A stretch of 40,191 nucleotides of DNA from Gemmatimonadota bacterium (GTDB lineage: Bacteria > Gemmatimonadota > Gemmatimonadetes > Gemmatimonadales > GWC2-71-9). Positions 1 to 40,191 of this stretch are shown here, in pieces. The notes under the pieces are model-generated. The model was not told where the DNA came from. It worked only from the letters and a program-made list of their open reading frames with translations, and did no database searches. Within the stretch, counting starts at the first letter, position 1, and each line of letters begins with the position of its first letter. Where the stretch lies: the NCBI GenBank assembly GCA_039588295.1, contig JBDHAB010000028.1, positions 1 through 40,191 of the forward strand, read 5' to 3'. The translations under genes were made by a program, and so were the position numbers.

Positions 1-1
1 G

Positions 2-1400
2 AACACGGGGACGGCCGTGGGAGAGGGTGGCACGATCCTGCGTACCACCGATGGCGGCGCTACATGGGCGGGCCAGACCAGCGGAACAACGGATAACCTC
101 CTCGGTGTGTTCTTCACGGATGCGAACACGGGGACGGCCGTGGGAGGGGGTGGCACGATTCTGCGGACGACCGACGGCGGTGCCAATTGGATAATGCAGA
201 CCGTTGGTACGAGCTATCTCTGGGACGTCTTCTATACGGATGCGAGTACTGGCACGGCCGTAGGAGACGATGGAACGATCCTGCGAACGACCGATGGCGG
301 TGCCAATTGGGCCGCCCAGACCAGCGGCATCGCTAGGGACCTCTACGCCGTCTTCTTCACGGACACCAACACGGGGACGGTCACGGGATGGGGCGGCAAT
401 ATTCTTCGGACCACCGATGGCGGCGCCACCTGGGTTGGCCAATCCGGTGGGGGGCAGTATGGCCTCTTTGGAGTTTCCTTCACGAATGCCAACACGGGGA
501 CGGCCGTGGGTGAAGGAGGCACGATCGTGCGGACGACCGATGGCGGGACCACGTGGACGAGCCAGACCAGTGGCAGCCCATGGGCGCTATGGGAGGTCAC
601 GTTCACCGATACCCACACGGGGGTCGCCGTTGGGAATGCCGCCATTCTCCGAACGACGGACGGCGGCACGACCTGGGCCAGCCAGCCGCAAGGTGGAATC
701 ATGTTTGGCCTTTCCTTCAGCGATGTCAACACGGGAACGGCCGTGGGGTGGAACGGTACGATCCTGCGGACGACCGACGGCGGGGTCACCTGGGTGAGTC
801 AGGTCAGCGGTACGACAAACTTCCTCCGTGGCGTCTCCTTCACGGATGCCAACACGGGAGCCGTCGTGGGAGAAGTCGGTACCATCCTCTGGACCACAGA
901 TGGCGGAGCCACGTGGAACCCCCAATCCGGGGGTGCCGCGCTCGATCTCCGCGATGCCTTCCTCACCGATGCCGTGACGGGCGTTATCGTGGGGCAAGGC
1001 GGCACGATCCTGCGGACCACCGACGGTGGGACCAACTGGGTGAGTCAGACCAGTGGTACGGCAAACTATCTCTATGACGTCGTCTTCAGCGATGCGAACA
1101 CGGGGACAGCCGTGGGACAGGGCGGCATAATCCTTCGGACCACCGATGGCGGGGTGACCTGGAACGGCCAAACAAGCGGGACCGGCCGGACCCTCAACAG
1201 TGTCTTCTTCGTGAGCGCCAATACGGGGACGGCCGTGGGAGATCTCGGCACGATCATCCGGACGACCGATGGCGGGACGACCTGGGTCGCCCAAACCAGC
1301 GGCACTGCGAATACTCTCGAGGGCGTCTTCTTCGCCACTGCCAAGACGGGAACGGCCGTGGGACGCTATGGCACGATCCTGCGGACGGTTACGGGTGGGG
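2..1400 (+). repeat. Intragenic tandem repeats, ~120-126 bp unit
   Basis: Recurring aacacggggacggccgtggg ... acgatcctgcggacgaccga(t/c)ggcgg motif encoding the propeller blades. Confidence 0.85.
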
Positions 1401-1405
1401 AGTGA
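2..1405 (+). CDS. YCF48/BNR (Asp-box) repeat beta-propeller protein, 5'-partial
   Basis: Frame open from the window edge. 11 complete copies plus a terminal partial copy of a ~41-aa repeat GTAVGxxGTILRTTDGGxTWxxQxSG..LxxVxFxDxNT. Stop TGA at 1403-1405. Confidence 0.9.
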   Translation, partial: NTGTAVGEGGTILRTTDGGATWAGQTSGTTDNLLGVFFTDANTGTAVGGGGTILRTTDGGANWIMQTVGTSYLWDVFYTDASTGTAVGDDGTILRTTDGGANWAAQTSGIARDLYAVFFTDTNTGTVTGWGGNILRTTDGGATWVGQSGGGQYGLFGVSFTNANTGTAVGEGGTIVRTTDGGTTWTSQTSGSPWALWEVTFTDTHTGVAVGNAAILRTTDGGTTWASQPQGGIMFGLSFSDVNTGTAVGWNGTILRTTDGGVTWVSQVSGTTNFLRGVSFTDANTGAVVGEVGTILWTTDGGATWNPQSGGAALDLRDAFLTDAVTGVIVGQGGTILRTTDGGTNWVSQTSGTANYLYDVVFSDANTGTAVGQGGIILRTTDGGVTWNGQTSGTGRTLNSVFFVSANTGTAVGDLGTIIRTTDGGTTWVAQTSGTANTLEGVFFATAKTGTAVGRYGTILRTVTGGE

Positions 1406-1425
1406 TGCCTCGGTTACGGCCTCGT

Positions 1426-3468
1426 CTACATGTACCCCAGGGATTTCAATTTCTTGATCGTCTCGGCATCCATCGCATCCGGCCTGAGGTCGAGTCGTTC
1501 TCTCGCTTCCTCGGCCATCTCGTCGTGCGCCGCCAGCATGCTCCGCGCCCTCTCGACCAGGTCCGGGGACTCCTTCGCGATGCAGTGTCTCTCGGCCGGA
1601 TCGTCGCGCATGTTGTAGAGCTCCTCTTCACCGGTCACGAGCGAGTGGATGTACTTGAACTCGTCGAAGATGATCGACACCTTCTCCTCGTAGAACAGAA
1701 GTCCCGTACTCACGATAGGGCGGCCGACGAACGAATCGGGCTCTGTGCCCCAGAGCGGAGCAAGTGAGCCATGCTCGATACCCTCGTCTTCGTAGTCGAC
1801 CTCACACAGACCCATGATCGTCGGCATGACGCTCTCGATGGAAACGAAGTTCTCCCGCGGGCCCGTCGCTTCCGACCCGGGCAACTTGACCATCAGCGGA
1901 ACGCCGATCAACTCGTCGTACAACGTGTGGCCGTGCTCGAAGCCGCCATGATCCCAGAACTCCTCCCCGTGGTCGCTGGTGAACACGATCAGCGACTGCT
2001 CGTACAAGCCGAGGCGAACGAGCGCGTCGATGAGCTTACCGACGTAATCGTCGAGGTAGCGAACCTCGCTGCTGTACAGCGCCTGGAGCCACGCCCGCTG
2101 CGCCTCCGATTCGGCGATGTCGAGCGAGACGCGTTTGGCAGTTTGGTGCATGAACTGTTTGCTCAGGTCTCGGGGCGGTTTCGCCGCTGGGACCAGGCCC
2201 GCGGGTGGTGTGTAGGGCAGGTGCGGATCAATGTAGTGGACCCAGAAGAAGTTGTCCTTGTCCCGATTCGCCTCGAGCCAGTCGACGGACATGCGCGTCA
2301 AGTCGCTGGCCGTGACCTGCGTCTGGTACTCTGCTGGAAACAACCTCCTCAGCACTTTCTCACCGAAGGCGCGCCCGTGCGCGCTGGGCGCGAACACGCG
2401 GAACTCGCTGAACCCCTTGGAAAGGTTCTTGCCACTGAGAATCCCGTTGGTGACGAGCGCCGAGCAGTGATAGCCGTCGTCGCGCATGTGCTCCGCGAGC
2501 GTGGGCATGGCTTTCGGCAACTTCGATCGGAGGCGGTTCGTCCCATGGATCGTCGGGGAAAGCCCGGTCATGATCGAGGCCAACGCGGGAAGCGTCCACG
2601 ACGAGGGGGATATGGCCCGGTTGAAGACGATGGAATCATCGGCGAGACGATCGATGTTCGGCGTGGAGACGCCCGCCGAGCCGTAGCAGGACAACGCGTC
2701 GCGCCGCAGCGTATCGATCGTGATCAGGACGACGTTCTTGATCGAGTGTTGTCGGGTTGAAACCGTCTTGGCCACGTCCTCCTGGCGGTCGCTGACCAAC
2801 GCGATCGCGGGAGCGAGCGCCACGCTTACCGCAAAGACCACCAACAGCACCCTGGGAAACGCGGTGTTGCGAAATCTGTAGAACAGCACGAACGTCAGTA
2901 AGAAGAGAACGCCGAAGCCAAGCGTGACCAACAAGCTCAGGATCGAAGCGAGACCACCGAGCCGATGCATGTGCAGCCACGCGAACGGAAGCGCTTCTGC
3001 CAGCAACAGCGGCAGCGCGAGAAAGAGGGCAACGGCGATCCTCGATACGCGTTCGTTGCCTGCGATTGACTTGGCAGCGAAGTAACACCCGACGGCGGAA
3101 AGAAGCGAGATCAAAAGCCCGTTGAGCGTTCGCAGTAGTCCGGCCGGGGCCGCCAGAGAGAAGCCCAGTATGTTCATGAGTAACGAGAGCGGCCAGGCGA
3201 AACAGGCCAGCGCGACGGCCAAGGGTACGGTGTCGAGCTGGAGCAGACGTCCAAGCGGAGCCACGACCAGAAACCACGCGACGAGGTAGCCAATGAAGAC
3301 GACGCCCGCGGTGGCCAGAAGCGGCGCGAGGAACAAGGAAAAGAATTCGATCCGGTCGGCGCCGTAGACGACGTTCTTGGCGACGTCGAGAACACCCAAC
3401 GAAAGGGCGGCAACCAGGCCAATTGTCGCCGCGTCTTTCAACCAGCGACCGGACACTCTCGGCTTCAC
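1426..3468 (-). CDS. Membrane-anchored sulfatase-like hydrolase/transferase (alkaline phosphatase superfamily)
   Basis: About 6 hydrophobic N-terminal segments, then NVVLITIDTLRRD, SWTLPALASIMTG, HYIDPHLPY, TSDHGEEF, HGHTLY and ELYN..DP.E motifs, ending LKSLGY. Confidence 0.85.
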   Translation of the reverse strand: MKPRVSGRWLKDAATIGLVAALSLGVLDVAKNVVYGADRIEFFSLFLAPLLATAGVVFIGYLVAWFLVVAPLGRLLQLDTVPLAVALACFAWPLSLLMNILGFSLAAPAGLLRTLNGLLISLLSAVGCYFAAKSIAGNERVSRIAVALFLALPLLLAEALPFAWLHMHRLGGLASILSLLVTLGFGVLFLLTFVLFYRFRNTAFPRVLLVVFAVSVALAPAIALVSDRQEDVAKTVSTRQHSIKNVVLITIDTLRRDALSCYGSAGVSTPNIDRLADDSIVFNRAISPSSWTLPALASIMTGLSPTIHGTNRLRSKLPKAMPTLAEHMRDDGYHCSALVTNGILSGKNLSKGFSEFRVFAPSAHGRAFGEKVLRRLFPAEYQTQVTASDLTRMSVDWLEANRDKDNFFWVHYIDPHLPYTPPAGLVPAAKPPRDLSKQFMHQTAKRVSLDIAESEAQRAWLQALYSSEVRYLDDYVGKLIDALVRLGLYEQSLIVFTSDHGEEFWDHGGFEHGHTLYDELIGVPLMVKLPGSEATGPRENFVSIESVMPTIMGLCEVDYEDEGIEHGSLAPLWGTEPDSFVGRPIVSTGLLFYEEKVSIIFDEFKYIHSLVTGEEELYNMRDDPAERHCIAKESPDLVERARSMLAAHDEMAEEARERLDLRPDAMDAETIKKLKSLGYM

Positions 3469-3798
3469 GGGACTACCTCGCTTCTAAGGGCCATAAGAAA
3501 GCGGAAGCGGCGCCCCGGAGGGGGGCCGATCTGACTATACCATAACGAGATGCTCAGGCAAGTTGGCCTTGGTCAATTGGGTGCATCTCACCGGTAGGGG
3601 TAACGGTCTAATTGGCTAGTGCGTAAGGACGAGAAGCCGTAAGATTTCAGATGGAATATATTACCCAAGAACTCGGCAGCCGGTGGTTCGCGAGGATAGC
3701 GTCGTATTCGCGCTTGCCGCCAAGCACATCAGTTTGGCTGAGCTCGACGGCATGGAGAAGCGCCTCCCGAAGTCAAGGTGCGACTGCGCGACTAGGCG

Positions 3799-3827
3799 TT
3801 GAAAACGGATCGGGCGCGTGGTAGAGT
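3799..3827 (+). promoter_or_regulatory. Putative sigma70 promoter of the moa operon
   Basis: TTGAAA-N17-TAGAGT with an extended TGn, about 20 nt upstream of the riboswitch-like leader. Confidence 0.5.
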
Positions 3828-3847
3828 CAACATATATAGTCTGAACG

Positions 3848-3966
3848 TTCTCCGATTTCGGGCTCCTACAGCGCCCCAGCGGCGCCACGGGGCACGAAAC
3901 GGGGCGGTGCCGGAAACAGCGCCGCCTTCCGAATCGCGGACGACCGCGACGAATTGAAAAGGAGAA
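3848..3966 (+). ncRNA. Moco/Tuco RNA motif (molybdenum/tungsten cofactor riboswitch), P3-less form
   Basis: P1 TTCTCC(3848-53)/GGAGAA(3961-66) sequesters the moaA SD. P2 TTTCG.GCTCC/GGGGC.CGAAA carries CCTA..CACGG. P4 GGGGCGGTGC/GCGCCGCCTT has a GAAA loop. The 3' part reads CGCCTTCCG...GAAAAGGAG. It lies directly upstream of moaA. Confidence 0.7.
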
Positions 3967-3970
3967 GACC

Positions 3971-4981
3971 GTGGCCTCAAATGCCCAACTCGTGGACCGT
4001 CTCGGCCGTCGGGTATCCACGGTTCGAATCTCGCTCACGGACCGCTGCAATTTCCGCTGTGCTTACTGCATGCCGCCCGAAGGTGTGCCGCTTGAACCCA
4101 GGCCAGAGTACCTCACCATAGACGAGCTCGAGCGCGTCGTGCGGCTGACGGGGCAGCTCGGTGTCACCCGCTACCGTCTGACCGGCGGCGAACCGCTCCT
4201 ACGCCCCGACATCGTCACTATTGTCGAACGACTGAGCGCTATCGACACGGTAAAAGAGCTCTCTGCCACCACCAACGCAAGCCTCTTGCAGCGCCTTGCG
4301 GCTCCGCTACGCAAAGCGGGTCTGAACCGAATCAATGTCAGCCTCGACAGCCTCGACAGCGAGCGTTTTTCCATCGTTACTCGCAGCAAGATGTATCAGC
4401 GGGTTCGTGACGGCATCGAAGCCGCGATCGACGCAGGATTCCCCCTCAAGATCAACGTGGTCGTGATGGCGGGAATGACGCCGAGAGAAATTGTGGACTT
4501 TGCTCGGATGGCCGAGAAGCGCTCGCTCGAAATCCGCTTCCTCGAGTTTATGCCGCTGTGCGGATCGGGATGGGGTGCCGAGCGCGTCTTGCCGATTAAC
4601 CGTGTGCGTGGAATCATTCAGGAACACTTTGAGCTGTCCGAGCTGCCGCGCACGGACCAGCCGGCGCAGACATTCGCGATTTCGAGGAGCGGCGGCCGTG
4701 TTGGGTTTATCGCTCCTCTGTCAGAACCGTTTTGTAGGAATTGCTCGCGCATCCGCATAACCGCCGCGGGCCGCATCAGGCCGTGCCTCTTTTCGCACGT
4801 CGAGTTCGACCTGGGCCCGCTCGTCAGGGGTGGCGCCTCCGACAAGCACGTCATTGCCGCGATACGAGAAGCCGTCTGGAACAAACCGGCTGGAAGCGAG
4901 TTCAACGAAACGCCGTTTCACCCCGGCGAGAGCGAAAGGCGTTCCACGACGGGTCCGCTGATCCGCAACATTGGAGGGTGA
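3971..4981 (+). CDS. moaA: GTP 3',8-cyclase MoaA (radical SAM)
   Basis: RISLTDRCNFRCAYCMP, RLTGGEPLLR, FCRNCSRIR..G.IRPCL, C-terminal IGG; GTG start after AAGGAG. Confidence 0.97.
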   Translation: MASNAQLVDRLGRRVSTVRISLTDRCNFRCAYCMPPEGVPLEPRPEYLTIDELERVVRLTGQLGVTRYRLTGGEPLLRPDIVTIVERLSAIDTVKELSATTNASLLQRLAAPLRKAGLNRINVSLDSLDSERFSIVTRSKMYQRVRDGIEAAIDAGFPLKINVVVMAGMTPREIVDFARMAEKRSLEIRFLEFMPLCGSGWGAERVLPINRVRGIIQEHFELSELPRTDQPAQTFAISRSGGRVGFIAPLSEPFCRNCSRIRITAAGRIRPCLFSHVEFDLGPLVRGGASDKHVIAAIREAVWNKPAGSEFNETPFHPGESERRSTTGPLIRNIGG

Positions 4982-4982
4982 G

Positions 4983-5885
4983 ATGAAATCCGTCACTTCG
5001 AAGACCACCACGCTTCGGCGAGCCACCGCCTCTGGACGCGTCAATGCGTCGCCCGAATCGATCCGGCGCCTGCAAGCCAACGACCTCCCCAAGAAAGACG
5101 TGCTCGTTGTCGCGCGAGTGGCGGCGGTGGCCGCGGCCAAGAAGACACCCGACATCATTCCTTACTGTCACCCACTCCCCATCGACGCTGTCGACGTTTC
5201 ATTCGACGTTGCCGACGGCCAAGTCGTGATTACGGCCTCGGTAGAGGCGATCTGGAAAACGGGGGTCGAGATGGAGGCGCTGACAGCGGTGAGCGTTGCG
5301 GCGCTCACCATCTACGACATGCTCAAGCCCGTGGACAAGAGCATCGAGATCACGTCGATTCAGCTGGATTCCAAGCGCGGGGGCAAGACGGAGTTTCGGG
5401 ATCGCCCGCCGAGACAGTTTACGGCGGCTGTCATCGTCACGTCGGATGGCGTCCGGGAGGGCAAGCGCGAGGACCGCTCGGGAGTCGTCATCAGGGAACG
5501 GCTCGAGTCGCTCGGGATCACGCCCGGATACGTAGTCCTTCCCGACGACGAAGAACTCATCATTGAGGCGCTGCGCTCGTTCATCGCGCAGGGGACGGAC
5601 CTAGTTGTGACCACGGGAGGAACCGGGTTGGGTCCGCGCGACCTGACGGTTGAAGCCACGCGCAAGGTGATTGAACGCGAGATTCCCGGAATTGCCGAAG
5701 CGGCTCGTGCGCACGGGCAGGCGCGCACGCCCTACGCAATGCTGTCGCGCGGGCTGGCGGGTATCAGCGGCCGCACGATTATCGTTAATTTACCGGGATC
5801 GTCGAAAGGCGCAGAGGAATCACTGGACGCACTCTTCCCCGCGCTGCTTCACGCTTACCCTATGATTCGTGGGGGTGGGCACTGA
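4983..5885 (+). CDS. moaCB: Bifunctional MoaC/MoaB(Mog) molybdenum cofactor biosynthesis protein
   Basis: MoaC motifs AAKKTPDIIPYCHP and TGVEMEALTAVSVAALTIYDMLK, followed by Mog/MoaB motifs DRSG, TTGGTGLGPRDLT and NLPGS. Confidence 0.93.
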   Translation: MKSVTSKTTTLRRATASGRVNASPESIRRLQANDLPKKDVLVVARVAAVAAAKKTPDIIPYCHPLPIDAVDVSFDVADGQVVITASVEAIWKTGVEMEALTAVSVAALTIYDMLKPVDKSIEITSIQLDSKRGGKTEFRDRPPRQFTAAVIVTSDGVREGKREDRSGVVIRERLESLGITPGYVVLPDDEELIIEALRSFIAQGTDLVVTTGGTGLGPRDLTVEATRKVIEREIPGIAEAARAHGQARTPYAMLSRGLAGISGRTIIVNLPGSSKGAEESLDALFPALLHAYPMIRGGGH

Positions 5886-6634
5886 TGGAAACGCTCCCGT
5901 TCTGGCTGCCGTTACTTTTCTTTTTGATCGCGACATTCTACGCGACCGTGGGTTTTGGTGGGGGATCGTCGTACCTTGCCGTGCTCGCGTTGATCGGTCT
6001 TCCGTACACCACAATTCCGCAAACGGCGCTCGTGTGTAACCTCGTCGTCAGCGGTGGGGGCGTGTGGCACTTTCATAGAGGGCGCCATCTCGAGTGGCGC
6101 CGCGTTTTGCCGCTCGTGGCTCTGTCTGTACCCATGGCTTATCTTGGCGGCCGAATACCCATCGGCAAGCAGGTATTCCTGCTCTTGTTGGGCGTCTCTT
6201 TGTTTGTCGCCGGCACGCGAATGTTCCTCCCGCTGAAACGCCGCGGCTTGTTGTCGTCGACTTCAACGCGCGCGGTGTGGCTCGTGGGCCTGCCGCTGGG
6301 CGCGGCCTTGGGATTCCTCGCGGGCATCGTCGGTATCGGCGGCGGGATATTTCTCGCGCCGTTACTAATACTAACGGGGTGGGGCGACGCACGCGCCACG
6401 GCCGCCGCGTCATCCGTATTCATCCTGGTGAACTCCGCCGCCGGCCTTACCGGTCAGTTGGCCAAAGGCGTTTATCTCGACGCCATGATTCTTCCCCTGG
6501 TTCTGGCCGTCTTTCTCGGGGGACAGATTGGCTCCCGACTGGGATCCTACCAGCTCGGCGTCGTCCGCGTGCAGCGCCTGATCGGAGCGCTGATTCTGCT
6601 TGTGTCGGTGCGAGTTCTTTTGGGGGCGGCATGA
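5885..6634 (+). CDS. TauE/SafE (TSUP) family membrane transporter
   Basis: About 8 TM helices with duplicated VGFGGG / VGIGGGIFLAP motifs; coupled to moaCB (TGATG) and moeA (ATGA). Confidence 0.9.
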   Translation: METLPFWLPLLFFLIATFYATVGFGGGSSYLAVLALIGLPYTTIPQTALVCNLVVSGGGVWHFHRGRHLEWRRVLPLVALSVPMAYLGGRIPIGKQVFLLLLGVSLFVAGTRMFLPLKRRGLLSSTSTRAVWLVGLPLGAALGFLAGIVGIGGGIFLAPLLILTGWGDARATAAASSVFILVNSAAGLTGQLAKGVYLDAMILPLVLAVFLGGQIGSRLGSYQLGVVRVQRLIGALILLVSVRVLLGAA

Positions 6635-7857
6635 TCACTCCCCAACAGGCCATGCGTCACGTCACGAGTCGTTGCGTACCGCTCGACACGACAACCGTCC
6701 CGCTCGATTTGGCGCTGGGGCACGCGCTGGCCGAGGACATACGCGTGCCGTTTCCGCTGCCGCGCTTCGATAACTCGGCCATGGACGGTTTTGCGGTGAG
6801 GTCCCACAACACGGCCGCGGCCGTTTCCGGGAATCCGGTCCGGCTGACAATCAAGAGCACCGTGTACGCCGGCGCGCGAAAGGGCACGCTGAGAAGCGGA
6901 CAAGCCTGCCGCATCATGACGGGCGCGCCGCTGCCGCGAGGCGCCGACGCCGTGATCCCGGTTGAAGATGTACTCGTCGACGCGGGCGCGCTCGTAATCG
7001 AAGAACCCGTCGAAAAGTACCGGCACGTCCGCCGGCGGGGGGAAGAGGTTCGCGCGGGTGCGCGGATCGTAAAGAAAGGCACCTTGGTCCACCCCGGTGT
7101 CATAGCGTGTTTGGCGTCGGTAGGCAGGAACGACGTTTCGGTGGTGCGGCGCCCGCGTGTGGCCGTGATCGCGACGGGCGACGAAATGGTATCGCCGGGC
7201 GGGGCCCTCGACGACGGGCAGATCTACGACAGCAACTCCCACATGCTGACCGCGATGCTGCACCAAATGGGCATCCAGCCCGCGCGCGTGCGATCGGTGG
7301 GCGACCGCCGAAGCGCCCTGCTGAGCGCGGTTCGATCGGCGCTGGATCGGTGCGACGTGCTGGTAACGTCCGGTGGCGTGTCGATGGGCGAGCATGATTT
7401 TCTGCGGTCAGTGCTCGACGAGTTGGGGGTGGAGGAAGTGTTCTGGCGAGTACGTCAGAAACCTGGAAAGCCGCTCTACTTCGGCGTGCGCGATCGAAAG
7501 TACGTGTTCGGGCTCCCCGGAAACCCAGCCAGCGCGTTCGTGTGTTTCTACGTCTACGTATACGCCGCGTTGGAAAGACTCTCGGGAATGGAAGATCGCG
7601 CCGGCCTGGTCGAGGATCCGCGCGCGATCACCGACGCATTCACCGCTGATGGTAAGCGTTGGCTTCTCCTGCGCGGCCAAAACCGGGACGTGTGCACGGG
7701 CCAGGTCGCGCGGCTCCCCAGACAAGCGTCGCACATGGTCACGACTCTCGCCGACACCGACTGTTTGATTGTCGTGCCGGGCGACGGCGCGCGCGTTCGT
7801 CGGGGCCAAACACTTCCCACGTTACGCCTTCCGCACGCAAGGGAGAAGCGCAAGTGA
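6631..7857 (+). CDS. moeA: Molybdopterin molybdotransferase MoeA
   Basis: PRFDNSAMDGFAV, RIMTGAPLPRGADAV, ATGDE, IYDSN, SGGVSMG, KPGKP, GLPGNP; ATG at 6631 overlaps the upstream stop. Confidence 0.95.
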   Translation: MITPQQAMRHVTSRCVPLDTTTVPLDLALGHALAEDIRVPFPLPRFDNSAMDGFAVRSHNTAAAVSGNPVRLTIKSTVYAGARKGTLRSGQACRIMTGAPLPRGADAVIPVEDVLVDAGALVIEEPVEKYRHVRRRGEEVRAGARIVKKGTLVHPGVIACLASVGRNDVSVVRRPRVAVIATGDEMVSPGGALDDGQIYDSNSHMLTAMLHQMGIQPARVRSVGDRRSALLSAVRSALDRCDVLVTSGGVSMGEHDFLRSVLDELGVEEVFWRVRQKPGKPLYFGVRDRKYVFGLPGNPASAFVCFYVYVYAALERLSGMEDRAGLVEDPRAITDAFTADGKRWLLLRGQNRDVCTGQVARLPRQASHMVTTLADTDCLIVVPGDGARVRRGQTLPTLRLPHAREKRK

Positions 7858-8099
7858 AAGTCGACGTGCTGTTGTTCGCGCAGCTCCGGGACGCGATCAG
7901 CGCCGATCACCTGGAGCTCGAGGTGGAGGATGGGACCACGGTGTCGCAGTTGGCGGAGGAGCTCATGGCATCGCGAGGCGACGAGCGCGTCAGAGGTTTG
8001 CCGCTTCGCTATGCCGTGGACGAGACGTTTGTTTCCGACGATTATCGTTTGCGCGACGGAGACAGCGTTGCTCTGATCCCGCCCGTATCCGGAGGCTGA
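7854..8099 (+). CDS. moaD: Molybdopterin synthase sulfur carrier subunit MoaD
   Basis: GTG start, VKVDVLLFAQLRD ... DGDSVALIPPVSGG with C-terminal GG. Confidence 0.93.
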   Translation: MKVDVLLFAQLRDAISADHLELEVEDGTTVSQLAEELMASRGDERVRGLPLRYAVDETFVSDDYRLRDGDSVALIPPVSGG

Positions 8100-8100
8100 C

Positions 8101-8529
8101 GTGAGCGCTCCGAGCTCATCGAACGACACAACCGTCGAAATCACCGATGACGTCATCGATGCCGCCGCCTTCGTGGGTCAGCTCCGGCCGGACAGCGGTG
8201 CCGTGGTCACGTTTTCCGGCGTCGTACGCAACCACAACGACGGCCGCGAAGTCGAAAGAATTCACTACGATTGCTACCGTGAGATGGCCCAGCGCGAGGG
8301 CGAGCGCATCGTCAACGGCATCAAAGAGCAGTTCGACGTGCGGGCCGTGCGGCTAGTGCACCGCGTGGGGGATCTCAACGTGGGTGAGGTGTCGTTGCTG
8401 GTCGTCGTCACCGCGGCCCATCGCGGCGACGCTTTTGCGGCGATCGAAGCGCTCGTCGGGCTGGTCAAGGAACGGCTGCCAATCTGGAAGAAGGAGCGCT
8501 ATGCCGACAAAGAGTCCAAATGGCTCTGA
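8101..8529 (+). CDS. moaE: Molybdopterin synthase catalytic subunit MoaE
   Basis: GAVVTFSGVVRNHN, HRVGDL.VGE, AHRGDAF, PIWKKE. Confidence 0.95.
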   Translation: MSAPSSSNDTTVEITDDVIDAAAFVGQLRPDSGAVVTFSGVVRNHNDGREVERIHYDCYREMAQREGERIVNGIKEQFDVRAVRLVHRVGDLNVGEVSLLVVVTAAHRGDAFAAIEALVGLVKERLPIWKKERYADKESKWL

Positions 8530-9094
8530 CGCGCCGGAGCGAATCCCCGTTTATATTTTGGCGGGCGGTCACAGCCGCCGTTTTGGTAGTGACAAGGCGC
8601 GTGCGCCGGTAGGCGGCGTGGCGATGATCTTGGAACTGGCTGCCGCGCTTTCGCCCGTGGCTTTTTCAATAACCGTCGTCGCCGCCGAGCCCGGTGAGTA
8701 CGACGACCTCGAGCTGGTGACGATCGGCGACGTGATCGCTGACAAAGGTCCCGCGGGCGGGATATTGACCGCGCTCCGGCATAACGAAGCGGGCGACGGC
8801 GCGGATTGGGTGCTGGTCAGCGCGTGCGACTGGGTGGGCGTCCGTCCGGAGTGGGTGCGTGAGCTGCTCGCGGCGCGTCGCGACGAAACTCACGCCGTTG
8901 CGTTTCGCTGGGATCGCTTCGAACCGCTTTTCGCGCTCTACCATCGCTCGGCGCAGGCGCCCCTGGCGTCCTCCGTAGAGTCCGGCCAACTCCAAATGCA
9001 GTCTATACTTAGCTTGATGTCGACGGTTTCGCTTCCGACTCCGGATGGTTGGGGCGACGCCACCAACATCAATCGCCCCTCCGACATCGCATGA
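8501..9094 (+). CDS. mobA: Molybdenum cofactor guanylyltransferase MobA
   Basis: ILAGGHSRRFGSDKA, GPAGGI, ACD, EPLFALY, NINRP; AAGGAG upstream of ATG 8501. Confidence 0.88.
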   Translation: MPTKSPNGSDAPERIPVYILAGGHSRRFGSDKARAPVGGVAMILELAAALSPVAFSITVVAAEPGEYDDLELVTIGDVIADKGPAGGILTALRHNEAGDGADWVLVSACDWVGVRPEWVRELLAARRDETHAVAFRWDRFEPLFALYHRSAQAPLASSVESGQLQMQSILSLMSTVSLPTPDGWGDATNINRPSDIA

Positions 9095-9147
9095 CGCAGC
9101 CCTGCGTTCAGCCGCGTATGACCATTCGGCTCGCTTGAGGGCGCGGG

Positions 9148-11586
9148 TTACCGACTGATCACCATCTTGCTCGTCGCCGTCACGCCAGCTGCCGTTACAC
9201 GGAAGAAATAGACACCGCTCGGGAGCGGGGCGTTGCGAGTGTCGCGGCCCTCGAAACCGATGGCCTGCCAGCCGGCGGGGACGTTGGAGCGCTGCTCCCT
9301 GTAAACGCGCCGACCGGCCACGTCGAAGACCTCCAGCAACACATCCGATGCTTCCGGCAGTCCGAGGCGAACGGAGGTCGTGTTGCTGAACGGGTTGGGC
9401 GAGTTGGGCAGTATCTGAAGGGCCATCGCTGTGGGCGAGTCGTCCTCGATGCCGGTCACCACGGCGTCCACCATGGCTTCATTGGAATCGCCGCTCTGGT
9501 TCTCGTGGATGTCCACCGCCACCACCCTGTAGTAGTAAGCGGTGCCGGGGTCGGCAGTGTTGTCGGTCGCTAGCGTGTCGGGCGCACTCATCAGAAAGTG
9601 ACCCGCGTCGGTGGGGAAGCCCGAGACCAGACCACGATACACCCAGTACTCCAGGAAATCCGGCTCGCTCAGCCCGCTGGGGCTCCAGTCCAGATCGACG
9701 TCGCTCCCGCCGGCGCGCGCCGCGGCGAGCAGGAATGGAGAGCCGGGAGCGACGTTGTCCACCGAGTAACCGCTGTCGGGATTTGACTCCCAGAATATGT
9801 ACTGATCCCACGTGTGGTGCGCGATCACGCGGAAATAGTGAATCCCGGGGTTCACGGACACTGAATCGAACTGTGTCGCGGCGGCAAAGCTGTATGCGGG
9901 CGAATAGGTGGAGATTTGTTCGCCGATCCACTGCCAGAAGAATTCGCCGGCCGCCGTGCGCTGCACCATGTACGTGTCGCGATCGAACGACGACCGCGCG
10001 GCGGTCGGGGCGACGACCTTGCCTCGTGCCTCGCCGCCGGCGGTGGCGGCCACGAATGCGGTCTGGTCGATCGCGCGCCATATCGAGTAGTTGCCGATGA
10101 GCTGCTCGTTGAGGTTGTCGCGACCGCTGGCCAGCCAGTTTACATTGACCATGCCGCCCTGATCCGCGGGGACGTCGTCGATCGACGACATGACGGGCTC
10201 GGGGTTGCCCCACTCGCCATACCGCCGGCCGATGCGCTGGGCGTACGCCAGGCCCCAGCCGGCACGGTTATCGTCGAACACGCAGATGAAACCACCGTCG
10301 GTGGTTTGCACCGTTCTCGGGTCGTGCTGGCTCTTCGCGGTGGCTCCGACGGGAACCCCGTTGTTGGTCCACTGGTTCTGCCCGAAGTCGTTGACGCGCT
10401 GTGCATAGACGTCGTTGGGTTCGGAACTGCTGCGGCCATCCGTCCATGCAATGACCGCGCCGCCCTCGCCGTCCATCGCGAGCGACGGGTCCACTTGGTC
10501 ACCGCTCGCGCCGCAGACCAGCACCCCGTTGAACTCCCACATCCCGAGGCCCGTCCCCGTTACGCGCTGGGTGTAGACTTCGTAGTCGGTCCCGTCGCGG
10601 AAGTCTTCCCAGGCGAGGATTCCTCCGCCGGCATCGTCCGATACGATCGCAACGCTTCGCTGGTCGTCCACGGCGACACAGAGGTTGATGCCTTGGGCGT
10701 TCCACTGCTCGGTCCCGCTCGCGTCGAACCTCTGGCCGAAGATGTCGTACTCGAAGTTGCGAAAATCCTCCCAGACGATGATGACGCCATTCGCCCCGTC
10801 CGTCGTCATTGCCTGGGTGCGCTGGTGTTCCGCCACGGTGACTACGGGCTCGCCGTCGATTTGCCACTGCGTGATACCCGAGCTGTTCACCCGTTGCACG
10901 TAGATGTCGTCGGCCAGGCCAGAGCGAAAATCCACCCATGATATGATGGCACCGTCGGCGTCGTCGGAGATGATCTCGGGCGAACCCTGATTGGAAAAAG
11001 CCGTGCACACGGGAACGCCGCCGAGCAACCACTGGTTGGCGCCGGCCGCGTTCAAACGCTGCGCGTAAATGTCGTTGGTCCCAAGGCGCGCGTCGGTCCA
11101 GGTAATGATGGCGCCTCCGGCGCCGTCACTCGCGATCGCCACCGTACGCTGCGTCGCCGCCTCGAACGTGATCTGCTCACCGTCCGCCGCCCACAGCACG
11201 TTACCGTTGGCATCTACGCGCCGCGCGTAGATGTCGAACCACGGTCCGCGCAGATCTTCCCACGCGGCGATGACACCGCCGGCGCCGTCCGACACGATTG
11301 CCGGTAGATCCTGATAACCGCTGGCCGTGCAGAGGGCGACACCGTTGGCGCCCCACATGACGTTGCCGCGCGAGTCCCAACGCTGGGCGTAGATGTCGTC
11401 GAGAAGGCTGCCGTATTGGAAGACGGCGATGACGCCGCCGGCACCGTCGCTGATCGCCCGGATGCTGTTGTTGTTCTCCGGATTGAGGATGCCCGGAACG
11501 CCGTTCTCGACCCAGTCGGCGCGGGCGCTGGCAGGCAAAAGGGCGAGCAGACACAGGGCGACGACGGAATACGAAAGACGCTTCAT
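9148..11586 (-). CDS. Secreted repeat (propeller-like) protein with an FN3-like domain and a C-terminal FlgD-Ig/T9SS-like sorting domain
   Basis: Signal peptide MKRLSYSVVALCLLALLPASARA. Eight ~54-aa repeats DGxGGxIxxWxDxR..DIYAQR. DVPADQGG domain, then an FN3-like YYYRVVAVD segment. CTD PNSPNPF...FDVAGRRV...LPSGVYF. Confidence 0.85.
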   Translation of the reverse strand: MKRLSYSVVALCLLALLPASARADWVENGVPGILNPENNNSIRAISDGAGGVIAVFQYGSLLDDIYAQRWDSRGNVMWGANGVALCTASGYQDLPAIVSDGAGGVIAAWEDLRGPWFDIYARRVDANGNVLWAADGEQITFEAATQRTVAIASDGAGGAIITWTDARLGTNDIYAQRLNAAGANQWLLGGVPVCTAFSNQGSPEIISDDADGAIISWVDFRSGLADDIYVQRVNSSGITQWQIDGEPVVTVAEHQRTQAMTTDGANGVIIVWEDFRNFEYDIFGQRFDASGTEQWNAQGINLCVAVDDQRSVAIVSDDAGGGILAWEDFRDGTDYEVYTQRVTGTGLGMWEFNGVLVCGASGDQVDPSLAMDGEGGAVIAWTDGRSSSEPNDVYAQRVNDFGQNQWTNNGVPVGATAKSQHDPRTVQTTDGGFICVFDDNRAGWGLAYAQRIGRRYGEWGNPEPVMSSIDDVPADQGGMVNVNWLASGRDNLNEQLIGNYSIWRAIDQTAFVAATAGGEARGKVVAPTAARSSFDRDTYMVQRTAAGEFFWQWIGEQISTYSPAYSFAAATQFDSVSVNPGIHYFRVIAHHTWDQYIFWESNPDSGYSVDNVAPGSPFLLAAARAGGSDVDLDWSPSGLSEPDFLEYWVYRGLVSGFPTDAGHFLMSAPDTLATDNTADPGTAYYYRVVAVDIHENQSGDSNEAMVDAVVTGIEDDSPTAMALQILPNSPNPFSNTTSVRLGLPEASDVLLEVFDVAGRRVYREQRSNVPAGWQAIGFEGRDTRNAPLPSGVYFFRVTAAGVTATSKMVISR

Positions 11587-11632
11587 GGGGAACCCCGAGG
11601 TTAGGATGGCGGGAAGCACGATTGAGCGGGCT

Positions 11633-11715
11633 ATCATAACATAGTGGCAACTAACTTGTAAAGGAAACGGGCGCGGCGGCTCGACTTTGACCTCGACGGG
11701 GTTCGCTGCTATCAT
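11633..11715. promoter_or_regulatory. Divergent sigma70-like promoter pair
   Basis: Minus strand TTTACA-N18-TATGAT (11662-11633); plus strand TTGACC-N17-TATCAT (11687-11715); both have an extended TG. Confidence 0.55.
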
Positions 11716-11751
11716 CTGCCAGCCCGAGCAGCCGCGAGAGAAGGTCAAAGC

Positions 11752-14004
11752 GTGATAGGCAAGTCGCTGGCACACTACGATATTCTGGATACCATCGGGT
11801 CCGGTGGTATGGGAGAGGTCTATCGCGCCCGCGACCAGAAGCTGGGGCGCGACGTGGCGGTCAAGCTGCTCCCCAGCGCTCTGCGCCGTGACGAAAAGGC
11901 ACTCGCACGCTTCAAACGAGAGGCCAAAGCCCTGGCCGCTCTGAACCATCCCAACATCGTCACGATCCACTCCATAGAAGAAGACAAGGAGGAACTGTTT
12001 CTCACTATGGAACTGGTGGAAGGCAAATCGCTCGGCGGTCTCATCCGTAGCCGAGGGATGGAAATGAACGAGTTTTTGAAGATCGCCGTTCCACTGGCGG
12101 ACGCACTGGCGGCAGGGCATGCCAAAGGCGTCATCCATCGTGATCTGAAGCCGTCCAACGTAATGATCACCGATGCCGGGCGGGTCAAAGTGCTCGACTA
12201 CGGGGTGGCCCTGGTCATGCATGAGAGCAATCTGACGGACGCAGACATGACGGTTGGTACGGCTGCGTATATGTCCCCCGAACAGATCTCTGGCGGCGAG
12301 ATAGACGGACGTTCGGATATGTTTGCGCTAGGAATCATCTTCTATGAACTGTTGTCCGGGATGCGGCCGTTTCGCGGTGATCATCCGGCGGCGATCATGT
12401 ACAGCATCGTGAATGAGGAAGCGCCGCGCGTGCCTGGTCAGCCGGAATCCGTGGCGGATGTCGTCCACCGGTGCCTCGAGAAAGCGCGCGGGGATCGCTT
12501 CGCCAGCGCGGATGAGCTTCTGCAGGCCCTGCAGGAACTGGCGACTACGCCGGCGACGCACGCCGAATCTGTTCAGTCGGGTTCTCCGTCACCAGAGATT
12601 CGAGCTGCCTACGATCGGGGAGACTTCCAGGAGGCCTACCGCGTTCTCCACGCGGTGCAGGAACAGCGAAACCTTTCGGCCGAAGAACTGGAGATGCTGG
12701 CTGCGAGCATGCTGTGGATCAGCAAGATCAAAGAGGGCGTTCAGACGAGAGAGAAGGCCTATACGGCCTACTCGAGATCTGGACGGAACATCGCTGCGGC
12801 CAGGGTAGCACTGGATCTGGTCGCAGATTACATCGAGAAGGGCTCGAGCACCGTAGCGCGCGGGTGGCTGAGGCGCGCGGAACGTCTTCTGCAAAACGAA
12901 CCGGAGTGCCGTGAACACGGGTACCTGCTTCGCCGGCAGACGGCGGATGCGCTCGGCAAGGGCGATTTCGCTCGCGCGATGGAGCTCAACCGACAATGCG
13001 GCGACATCGCTGCCCGCGTCAGCGACGTTGATCTGCAGGTGACCGCGCTTCACGATCGCGGTCAGATTCTCATCGCCCGCGGTGACGTCGAAGAAGGTAC
13101 CGATCTCGTAGATGAAGCCATGGCTTCCGCGGTGAGCGGGGAGTTGGGTCCGTTCACGACAGGCGCTCTCTACTGCAGAACGATGATGGTATGCAAATCG
13201 ATAGCCGATTACCACAGAGCGCGGGAGTGGAGCGAGGCCGCGCGGCGCTGGTGCGAGCCCTACACGGCATCGACCTTCCCCGGAGTGTGCCGGGTGCACA
13301 GTGCGGAGGCCATGCGCCACCAGGGTCTGTGGGACGATGCGGAACACGCCGCGCGGACTGCATGCGAAGATTTCATGAGAGTCGGTCAAGAAAACCACGC
13401 GGGGGAGGCGTTCATCGAAATCGGGGAGCTGGCACTGCGCAAGGGGAATTACCAGGAGGCGGAAGATGCGTTCCGGCAGGCACACGAACGCGGCCACGAT
13501 CCGGTTCCCGGACTGCCTCTACTGCGACTGGCGCAGGGAAACGGCCGGGCCGCCCAACAAACCATCAAGCGCGCACTGGGCGAGTGCGCGGACAATCGCC
13601 TCCGGCGGGCGAAACTGCTCGCGGCCGGCATCGCCATCGCCATCGCCAACGGAAAACTCTCGGCTGCCGAAGCTGCCGTCGAAGAGCTTTCCGCCTTATC
13701 GCAGGACTTTGGTTGTAGGGCGTTCCAGGCGCACGCCCTGATGGGCCGCGGCGCCCTCGAGCTGCAACGAGGCAACAACAATGTCGCCACTCCGGTGCTG
13801 CGCGAGGCGTGGTCGATGTTCAATGAAATGGGCTTTCCGTACGATGCGGCGCGCGCACGAACTCTCATGGCCGAGGCATACCTCAAGACCGGCAACAAAG
13901 AGGACGCCAGGCTGCAGCTCGAGGCGGCATGCAAGACCTTCGGCGAACTGGGGGCCAAGCCGGATCTGGAGGTTGCTGCTGGGATGATCAAGAAGTCAAC
14001 TTAG
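11752..14004 (+). CDS. Hanks-type Ser/Thr protein kinase with a C-terminal MalT-like TPR domain
   Basis: IGSGGMGEVY, VAVK, HRDLKPSN, DYG (in place of DFG), GTAAYMSPEQ, then ~470 aa of helical repeats; no TM segment seen. Confidence 0.92.
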   Translation: MIGKSLAHYDILDTIGSGGMGEVYRARDQKLGRDVAVKLLPSALRRDEKALARFKREAKALAALNHPNIVTIHSIEEDKEELFLTMELVEGKSLGGLIRSRGMEMNEFLKIAVPLADALAAGHAKGVIHRDLKPSNVMITDAGRVKVLDYGVALVMHESNLTDADMTVGTAAYMSPEQISGGEIDGRSDMFALGIIFYELLSGMRPFRGDHPAAIMYSIVNEEAPRVPGQPESVADVVHRCLEKARGDRFASADELLQALQELATTPATHAESVQSGSPSPEIRAAYDRGDFQEAYRVLHAVQEQRNLSAEELEMLAASMLWISKIKEGVQTREKAYTAYSRSGRNIAAARVALDLVADYIEKGSSTVARGWLRRAERLLQNEPECREHGYLLRRQTADALGKGDFARAMELNRQCGDIAARVSDVDLQVTALHDRGQILIARGDVEEGTDLVDEAMASAVSGELGPFTTGALYCRTMMVCKSIADYHRAREWSEAARRWCEPYTASTFPGVCRVHSAEAMRHQGLWDDAEHAARTACEDFMRVGQENHAGEAFIEIGELALRKGNYQEAEDAFRQAHERGHDPVPGLPLLRLAQGNGRAAQQTIKRALGECADNRLRRAKLLAAGIAIAIANGKLSAAEAAVEELSALSQDFGCRAFQAHALMGRGALELQRGNNNVATPVLREAWSMFNEMGFPYDAARARTLMAEAYLKTGNKEDARLQLEAACKTFGELGAKPDLEVAAGMIKKST

Positions 14005-14019
14005 CCTCACGACTGCGAC

Positions 14020-15159
14020 ATGTCTGTTCGTACGATTGCACGCCTCGCTACCGTCGGCCTTAGCCTCCTGGCCGCCGCCGTAACGGCGTGGGGAGAGGCA
14101 GCACGGTCCTTGTCCTTCCGGCCGATGTACGAATCCGGACACGTCGAATTCGTCGAAGACGTGCGCTTCGGAAACGACGACGACGACGATCCCGGCGTGC
14201 TCTACCGCCCGCTCGGCTACTGCGTCGACGCCGAGGGAAATGTCTTTGTCCTCGATTACCATCTGACCTGCGTCAAGAAGTTCAACCGCGACGGCGAGTA
14301 CGTGCGAACCTTCTCGCGTCGAGGCGAGGGGCCCGGCGAGCTGGCGCGCCCGCGCAACCTGACGGTGACGGCGGACGGGCGAGTAGTGGTCTTCAATCTG
14401 AGCGGCCATCGCTTCAGCGTCTTCAGCAACGACGGAGACTACCTCGACGCGCATAGATTCAACGGGTCCGTGCGACAGCTCGAGTCGGCTCCCGACGGTT
14501 CCATTATCGCGATGTTCCGCTTTCTGCAGCACGGGTGGGTCCAGAAGGGGGCTCTGTACAAGGTCATGCGCTTCTCTCCCGATCTTAGCGCCCACGCCGA
14601 CATCGACTCCGCGTACGTGAAGATCGAGCAGGTCGTGCACGAGACGGACGACGCCATCATGAAAGCCCTCAGCCCGTTCGTGACGCAGCCGCACGTCGCC
14701 GTTTCTCCGCTGGGACGGATCGTGGTCGGTCACAGCGAGGCGTACGTGCTGAAGGTGCTGTCACTCGATCTGGAGCCGGTCCGGAAGATCGAGAGAGACG
14801 CCGGTCGCGAACCGATCACCGAGCGCGATCGCGAAGACTACCTGTCGCGCTACGCCGACGATCCCAACTTCCAGATCCTGGTGCGGGAGAACGTGAAGTT
14901 CCCCAAGTACAAGCCATTCTTCAAGCGCATCGCGGTCGATCACGAGGGCCACATAATCGTGGAGATCTATGCGGATCCCGCACCGGATGGCCGAGCCGTA
15001 CACGACGTGTTCGATCCGGCCGGTGACTTTGTCAACCGGGTGACCATGCGCTCCGGATTGGGTTTCCGGGACGGATTCGCATATGCGATGATGACGGGAG
15101 AGCGCGAGGCCCCCGCCGTCGTGCGTTACCGGGCCGTGAGACCGGAGTCCGATGACTGA
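14020..15159 (+). CDS. Exported 6-bladed beta-propeller (NHL/TolB-like) protein
   Basis: Signal peptide; VDAEGNVFVLD, KKFNRDGEYVRTFSRRGEGPGE and DVFDPAGDFV motifs. Confidence 0.8.
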   Translation: MSVRTIARLATVGLSLLAAAVTAWGEAARSLSFRPMYESGHVEFVEDVRFGNDDDDDPGVLYRPLGYCVDAEGNVFVLDYHLTCVKKFNRDGEYVRTFSRRGEGPGELARPRNLTVTADGRVVVFNLSGHRFSVFSNDGDYLDAHRFNGSVRQLESAPDGSIIAMFRFLQHGWVQKGALYKVMRFSPDLSAHADIDSAYVKIEQVVHETDDAIMKALSPFVTQPHVAVSPLGRIVVGHSEAYVLKVLSLDLEPVRKIERDAGREPITERDREDYLSRYADDPNFQILVRENVKFPKYKPFFKRIAVDHEGHIIVEIYADPAPDGRAVHDVFDPAGDFVNRVTMRSGLGFRDGFAYAMMTGEREAPAVVRYRAVRPESDD

Positions 15160-15784
15160 TAATCCGACAAGAGTGATCGAATTTGCCGACGTCTCCTGCG
15201 TAGAGGACGGCCGTACGGTGCTTGAGGGCGTAACGATGGCGGTACGCGCGGGGGAAGTGGTGGCGCTGACGGGCGCGACCCGCGCCGGCAAGACGCGCGT
15301 CCTCGAGATGGCGCTGGGCCAGCGCCCGCCCGCGTCGGGCACGGTGAGCGTGCTGGGACGGGCGCCGGCGGGGGAGGCGGCCGAGGTTCGTAGCCAGCTG
15401 GGGAGCGTGGGGGAGGCGCCCGAGTTTCCGCCTTTCCTGCGGGTGGACGACGTGCTCGACATTCACCGCTCGCTCAACACACGCTGGGATTCGGAGCGCG
15501 CGACGGCGCTGCTGGAGAGCCTGGCCGTTTCGCGCCGGGCGCTGGCCGGTTCGCTCACGCTTCGCGAGCGGCGACGCCTGGCGCTGGTCTGCGCGGTGGC
15601 AGGCGCGCCCGAAATCCTCGTGATCGACGAGGCGGAGGGTGATACAGAAGAGACGGCGGCGCTGATCGAGGCGGCGCTGGAGGCGACGGCGACGGAGCGA
15701 CCGGCCATCCTGTACGCCACGCGCGCGGACGCGCCGCCGGTTGGCCGCGCCATCAAGCTGCCCCAATCGGCCCGCCCCGGATAA
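15152..15784 (+). CDS. Degenerate ABC-type ATP-binding protein
   Basis: Walker A-like GATRAGKT and Walker B ILVIDE are present. The signature is LTLRE instead of LSGGQ, the H-loop is altered and the protein is short. Confidence 0.65.
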   Translation: MTDNPTRVIEFADVSCVEDGRTVLEGVTMAVRAGEVVALTGATRAGKTRVLEMALGQRPPASGTVSVLGRAPAGEAAEVRSQLGSVGEAPEFPPFLRVDDVLDIHRSLNTRWDSERATALLESLAVSRRALAGSLTLRERRRLALVCAVAGAPEILVIDEAEGDTEETAALIEAALEATATERPAILYATRADAPPVGRAIKLPQSARPG

Positions 15785-15797
15785 GGGGGAGGGCGAC

Positions 15798-16310
15798 GTG
15801 CCCGTACGGGAGATTCTCCGGCTCGGCAATCCCGCGCTCTACGAACGATGCGCGGCCGTGCGTCTGGACGAGGTCGACGCGCTGCGCCCCGTGGTCCGCG
15901 ATCTGCACGACACCCTGCTGGACTTTCGCGCGCGCCACGGCGCGGGGCGCGCCGTCGCGGCCCCCCAGATCGGCGTGATGAAGCGGCTCGTCTACATGCA
16001 CATCGACGAACCCGCCGTCTTCATCAATCCCGTCCTCGACGAGGTGAGCCCCGAGACCTTCGAGCTCTGGGACGACTGCATGAGCTTCCCCGACCTTCTC
16101 GTGCGCGTGGCGCGGCACCGCTCGTGCCGCATCACCTACCGCGACCTCGACTGGAACGAACACCGGCGCGTCCTCCACGATGACCTTTCCGAGCTGTTGC
16201 AACACGAGTGCGACCACCTCGACGGCATCCTCGCCGTGGCCCGCGCGGTGGGGCCGCGGGCGTTCGCACTCCGTAGTCAGCGCGAGCGAGTGCCCAGGAA
16301 GGGGCGATGA
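15798..16310 (+). CDS. def: Peptide deformylase (atypical motifs)
   Basis: GRAVAAPQIG, FINP, DDCMS, QHECDHLDG; GTG start after GGGGAGG. Confidence 0.85.
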   Translation: MPVREILRLGNPALYERCAAVRLDEVDALRPVVRDLHDTLLDFRARHGAGRAVAAPQIGVMKRLVYMHIDEPAVFINPVLDEVSPETFELWDDCMSFPDLLVRVARHRSCRITYRDLDWNEHRRVLHDDLSELLQHECDHLDGILAVARAVGPRAFALRSQRERVPRKGR

Positions 16311-16430
16311 AGCGGGATCCGATCGCATGGCTCCTCGACGTCCTCGACGGCGGGCTGCAGCGCGACGGTGGCATAGACTATGCATGGAGGGGGAAGAGCG
16401 AGGCCTGGTGGAGCGGCGGCAAGGGTCCTG

Positions 16431-16459
16431 TAGACGGCTAACGACGCGGCCGCTATCAT
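16431..16459 (+). promoter_or_regulatory. Putative sigma70 promoter
   Basis: TAGACG-N17-TATCAT, about 50 nt upstream of ATG 16511. Confidence 0.4.
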
Positions 16460-16510
16460 GGAGCGCCCTTGGCGAACTCGACACCGGCCTTCACCAGAAA
16501 GGGGCGCGCC

Positions 16511-17725
16511 ATGCATTCCGCCACCGCTTTGCGCACGTTATTTGCCGCCGCGGTTCTGTCGCTCTCGTCGTTCGCGAGCACCGCATCCGCGCAATGCACC
16601 GAGACGACCGCGCAGAACTACACGGGGGCGGGCCAGATCGTTTGCCCCTGCTTCATCCCCAACGAGCAAGCTGGCGCGGTGTTCACGTTGATGCCGGCTG
16701 AATACCCGATCCAGATCCTACGCGTGGGCATCGGCTGGGCTTCTACATTCGGTGGCGCCCCGACCACTCTGGAGAACGCGATCAAGATCTACAATGGCGG
16801 GCTGCCCGACCCGGGAACGCCGGCTTACACGCTTCCGGGGCCGCAGCTCGTGGACGGCTTCATAAACGAGTTCGACCTGCAGGCGCAGCTCGGTGTGGTG
16901 ACCATCGCTTCCGGGCCGTTCACGGTGACGCTGGAGTTTCTCAATTCCAATTCCGGCGACCTATTCGCGCCCAGTGTCATCCACGACGGCAACGGATGCC
17001 AGGCCGAGAAGAACGTCGTGTTCGCGATTCCCGGCGGGTGGTTCGACGCGTGTGTGCTGGGCGTCACCGGCGACTGGGTCTTCTACGTGGTCTATCAGTC
17101 GCTGCAGGGGATCGGCGTGGCCACGCCCACGTCCGTCGACCTGGACAGCGTGGCCGTTAATGTGCCCACCTGCGAGACGATCACCATCATGAACACCGGT
17201 TGCGATACCCTGAGCATCGCCGGCATCTCCGGCTGCTCCTCGGCGCCGTTCAGCTTGGACACCACGATGACGGCCCACTCCATTCCGCCCTCGGGGTCGA
17301 CGCAGCTCGACGTCTGTGTCACGCCGACGATGCAGGGGCCGGACAACTGCCAGGTGGTGGTAGCCCACGACGGCGTGGGCGGATCGACATCGATTCCCGT
17401 GCAGCTCGGACTCGTCACCGCCGTGCAGGGGGCGGGTGCGCCGGAGGCGCTGCGCGTCCTTTCCATCCATCCCAACCCGTTCAACCCCTCCGCAACACTG
17501 CGCTTCGAGATCGGCGAGCGCGCGGCCGTAGTCGCCGACGTGTGGTCGGTGACGGGTGAGCGCGTGAAGGTGCTGGCGGACAACGTCACCTTCGACGCCG
17601 GTGAGAACGCGCTCGTGTGGGATGGCACCAACGCGCGGGGAGAAGCGGCCGCCTCGGGCGTCTACTACTTCCGCGTCTCCACCCGGCTGGGCCACCAAAC
17701 GGTGCGGGCGGTGCTGCTGAAATAG
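16511..17725 (+). CDS. Secreted protein with an ASH/Ig-like domain and a C-terminal FlgD-Ig/T9SS-like domain
   Basis: Signal peptide ending ASA-Q; Cys-containing N-domain; ITIMNTG..L.I Ig-like domain; CTD HPNPFNPS...WDGTNARG..AASGVYYFR. Confidence 0.82.
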   Translation: MHSATALRTLFAAAVLSLSSFASTASAQCTETTAQNYTGAGQIVCPCFIPNEQAGAVFTLMPAEYPIQILRVGIGWASTFGGAPTTLENAIKIYNGGLPDPGTPAYTLPGPQLVDGFINEFDLQAQLGVVTIASGPFTVTLEFLNSNSGDLFAPSVIHDGNGCQAEKNVVFAIPGGWFDACVLGVTGDWVFYVVYQSLQGIGVATPTSVDLDSVAVNVPTCETITIMNTGCDTLSIAGISGCSSAPFSLDTTMTAHSIPPSGSTQLDVCVTPTMQGPDNCQVVVAHDGVGGSTSIPVQLGLVTAVQGAGAPEALRVLSIHPNPFNPSATLRFEIGERAAVVADVWSVTGERVKVLADNVTFDAGENALVWDGTNARGEAAASGVYYFRVSTRLGHQTVRAVLLK

Positions 17726-17743
17726 CGGCGGTGGCGCGGGCTC

Positions 17744-19819
17744 TTACTTCACGATCGTGATCTTGCGCGACACGCTCTGGGTCGGCGTCTGCATTTTGAC
17801 GAAATAGACGCCCGAACGCAGCGTCTTCGCATCGAAGCTCACCGAACCCGGACCCGCCGGCTGGGTTGCGTGGTCGATCAGCACGGCCACGCGGCGGCCC
17901 TTGACGTCGTAGACGCCGATGGACACGGTCTCGTCCCGGTCCAGGCTGAAGTCGATGGTGGCCTGCCCGGTGACGGGGTTGGGATACGGTGCGGCCAGCG
18001 CAAAGGCGGGCACCGCCCCCGGCCCGTCCGCGACCGGGGTCGGGTCGGCGTTGCGCATGCCGCTCCACACCAGGCTGTAGTCCTGCGAGGATTCGGCGAG
18101 CGTACCCTTGTGCGTGACGGTGACGGTGTACTCGCCGGCGGGCGCGCTGGCGACGTCGATCTGCTCCACGTTGTCGCTCACGTTGTCGCCCGACGTCGCC
18201 GCGAGGGCTGGGTTGGCGGGGTCGACGATCCACGGCTCGTACGTGATGGCCGCTGTCACGTTGGTCAAGCGGATGTCCAGGTCGTGCACGAGCATCTTGG
18301 TGGGCGGATCGAGGGCGGGCGTCGGCGGCGTGCCGGGCGGATCCGTCCACGCAATGGTCAGGCGCACGTCCTGCGGCATGTCCACGATGAAGTGGTACTC
18401 GTGGACCTCGCCGCTGTTCATGGTCTGCTCGAAGGCCCCGCCAGCATCATACGTCCCCAGATTCAGCAGATCGATCGCACGGTGCGTGTTGAGCAGTCCC
18501 CAGCCGTTCGCGTAGTCGGGTCCGTCCGCCGCTCCCGCTTCGTCAGCCGTGTTGATCACGATTGCCTTGAGCGTCGAGGACCACGGTTTCTTGGCGAACT
18601 GATTCTCGTACTCACCCGCGATCAGGTTGATCGATCCGGACGCATTCGGCGTCGCCATCGACGTGCCGGTGTAAGTGGCGTAGGCAGTGTCGCTGGCGAC
18701 GCCTACGGAGTAGAGTCCCACCCCGTTGGCCACGATGTCGGGCTTGATGCGCCCGTCGTCCGTCGGGCCCCAGCTGGAAAAGGCCGCTTGCACGACGTCG
18801 CTGGGCATCGAGTACCCGCCGGGAATATCGAGCACCGCCCCCACGGTGAGGATGTTCTTCGCATTGCCGATGTAGCTGATGGTGTCGTAGCCGCCGTTCT
18901 GTCCGTCCACACCGTGCACGTCGGTGGCGCTCTCCCAGGTGAAACCGTTCCAATGGAAGTGGCTGCCGCTCCAGGCACCGTCGTTGCGGTCGTTGCCCGC
19001 GGCGACGCAGATCAGGTACTCGGGGGCGTCGTACGCGACCTGGTCGAAAGTCTGCGCTTCGGTATCGTAGTAGCCGAAGCCGTAGTCCTCGACCGTGCTG
19101 ATGGTCAGGTCTCCGTACCAGTACTGTCCCTCCCAGCCCGCCGCGTATCCGTACGAGTGGTTGGACACCTGCAGGCCGCTCGCCCCCGCCGTCGCCATCT
19201 CCGACGTGTCGAAGTTCCAGTCGTACGCGTCGAGCGGTGCCTCGTACGACATCCCGCGCGCGAGGGAATCGACGCCGCCGGCCACCATCGTCCCCGCCAC
19301 GTGCGTGGCGTGGAAGTGGACGCTCGACGGTGAGTCGATGTGCACCGCCCGTCCTCCGAACTCCTGGTGCGTCGTCAGCACGCCGCCGGCGTCCCATATG
19401 GCGAGCGCACCCGCGGGCGTGCCCGCGCCGGTGAGCCCGTAGAAGCCGCCGCCGACGGGCAGCGGCCACACGTCGAAGGTGCGCACCGTCTGGGCCGCGT
19501 CGATGTTGTTGGCCAGGTAGTAGGCGGGCATCCCGTTCTCCCGTATGAACATGAGCTGGAGGTTGGGGTTGCGGTTGAGCGCCTGCTGCGCCGGATCCGT
19601 CGAGCGGAGCAGCGCATGGTAGAGCGGCGTCCGGCGGGCGAGCAGGTCGGCCCGAAGCTGCTGCGAGAGCTTCTGGAGCGCGACCGTATCGGTCTGCCGC
19701 TGGGCGGACGCGGGCGTGCCCAAAGCGCCGATCGCGGCCGCCAGCGCCGCCGCGATCGAGAATGCCCCACCCCAGCGCGGACCGGGGCGATTCCACCAGC
19801 TGCGTGTCGAGGGAGCCAT
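17744..19819 (-). CDS. S8 family (subtilisin-like) serine peptidase with a C-terminal FlgD-Ig/T9SS-like domain
   Basis: Catalytic IWDAGG, HATHVAGT and GTSMATP; AAGND; DGRIKPDI; CTD PYPNPV...YDVKGRRV...SGVYFV; AAGGAG 7 nt before ATG 19819. Confidence 0.92.
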   Translation of the reverse strand: MAPSTRSWWNRPGPRWGGAFSIAAALAAAIGALGTPASAQRQTDTVALQKLSQQLRADLLARRTPLYHALLRSTDPAQQALNRNPNLQLMFIRENGMPAYYLANNIDAAQTVRTFDVWPLPVGGGFYGLTGAGTPAGALAIWDAGGVLTTHQEFGGRAVHIDSPSSVHFHATHVAGTMVAGGVDSLARGMSYEAPLDAYDWNFDTSEMATAGASGLQVSNHSYGYAAGWEGQYWYGDLTISTVEDYGFGYYDTEAQTFDQVAYDAPEYLICVAAGNDRNDGAWSGSHFHWNGFTWESATDVHGVDGQNGGYDTISYIGNAKNILTVGAVLDIPGGYSMPSDVVQAAFSSWGPTDDGRIKPDIVANGVGLYSVGVASDTAYATYTGTSMATPNASGSINLIAGEYENQFAKKPWSSTLKAIVINTADEAGAADGPDYANGWGLLNTHRAIDLLNLGTYDAGGAFEQTMNSGEVHEYHFIVDMPQDVRLTIAWTDPPGTPPTPALDPPTKMLVHDLDIRLTNVTAAITYEPWIVDPANPALAATSGDNVSDNVEQIDVASAPAGEYTVTVTHKGTLAESSQDYSLVWSGMRNADPTPVADGPGAVPAFALAAPYPNPVTGQATIDFSLDRDETVSIGVYDVKGRRVAVLIDHATQPAGPGSVSFDAKTLRSGVYFVKMQTPTQSVSRKITIVK

Positions 19820-19883
19820 CGTCATTCTCCTTGGCGGTTCGAGGGACGGCAGGACGCCGCCCCGTCGGGCTGCGCAGAACACA

Positions 19884-19978
19884 ATTCTACCATATCGAAG
19901 GTGTCTTTGCCAGACGCCGAGCGGCATGCCGGATGCAGTGGCCAGCATCTGGACAGTCGACGTCGACGGGAGTATACT
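19884..19978. promoter_or_regulatory. Divergent sigma70-like promoter pair
   Basis: Minus strand TGGCAA-N17-TAGAAT (19912-19884); plus strand TGGACA-N17-TATACT (19950-19978). Confidence 0.45.
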
Positions 19979-20118
19979 CTCCACAGGCGCGCCGGCCCGC
20001 CGGAGGGCGGTGCGGCTGCAGCTCCCCCCCATCGCAAGCCCTCCGCCGCGCCCCCCCGACCGCCGGCCCCGACGGAGTGTCCATGCGGACATGACTCTTT
20101 CCTCGCGAGGTGACCGTG

Positions 20119-20538
20119 ATGAAGTTCCTATCGTTTGCCGTCGCGTGCGCGCTCCTGCTCGTGAACGCGTGCTCGGAGAAGGAGGAGGCGGTCAGCCCAC
20201 AGGCAAGCTTCCCCACAGCCACGCTCGAGGACAACCGGGAGATTCCCAACTCCGACGTGACGTACTACATGGCCTGGGGGCTTTTTGAACACGAAAAGCC
20301 CGCCCCCGAAGGGGAGGCCCTGCTCCGGGATATCGTGCGCGCGGGAATCCCGCTCGAGGACGCGTGGTTTCCCAACGAGCAGACGCCGTGCATGGCTCCG
20401 GGTGCGGTGACCGTCGCCGTGGTCGAGTTGTCGAAGCCCGATGCGAGGATTCTCGATCTCGGGTTCATAGCCGATCCCGAGGCGTGGTGGATCATCAACT
20501 GCGGCGTCCCCAGTCTGTGGCACTACGCGTTCGAGTAA
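20119..20538 (+). CDS. Hypothetical lipoprotein
   Basis: MKFLSFAVACALLLVNA-C lipobox-like signal; GAGGTG RBS. Confidence 0.7.
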   Translation: MKFLSFAVACALLLVNACSEKEEAVSPQASFPTATLEDNREIPNSDVTYYMAWGLFEHEKPAPEGEALLRDIVRAGIPLEDAWFPNEQTPCMAPGAVTVAVVELSKPDARILDLGFIADPEAWWIINCGVPSLWHYAFE

Positions 20539-20542
20539 GGAG

Positions 20543-21151
20543 ATGGCGGCGCTCGTCTGTGCGTTGGTGCTTATGGCCTCCGCACCCGGCCCGACAGCGG
20601 GTGCGGCTTGGAGCGTGTACACGGACAGGGAGCAGGGGTTCGAGCTGCGGTATCCGGATAGCCTGCTCAGCGTGACGAAGATCGGCAGGACTGTTCTCTT
20701 CGAGCACGCAATCCCCTTCGAACATGTCGATCCATGTGATTTCGACGATGACGTGGCTACCTTGAGTAACCTGGTCGATTTCAGCGTGGCCATCGAGCTT
20801 TGGCGCCAAGGCTTGGGCGAGACCGTGGAGTCGACCGCAACCGACTTCGTTACCACTCGATTCTTGAAAGACGGCAAGTTGCAGGTCAACCCCGGTTTCA
20901 TCGACGAGGTGTGCATTGGAGCGCGGGATGGATTCCGTGTCACCTCTGGTGTGGAAGGTTGCGGGCAGAGCGAGTACTATATCCCCATCGATAGCTGTGT
21001 AACGTTGTACGTCAGGCGCAAGTTCATCACCGAGTTCGATCCAATCCTGAGGGACTATGAGCGTCACCTGGCGCTTCCGGGTATCATCGCCCCGAAGAAG
21101 GAAGGCGAGATACTGGAAGAGATGATCGCTTCGTTTGATCTGCTGCCATGA
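20543..21151 (+). CDS. Hypothetical exported protein
   Basis: Hydrophobic N-terminus; W..YTD...GFELRYP and terminal MIASF resemble PsbP-like exported proteins. Confidence 0.6.
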   Translation: MAALVCALVLMASAPGPTAGAAWSVYTDREQGFELRYPDSLLSVTKIGRTVLFEHAIPFEHVDPCDFDDDVATLSNLVDFSVAIELWRQGLGETVESTATDFVTTRFLKDGKLQVNPGFIDEVCIGARDGFRVTSGVEGCGQSEYYIPIDSCVTLYVRRKFITEFDPILRDYERHLALPGIIAPKKEGEILEEMIASFDLLP

Positions 21152-21609
21152 CGCCGACCGCTCCACCCAGACGGCCGCTGCCGCCGACCTATTTCCTGGT
21201 CGCGCTCCTCGCCATGGCGGCGCTTCACCTGTTCGTGCCGGGTCCGCGACTGATCGGGTCCTTGTGGCGGCTCGCCGGGGTGGCGCTGATCGCGATCGGG
21301 ATCGGTCTCAACGTCTGGGCCGACGGGCTCTTCAAGGCGCACGGGACCGAGGTCAAGCCCTTCCGCGAATCCAGCGCGCTGGTGATCGAGGGGCCGTTCC
21401 GGTTCAGCCGCAATCCCATGTACGCCGGGCTGCTCGCCGTGCTCGGCGGCGCCGCCGTACTCGCCGGCACACTGACCCCGTTCCTCGTCGTGATCGTCAT
21501 GGTGTGGCTGCTAACGGCGAACTTCGTGATCCCCGAGGAGCGCCACATGGAGGAGCAGTTCGGCGAACCCTACCGCGCGTACAAGTCGCGTGTGAGAAGG
21601 TGGTTGTAG
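21148..21609 (+). CDS. Isoprenylcysteine carboxyl methyltransferase / PEMT family membrane protein
   Basis: LVIEGPFRFSRNPMY, EERHMEEQFGEPYRAYKSRVRRWL. Confidence 0.9.
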   Translation: MTPTAPPRRPLPPTYFLVALLAMAALHLFVPGPRLIGSLWRLAGVALIAIGIGLNVWADGLFKAHGTEVKPFRESSALVIEGPFRFSRNPMYAGLLAVLGGAAVLAGTLTPFLVVIVMVWLLTANFVIPEERHMEEQFGEPYRAYKSRVRRWL

Positions 21610-21658
21610 TCGAAGAACAGCGGATGAGACGGGGGAGACGATTCAAGAGGGAGGACAC

Positions 21659-21865
21659 ATGAAGAACACCACAGAGCTCGTGCGAACCGCACTCCTGTTG
21701 GCGGGCGCGGCGATCATCGTCATTGCCGCCGTGCTCACGCTCCGAAACCTCACGGATCGCACGGTCTTGACGGTGCTCGTGCCGGGTGTGGTCGTCGGCC
21801 TCATTCTGATCGGCGGGTACGTGGCAGTCGGCCGGGCGCACCGCGAAGAAAAGCCAGCGAAATGA
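21659..21865 (+). CDS. Small two-TM hypothetical protein
   Basis: GGAGGA RBS; two hydrophobic helices. Confidence 0.65.
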   Translation: MKNTTELVRTALLLAGAAIIVIAAVLTLRNLTDRTVLTVLVPGVVVGLILIGGYVAVGRAHREEKPAK

Positions 21866-21889
21866 GCCGAGCGCGGCCCGCGCGTGCGC

Positions 21890-22891
21890 TCAGGACGCGC
21901 CGTTCGCACGCCGCAGCGCCATGACCGTCAGGTCATCTGCGCGCTTGGCATCTCCGAGGAACGCTTCCAGATCCCCTCGCACCGCCTGCACCAGCTGCCG
22001 TGCGCCGGCCGCGTGCGAGGAGCGCCGCGAGAGCAACTGCTCGATGCGCGTCTGCCCGTACTCGTCGCCGTCGAAACGCTCCGCCTCCGTGAGCCCGTCG
22101 GTGTAGAGGAGCAGCGCCTCGTCGTCGCGCAGCTCCATGCACGTCACCTCGTACGGCCGGTCCGACACGATGCCGACGGGGAATCCCGTCGGCGCCAGCG
22201 CTTCCACCTCACCCCCACGGACCACCAGCGGCGGGCAGTGTCCCGCGTTGACGATCTCGACCTCGCCGCCCGCGCCCGCGCGGCCGAACGCGAGCGTGGC
22301 GTAGTGCGTGGGAATGGTGGCTCGCACAAGCTGCTCGTTTACGCGCGCCACCAGTTCGGCGAGCGGCAGGCCCGCGCCGACGAGCGACCGGAACGACGCC
22401 TGCAGGTGCGCCATGAGCAGCGACGCGGCCACGCCCTTGCCCGCGACGTCGCCCACGGCGAAGTAGACCGTCTCCGGATCGTCCGGCTGCCGCCACAAGT
22501 CGCAGTAGTCGCCGCTCACCACGCCGGCCGGCTCGTAGTGGTAGGACGCCTCCCAGCCCGCCGCGCGCAGCCGCGGATCGGGAAGCAGGCCAGCCTGGAT
22601 GCGTCGCGCCAGCTCGAGGTCCTGCTCGAGGGCGCGCTGCTGCTCGCGCGTGAGGGTGCAGAGACAGTACTGGAGAAGGGGGTTGTGCCGGAGCTCTTCG
22701 TCGTCGACGTGCTCGTCGCACACGAGGCAGCGCCCGTAGTCGGCCGTGCCGAGCTTGTCGAGCGCGGAATCCACCTGCAGCAGCAGGCCCACGAGGTGCG
22801 GCTCGGACCCGTCGTTCGAGATCGCGGTCCGAAGACGCGTCTGCCGATCTTCGAGCTGCCGCCGCAGCACTTGCAGAGTAGCCGTTTTCAT
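21890..22891 (-). CDS. SpoIIE/PP2C phosphatase with an N-terminal DksA/TraR-like zinc finger
   Basis: ARRIQAGLLP, SGDYCD, GDVAGKG, NAGH, LYTDGLTE, DDLT; N-terminal ALDKL...YGRCLVC-x17-CLC. Confidence 0.9.
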   Translation of the reverse strand: MKTATLQVLRRQLEDRQTRLRTAISNDGSEPHLVGLLLQVDSALDKLGTADYGRCLVCDEHVDDEELRHNPLLQYCLCTLTREQQRALEQDLELARRIQAGLLPDPRLRAAGWEASYHYEPAGVVSGDYCDLWRQPDDPETVYFAVGDVAGKGVAASLLMAHLQASFRSLVGAGLPLAELVARVNEQLVRATIPTHYATLAFGRAGAGGEVEIVNAGHCPPLVVRGGEVEALAPTGFPVGIVSDRPYEVTCMELRDDEALLLYTDGLTEAERFDGDEYGQTRIEQLLSRRSSHAAGARQLVQAVRGDLEAFLGDAKRADDLTVMALRRANGAS

Positions 22892-22928
22892 AGCCAACAT
22901 CCTTCCCGGGCCGCCGGCCGATACGCCG

Positions 22929-23402
22929 TCATTTCGGCGCGGCCACCGCAGCCTTCCTGAGGAGCGAGACCTGTCCCGCGTGGTAGAGCACGTGTTGCAA
23001 CTCGCCGATGAGCATAGCGTACCAGGTCTGGTCCATGCCCGGCCGCCGTTCCTGCATGCGCTCGACGGGGAACCGGGCGAGCGTCTCGCGCAGCGAGCGC
23101 GCCGTTACGAATAGGCGCTCCACCGTCGCCTGCCACGCCGACTCCCCCTCTAGCGCCGGGCGCGGCCAATCCTCCGCGTCCGACACCTCCGGCGAATCCC
23201 CCTGCAGGCGGCGCCGCACCACGTCCTGCCACGTGGTGACGTGCAGGACGATCTCCGCGATGTTGTGCGCCCCCGCGACCGGCCGCTCCAGGGCCTCCTC
23301 GCGCGTCACCCCCGCCAGCAGCTCCCGCCAGGACGGCCCGTGCCAGGCCCCTCCGTTCAGGGCTTTCTCCAGTTCCTTTGCCAGCCGTTCGCTCTCGTTC
23401 AT
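22929..23402 (-). CDS. DinB family protein
   Basis: GGAWHGPS, HNIAEIVLH, QHVLYHAGQV. Confidence 0.88.
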   Translation of the reverse strand: MNESERLAKELEKALNGGAWHGPSWRELLAGVTREEALERPVAGAHNIAEIVLHVTTWQDVVRRRLQGDSPEVSDAEDWPRPALEGESAWQATVERLFVTARSLRETLARFPVERMQERRPGMDQTWYAMLIGELQHVLYHAGQVSLLRKAAVAAPK

Positions 23403-23490
23403 TTTCCCACCTCCGTCTTGGCCCGAATCGCGCCCCTCGAGGCCGGCGCCCTTTCGCTGTCTCTCTCCATTGACTATAATAAAAACGGCT

Positions 23491-23527
23491 TGATCTAACC
23501 TGTCAATAGTGTTTTACTGGTTAGTCA
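23491..23527. promoter_or_regulatory. Inverted-repeat operator candidate between dinB and the CGNR regulator
   Basis: TGAtCTAACCtGT-N12-ACtGGTTAGTCA in an AT-rich divergent intergenic region. Confidence 0.55.
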
Positions 23528-23567
23528 GCGACCGCCCCCGCGGGCGGCCCCGGAGGCAGCAGATTCC

Positions 23568-24209
23568 ATGGTAACCCCTTTCGAAAGCCCCTGGCCGGGC
23601 GCCGGCACCGGCGGCTCGACCGCCCTCGAATTCGCCAACACGCTCGATTGGCGCCGGCGCGAACCGCCCGAGGAGAAGCTCCACGCTTTCACGGACCTGC
23701 TGCGCTGGGCCCGGACCGCCGGCGTGCTCGAACCCGCCGAGGCGCGGGCGCTCCGCGCCTGGGGCGAGGCCCACCCCCGCGCGGCCGCCAAGGCGCTGGC
23801 CCGCGCCATCGAGGTGCGCGAGGCCATCGCCGCCGTCTTCCTGGCCCTCTCCTGCGGAGAGGCGCCGCCGGCCGGTCCCCTTGCGCGCCTCGACGCTGCC
23901 TACCGGGCCGCGGCGGCCGCGCGCACCCTGCGCCGCACCGGCGGCGCCGTCGCCTGGACCTGGCGCGGCACCACCCCCGCCCCCGACCGCCCCGCCTGGG
24001 CCGCCGCCCTGGACGCCGGGCGCATCATCACGTCAGACGCGTACCAGCGGGTGCGCCAGTGCTGCGACGACGAGTGCGGCTGGCTCTTCCTCGATATCTC
24101 GCGCAACCGCAGCCGCCGTTGGTGTAGCATGGAAACGTGCGGGAACCGCAACAAGGTCCGCACCTTCTACCGGCGCGCCAAGAAGCACGCACACGGAGGG
24201 ACGTGTTGA
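23568..24209 (+). CDS. ABATE / CGNR zinc finger domain putative transcription regulator
   Basis: ALEFANT N-terminal motif; RQC...C.WLFLDISRNRSRRWCSMETCGNRNK. Confidence 0.93.
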   Translation: MVTPFESPWPGAGTGGSTALEFANTLDWRRREPPEEKLHAFTDLLRWARTAGVLEPAEARALRAWGEAHPRAAAKALARAIEVREAIAAVFLALSCGEAPPAGPLARLDAAYRAAAAARTLRRTGGAVAWTWRGTTPAPDRPAWAAALDAGRIITSDAYQRVRQCCDDECGWLFLDISRNRSRRWCSMETCGNRNKVRTFYRRAKKHAHGGTC

Positions 24210-24874
24210 TGATTACGCTCATCGTCATTGTGATCGCGTTCATGTTCGGGGGATGCGCGTCGAGCGGCGGAGAGGTGACCGTCACGAAGTCGCCCGGTGT
24301 GGATGCGATTCCCACCGCCATCGGTGTCTATCCCCTGCTGAGCACCGAGCCCAAGGATCCCCGCTTTGTGCCGATTCCTTTCAGCTCGACGTCTCGTGAG
24401 GACGGCGTATACATCGCCCCGCCGACCGATTCGAAACTGGTGCTCACGCTGCAGAGCCAGATGGTCACGAATCTGCTCGGCGCGGAGCTATCGTACCGCG
24501 GCTTCGCCCTGAAGGAGGTACCCGTAGAAACCCCGCGGGACAAGGTGGGCGGAGAAGGAGAAAAGCACACGTTCTATGTCAGCCTGGCGCTCCTGGATCG
24601 TTTGCGTGAGAGCTACGACCTTCGCGCGCTGCTCCTCGGAAACGTCTACTTCGTTCCGAACCGGTACGATCCGGCGGAGTTTCTCGTGAGGGCGGCATAC
24701 CTGCGGGTTATCGACGTCACGACGCTGGACGTGTTGTGCCACGTCTCCCTGAACAACGGTTCATACGGCGCGACCATGGAGGAAACCGTGCAGCAGCTCG
24801 CCCTCGAGTTGGCCGCGATGGCGGGGACCGACGTTTCGGTCCCGGACCGTGATGAACCGCCCCGGGCCGAATAG
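24209..24874 (+). CDS. Hypothetical lipoprotein
   Basis: MITLIVIVIAFMFGG-C lipobox-like signal; TGATG coupling to the CGNR gene. Confidence 0.7.
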   Translation: MITLIVIVIAFMFGGCASSGGEVTVTKSPGVDAIPTAIGVYPLLSTEPKDPRFVPIPFSSTSREDGVYIAPPTDSKLVLTLQSQMVTNLLGAELSYRGFALKEVPVETPRDKVGGEGEKHTFYVSLALLDRLRESYDLRALLLGNVYFVPNRYDPAEFLVRAAYLRVIDVTTLDVLCHVSLNNGSYGATMEETVQQLALELAAMAGTDVSVPDRDEPPRAE

Positions 24875-24905
24875 AGGGCAAGAGCCATTTCCTGAGGAGG
24901 AGAGC

Positions 24906-25109
24906 ATGTGGGAATACTTTGATACGCGTGCAAGAAGGCTCGGTATTCTCGATACGAAACTGGCTCAAGCGGCAGCGATCTGCTTTGCTCTCGTCATCGT
25001 GAAGCTCGTTCCGCAGATCATGCAGTTGAGCATCTGGTGGTTCGTTGCGCTCGCGATCTTGTGTGCGATTCGCCCGCTCATGACTTTCTACGGTAGCAAA
25101 GCGACGTAG
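24906..25109 (+). CDS. Small membrane protein
   Basis: GAGGAGG RBS; MWEYFDTRARRLGILDTKL followed by two TM helices. Confidence 0.7.
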   Translation: MWEYFDTRARRLGILDTKLAQAAAICFALVIVKLVPQIMQLSIWWFVALAILCAIRPLMTFYGSKAT

Positions 25110-25134
25110 GCAGTAACCCGAGGAGTTATGAAAT

Positions 25135-25506
25135 ATGTCTGGAACCAACGAATCCACGGCGCTCTCGTCGCGAGAAGCGCGTAAGTGGGCGATGATCTGT
25201 CATATCATCGCTCTGGTTGGGTTGCTGGCCAACGGTGTGGGCTACCTCCTGGGCCCATTGATCGTCTGGTTGCTCAAGAAGGAAGATGACCCCTTCATCG
25301 ACGAGCAGGGTAAGGAGGCGGTCAACTTCCAGATTACGATGTTCATCGCACTCTTCGCGGGCGCTCTCCTGCTCGTGATTGGCATTGGGCTCGTCCTGCT
25401 CATCGCGGTTGGGATCTTGATGACGGTGTTCCCGATCATTGCCGCGGTGAAGGCGAACGAGGGAGAACACTACCGGTACCCTCTGTCCTATCGTTTCTTA
25501 AAGTGA
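25135..25506 (+). CDS. DUF4870 (Tic20-like) membrane protein
   Basis: WAMICH, GPLIVWLLKK, QGKEAVNFQIT, KANEGEHYRYP. Confidence 0.9.
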   Translation: MSGTNESTALSSREARKWAMICHIIALVGLLANGVGYLLGPLIVWLLKKEDDPFIDEQGKEAVNFQITMFIALFAGALLLVIGIGLVLLIAVGILMTVFPIIAAVKANEGEHYRYPLSYRFLK

Positions 25507-25524
25507 TCTGGCAAGACACCGGCA

Positions 25525-26196
25525 ATGTTCGAGCGCCAACTCCAGCATTACCTCGGCCTCGCTCTGCTTCTCGTCGGAGTGTGGCGAGCGACCGACGTCT
25601 TCCCCGGTGTGCTCGCCGGCGAGCTCTGGGGCGTCTCGACCGCAACGTGGCTGGCCGTCGCCATCCTGGTTGCCATCGTGCACCAGTTCTACGTCTGGCT
25701 GGTCTGGCGGGCGGAGCTCCACCACGCGGCCATCAGCAGGCGGCTCGGCAGGGAGCGGGGCTTCACGCTCCATAGTGTCTGTTTTGCCATCCTCATCGTC
25801 GCGCGCCTGGTCGTGATCATCATTCTCGCCGTGTCCAATGCCAACACGCTCGGCCTGAGCCCGACCATTGCATACGCGCTGGCGATCGTGCTGTATCTCC
25901 CGGCGCTCTACACGATGATTTCGATCCACAAGTACTTCGGTGTGAAGCGCGCTTTCGGGATCGACCACTTCGATCCCGCCTATCGCGACGTGCCGTTCGT
26001 CAGAGAGGGCATCTTCCGATTCAGCGCTAACGCCATGTACACCTTCGGCATTCTCCTGTTCTGGCTCCCCGGGCTCGTTCTCCTGTCTCAGGCGGCACTG
26101 GTGGCCGCCATCTTCACTCACCTCTACATATGGGTGCACTACGAAACGACGGAGCTGCCGGACATCCGGCGCATCTATGGGCGATCGGCGCAATGA
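25525..26196 (+). CDS. PEMT/PEM2-like phospholipid methyltransferase family membrane protein
   Basis: Multi-TM; RAFGIDHF, FVREGIFRFSANAMY, TELPDIRRIY. Confidence 0.8.
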   Translation: MFERQLQHYLGLALLLVGVWRATDVFPGVLAGELWGVSTATWLAVAILVAIVHQFYVWLVWRAELHHAAISRRLGRERGFTLHSVCFAILIVARLVVIIILAVSNANTLGLSPTIAYALAIVLYLPALYTMISIHKYFGVKRAFGIDHFDPAYRDVPFVREGIFRFSANAMYTFGILLFWLPGLVLLSQAALVAAIFTHLYIWVHYETTELPDIRRIYGRSAQ

Positions 26197-26231
26197 CCAT
26201 CGACGCCGCGCCAGACGGGCACAAACCAACT

Positions 26232-27089
26232 TCATGCCTTGCGAAAATGCACTGGGTCTCGGAGGTTCTGCAATTCCCGGTAGTAATACAGGGCGGTGGG
26301 GCGTTTTCCCTTGAACCGCAGCTTCTTTAGAAACCGGACTTCCTCCTCGGTGGCATTGCCGCTCAGGGAAGGGTCACGAAGGAATTCTTTGAGCCCCAGC
26401 TCTTCCTCGGACGGCTCGTTGGGTTCGCTTTCCACAAACTCGAGTCTCCTGGCGTACCCGGGGGCCAGTCTCCGGCTCAGCACGATGTCCATCGCAAAAG
26501 TAGTCAGATCGATATGCCAGGATTCGATCAGAGGACCCAGGAACGAAAGACAGTCTTTCGGCGATAAGTTGAAGACGTCCGTATCCAGGAACTCGAGGAT
26601 TATGACGCGGAACTCTTCATAGCTGTGGCCGCTGAGTTTAGCCGCCAGGCGGAGCCAGTTTTCGTTTTCCAATTCTTTTCTAACGAGCTGCTTGACGACG
26701 TCCAAAAGCTTTTGTGTGACGAGCCGTTCGAGTTCGCCGAAGGGCTGCTTCTCAAAGATCGCACGTATCGCCTTTTCTTCCTCGGGTGGGCACTTGTGGA
26801 GGATCAACTCTCGAATCTCTCCGAACAACGGGGTGGGTGGGTCCCTCAGTTTTTTTAGCAACTCCTCCTTGCGCTGGAGGCCGGCGAGCGCTGACAACTG
26901 ATCGCTCGGGAGCTTCAAAAACGCCGCCATTCTCTCATAGATATCGGTGTGGTCGGGCGCCGGGGGCATCTTCTTGCGCGTCAATAGCTGCGAGATATAC
27001 GACTCCGTAACGTTTGCCGCCGCCGCGAGTTCCTTCTGCTGGAGCCCCAGTTCTCCCAGCCGCTGTCGGATCAAGAAACAGACATCCAT
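26232..27089 (-). CDS. XRE-family HTH transcriptional regulator
   Basis: N-terminal LGLQQKELAAAANVTESYISQLL HTH followed by a long uncharacterised C-terminal region. Confidence 0.85.
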   Translation of the reverse strand: MDVCFLIRQRLGELGLQQKELAAAANVTESYISQLLTRKKMPPAPDHTDIYERMAAFLKLPSDQLSALAGLQRKEELLKKLRDPPTPLFGEIRELILHKCPPEEEKAIRAIFEKQPFGELERLVTQKLLDVVKQLVRKELENENWLRLAAKLSGHSYEEFRVIILEFLDTDVFNLSPKDCLSFLGPLIESWHIDLTTFAMDIVLSRRLAPGYARRLEFVESEPNEPSEEELGLKEFLRDPSLSGNATEEEVRFLKKLRFKGKRPTALYYYRELQNLRDPVHFRKA

Positions 27090-27148
27090 TAGGAGGCACC
27101 TCCACTTAACTGTACTCGATTAACTACAAAAATAGTATCATTCTTAGC

Positions 27149-27184
27149 TTGACACGGAAAGCTAATTAACTTAGCTTAGTTAAT
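27149..27184 (+). promoter_or_regulatory. Sigma70 promoter with overlapping palindromic operator
   Basis: TTGACA(27149-54)-N17-TAGCTT; palindromes AAGCTAA-N5-TTAGCTT (27159-77) and ATTAACT-N6-AGTTAAT (27165-84). Confidence 0.6.
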
Positions 27185-27271
27185 AAGAGAGGCGTAACCC
27201 AGATCATCTGAACCAACGGAAGTTATCTGGATCGGCCCTCAGCATAAGAGACAAACGCAAGGAGACTTAAC

Positions 27272-27592
27272 ATGTATGCACGCAAAGTGTTTATGAATCT
27301 GAAGAACGCTTCGAACACCCCCGAGCTCACCCATAGGTTGGAGAAAAGGGTCATTCCCATGCTTCGCGATCTGAAGGGGTTCCAGGACGAAATCACGTTC
27401 GTTAGCCCCGGCCGAACGGATGCGCTCGCCATCAGTCTGTGGGACAACAAGGAGAGCGCGGACGCTTACAACCACGACACGTATCCGGGAGTGTTGAAGG
27501 CTCTGGATGGGTTGCTTGAAGGCAATCCTCGGGTTGAGACCTGTGAGGTCGGCAACTCCACCTTCCACAAGCTCGCAGTTTCAGTAGCCTAA
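27272..27592 (+). CDS. ABM-like (dimeric alpha-beta barrel) small protein
   Basis: VIPMLRDLKGFQDE, ISLWDNKESADAY; AAGGAG RBS. Confidence 0.75.
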   Translation: MYARKVFMNLKNASNTPELTHRLEKRVIPMLRDLKGFQDEITFVSPGRTDALAISLWDNKESADAYNHDTYPGVLKALDGLLEGNPRVETCEVGNSTFHKLAVSVA

Positions 27593-27740
27593 GGCCAATG
27601 CCGCCATCAACGCCTGTTTGAACCCGTGTTGAACGGCCCGCTGAGCCGCCCGTTTCCCCTTGATTCGACGGCATCAGCGCACGGCGCCACGGCTGAACAG
27701 ACACGCTAGCGGCCCAAGGGCACTAGGTTTTCTCGCCCGG

Positions 27741-27768
27741 TGGGGGCGGACTCAGTCCGCCCCCATTT
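27741..27768 (+). terminator. GC-rich hairpin, possible intrinsic terminator
   Basis: TGGGGGCGGAC-TCA-GTCCGCCCCCA followed by only a short TTT tract. Confidence 0.45.
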
Positions 27769-27905
27769 GGCTTCCACCCAAGCACAAAGAGACAATTTCA
27801 CCGGCCTGCTTGATTCTCGACGCATTGAGGCTAGTATCAAGGTCCTGGTGATAGGGTCTGGCTGGTAGCGAGACGCGGGGCAAAGGATCAACGCGAGGGG
27901 ACCTC

Positions 27906-28472
27906 ATGCTCAGAATTCTTGTCTTGACCACTATCTTGAACTCGTGCGCCGCCAGCGCGTTCGCGCAGCCGGCGGACACGACGACCACAGCAAAACCGAC
28001 ACCGCCCAAGCACAGCCAGCCCGGCCCCAGCAGAGTCTACTTCGGCGGGACCGTCGGCTTCAGCTTCGGCGACTACTTTCGCATCAGCTTGATGCCGTGG
28101 GTCGGCTACAAGATAGCCCCCAAGCTCTCGCTGGGAGCGAAGGTCGGCTACGAATACATCGAGGACAAGCGCTACGCAGAGAAGGTGACATCGCACAACT
28201 ACGGCGGGAGCCTCTTTACCCGCTACCGAATCCATCCCCGCGTGTACGCCCACGCCGAGTTCGCCGAAATCAGCTACAAGTACAACACGTCCAACTTCGA
28301 ATCCGACCGCCAATGGGTTCCCTTCATTTGGCTCGGCGGTGGGCTCCTGCAGCCCATGGGCCCGCGCACGTCGCTGATCGTGGAAGTGCTGTTCGACGTG
28401 CTGCGAGACGACAACTCACCCTACGAAGATTGGAGCCCTTACATCAGCATTGGGGTGGGCGTCGGTCTCTAG
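27906..28472 (+). CDS. Putative outer-membrane beta-barrel protein
   Basis: Signal peptide ending AFA-Q; alternating aromatic/Gly strands (VYFGGTVGFSFG ... ISIGVGVGL). Confidence 0.7.
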   Translation: MLRILVLTTILNSCAASAFAQPADTTTTAKPTPPKHSQPGPSRVYFGGTVGFSFGDYFRISLMPWVGYKIAPKLSLGAKVGYEYIEDKRYAEKVTSHNYGGSLFTRYRIHPRVYAHAEFAEISYKYNTSNFESDRQWVPFIWLGGGLLQPMGPRTSLIVEVLFDVLRDDNSPYEDWSPYISIGVGVGL

Positions 28473-28489
28473 AAGGGCGAGGAGGTCGC

Positions 28490-28957
28490 ATGGGAACTGA
28501 GCAAGAACTGGCCGGCTACAAGTATCGCGGTGCCCGCGCCCTGGTGCTTCTGCACGAGCGACACATGCGCGAGTTCCTCGACACCTGGAAGGCGGCGAAG
28601 CGGGCGGGAGTCGCGCTGCCGAAAACCAAGGATCCCGCCTATCAGTCCCTGGACGCGCTGCTCCGGCACGTCTTGAGCTGCGCGCGCGGATACATGACCT
28701 GGACGTGCAAGATGCTCGAGCTGCCGGACCCTCAGATGGCGCCGGTGCCGGGCCTCGACGAGATCGCGCAGAAGGCCGATGACTATCTCGAACATCTCCT
28801 GGCGCAGTGGCGCACGCCGCTCTCCACCGTCACCGAAAAGCAGCTCGATCGCGAATACACCGCGCGCTGGGGAGGTACGTACTGCGTCGACGCCATGCTC
28901 GAGCACGCGGTGATGCACCCGATCCGGCATCGCTTTCAGCTCGAGGAACTGATGTAG
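28490..28957 (+). CDS. DinB-like protein
   Basis: GGAGG RBS; LLRHVL and MLEHAVMHPIRHRFQL His motifs. Confidence 0.75.
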   Translation: MGTEQELAGYKYRGARALVLLHERHMREFLDTWKAAKRAGVALPKTKDPAYQSLDALLRHVLSCARGYMTWTCKMLELPDPQMAPVPGLDEIAQKADDYLEHLLAQWRTPLSTVTEKQLDREYTARWGGTYCVDAMLEHAVMHPIRHRFQLEELM

Positions 28958-29000
28958 AGGAGGATTGCGGATGCACAGCAAGCCAGAGGAGGTGAAACAA

Positions 29001-29441
29001 GTGTCAAAGCAACCTCTGGTTCTTTGCCTATTGGCGGTCTGGCTGATTGGGTGTTCGGAATCGAAGCAGGTGACACTGGAGTTCCGAATTGCAGAAGACG
29101 AGCCCGCGCCGGAGTTGACGGAAATGGCATTCGATCCGACTGGGGAGCGCTTCTATCTCCACGATGAAGTGCTGGTCAACCAGTCTGATGTCGACTCGGC
29201 GTTCGCGACCATGCAAGACGGAAGCTGGGCCGTGGAACTCATGCTCACAGCGGCTGGCAGCCAGGAATTCGAAGAGCTGACCGAGGGCAACGTCGGGAAA
29301 CGGTGTGGCATGGTCTTGAACGGGAAGCTTGTGTCCGCTCCTCGAATTATGGCCCCGATTCGTGTTGGTCGAGCCATTCTTGCGAGTGACTTCACAGAGG
29401 AGAAGGCGCGTCGAATCGCGCAAGGGCTGTCACGACCTTAG
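29001..29441 (+). CDS. Lipoprotein consisting of a stand-alone SecDF P1 head-like domain
   Basis: GGAGGTG RBS; LIG-C lipobox; LEFR, F..LT..NVGKR..MVLNGKLVSAPRI, FTEEKARRIA. Confidence 0.75.
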   Translation: MSKQPLVLCLLAVWLIGCSESKQVTLEFRIAEDEPAPELTEMAFDPTGERFYLHDEVLVNQSDVDSAFATMQDGSWAVELMLTAAGSQEFEELTEGNVGKRCGMVLNGKLVSAPRIMAPIRVGRAILASDFTEEKARRIAQGLSRP

Positions 29442-29497
29442 CGCATCCCGTGGGCCACCAATCGCCACCGGGTACGCGCGGACCCGTAGCTCCCTTT

Positions 29498-29610
29498 TTT
29501 CCCCTAGACAGCCAAGTCCCCCGGGCCTAGATTCAACCCATAGGCCCCGCCGCCCACCGGTCGACGCTAGGAGGCCATCATGACCCTCTCAAGCTCGCGG
29601 CCCGGGAGCC
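29498..29610 (+). repeat. Copy 1 of a duplicated promoter plus gene-start unit
   Basis: 29498-29530 matches 30178-30210 at 28/33 positions; 29580-29610 resembles 30263-30293. Confidence 0.7.
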
Positions 29611-30167
29611 CCCGACCCCGACGCAGCCGTATCCCCCGAGCGACCCCATACCCCTACCCCGCGCGAACGATACTCTTCTGGCTCGTCTTCGGGCTGGCCG
29701 TTGCGGCCGGCGATGGATGCAAAGATCCGTCGTCTCCCTGCGGCCCCGGTTGGACACCCGTGGAATACCCCGGCCGCCACGGCAACCGAGTGAGCATTCC
29801 CCAAGGAATCTGGGGAGACGTCTGGTTCTGGAAAGGGAACTTCATGCCCAGCTGCGCGACCGGGACCATCACGGCGGTGGGACGAGAGATGAGAATCCAC
29901 GAGCTCACTTCATTTCAGGACGTGGTCCAAACGCAAGGACCGTTTTACGAGCAGATCAACACCCAGCTCATCGCAACTGCCTGGTCCGATGCGCAGGGCT
30001 TTTTTCAGGTCAACCTCCCGCCCGGCGAGTACAGCGTGTTCGCCGTCGAAGACACGCTGTTCTACGCAAATCGGTTCGATGGAGCGGGGAACATCTACCC
30101 CGTAACGGTCGAGGCGGACAAGGTGACCGGCATTCGATTCGATATCGACTATCGAGCGGCTTACTAG
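29580..30167 (+). CDS. Hypothetical exported protein/lipoprotein with a transthyretin-like (carboxypeptidase regulatory-like) domain
   Basis: GGAGG RBS; hydrophobic segment ending GDG-C; QGIWG.V....GNFMP; SDAQGFFQVNLPPGEYSV. Confidence 0.7.
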   Translation: MTLSSSRPGSPRPRRSRIPRATPYPYPARTILFWLVFGLAVAAGDGCKDPSSPCGPGWTPVEYPGRHGNRVSIPQGIWGDVWFWKGNFMPSCATGTITAVGREMRIHELTSFQDVVQTQGPFYEQINTQLIATAWSDAQGFFQVNLPPGEYSVFAVEDTLFYANRFDGAGNIYPVTVEADKVTGIRFDIDYRAAY

Positions 30168-30177
30168 CGCCGAGCAC

Positions 30178-30293
30178 TTTCCCCTGGACACCCAGCTCCC
30201 CCGGGCGTAGCCTCCTCCCCAAGCGCTCGGCCTTGCCAAAGGCCGGCGCGGGGAGCGAAACCATGATTCCCATAAGCTCACGGCCGTGGAGCC
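30178..30293 (+). repeat. Copy 2 of the duplicated promoter plus gene-start unit (truncated paralogue)
   Basis: TGGACA-N17-TAGCCT versus TAGACA-N17-TAGATT in copy 1; MIPISSRPWS versus MTLSSSRPGS; similarity is lost after about 10-20 codons. Confidence 0.65.
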
Positions 30294-30467
30294 GGAGCTC
30301 CCAATCCTGCCGCCGTCGTCTCGGCGAGACGCCTCAGCATCTCCGTTCGCAGTCACCTCAACGTGCCCAACTCCTCCAACAAATGGGGTTGTCTAGTTAC
30401 GCTGCAAGGGTCGGGTGGGGAATTGCAGAATAGGTAGCTGTCACAGCCTCGAATCGGGGAGGATGAG

Positions 30468-32603
30468 ATGGCGGTCTCACGCGCACAGCTCAGCGCCGCG
30501 TCCGCGGGTCCCGCGCTCGCTGACAACCGGCCTCCGAGTTTCCTTTCCGTCGGTGATTCTTTGATGTGGGGACAGGGGCTTCACCCCGTCCACCGCTTCC
30601 GCGAGCTAGTACGTTCGCGCGTCGCGCGCGAGCATGGCGTCGTTGCCGAACTCGCGATGGCACGCTCCGGCGCCGTAATGGAGCCGCAAGGATCAGACGG
30701 CGGACTTCACGACGGCTTGCTCGATCCCGGAACAAATCTGTCGCCGTGGTATTCGCCGGAAGACTTCGCCCGCGAAATGCCCAGCAGCGCGATGTCGATT
30801 CAGCAGCAGCTCGAAACCGCGCGGGACCTTATCGATCAACACTGGGGAAAAGGCGCGCCGCACGACGTGCGCTGGATCTTGTTGGATGGTGGCATCAACG
30901 ATATAGGGATCTTCAACATTCTGACGCCGTTCCGCGCCGAGCTCGACGGCTATGCGCTGCGGTGTTGGCCGACCTGGCTGCTGGATCAAGCCGTGAGCAT
31001 CGAGGAACTGATGTTCGATACGCTCGATATCGCGCTGCGCAACTTCCCAGCAGCGGCGGTCGTAGTCAACGGCTACTTTCCCGTGTTCTCGCTCTACTCG
31101 GTGGCGTCGATCACCAAGCTGCAGAGTGTCGGCTTTCTACACGGAATTTCGAACCTCGTACTGACGTCGCCCTTTGGCCTCGATGCCCTGGCCAACGCTT
31201 CGACCGCTTGGCAGGCCGCCAGCACCCATCACCTGCGGCGCGCGATCCGCCGCGTGCTGCGAGTCCCCGAACACACCGCGCGCACCGTGCTGTTTGCGCG
31301 ATCGAACATCGAGGGGCCGCACAGTCTCTTTGGACCGAGCGCCTGGCTTTGGGGCTACGATGCCATCCCCGATGGCGTGCCCGAAAACGTCAGCCAGTGG
31401 GCCCAGTGGCTTGGCGGCGCCACACCGGAAGATGAGGTGATCCCGGAGCGCATCAGTCAGTGCAACGCAAACCAGACCAATTTTGGCGGGGCGATCACCT
31501 GTCGACTCGCTTCCATCGGCCATCCCAACATCCCCGGTGCCATCGATTACGCAGAGGCGATCATCGACGTGATGGAACGGGCGGGTGTGCTGCAGCCGGA
31601 CGATTCCCCCTGCTTGGTCGCGGCTCGCCGGCGCTTGGCAGCGTGCCGGCGTGCAATGGACGAGGGCAACTACCGGTGCTTTCGTCTCGATGCTCGTGCC
31701 TGCACGGCGTGTTCCCGGACGACGAATGCCATTGCGGGCGCAGCGGAGGGCCTGATCAAGGATGGCGCCAGTCGATTCGGCGAGGCCGGAAAGAACTTCG
31801 AGGACGCAGCCGCGTGCTTCGAGGACACAGGGAGCGAGATGGGGCAAGCGGCCGCGCGACAATTCACTGCTGCCTCTGGCAACTTCGCGGAGGCTGGGGG
31901 ACACTTCTCGAACATGGCAGATTGCTGGGACGACACCCAGGACACGTTCCAGGAGTGCGACGACGAGAAGGCGTCAAAAATTGCCGAATGCAATCGCGCA
32001 CATGAAAACCGCGTCAACACCACCTGCAACATACAGTGCAACAGCTTCACCAACTGCAATCGCTTCGGTCGATTCGATCCCCGCCGCTACGCCTGTCGCG
32101 CCGCTCGGGCCGTCTGCGTTGCGGCGGCGGCAACCGCACGCGGCGTTTGCAGAGCTGGCTCGGTGGCCATGCGCGAAGCCTGCAAGGTCGCCGCCGAAGC
32201 CGCGGCCGTCGTGTGCAAAGGCGCCGAGGTCGTGGAGAACACCGGATGCACGCTGAGCGAAGGTGGAAAGGGTATCTGGGAGGGCGTCAAGGGTGTCGGT
32301 CGCATGTTCGCAGGCGTTGGCGCCGCGATCGGCACCTTCGGCGGCAACCTCGGGTGCGCGTTCGGCAATGCCGCCAAGGGCGCCGGCAATGCGATCCTCG
32401 GCGCCGGTGAGGTGCTCCTGGGCGGCGCGGTCGGACTGGGGGCCCTTGGCTTCTATCTCGGCTGCAGCGGTACGCGCTGGGTATTGACCCGCTCCTGCCG
32501 AATCACACACTGGGCCGTCGGCGCCGGCTGCCGCCTGGGCAACGCCGTGCTGAGCACTCCCTGCGCAATCCGAAACGCCCTCACCCGACCCGGAACGCCG
32601 TAA
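30468..32603 (+). CDS. SGNH/GDSL hydrolase fused to a cysteine-ladder helical C-terminal region
   Basis: VGDSLMWGQG (block I), ARSGA (II), DGGIND (III), GHPN (V); 23 Cys in residues 382-699; GGGAGG RBS. Confidence 0.8.
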   Translation: MAVSRAQLSAASAGPALADNRPPSFLSVGDSLMWGQGLHPVHRFRELVRSRVAREHGVVAELAMARSGAVMEPQGSDGGLHDGLLDPGTNLSPWYSPEDFAREMPSSAMSIQQQLETARDLIDQHWGKGAPHDVRWILLDGGINDIGIFNILTPFRAELDGYALRCWPTWLLDQAVSIEELMFDTLDIALRNFPAAAVVVNGYFPVFSLYSVASITKLQSVGFLHGISNLVLTSPFGLDALANASTAWQAASTHHLRRAIRRVLRVPEHTARTVLFARSNIEGPHSLFGPSAWLWGYDAIPDGVPENVSQWAQWLGGATPEDEVIPERISQCNANQTNFGGAITCRLASIGHPNIPGAIDYAEAIIDVMERAGVLQPDDSPCLVAARRRLAACRRAMDEGNYRCFRLDARACTACSRTTNAIAGAAEGLIKDGASRFGEAGKNFEDAAACFEDTGSEMGQAAARQFTAASGNFAEAGGHFSNMADCWDDTQDTFQECDDEKASKIAECNRAHENRVNTTCNIQCNSFTNCNRFGRFDPRRYACRAARAVCVAAAATARGVCRAGSVAMREACKVAAEAAAVVCKGAEVVENTGCTLSEGGKGIWEGVKGVGRMFAGVGAAIGTFGGNLGCAFGNAAKGAGNAILGAGEVLLGGAVGLGALGFYLGCSGTRWVLTRSCRITHWAVGAGCRLGNAVLSTPCAIRNALTRPGTP

Positions 32604-32619
32604 TAATGAGGTGGATCCA

Positions 32620-32733
32620 ATGGATCAAGCCACAAAGAAGAGGTGCTGGTGCAAGCCCATCGGCTTGGTGCTTCTTGCGGCGATGATGTTCGGCCTGTAC
32701 CAAGCGCTCGTCTGGATCGCGGGTCTGTTCTGA
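32620..32733 (+). CDS. 37-aa single-TM small protein (below the ORF-track cut-off)
   Basis: GAGGTG RBS; MDQATKKRCWCKPIGLVLLAAMMFGLYQALVWIAGLF*; starts 16 nt after the SGNH stop. Confidence 0.6.
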   Translation: MDQATKKRCWCKPIGLVLLAAMMFGLYQALVWIAGLF

Positions 32734-32846
32734 GAAGCCTTGACGGGACGCCACGGTTATACATGGTGAAGGACGTCCGGGAGCTGCCCGTCGAGATCAT
32801 CATCGACGGCTCCAGCGTGGTGGTCGAGAGTCGCAACGGGTACTGA
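32734..32846 (+). pseudogene. Possible 3' gene remnant
   Basis: Protein-like, codon-biased frame LDGTPRLYMVKDVRELPVEIIIDGSSVVVESRNGY* with no credible start or RBS. Confidence 0.3.
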
Positions 32847-32871
32847 TACTAAGATGCGGGAGGATAGCTCA

Positions 32872-33597
32872 ATGAAACCCGATGGCAGGAGTGATCTTAT
32901 GGCGACCCTGCTGCAGGAGCAGGACCATTACCGTGCAGAAGTCCGCATGTTCGACGCACACTTCTTCAGAGTGTTGCTCAGCTATGCCACTGGTCTGATT
33001 GCCGCGTTTGGCTGGCTAGGCGCGCAAGTGCTCGAGCGGAGCGCTCAACTAGTCCAAGAGGCTGCGATGAGAACTCCACCTGTTGTTCTTCCACTCGGCC
33101 AGGCAAGCCAACACGTCTTCAGTGAGCTGTCGGATGGTCCATTCTTCTACCTGTTCAGTGGAGTACCGGCGATCACGGCGCTCATGTTCCTGTTCGTCGC
33201 GAGGGACTGGACAAGCTTGAACGAGAAGTTCAACCTTCTCAAGGGAGTCAGCGACAGGATTGCCGCGATTGTCGCCGGGGAAAGCTGCCCATCCGAGGCA
33301 CTTCTTCGTCTCGACCGGGGTTTCAAGAATAGGGGGCAAGGCTTGCGCAGAGGGGTAGAGAGCACGCTCTTCGTTTTTTGGTTTGCGGCTGCCCTCACAC
33401 TCTCGGTCATCATACTCCTTGATATTCACAAGTTCGCAGACGGTACAGCAAGGGAACTCTGGTTCTGGTTCGCGGGCTGCTTTGGGCTCCTCGTGGGAAT
33501 CGGAAGTCTATTGACGGCTTTGATTGCCTTCCGCAAGCGAGCGTATCAGGAAAAGCCCCGGGGTGCGCATGGTAACCCAGTCGAGGACGCGTCCTGA
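32872..33597 (+). CDS. Hypothetical 4-TM membrane protein
   Basis: GGAGG RBS before ATG 32872; four hydrophobic segments; lower GC than the flanks. Confidence 0.7.
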   Translation: MKPDGRSDLMATLLQEQDHYRAEVRMFDAHFFRVLLSYATGLIAAFGWLGAQVLERSAQLVQEAAMRTPPVVLPLGQASQHVFSELSDGPFFYLFSGVPAITALMFLFVARDWTSLNEKFNLLKGVSDRIAAIVAGESCPSEALLRLDRGFKNRGQGLRRGVESTLFVFWFAAALTLSVIILLDIHKFADGTARELWFWFAGCFGLLVGIGSLLTALIAFRKRAYQEKPRGAHGNPVEDAS

Positions 33598-33677
33598 CGC
33601 TAGGTTTCGAGAGCGTGTAGAATCAGTTAGGCAAGAGACCACCGCCCCGGGGCGAGCCTTGAGAGGAGAGAGTAAGC

Positions 33678-34586
33678 ATGAGGTTCATCAAACCCGCAGA
33701 GATTGCGTCAAGAATAATGTCCTTGATGGATGAAGCCGAGAATACGTTGATCATCATATCTCCGTATAACAAGATTGCGAAGTGGGAGAAAATGAGGCGC
33801 CTACTGATGGCGGTCAGCAAAAGAATCGACGTTGAGTACTACATACGCGCCAGGGTGCCTGGTAATCGGAAAGAAATCACTTCTATGGGCATCAATCCTG
33901 TTGAAATCGATAATCTCCATGCGAAGGTGTATATGAATGAGAGGTCAGCGATAGTCACGTCTATGAACCTCAATGAGTCGTCTGATATTCAATCGCTAGA
34001 CATTGGTTTCGAAACAGAGAACTCTGACGAGTTCGAACACGTAAAGTCCTTCTATCGTACCCACATTAGGCCCCGGCGCGGCGCGATTCTTGTCGAAGGT
34101 GCCTTTCGTGCGGGCGCAGTTGCTGACCAATCGGATTGTGTGAGTGCTCTGCAGGAATGTCTACACCGCGGCATGAAGAGCCGCGCGTTTGAGAGAAGCG
34201 GTGACGTCCTTGTTTTGAAAGACGCGTTCCTCAATGGTCTCAGCGTGAGGCTCGAACCGAGGTCTGGGTACTACAGGATTGACTTTCGATTTGAGTTGCC
34301 ACCCGATCGCAAGAGCTATCTCTTTCACGGACTTGAGGGGATGAGAGATCAGCTTGAAACGGAGATTGGCCACAACATCGAATTCGGTCGGCAGATGAAA
34401 CGAATCAAGATCGACGTTGGAAACAAGGGGAGCACGCGATTCGACTATAAGCATATAGGAGCTTGGGATCGGGGCACACTTCGAGATTGGCTTGGCTCCG
34501 AATACGACCAACTCGTACGGGTGTTCGTTCGATCAATCAACGCAATCGTGCCGAGAATCAAGAAGTTGGAAACTATGGCGAAGTGA
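33678..34586 (+). CDS. Phospholipase D-family (single HKD-like motif, nuclease-type) domain protein
   Basis: IIISPY and LHAKVYMNERSAIVTSMNL in the N-terminal ~130 aa; unknown C-terminal domain; visibly AT-richer. Confidence 0.8.
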   Translation: MRFIKPAEIASRIMSLMDEAENTLIIISPYNKIAKWEKMRRLLMAVSKRIDVEYYIRARVPGNRKEITSMGINPVEIDNLHAKVYMNERSAIVTSMNLNESSDIQSLDIGFETENSDEFEHVKSFYRTHIRPRRGAILVEGAFRAGAVADQSDCVSALQECLHRGMKSRAFERSGDVLVLKDAFLNGLSVRLEPRSGYYRIDFRFELPPDRKSYLFHGLEGMRDQLETEIGHNIEFGRQMKRIKIDVGNKGSTRFDYKHIGAWDRGTLRDWLGSEYDQLVRVFVRSINAIVPRIKKLETMAK

Positions 34587-34649
34587 AAGTGGATCTGACA
34601 CCGATTTCGGGATTGTCTCGAGAAGACGTGGGAGATAGTGACGCCAAAG

Positions 34650-35480
34650 CTAAATGGGATCGAGTTGAGGTAACGTAGAGATCACTTGGGCGTCCAGCCC
34701 CCGCCTGAACAACTCCTCCAACGCGCGCGGCCCCTCTTCGCCCATGTCCACCGTGTCTTCGTTCACGTACATGCGCACGAAGGCGCGGCAGGTCTCGCGG
34801 TCGATGCCGCGGCCGAATTGCATGGCGTAATCGAGGGCGTCGTCTTCGTGGGCGCGGGCGTAGACGATGCTTTCTTTGAGGGCGCGGGCGATGGTGTGCA
34901 TGGTTTCTTCGCCGAGGCGGCGGTCGATGACGTCGAGGCCGAGGGGAATAGGGAGACCGGTGTCGTCCATCCAGGCTTTGCCGAGGTCGAGTACGAGGTG
35001 GAGGCCGGTCTGCTGCCAGGTGAGTTGACCCTCGTGGATGATGACGGCGGCGTCGGCCTGGCCGCTTTGCACGGTGTCGATGACCTTGTCGAACGCTACC
35101 TGGACGGGCTGGAAGGGCGCGGTGACGAAGAGGCGCAGCAGCATGTACGCCGTCGTAAAATCGCCTGGGACGGCGATGCGTTTGTTCGCGAGGTCGGACA
35201 GGGTCATGGGCTGCGGCGCGAGGAGGACGGGGCCGTAGTTGCGGCCCACGGACGCGCCGCAGGACATGATGCGGTAGCGGTGGGCGACTTCGGGATACAC
35301 GGCGGCGGAGATGGCGGTCACGGGCAGCTCGCCCTTGCGGGCCTTCTGGTTGAGGGTCTGAATATCGGCCATCACGTGATCGACCTGGTAGCCGGGGATG
35401 GTCACGATCCGCTTGGCGAGGGCATAGAACATGAACGCGTCGTCGGCGTCGGGGCTGTGTCCGATGAGGAGTGTCTGCAT
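34650..35480 (-). CDS. mqnD: 1,4-dihydroxy-6-naphthoate synthase MqnD (futalosine menaquinone pathway)
   Basis: GHSPDADDAFMFYAL, DIQTLN, GASVGRNYGP, PGDFTTA, IIHEGQLT, LPIPLG, MYVN. Confidence 0.85.
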   Translation of the reverse strand: MQTLLIGHSPDADDAFMFYALAKRIVTIPGYQVDHVMADIQTLNQKARKGELPVTAISAAVYPEVAHRYRIMSCGASVGRNYGPVLLAPQPMTLSDLANKRIAVPGDFTTAYMLLRLFVTAPFQPVQVAFDKVIDTVQSGQADAAVIIHEGQLTWQQTGLHLVLDLGKAWMDDTGLPIPLGLDVIDRRLGEETMHTIARALKESIVYARAHEDDALDYAMQFGRGIDRETCRAFVRMYVNEDTVDMGEEGPRALEELFRRGLDAQVISTLPQLDPI

Positions 35481-35500
35481 AGGGCCTCCGGGAAAGGGAC

Positions 35501-35587
35501 ATGTTAGCGGACGGACGGGGAGTTGTAAACGGGGTTGCCGGGGTCGGGAGTGGTGGGATGGACAGTTGGGGGAGAGAGACGTAGACT
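35501..35587. promoter_or_regulatory. Divergent sigma70-like promoter pair
   Basis: Minus strand TTTACA-N17-TAACAT (35529-35501); plus strand TGGACA-N17-TAGACT (35559-35587). Confidence 0.45.
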
Positions 35588-35622
35588 GGCCGGGTGGAAG
35601 CTGGGTCGTGAATCACATGGTC

Positions 35623-36438
35623 ATGAGTAGCGTATCTGGATGCCGGCGGCGATCGCTGGGGAGAGTCTGCGCGGTTCTCGCGCTGGCGTTTGCCATGGCG
35701 TGCAGCTCGACGGACCGGGACTGGAGCGAGGCGGAGCGGGAGGGCACGGCGGAGTCGTATGCGCGCTTCATCAAGGCGCACCCGGATCACTACTACGCGA
35801 CGATCGCGCGCATCCGCATCGAGCTGGCGAAAGAAGATGGAGACTGGGAACGGGCGGTCGCGCAGAGCAGCCGCGAGGGTTACGAAGCGTTCCTGCAAAG
35901 CTGGCCGCAGGGGCAGTACGGCGCACAGGCGATCGCCGGCGTGGAGTCGCTCACGACGTCCACGGTTCGCCTGAGCATGCCGCGCCGCGCCACGCTGTCG
36001 GGGATGGTGTGGATCAGGGGCGACACGCTGGTCGCGCGCGAGGCGGCGACGGGGCGCGGGCTGCAGCTCCGGAAGTACGTGATCGCGAGCATCGAGATCG
36101 ACTGGGCGTACGAAGAGAGCGCGGTCATTTTCTCGCTGGACCCGACGGCAGACAGCACGGCGGCGCTGCCGGTCCTGAACCGCCTGGCGGCCACGCCGGA
36201 GGCGATGCGGATCCACCTGCGCGACGGCACGTCGGTCGCGGTCGATCCGACCACGGTCCGCCCGCGGCGACTGGAGCTGGACACGCGTCAGACGGTTCTG
36301 GGCTCGTCGCGGGAAGGGGACACGACGCGCGTGCACCTGCGCCTGGCGCCCTTCCGGCAGACGTACGCGCCCCGGGTCGTGCTCTCGGACAGTCTGCGAC
36401 TGGCGCCGGAAGAGATTCGCTTCGGCCCGGACGGGTAG
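35623..36438 (+). CDS. Hypothetical lipoprotein with two W..A.......Y..F....P helical repeats
   Basis: LALAFAMA-C lipobox; DWSEAEREGTAESYARFIKAHPD and DWERAVAQSSREGYEAFLQSWPQG. Start codon uncertain (35617 or 35623). Confidence 0.7.
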   Translation: MSSVSGCRRRSLGRVCAVLALAFAMACSSTDRDWSEAEREGTAESYARFIKAHPDHYYATIARIRIELAKEDGDWERAVAQSSREGYEAFLQSWPQGQYGAQAIAGVESLTTSTVRLSMPRRATLSGMVWIRGDTLVAREAATGRGLQLRKYVIASIEIDWAYEESAVIFSLDPTADSTAALPVLNRLAATPEAMRIHLRDGTSVAVDPTTVRPRRLELDTRQTVLGSSREGDTTRVHLRLAPFRQTYAPRVVLSDSLRLAPEEIRFGPDG

Positions 36439-36472
36439 ACGGCACTCACCACGACAATTTCGGGAACAATCG

Positions 36473-37495
36473 CTACTTGCGGACGGTGAAGCGCGAGCGC
36501 GCCGCGATGGCAGTACGCTCGCCGTGGTGCGCCTCGATCTGTAGCACGTAGGCGCCGGCGGAAAAGCGGCGGCTGCGCAGGTCGAGGAAGAAACGGCCGT
36601 CATCGAAGTACTTCTGCGCGATGGTGTCGCGGAAGATCTCGACGGGCTGGTCGTCGGTGATCACGACCTGGTACTGGTCGGCGCCGGCGGCGACGCGGTC
36701 GAGGTCGACGGCGATCACGAGGTGGTCGATGCGGCGCATGTCGAGGGCGGCGTCGGGCTCGGCGCCGCCGCCGCCGCCGCGGGTGGTGAGGCGGATGGGA
36801 AGCTCCTGGACGGGCGTGCGGCCGGAGAGCACGTCGAGGGGCGCCCACTGGGCGGCGGGTCCGCCGGTCACGGTGCGGGAGGTGTACACGACGGCGACCG
36901 TCACCGCCACGGCGGCGGTGACCAGTGTGGTGGCGACGGCCGCGCGGCGCTGGGGCGGCACGATCGCCACGAGCTTCTTGAGCGCGGCGCCCACCGCGGC
37001 GAGTCGCTCGCGCCAGCTGGTGGGAGCGGCCGCGGAGGGGGGAAGCGGCGGCGCGCCGCTGGGCGCGCCCAGAGGAGCCCCCGCGCGCGCGGCGGCGCCG
37101 GCCGCATCCGCCAACTTGGCCGGTTCCCCCGACTCTGCCGTCAGATCGACGCGCGCCGCGAGCAGCGTCTGCGCGCGCTCGTAGTCCTTGCTGCAGCGGG
37201 GGCACGCGTCGAGGTGGGCCCAGATGGTCTCGTTCTCCTCGTCGCCGAACTCGGCGGGGGACTCAGCGAACTCGACGATGAGGCGCGCGGCGAGGTGCTG
37301 CTCGTCGATGCGCGCGCGGTGCGTCCGCAGCTGCTCGGCGAGCCAGCCGGTCTCCATCGCCTCGCGGCGACAATTGACGCACTGGGCGAGGTGGGCCTCG
37401 AGGGCCTCGTCCTGGTCCCTCTCGATGCGTCCAGCGGCCTGCAACAGAATCAGATCGCTGGCGTCGCTACAGGAAATGCCGGGCTCTTCGGTCAT
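36473..37495 (-). CDS. Transmembrane anti-sigma factor with two zf-HC2 (ZAS) motifs
   Basis: HLAQCVNC and HLDACPRC; Ala/Pro-rich linker; TM AAVATTLVTAAVAVTVAVVY; C-terminal beta-rich domain; lies downstream of an ECF sigma gene. Confidence 0.82.
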   Translation of the reverse strand: MTEEPGISCSDASDLILLQAAGRIERDQDEALEAHLAQCVNCRREAMETGWLAEQLRTHRARIDEQHLAARLIVEFAESPAEFGDEENETIWAHLDACPRCSKDYERAQTLLAARVDLTAESGEPAKLADAAGAAARAGAPLGAPSGAPPLPPSAAAPTSWRERLAAVGAALKKLVAIVPPQRRAAVATTLVTAAVAVTVAVVYTSRTVTGGPAAQWAPLDVLSGRTPVQELPIRLTTRGGGGGAEPDAALDMRRIDHLVIAVDLDRVAAGADQYQVVITDDQPVEIFRDTIAQKYFDDGRFFLDLRSRRFSAGAYVLQIEAHHGERTAIAARSRFTVRK

Positions 37496-37562
37496 GGCTG
37501 TCAGTTGATCCGCGGGCGATCCAGCGGCGATCGCCGGGGCCGCTCCCCCTTTCCCTATTCAG

Positions 37563-37588
37563 GTCGAATCATCCGCTTTCCCGTTACA
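37563..37588 (-). promoter_or_regulatory. ECF-type promoter candidate for the anti-sigma gene
   Basis: TGTAAC-N16-CGAC; the -35 element overlaps the sigma gene stop codon. Confidence 0.5.
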
Positions 37589-38147
37589 GGGCCTGGTCGC
37601 GAAGCGCTACGGCCCTGTCGCGGCAGCGTTTGAGCCGCACGCGCAGGTTCCCGCGCGAGATCCCGATCTCGTCGGCGGCCTCGTCGAAGGTGCGCTCCTC
37701 GAGAAAGAGCGCGCGAAAGAGCTGCTGGCAAGCCTGGCCGAGGCGCTGGAACACGTAGACAAAGAGCTCCTGGTCGGCGATGCGCTCGTCCGGGCCCGCG
37801 GCCGGATCGGCCGCGCCTTCGGGCGTGTGGGGCGCAGCCTCGGTGCGCTCGGCGCCGGGGTCGTCGCCGGGATTGCTGAAGATGGTGCGCGAGAGCTGGT
37901 GGCGGCGGTTGTGGTCGATCACGTGGCAGATGGTCACGCGCCGCACCAGTCCCCACAGATTCTCGATCTCGCCGGCGGCGCGCACGGTCTTGAGCACATT
38001 CAAGAGGCACCCCTGCCGCACGTCCTCCCAGTCGGGAAACGCGTAGACGCGGCTGCGCACGAGGGGCGTGATGCGCTCGCGCACGATCTCGGCGGCCCAG
38101 TCTTCGCGGGCGCGCAGTCCGTCCAGAATCTCGTCGTCGGTGCGCAT
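37584..38147 (-). CDS. ECF RNA polymerase sigma factor
   Basis: 187 aa; region 2 (DWEDVRQ...IDHNRR) and region 4 HTH (TFDEAADEIGISRGNLRVRLKRCR). Confidence 0.85.
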   Translation of the reverse strand: MRTDDEILDGLRAREDWAAEIVRERITPLVRSRVYAFPDWEDVRQGCLLNVLKTVRAAGEIENLWGLVRRVTICHVIDHNRRHQLSRTIFSNPGDDPGAERTEAAPHTPEGAADPAAGPDERIADQELFVYVFQRLGQACQQLFRALFLEERTFDEAADEIGISRGNLRVRLKRCRDRAVALRDQAL

Positions 38148-38205
38148 GGTCCGTGGGGCGCGCGGTCCTCGCGCGCGCCGGTCCCCCCTCCGGGGAGAGT
38201 AACCG

Positions 38206-40191
38206 CTACTCCCAGGGTCCGATCAACACGAATCCGGCCCAGTAGGCGGGGTGGGTGTAGGGGCGGTGGTCGGGGCGGCTCTCGTAGGCGGCCAGCGCCG
38301 CCTTGGCGTCGCGCAGGGCCTCGGCCTTGGGCATGGCCCGCTGGAGGAGGTTCTCGTAGAAGCGGGTCATGAGGAGGCGCGTGGGCTGGTCGGCCACGTC
38401 CCACAGGCTCACGAGCACGTTGCGCGCGCCGGCCAGGAAAAAGGCGTGGGCAAAGCCGACGTAGCCCTCGCCGCGCGCGTACGGGCCCAGCCCGCTCTGG
38501 CACGCGGACAGGGTGACGAGATCGGCGTCGATGCGCCACTCACGCTCCACCTCTCCCATGGTGAGGCGACCGTCGAAGACGCGCTCGCGCCTGGCGAGGG
38601 ACTGCATGGCGTCGGGCAGATCCACCTGCGAGAGCACGAGTGCCGTGCGCTCCGCGAAGCGCGCGTCGGCGAAGCCGTGGGTGGCGAGGTGGATGTGGCT
38701 GTAGCCGGCGATGTCCCCGCTGGTGCACAGCGCGTAGAGGTCGCGTTCGCTGGCGTGCGGGCCGTAGAGGAGCAGGTTCTCCGCGAACAGGGGCGCGATG
38801 GCCTGTACCTCGAGGCGGGTGCCGGCCAGTCGCGGCAGCTCGGCGATGGCCTCGCCGCGCCCCGCGGCGGCGCCGCGCGTGACCGCCTCGCTCGCGCGGG
38901 TCGGGCTGGCCTGTTCTTCCGCGGCGTCCTCGTCGCGCATGGCCTGGGCCTGCTCGGCGTTGAAGGGAGGATCGGCGAGTGCGAGGAGCGCGCCGTCGCG
39001 CACGGGGTAGGGCCGGGACGCCAGGTGGTGCAGCACGGAGGCCGAGGGCACGTAGGCGACGGCCGCGGCGTCGAGCAGCACGTCGACGGGTATGCCCGCC
39101 ATGTCACCGGAGGTGACGACGGCCAGGCGCGTCACCCCCGCGAGCGTGCCGGCCACGGGCGCGATGCGCGCCTGGTAGACGGCGCCCGCCAGGCGCTCCA
39201 AGTCACGGGTGTCGCGCGACGGCTCGGAGAGCGCGGCGCGCAGCGCTTCGAGGTCTTGGTCGTCGCTTGCCTGGTCGAGGCGGCGCCACTCGACGGGGCC
39301 GTGCCCGCGCACGACGTAGGCCCACGCGGGCGCCTCGCCGTCGATCCATCCCAGCAGCGCGTCGCTCGCACCGAGGGTGGACTGGACGTCGGCGAGTGCC
39401 ACCGGATCGGCGACGTGCTCGGTCGCGTGGACGCCGTCGCGGGAGCCGGAGCGCGCGAGCATGTCGTCCAGGACGCGCGCGCGGTCGCGCTCCGCGGCTT
39501 CCCACGCGCCGGCGGCATCGCCCGCGGCCAGACGCACGCGCGCGAGGCGTTCATACGGGGAGACCGCGTCGGCGAAGGCGGCGCGTCCCACGGGCCGCGC
39601 GCTCACGCGCGTGCGCGCCGTCTCGTAGCGCGCGCACGCATCCTCGAGGAGGCGCTCCGCCTCGTCGAGCGCGCCCGCCTCGGCGCGCACCGCGGCGAGC
39701 GAGGTGAGCGCGTACAGGTAGCCCTGGTTGATGCCGAGGTCGAACTCGCCGTAGACGTCGGCGGCGCGGCGCAGCTCGGTCTCGGCGTCATCGGCGCGGT
39801 CCAGCTCGTGCAGGAGCTGGCCCAGCCCCAGGTGCGCCTCGGCCACGTCGATGTCGTGCTCGCCGTAGGCGGCGGTGCGGATGGCGATGGTTTCGCGCAG
39901 CACGCGCTCGGCCTCCTCGTTCTTACCCAGCGCGGCGAGCGCGTTGCCCAGGTTGCCCAGCGGGGCGGCGGCCTCGCCGCTCTCCTCACCGAGTGCCGCG
40001 CGCTCGATGCGCACGGCGTCGCGAAAACATTCCACCGCCTCCTCGTAGCGGTGCAGTCCCACGAGCGAGTTGCCGCGCGCGTTGAGCGCGAGCGCATAGT
40101 AGAAGCTGTCCTCGCCGAAGCGCGCGCGGTAGATTGCGGACAGGTCGTCGAGGATCTCGAGCGACGCCGCGTACTGGTGCTGGTGGTAGAG
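38206..40191 (-). CDS. TPR-CHAT (caspase HetF-associated) protease, 5'-partial
   Basis: Frame open to the window edge. Kinesin-light-chain-like TPRs, then a CHAT domain with the catalytic dyad HIHLATHG and LVTLSACQSG, GEG, AGARNVLVSLWDV and HPAYWAGF. Confidence 0.93.
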   Translation of the reverse strand, partial: LYHQHQYAASLEILDDLSAIYRARFGEDSFYYALALNARGNSLVGLHRYEEAVECFRDAVRIERAALGEESGEAAAPLGNLGNALAALGKNEEAERVLRETIAIRTAAYGEHDIDVAEAHLGLGQLLHELDRADDAETELRRAADVYGEFDLGINQGYLYALTSLAAVRAEAGALDEAERLLEDACARYETARTRVSARPVGRAAFADAVSPYERLARVRLAAGDAAGAWEAAERDRARVLDDMLARSGSRDGVHATEHVADPVALADVQSTLGASDALLGWIDGEAPAWAYVVRGHGPVEWRRLDQASDDQDLEALRAALSEPSRDTRDLERLAGAVYQARIAPVAGTLAGVTRLAVVTSGDMAGIPVDVLLDAAAVAYVPSASVLHHLASRPYPVRDGALLALADPPFNAEQAQAMRDEDAAEEQASPTRASEAVTRGAAAGRGEAIAELPRLAGTRLEVQAIAPLFAENLLLYGPHASERDLYALCTSGDIAGYSHIHLATHGFADARFAERTALVLSQVDLPDAMQSLARRERVFDGRLTMGEVEREWRIDADLVTLSACQSGLGPYARGEGYVGFAHAFFLAGARNVLVSLWDVADQPTRLLMTRFYENLLQRAMPKAEALRDAKAALAAYESRPDHRPYTHPAYWAGFVLIGPWE

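Follow-up and report, generated by a model that had tools for sequence, protein, structure and literature searches.

Gene architecture and mirror symmetry of the cysteine-rich tail

The window analyzed here, a stretch of 40,191 nucleotides from a Gemmatimonadota bacterium (contig JBDHAB010000028.1), carries on its forward strand a gene for an SGNH hydrolase with a long cysteine-rich tail. The following features were assigned to the gene:

30456..30463 (+): Shine-Dalgarno-like GGGGAGGA, 4 nt upstream of the ATG, read from the sequence
30468..32603 (+): SGNH hydrolase gene with cysteine-ladder tail (P0001), open reading frame of 711 amino acids
30468..30533 (+): N-terminal extension of ~22 residues, conserved in the family, neither a Sec nor a Tat signal
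30534..31592 (+): SGNH hydrolase domain, residues 23–375, with Ser31, Gly68, Asn144 and His352
30963..30965 (+): C166, putative partner of C412; the pair would link catalytic domain and outgoing arm
31461..31502 (+): C332/C345, putative short-range disulfide directly ahead of the catalytic His
31608..32018 (+): outgoing polar amphipathic arm, helices 381–449 and 457–517 (AlphaFold DSSP), two related 36-residue units (11/30 identical)
31815..31835 (+): predicted hinge 450–456, mirror of 622–627; the helix is interrupted here in each model
31923..32249 (+): mobile core module, about residues 486–594, also on unrelated enzymes (profile matches)
32019..32078 (+): non-helical tip with C520, C524 and C530 and an aromatic/Arg turn; repeatable unit of 11 residues out and 18 back
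32079..32585 (+): returning Gly/Ala-rich, basic, hydrophobic arm, helices 538–621 and 628–706
32331..32348 (+): predicted hinge 622–627, helix break in both models

Full-length homologues of the encoded protein share 36–81% identity with it. The Shine-Dalgarno-like motif backs the start at position 30468, which argues that no signal peptide is encoded upstream; the absence of such a signal in P0001 had been overlooked in the first-pass annotation. No promoter-like site was detected at the gene, and the two terminator-like sites correspond to chance level.

The 23 tail cysteines listed by the first-pass annotation are each found at the exact position in the translation, and the span assigned to them (31611–32564) runs from the C382 codon through the C699 codon. 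Ten cysteine pairs with position sums of 1080 or 1081 had been claimed, and a recount returned the same ten, five at each sum. With a sum tolerance of 1, randomly placed cysteines never exceeded 7 pairs over 2000 trials, while shuffling of the real gaps reached 10 pairs in 2/2000. A chance origin of the symmetry is ruled out by these two null models together with its conservation in the family. Likewise, a DNA palindrome or an assembly artefact is ruled out by the low DNA identity of the arms (30% as reverse complement, 27% reversed) and by homologues in other assemblies. Identical non-cysteine residues occur at 10/139 mirrored positions, and the mirror is thus confined to the protein level and to the cysteines. 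Residue counts agree with the described contrast between a polar outgoing arm (22 Asp/Glu in 149 residues) and a Gly/Ala-rich, hydrophobic returning arm (21% Gly, 19% Ala and 11% Val, with 7 Asp/Glu in 150 residues).

An SGNH catalytic domain of the Ser-His dyad type

For the family analysis, P0001 was aligned with 34 full-length homologues (35 sequences in total, leaving out the truncated or hairpin-less proteins P0002, P0011, P0016, P0039 and P0040). S31, G68, N144 and H352, representing blocks I, II, III and V, are invariant in all 35 sequences. In block V, a serine (Ser349) stands three residues before the histidine, again in 35/35, and the canonical Asp of the DxxH motif is absent. The AlphaFold model of the catalytic domain is nearest to 5MAL (VIA Z 19.3, rmsd 3.0, 213 aligned residues), followed by 1ESC (Z 19.1); the best Foldseek match was 4HYQ (E 1.2e-3). 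SGNH/GDSL enzymes dominate the VIA match list, and the fold has their three-layer alpha/beta/alpha arrangement. The sequence profile Lipase_GDSL_2 of Pfam stays below threshold (19.9 bits versus a gathering cutoff of 32.9, E 0.0012), and a precomputed PF13472 match is present in 5 of the 37 listed relatives. Both the invariant residues and the fold matches bear out the initial assignment to the SGNH hydrolases; within these, the domain belongs to the Ser-His dyad type.

The closest structural relatives are the Streptomyces enzymes SrL of S. rimosus (5MAL), the phospholipase A1 of S. albidoflavus (4HYQ) and the esterase of S. scabies (1ESC). They have the same fold as residues 23–375 and share the S-G-N-H residues as well as the missing acidic residue three positions before the histidine, at an identity to P0001 of 12–17%. 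In PMC10779480, SrL, SaPLA1 and SsEst are described as having no acidic third residue, and SrL is given three disulfides. However, SrL is an extracellular, single-domain protein of 234 residues, whereas P0001 has no signal peptide and bears a cysteine-ladder tail of 330 residues. From the invariant S-G-N-H residues and the proximity to dyad enzymes, the domain is predicted to be very likely active as an ester hydrolase.

Two further cysteine pairs involve the catalytic domain. C332 and C345 are jointly kept in 31/35 sequences and jointly lost in four, all within one clade. C166 and C412 are both present in 9/35 and both absent in 26/35, with no discordant sequence; the carriers form one clade, and the pattern thus counts as one event.

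Mirror cysteines and repeat units change in step in both arms

Several rungs of the ladder are lost as pairs. C404 and C677 are missing together in seven of the 35 sequences and kept together in 28, the losses falling in two separate clades (SH-aLRT 100 in a quick tree of the catalytic domain with 38 rows). C415 and C666 were jointly lost once (P0006), and C450 and C630 ten times. Nine of these ten proteins lack one 36-residue unit in both arms, and P0032, which has also lost C450/C630, has 63 and 61 residues where others have 71 and 72. The two 36-residue units are related to each other within each arm (11/30 and 11/37 identical residues). On the same tree, the short forms are scattered at several places, some of them adjoining long forms. 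The sole discordant protein is P0018, which kept C450 and lacks C630. Because the homologues are related, these counts overstate the number of independent events.

The paired losses and paired indels indicate that mirror cysteines act as partners, in line with the antiparallel, mostly helical hairpin proposed at first. The covariation expected for such a hairpin was seen for the mirror cysteines in the form of joint losses, but not for the remaining residues: non-cysteine charge and volume showed no peak at the mirror sum (effective depth 26). Altogether, the mirror cysteines are very probably paired across an antiparallel hairpin.

At the tip, C524 and C543 are invariant in 35/35 sequences, and both had been left unpaired in the first-pass annotation. 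Relatives repeat two-cysteine units at this position, 11 residues long on the outgoing side and 18 on the returning side. Among 61 proteins (after removal of three near-duplicates), the number of tip units is equal across the arms in 60, with 1/1 units in 39, 2/2 in 8, 3/3 in 12 and 4/4 in one (P0057). P0065 is the exception, with two units out and three back; among the multi-unit proteins, 21/22 are matched. The matched repeats point to a nested pairing of 520/561, 524/550 and 530/543, and together with the invariant C524 and C543 they make the formerly assigned pair 530/550 probably wrong. The mirror pattern as such was thus retained, while the tip assignment and the count of about ten cross-links changed: the tail is probably held by eleven disulfides. 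In order from the base to the tip, the rungs would be 382/699, 393/688, 404/677, 415/666, 450/630, 486/594, 497/583, 508/572, 520/561, 524/550 and 530/543.

The tip also appears to differ from the shaft in its build. In both AlphaFold models the outgoing tip segment is non-helical, a feature overlooked before, and the turn is of the aromatic-D-P-R-R-Y type without a WxG motif. On geometric grounds, 11 extended residues would span 18 helical residues here. The shaft would then consist of helix packed against helix and the tip of extended chain against helix, with hinges at the widely spaced rungs.

The tail is predicted to fold double

AlphaFold modelled the full-length protein with a mean pLDDT of 76 and a pTM of 0.67, and the tail by itself with a pLDDT of 68 and a pTM of 0.41; pLDDT values within the tail lie mostly between 50 and 80. 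Both models contain the helices 381–449, 457–517, 538–621 and 628–706, with breaks at mirror positions. Structural matches are four-helix bundles that extend across both breaks, for example single-chain ROP (118 aligned residues, rmsd 2.2). A straight needle of about 23 nm had been suggested, and a straight arm would indeed measure roughly 21 nm by computation. However, the breaks at 450–456 and 622–627 in both models and the alignment with four-helix bundles across them speak against a straight form and for a doubled-back rod. The tail is therefore inferred to be folded double, with a length of ~10–12 nm in what is a low-confidence model.

The two arms also differ in where their hydrophobic face points. 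Across 24 sequences of the long form, the angle of the hydrophobic moment to the cysteine line ranges from +70 to +120 degrees for most of the outgoing arm and from -104 to -175 degrees for the return arm; in residues 594–666 of the return arm the moment is turned ~170 degrees away from that line. Judged from this geometry, the hydrophobic stripe of the return arm appears to face outward, which calls for an outside partner, either lipid or another copy of the protein. The return arm combines a best 19-residue hydropathy of 1.66–2.79 with a net charge of +5 to +21 in all 35 sequences. A trimer prediction of residues 381–706 scored 0.00 and gave no answer either way.

The hairpin is a mobile module on unrelated enzymes

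Profile searches against 1.84 billion representatives returned 17 matches for the tail and 38 for the tip. P0049, the weakest of the 17 tail matches, was dropped as a low-complexity repeat. The module occurs at the N-terminus of the phospholipase C-like phosphoesterase P0048 (PF04185), the GH1 glycosidase P0058 (PF00232), eight metzincins with the HExxHxxxxxH motif (P0061–68) and two unknown proteins of 1.1k residues (P0057 and P0060). In six galactose-oxidase-like proteins (P0043, P0044, P0046, P0059, P0069 and P0070) it lies internally. Its position among the carriers hence varies between N-terminus, C-terminus and middle. The presence of the tip on several unrelated enzymes points to an undescribed attachment module. 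The mobility of the module between enzyme families had been overlooked in the initial reading of the locus.

A second mirror-cysteine hairpin, with a Trp/Val-rich return arm, was found in the same N-terminal slot on phospholipase C-like proteins in G213 and G796, which share 37% identity with P0048. Both had surfaced as weak matches of the module profile and proved to carry this second type, with six mirror pairs and, in G796, one extra unit per arm. It is also present on the metzincin-like plasmid protein WP_257116139.1, and the two hairpin types thus share a slot on two enzyme families, the phospholipase C-like proteins and the metzincins.

The distribution of the module is patchy. The P0001 gene was not found in any of 40 relatives searched. 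When the module profile was run on 300 further genomes from the phylum of the host, a single weak match appeared; 400 further genomes from the phylum of a planctomycete carrier yielded none, and 400 from the order of a gammaproteobacterial carrier yielded two. Named carriers include Marinimicrobium alkaliphilum, which is in culture, Planctomycetota and Xanthomonadales, and the module is single-copy in 5/5 host genomes. Among 16 loci inspected there were no conserved neighbours, including any candidate immunity gene. The solitary gene and the patchy distribution suggest that the P0001-type gene moves horizontally. No relatives were found on viral contigs or in phages, and a plasmid search yielded just seven matches to hairpin-less SGNH proteins and none to the second hairpin type.

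Comparison with known families and systems

In agreement with the impression of an unfamiliar architecture, the tail matched no Pfam, NCBIfam or PDB family at the sequence level and gave no usable match in the ESM Atlas; Foldseek against PDB and BFVD returned nothing at E<=0.001. In VIA, the tail aligned with generic helical bundles (best Z 13.8, within the helical-bundle background), and these matches by themselves do not demonstrate novelty of the fold. No description of an eleven-rung, extensible and mobile CX10C hairpin was found in the literature searched, which mostly comprised work outside subscription journals. In the 300,000 characters covered of the polymorphic-toxin survey PMC3482391, the terms GDSL, SGNH and galactose oxidase do not occur. 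The enzyme itself adds a member to an established superfamily, and nested-disulfide helical hairpins are already known in principle.

Saposins would be the closest functional parallel. According to PMC11542183, a saposin consists of four or five helices, in most cases with three disulfides; PMC11014568 describes a disulfide-linked helical domain by which lipid is offered to hydrolases and which forms an integral part of acyloxyacyl hydrolase and acid sphingomyelinase. The bacterial module is likewise an amphipathic helical unit joined to lipid hydrolase-type enzymes, here of the SGNH and phosphoesterase type, in what can only be a functional analogy. In contrast to saposins, it has eleven predicted rungs over 318 residues, CX10C spacing and extensible repeats. 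No Pfam saposin match was obtained at E<=0.01 for P0001 or at E<=1 for 11 module sequences; with this result and 22 paired cysteines over 318 residues, the module falls outside the saposin family.

In twin CX9C hairpins, nested disulfides staple two antiparallel helices. Twin CX9C or CHCH proteins such as p8MTCP1 and Pet191 therefore share the trait of nested mirror pairing across a helical hairpin, which is inferred here from paired losses and indels. PMC12114033 gives two disulfides for them. The module differs by its CX10C spacing along the shaft, its eleven rungs instead of two, its bacterial origin and its fusion to enzymes; matches to 1HP8 (E 0.28) and Pet191_N (E 0.69) were insignificant.

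Alpha-helical pore-forming toxins and WXG100/LXG-type rods combine a leaderless long helical hairpin, a hydrophobic segment and fused hydrolases. P0001 shares the leaderless long hairpin with a hydrophobic segment, but a disulfide ladder is not known to occur in either group. Unlike WXG100 and other type VII substrates, it has no WxG at the turn, and PF06013 was detected in 0/5 hosts (perhaps owing to incomplete assemblies; the control was positive in 3/14).

Possible docking on lipid surfaces and alternative explanations

Using a heuristic for Tat or hydrophobic leaders, with mechanically chosen start codons and some metagenomic proteins possibly truncated, leaders were found in 0/42 SGNH carriers and 0/19 other carriers, compared with 65 of 142 hairpin-less SGNH relatives (77/142 without). 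The lack of a leader in every carrier weighs against a disulfide-locked hairpin, since it offers no evident way into an oxidising compartment. DsbB is encoded in 3/5 hosts and VKOR in 2/5, both being present in the P0001 genome, which is uninformative for a leaderless protein.

The protein probably leaves the reducing cytoplasm by lysis, in vesicles or by a non-classical route, and the rungs are quite likely disulfides that form after this exit. Locked in this way, the hairpin would serve as an appendage that docks the enzyme on the surface of its substrate. Membranes or lipid particles would be bound by the tip, with its aromatic and Arg residues, and by the hydrophobic and basic stripe exposed on the return arm, holding the lipase or phospholipase at the interface as the saposin domain does in eukaryotic lipid hydrolases. 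Docking is supported by the catalytic fold, which is nearest to lipases, esterases and phospholipase A1, and by the phospholipase C-like carrier. On the other hand, a link to lipids is not evident for the metzincin, GH1 and galactose-oxidase-like carriers, and it is these proteases, glycosidases and oxidases that most weaken the case for a lipid-specific role. Taken as a whole, a disulfide-locked amphipathic hairpin that docks released enzymes on lipid surfaces, saposin-like in its working, is the reading we tentatively prefer, although we rate it at slightly less than even odds.

Three other readings appear improbable to us, each to a similar degree. The hairpin might open at its hinges or oligomerise and, with its hydrophobic return arm inserted into the membrane of a target, deliver an antagonistic enzyme. 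The transmembrane-like hydropathy of this arm in 35/35 sequences, the lipase, phospholipase C-like, oxidase and protease payloads, the solitary and patchy genes and the mirror hinges, which could permit extension, are consistent with such a role. However, rungs fasten the hydrophobic arm from end to end to an acidic polar one, the models are folded double, and the 16 loci contain no conserved candidate immunity neighbour. The pore-forming toxin AhlB (Z 9.6, rmsd 3.6, 205 aligned residues) ranks 39 among generic helical bundles, within their background.

It is about equally doubtful that the hairpin stands in for a signal peptide, as an export or packaging tag read by a non-classical secretion or vesicle-loading route. 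The contrast in leaders between carriers and hairpin-less relatives fits this idea, as do two different hairpin types in the same N-terminal slot on phospholipase C-like and metzincin proteins. Yet more than half of the hairpin-less relatives are leaderless as well, the SGNH carriers are closely related, and the position of the module is not fixed. In addition, the hosts have no common machinery: the T6SS sheath protein VipB was found in 2/5 genomes (including that of P0001, on another contig), and WXG100 in none of the five. The contractile-injection tube family PF06841 was seen in 0/5 as well, a result that carries no weight because its control was positive nowhere.

A periodicity of 11 residues is typical of long straight helical bundles. 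This trait of the shaft, a Gly/Ala-flanked hydrophobic stripe facing away from the rungs and a length tunable in matched steps would suit a self-assembling stalk, in which return-arm stripes form the core of a homo-oligomer that clusters or displays enzyme heads. We consider this, too, to be unlikely, as one module copy per genome in 5/5 hosts argues against a multi-enzyme scaffold and the doubled-back fold of the two monomer models hides part of the stripe.

Least probable is a cytoplasmic metal or redox switch, with cysteine pairs that bind Cu(I), Zn or Hg or respond to redox and gate the enzyme: the missing signal peptide, the copper storage protein Ccsp among the fold neighbours (Z 12.0), a carrier family related to copper radical oxidases and the C166/C412 link to the catalytic domain would fit, but the rungs are isolated (11 to 36 residues apart) without conserved His or CxxC partners, the additional cysteine pairs in the catalytic domain are in keeping with the disulfides usual in the SrL group, and Ccsp is a generic four-helix-bundle match with 7% identity.

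Beyond docking on lipid surfaces, a wider and more speculative proposal, which we regard as rather unlikely, is that interchangeable, length-tunable disulfide-ladder hairpins of at least two sequence types form a general device by which leaderless bacterial enzymes are exported and docked. The hairpins would be unlocked as long as they stay in the cytoplasm and would lock on release; they would then fasten proteases and oxidases as well as glycosidases, lipases and phospholipases onto target membranes, as a prokaryotic counterpart of saposins or a new toxin-delivery module.

The analysis defines a mobile protein module that is absent from the Pfam, NCBIfam and PDB collections searched. Its topology is shown by an unusually clear natural experiment, in which repeats come and go in step in two gene segments that lie far apart. 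The analysis further raises the questions of how bacterial proteins that have no leader, yet up to eleven disulfides, are oxidised and released, and whether bacteria own a saposin-like lipid-docking domain. Moreover, a rigid rod that is lengthened in matched steps would be a useful scaffold for protein design.

Mirror-cysteine hairpins on other proteins

The hairpin is not confined to the C-terminus of SGNH hydrolases: P0057 and P0060, two proteins of ~1,100 residues each, carry it N-terminally; outside the hairpin, neither of them matches a Pfam family. A second hairpin type likewise occupies an N-terminal position, on leaderless phospholipase C-like proteins and a metzincin-like plasmid protein:

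L166 (G213:C3) 1-1854, (-), leaderless phospholipase C-like protein with N-terminal second-type hairpin
L170 (G796:C4) 394-2355, (+), leaderless phospholipase C-like protein with N-terminal second-type hairpin
L167 (plasmid NZ_CP089602.1) 1873-2844, (+), WP_257116139.1, hypothetical metzincin-like protein

In genomes G213 and G796, the cysteines of this type are spaced by 11 residues and the return arm is rich in Trp/Val; the G796 hairpin is longer by one unit, added on both arms. WP_257116139.1 shows four mirror cysteine pairs at its N-terminus and shares 29% identity with the hairpin-bearing metzincin P0063 across the catalytic part. The ESM Atlas places unnamed clusters of 320 aa near P0063.

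Among the SGNH-hairpin proteins, the strongly acidic P0041 has an additional hydrophobic helix at its C-terminus, with basic residues after it, which may anchor the protein in a membrane. An SGNH relative without the hairpin keeps the conserved N-terminal extension, which is therefore independent of the tail:

L005 979-2253, P0039, hairpin-less SGNH relative

Genomic context

Two stretches of the window are low in GC:

32854-34586, (+), two genes downstream of the hairpin gene
26232-27089, (-), HTH_3 protein
25498-26235, (-), its neighbour, without match

The downstream pair (GC 50-57% versus 64% for the genome) was possibly acquired recently; one gene encodes a predicted membrane protein without a family match, the other gave a weak PLD-like match (E 0.0099). 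The HTH_3 gene and its neighbour lie in the second stretch (GC 53-57%). In two planctomycete genomes (L002, L004), near-identical spurious ORFs precede the gene, a pattern by which the upstream stretch may be an rRNA region. Two VipB-family matches (G000:C19 23090-25721) indicate that a type VI secretion system is encoded elsewhere in the host genome, on a contig other than that of the window.

Follow-up and report, generated by a model that had tools for sequence, protein, structure and literature searches.

The described system that most resembles the locus reported here is DdvA/DdvS of Myxococcus xanthus (PMC11506125; PDB 8rw5, 8rot), which shares with it an ECF sigma factor, a cytoplasmic zinc anti-sigma domain, one transmembrane (TM) segment and a periplasmic TPR-CHAT region with a His/Cys dyad, the cellular locations being predicted in our case. 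According to the parts of that report on which we draw, a CHAT site-1 cut followed by RseP has been proposed for DdvA, which is the logic considered below, and truncated DdvA is destroyed by RseP. Cleavage of DdvA was never seen, repression persisted in dyad mutants without induction, and fused forms occurred only in Myxococcota and one Comamonas (PMC11506125). The same parts term anti-sigma proteolysis with a CHAT-driven first cut unprecedented and leave it unassayed for want of a trigger (PMC11506125).

Other systems have features in common with the locus, as presented in the portions consulted of the respective papers. The type III-E Craspase (Csx29/Csx30/CASP-sigma) combines a stand-alone TPR-CHAT protein, a separate inhibitor and an ECF-type sigma factor (PMC10028731). 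DegS/RseA/RseP shares the logic of a dedicated periplasmic sensor-protease, a single-pass anti-sigma factor and a site-2 protease (PMC10028731). In ECF54 of Actinobacteria, an ECF sigma gene lies near a conserved TPR-CHAT gene, and proteolytic control has been suggested (PMC7826278). Our literature search, which covered few subscription papers and part of the ECF classification supplement (at least to ECF290), found no description of the split trio analysed here.

Gene content and linkage of the trio

The window is the whole of one contig (C28, 40,191 nucleotides) of a Gemmatimonadota assembly; the end of this contig cuts the CHAT gene, whose start is missing from the assembly. Three co-oriented ORFs encode the CHAT protein, the sigma factor and the anti-sigma factor (Table 1), and their coordinates confirm the spacings of 58 and 88 nt given in the original prediction.

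Table 1. Features of the three-gene locus, in window coordinates.
Feature	Position	Strand	Remarks
TPR-CHAT protease gene, 3′ two-thirds	38206..40191	-	661 aa of about 950, open at contig end; PF12770 + TPR
Divergent ECF-type sigma factor	37584..38147	-	187 aa; PF04545, TIGR02937 sub-cut-off
Predicted single-pass anti-sigma factor	36473..37495	-	340 aa; two ZAS, Ala/Pro-rich linker, TM helix, outer beta-sandwich
Tandem zinc-binding anti-sigma (ZAS) domains	37193..37471	-	HxxxCxxC at residues 35 and 94
Predicted transmembrane helix, residues 186-204	36884..36940	-	hydropathy; basic residues just before
Arg235/Arg239 Gly-rich low-confidence loop, candidate cut/docking site	36764..36793	-	pLDDT + family Arg count

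The sigma factor matches the sigma4 family PF04545 and no sigma2 Pfam family. Because its score against TIGR02937 (41.6 bits, E = 9.5e-11) misses the cut-off of 42.9 only narrowly, its profile matches suggest a divergent ECF-type protein. Thirteen homologs were found, 12 of them at 39-94% identity. Scans for loci based on this protein found nothing in genome contigs or viral contigs and one locus in metagenomes, and searches of 150 and later 300 genomes from the phylum of the assembly did not detect its subfamily. For the window's own subfamily, gene context therefore comes directly from one ortholog locus, L004, and from contig matches: homologs of the sigma factor and of the CHAT protein had the same source and contig size in two of the four testable cases (5028 ENA; 9443 JGI), at 39-47% sigma identity, and 10 further anti-sigma homologs compared with the sigma or CHAT contigs gave no match.

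The trio is present in L004 and, a second time, at another locus of the window's assembly. Among 35 CHAT loci in relatives, 24 hold the full trio, five are cut by contig ends and six lack it, so that 24 of the 30 loci untouched by contig ends are complete. These trios occur in two gene arrangements, with several sigma clades and several anti-sigma outer domains. Because the trio recurs in the ortholog, elsewhere in the window's assembly and at 24 of the 35 relatives' loci, the linkage of the three genes is more than chance, which supports this part of the original prediction. A fortuitous placement of the CHAT gene beside an ordinary sigma/anti-sigma pair might be argued from the abundance of zf-HC2 proteins, present in 61 of 61 of these genomes, and from the CHAT-first order of the window, which is unlike all 24 relatives' trios. 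However, this explanation is largely refuted by the 24 complete loci, the second trio and the contig matches at such low sigma identity, and we give it almost no credence.

As had been predicted, the linkage occurs without CRISPR genes: the direct repeats of the window include no CRISPR-type array, and RAMP and Cas1 have no match in the 96%-complete assembly. CBASS or CRISPR genes were found neither in the window nor in L004, the upstream DNA covered being short.

The TPR-CHAT protein

The window protein matches PF12770 (E = 9e-55; 186.6 bits against a cut-off of 24) and TPR families. The CHAT dyad lies in the usual motifs, as His505 (codon 38677-38679) and Cys564 (codon 38500-38502), with conserved Glu461 and Asp601. 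In the family alignment of close homologs, His, Cys and Glu756 are present in 97 of 97 sequences and Asp896 in 95 of 97; the intact dyad noted earlier is thus both present and conserved. A homolog from a cultured organism, P0172 (labelled Gemmatimonas aurantiaca GAU_0218), also has the dyad.

The missing start, whose recovery had been proposed, was supplied by L004, a single 6022-nt Logan contig with 91.7% nucleotide identity, perhaps from the same strain as the window. It encodes a full-length CHAT protein of 956 aa (P0017; catalytic Cys859), the start of which reads as a Sec-type signal peptide. Because the start of this 92%-identical ortholog resembles a signal peptide, the window protein is probably exported and periplasmic. 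Furthermore, a simple hydropathy rule detects a hydrophobic stretch at the N-terminus of 74 of 103 long homologs.

In a Foldseek search with the AF2 model of the TPR-CHAT protein (pLDDT 92), the top match was DdvA (8rw5, E = 1.5e-14), and separase and Csx29 ranked lower. Re-ranking with VIA placed Csx29 in the top 50 (Z 28.1, rmsd 9.8, 572 aligned) and DdvA outside it, and sequence searches of the PDB returned TPR proteins or chance matches and no CHAT alignment. The original prediction drew an analogy with Csx29/Csx30. With Craspase-like logic, a cytoplasmic CHAT protein would cleave the inhibitor on its cytoplasmic side as part of a response to phage. The structural likeness to Csx29 and the long, low-complexity cytoplasmic linker of the anti-sigma factor are compatible with this reading, but the signal-peptide-like start of the ortholog and of most homologs argues against it, as do the searches for defence genes: PADLOC has no match for the three proteins, no RAMP or Cas1 was found in the assembly, and no defence-type Pfam family was found among 31 neighbours scanned. 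We therefore consider it highly improbable. Since the CHAT protein appears exported, we have replaced this analogy with that of DdvA/DdvS and site-1/site-2 proteolysis.

According to the part of the separase literature on which we draw, separase cleaves after Arg in unstructured chains, by means of an Asp 41 residues past Cys (PMC10317155); the position Cys2029 used for this spacing is from a PDB title. In the present CHAT proteins, a conserved Asp sits 37 residues after the catalytic Cys. The conserved acidic residues would fit an Arg pocket, from which we infer a preference for Arg.

At E <= 1e-40, 481 CHAT homologs were found among 7998 scored candidates, and a plasmid search gave distant CHAT proteins (about 31-33% in the top rows). 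The gene upstream in L004 encodes a secreted FlgD-Ig protein, and 22 of the 31 neighbours, which were hand-picked, have Big, TIG, FlgD-Ig, RCC1, Kelch, PD40 or BNR-type matches. These mostly secreted Ig-like or beta-propeller neighbours could be substrates if the CHAT gene belongs to the sigma regulon and its product is exported to process or degrade secreted proteins, exerting no control over the anti-sigma factor. That, for two of the four testable sigma-homolog contigs, no sigma gene was confirmed in the 120 CHAT matches listed, and that context is known for few of the 481 homologs also accord with this explanation. However, the CHAT gene is convergent to the sigma/anti-sigma genes in seven of the 24 trios, where it is not co-transcribed and yet stays adjacent, and a regulon output does not account for an Arg that is invariant while the rest of its linker varies freely (see below). 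We regard this explanation as improbable.

The anti-sigma factor and a candidate signalling route

The anti-sigma factor matches PF13490 and has two HxxxCxxC motifs, one hydrophobic helix at about residues 186-204 and a C-terminal beta-sandwich. As in class I ZAS proteins, an Hx3Cx2C motif lies N-terminal to the TM helix and the gene directly follows that of the sigma factor. The predicted topology is N-in/C-out, with an ectodomain of about residues 205-340, and the earlier assignment as a membrane ZAS anti-sigma factor agrees with these sequence features.

The family of this protein comprises 30 matches. In its model, residues 236-247 have pLDDT below 50, and 26 of 27 family members, counted by eye, have at least one Arg in the loop stretch at 36764..36793, with no invariant column. 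In a different beta-sandwich family from the relatives' trios, whose HMM does not detect the window's protein, a linker Arg is present in 21 of 21 sequences, against 5-18 in 100 linker shuffles, these sequences being kin from one order. The window's own family has only an Arg-rich loop, which counts against obligatory cutting. A loose test for the presence of R[GAS] was rejected as non-discriminating (25 of 26 linked anti-sigma factors against 26 of 31 controls); a narrower Arg motif, picked post hoc, does discriminate (24 of 26 against 17 of 31).

In a clade of 12 CHAT proteins, the catalytic His is replaced by Tyr in 11 and by Ser in one, and eight of the 12 belong to complete trios, where the linker Arg is retained. 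Because a clade with eight of the 24 trios lacks this residue, cutting cannot be universal. These trios favor another role, in which the TPR-CHAT protein is a periplasmic guard or co-receptor, similar to RseB/MucB, that docks on the anti-sigma loop by way of the Arg and thereby protects it; a ligand would displace the TPR-CHAT protein, general proteases and RseP would act, and catalysis would be optional or self-directed. Not only the Arg but also the acidic residues are retained in the His-less clade. Moreover, the available parts of the literature indicate that the bulky TPR-CHAT region of DdvA blocks RseP and that its catalytic mutants still repress (PMC11506125), and that clan CD enzymes can hold an inhibitory Arg loop in S1, as in the gingipain prodomain (PMC4357240). 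However, His and Cys are both invariant in the window's subfamily, and the His loss maps to one branch (support 94/91) and looks derived. We consider such a guard somewhat unlikely.

We incline slightly towards the view that the three genes are a conserved unit, free of CRISPR, whose probably exported TPR-CHAT protein acts before RseP as the dedicated site-1 protease of a predicted membrane anti-sigma factor, in a two-protein version of DdvA. The ZAS domains would hold the sigma factor, and the CHAT protein would stay inactive as long as its TPR solenoid has not bound a ligand of envelope or extracellular origin, perhaps a peptide or protein. Once activated, it would cut C-terminal to an Arg of the exposed loop that precedes the outer beta-sandwich, here Arg235 or Arg239. 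Because an exported CHAT protein could reach no more of the anti-sigma factor than its outer part, sigma release would need a second, RseP-type cut in the membrane stub, after which the freed sigma factor would transcribe genes for secreted or surface proteins and not known defence systems. The assembly holds a full-length M50 peptidase match (RseP-type), which may come from an organism other than that of the window. The earlier proposal that CHAT acts on the anti-sigma factor thus survives in part: the partner anti-sigma factors have a plausible cut site, but the reach of the protease would be limited to the outer part and cutting cannot be universal.

More tentatively, these loci may represent an undescribed, widespread form of trans-envelope signalling. 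An exported relative of the caspases, similar to separase and specific for Arg, would be both sensor and site-1 protease for its own anti-sigma factor, the outer domains of the anti-sigma factors would be swappable, and in a derived branch the protease would have become a catalytically dead receptor that continues to recognize this Arg. If true, caspase-family signalling would extend to the bacterial envelope, outside immunity, and many exported TPR-CHAT proteins would gain a function. Because the split form would place the enzyme and its proposed substrate in two different soluble periplasmic proteins and offers a candidate Arg site, cleavage could be assayed in trans, and the trios that naturally lack the His provide a ready comparison.

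Comparison with known systems

DdvA carries ZAS, TM and TPR-CHAT in one polypeptide, whereas separate genes encode these parts in the window and in L004. Moreover, the window's anti-sigma factor has two ZAS motifs and an outer beta-sandwich of its own, and CBASS or CRISPR genes were not detected near the trio. Craspase Csx29 is cytoplasmic and is activated via Cas7-11 and target RNA, according to the parts of the report consulted (PMC10028731), whereas the window's CHAT protein looks exported; neither Cas7-11 nor the CRISPR array that Craspase needs was found at the window locus. In place of a soluble substrate such as Csx30, the partner here is a ZAS-TM-beta-sandwich protein. DegS is an HtrA/PDZ serine protease, whereas the site-1 candidate here, a clan CD cysteine protease, has a TPR solenoid and is the product of a gene next to that of its proposed target. 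ECF54, as described in the portion of the source consulted, has no putative anti-sigma factor and is accompanied by a subtilase and a carboxypeptidase-regulatory domain (PMC7826278); in the window trio, by contrast, subtilase and carboxypeptidase-regulatory genes are not adjacent and an anti-sigma factor is present.

The three genes and their linkage

The original prediction described a TPR-CHAT protease, an ECF sigma factor and a membrane ZAS anti-sigma factor encoded in close succession, and this description was accurate; the order, gaps, domains and dyad were all re-found.

Features of the window
Feature	Position	Strand	Description
Trio	36473-40191	minus	three consecutive genes; gaps of 58 and 88 nt
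TPR-CHAT gene, first of trio		minus	661 aa, open at contig end; PF12770 (E=9e-55); His505, Cys564
Sigma-70-family gene, second		minus	187 aa; PF04545; TIGR02937 41.6 bits (cut-off 42.9)
Anti-sigma gene, third		minus	340 aa; PF13490; two HxxxCxxC motifs; single hydrophobic helix
Lipoprotein-like gene	35431-36438	plus	no Pfam family; convergent to anti-sigma gene, ending 34 nt from its stop
Segment missing from metagenome ortholog locus L004	30170-34693		about 4.5 kb; GDSL-like protein with Cys-rich tail, membrane protein, weak PLD/DrmC-like protein
Degenerate repeats	2-1425		nine, spacing mostly 123 nt

The window is contig C28 in its entirety. In a model of the anti-sigma factor (low confidence; mean pLDDT 54; three sequences in the alignment), the ZAS motifs lie in two helical units, followed by a linker predicted to be disordered, a helix and a C-terminal beta-sandwich, and fold searches with this model returned generic beta-sandwich or Ig-like domains. 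Many of its homologs (P0020-P0045) have a single ZAS motif and, ahead of the transmembrane (TM) helix, a cytoplasmic linker that is acidic, rich in Pro and very long; these proteins reach up to 515 aa. The lipoprotein-like gene is also retained in L004 and is a possible accessory or target of the trio.

The trio is real and conserved. A CHAT search of 60 relatives returned 40 rows outside the assembly of the window (G000); three were merged as shared loci, two below the cut-off were dropped, and 35 loci were fetched. According to our own gene calls, a sigma factor and a single-pass partner lie beside a long TPR-CHAT in 24 of these loci; a second trio lies on contig C88 of G000, and L004 shows the linkage as well. 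Seventeen of the 24 trios are co-oriented (sigma, anti-sigma, CHAT) and seven are convergent, one of these with an intervening gene; among the other 11 loci, five are cut by contig ends and six, mostly of other architectures, lack a sigma/anti-sigma pair. All 24 sigma factors match TIGR02937 (23 over the cut-off), HxxxCxxC is kept in 19 of the 24 partners, and sigma factors of several clades and outer domains of three or more types occur among the trios. The C88 trio (L040, G000:C88:1393-5609), only distantly related to that of the window, encodes a sigma factor of 229 aa, a ZAS-TM-beta-sandwich protein of 193 aa and a lipoprotein-like TPR-CHAT of 970 aa with the dyad present. Two relatives' CHATs, L006 (split over two ORFs) and L034 (Cys region failing to align), are pseudogenes or assembly errors.

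The 24 trios come from relatives that are kin, and the trio of the window is no more than a distant relation of theirs. The window's sigma factor forms a long branch among trio sigma factors (best identity 23%), a search of 300 genomes from the phylum did not recover its subfamily, and its gene order, with CHAT first, is unlike that of all 24. Direct linkage evidence for this subfamily comes from L004. Indirect signs are pairs from the same source on equal-sized contigs: sigma P0006 with CHAT P0052 (ENA, 5028), sigma P0012 with CHAT P0055 (JGI, 9443) and sigma P0004 with anti-sigma P0037 (ENA, 2538); sigmas P0008 and P0010 had no CHAT counterpart among the best 120 of 481 CHAT matches. That CHAT adjoins the sigma/anti-sigma pair by chance is highly improbable.

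Probable location and possible specificity of the protease

The CHAT N-terminus missing from the window, which the original prediction had sought, is supplied by L004 (91.7% identity across 5.5 kb), where the full gene encodes 956 aa. The protein is basic at its start, then hydrophobic, and then has a cleavage-like motif of small residues; we read this start as a putative Sec-type signal peptide. Because of this start, and because 74 of 103 CHAT homologs of at least 880 aa pass a simple N-terminal hydropathy rule, the TPR-CHAT is probably periplasmic, opposite the outer domain of the anti-sigma factor.

The full-length ortholog is predicted with confidence to combine a CHAT domain with a long solenoid of TPRs (pLDDT 92.2; 97 sequences). 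Foldseek placed DdvA, the fused anti-sigma/TPR-CHAT protein of Myxococcus xanthus, first (E=1.5e-14), followed by separase and Csx29. After VIA re-ranking, DdvA was absent from the top 50, and TPR proteins that bind peptides were listed together with Csx29 (572 aligned at Z 28.1 and rmsd 9.8) and the protease domain of separase (306 aligned at Z 24.8 and rmsd 2.9). Because the two rankings differ, the modelled fold alone is no arbiter between these likenesses. For a probably periplasmic protein, cytoplasmic action in the manner of Craspase, the system of Csx29, is most unlikely.

Among 97 CHAT homologs, His800, Cys859 and Glu756 (ortholog numbering) are invariant, and position 896 carries Asp in 95 and Glu in the other two. 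S1 of Arg-specific clan CD enzymes is lined by acidic residues of helix alpha1 and loop L5 (PMC4357240), and in separase the Asp that is used lies 41 residues beyond the Cys (PMC10317155), compared with 37 for the conserved CHAT Asp. From the conserved acidic residues and these precedents, we infer by analogy that CHAT may prefer Arg.

In the linker that runs from the TM helix to the outer domain, a single Arg aligned in 21 of 21 beta-sandwich anti-sigma factors (20 from relatives and that of C88, leaving out the window's own and two each of the TPR and helical types), and the rest of the linker is unconserved; shuffled and realigned linkers gave 5-18 over 100 trials. A post-hoc motif occurs in 24 of 26 linked anti-sigma factors (14.6 expected) versus 17 of 31 usable controls (15.4 expected), which came from 40 unlinked zf-HC2 loci, mostly of one family; a looser R[GAS] motif did not discriminate between the two sets. 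In the window's own anti-sigma family, an Arg-rich stretch lies ahead of a variable loop, with at least one Arg in 26 of 27 members by eye. Because the alignment of this family has no invariant Arg column and the HMM of the beta-sandwich family does not detect the window's protein, Arg235 and Arg239 would be weaker candidate cut sites.

Possible cutting or docking, and the clade without the catalytic His

We consider one model the most likely, with a confidence slightly better than even. An exported TPR-CHAT, switched on by some ligand, would cut the anti-sigma factor after Arg directly outside the membrane, an RseP-type enzyme would complete the proteolysis, and the sigma factor would then be freed. 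An M50 peptidase is present in G000, although the window's contig may not belong to that assembly. The proposed mechanism is plausible.

Less probable, and next in likelihood, is that CHAT serves as a guard or co-receptor without cutting, for which RseB/MucB offers a comparison. The catalytic His is replaced by Tyr, or by Ser in L012, in 12 CHATs (L005-L015 and L019), of which eight belong to complete trios; the Cys and the partner's linker Arg are retained. These CHATs form one branch (support 94/91), and their eight full trios argue against obligatory cutting. To judge from these loci, a trio can evidently work with the usual dyad incomplete, so docking may be as important as cutting. According to PMC11506125, dyad mutants of DdvA still repress. 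Asp or Glu follows the linker Arg in five of the eight partners of His-less CHATs versus none of 13 others, and at all 12 loci the next gene encodes a Big_5 domain with an RCC1, Kelch or PD40 propeller.

Genomic context and known systems

The proposed independence from CRISPR is supported: searches of the 96%-complete assembly gave neither a RAMP nor a Cas1 match, and there was no CRISPR-type array among the repeats of the window and no PADLOC match for any of the three trio proteins. Upstream of CHAT in L004 lies a gene for a secreted FlgD-Ig protein instead of a Cas gene, and neighbours of relatives' trios have Ig-like or beta-propeller Pfam matches in 22 of 31 hand-picked cases, mostly with N-terminal export-like signals. 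These neighbours point to a predicted output at the surface or secreted, not to a known defence system. That CHAT is itself an output of the sigma factor's regulon is doubtful.

The contig (C28) may, on sequence comparison, be mis-binned. Relatives of G000 fall in the order of Gemmatimonas aurantiaca, and ortholog proteins of 92% identity are labelled Ca. Krumholzibacteria; no DNA close to C28 was found in 20 relatives, a second moaA copy lies on contig C7 at 39.5%, and C28 ranks 10 of 63 in tetranucleotide deviation. The mqnD C-terminus at the junction of the segment missing from L004 differs between the two loci, and the repeats at the contig start probably belong to a truncated 41-residue repeat protein.

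No description of a split, two-protein DdvA-like form was found in the open-access literature searched, including part of the ECF supplement, and the trio is apparently undescribed there. ECF54 has CHAT neighbours but no anti-sigma factor, which the trio has (PMC7826278, PMC8999054), and type III-E Craspase (PMC10028731) has Cas7-11 and an array, not found here, and a partner, Csx30, that the anti-sigma factor does not resemble. DdvA and its ECF sigma factor DdvS would be alike in working; truncated forms of DdvA are removed by RseP and its autoproteolysis was unseen, according to PMC11506125, but the fusion that defines DdvA is replaced here by separate genes.
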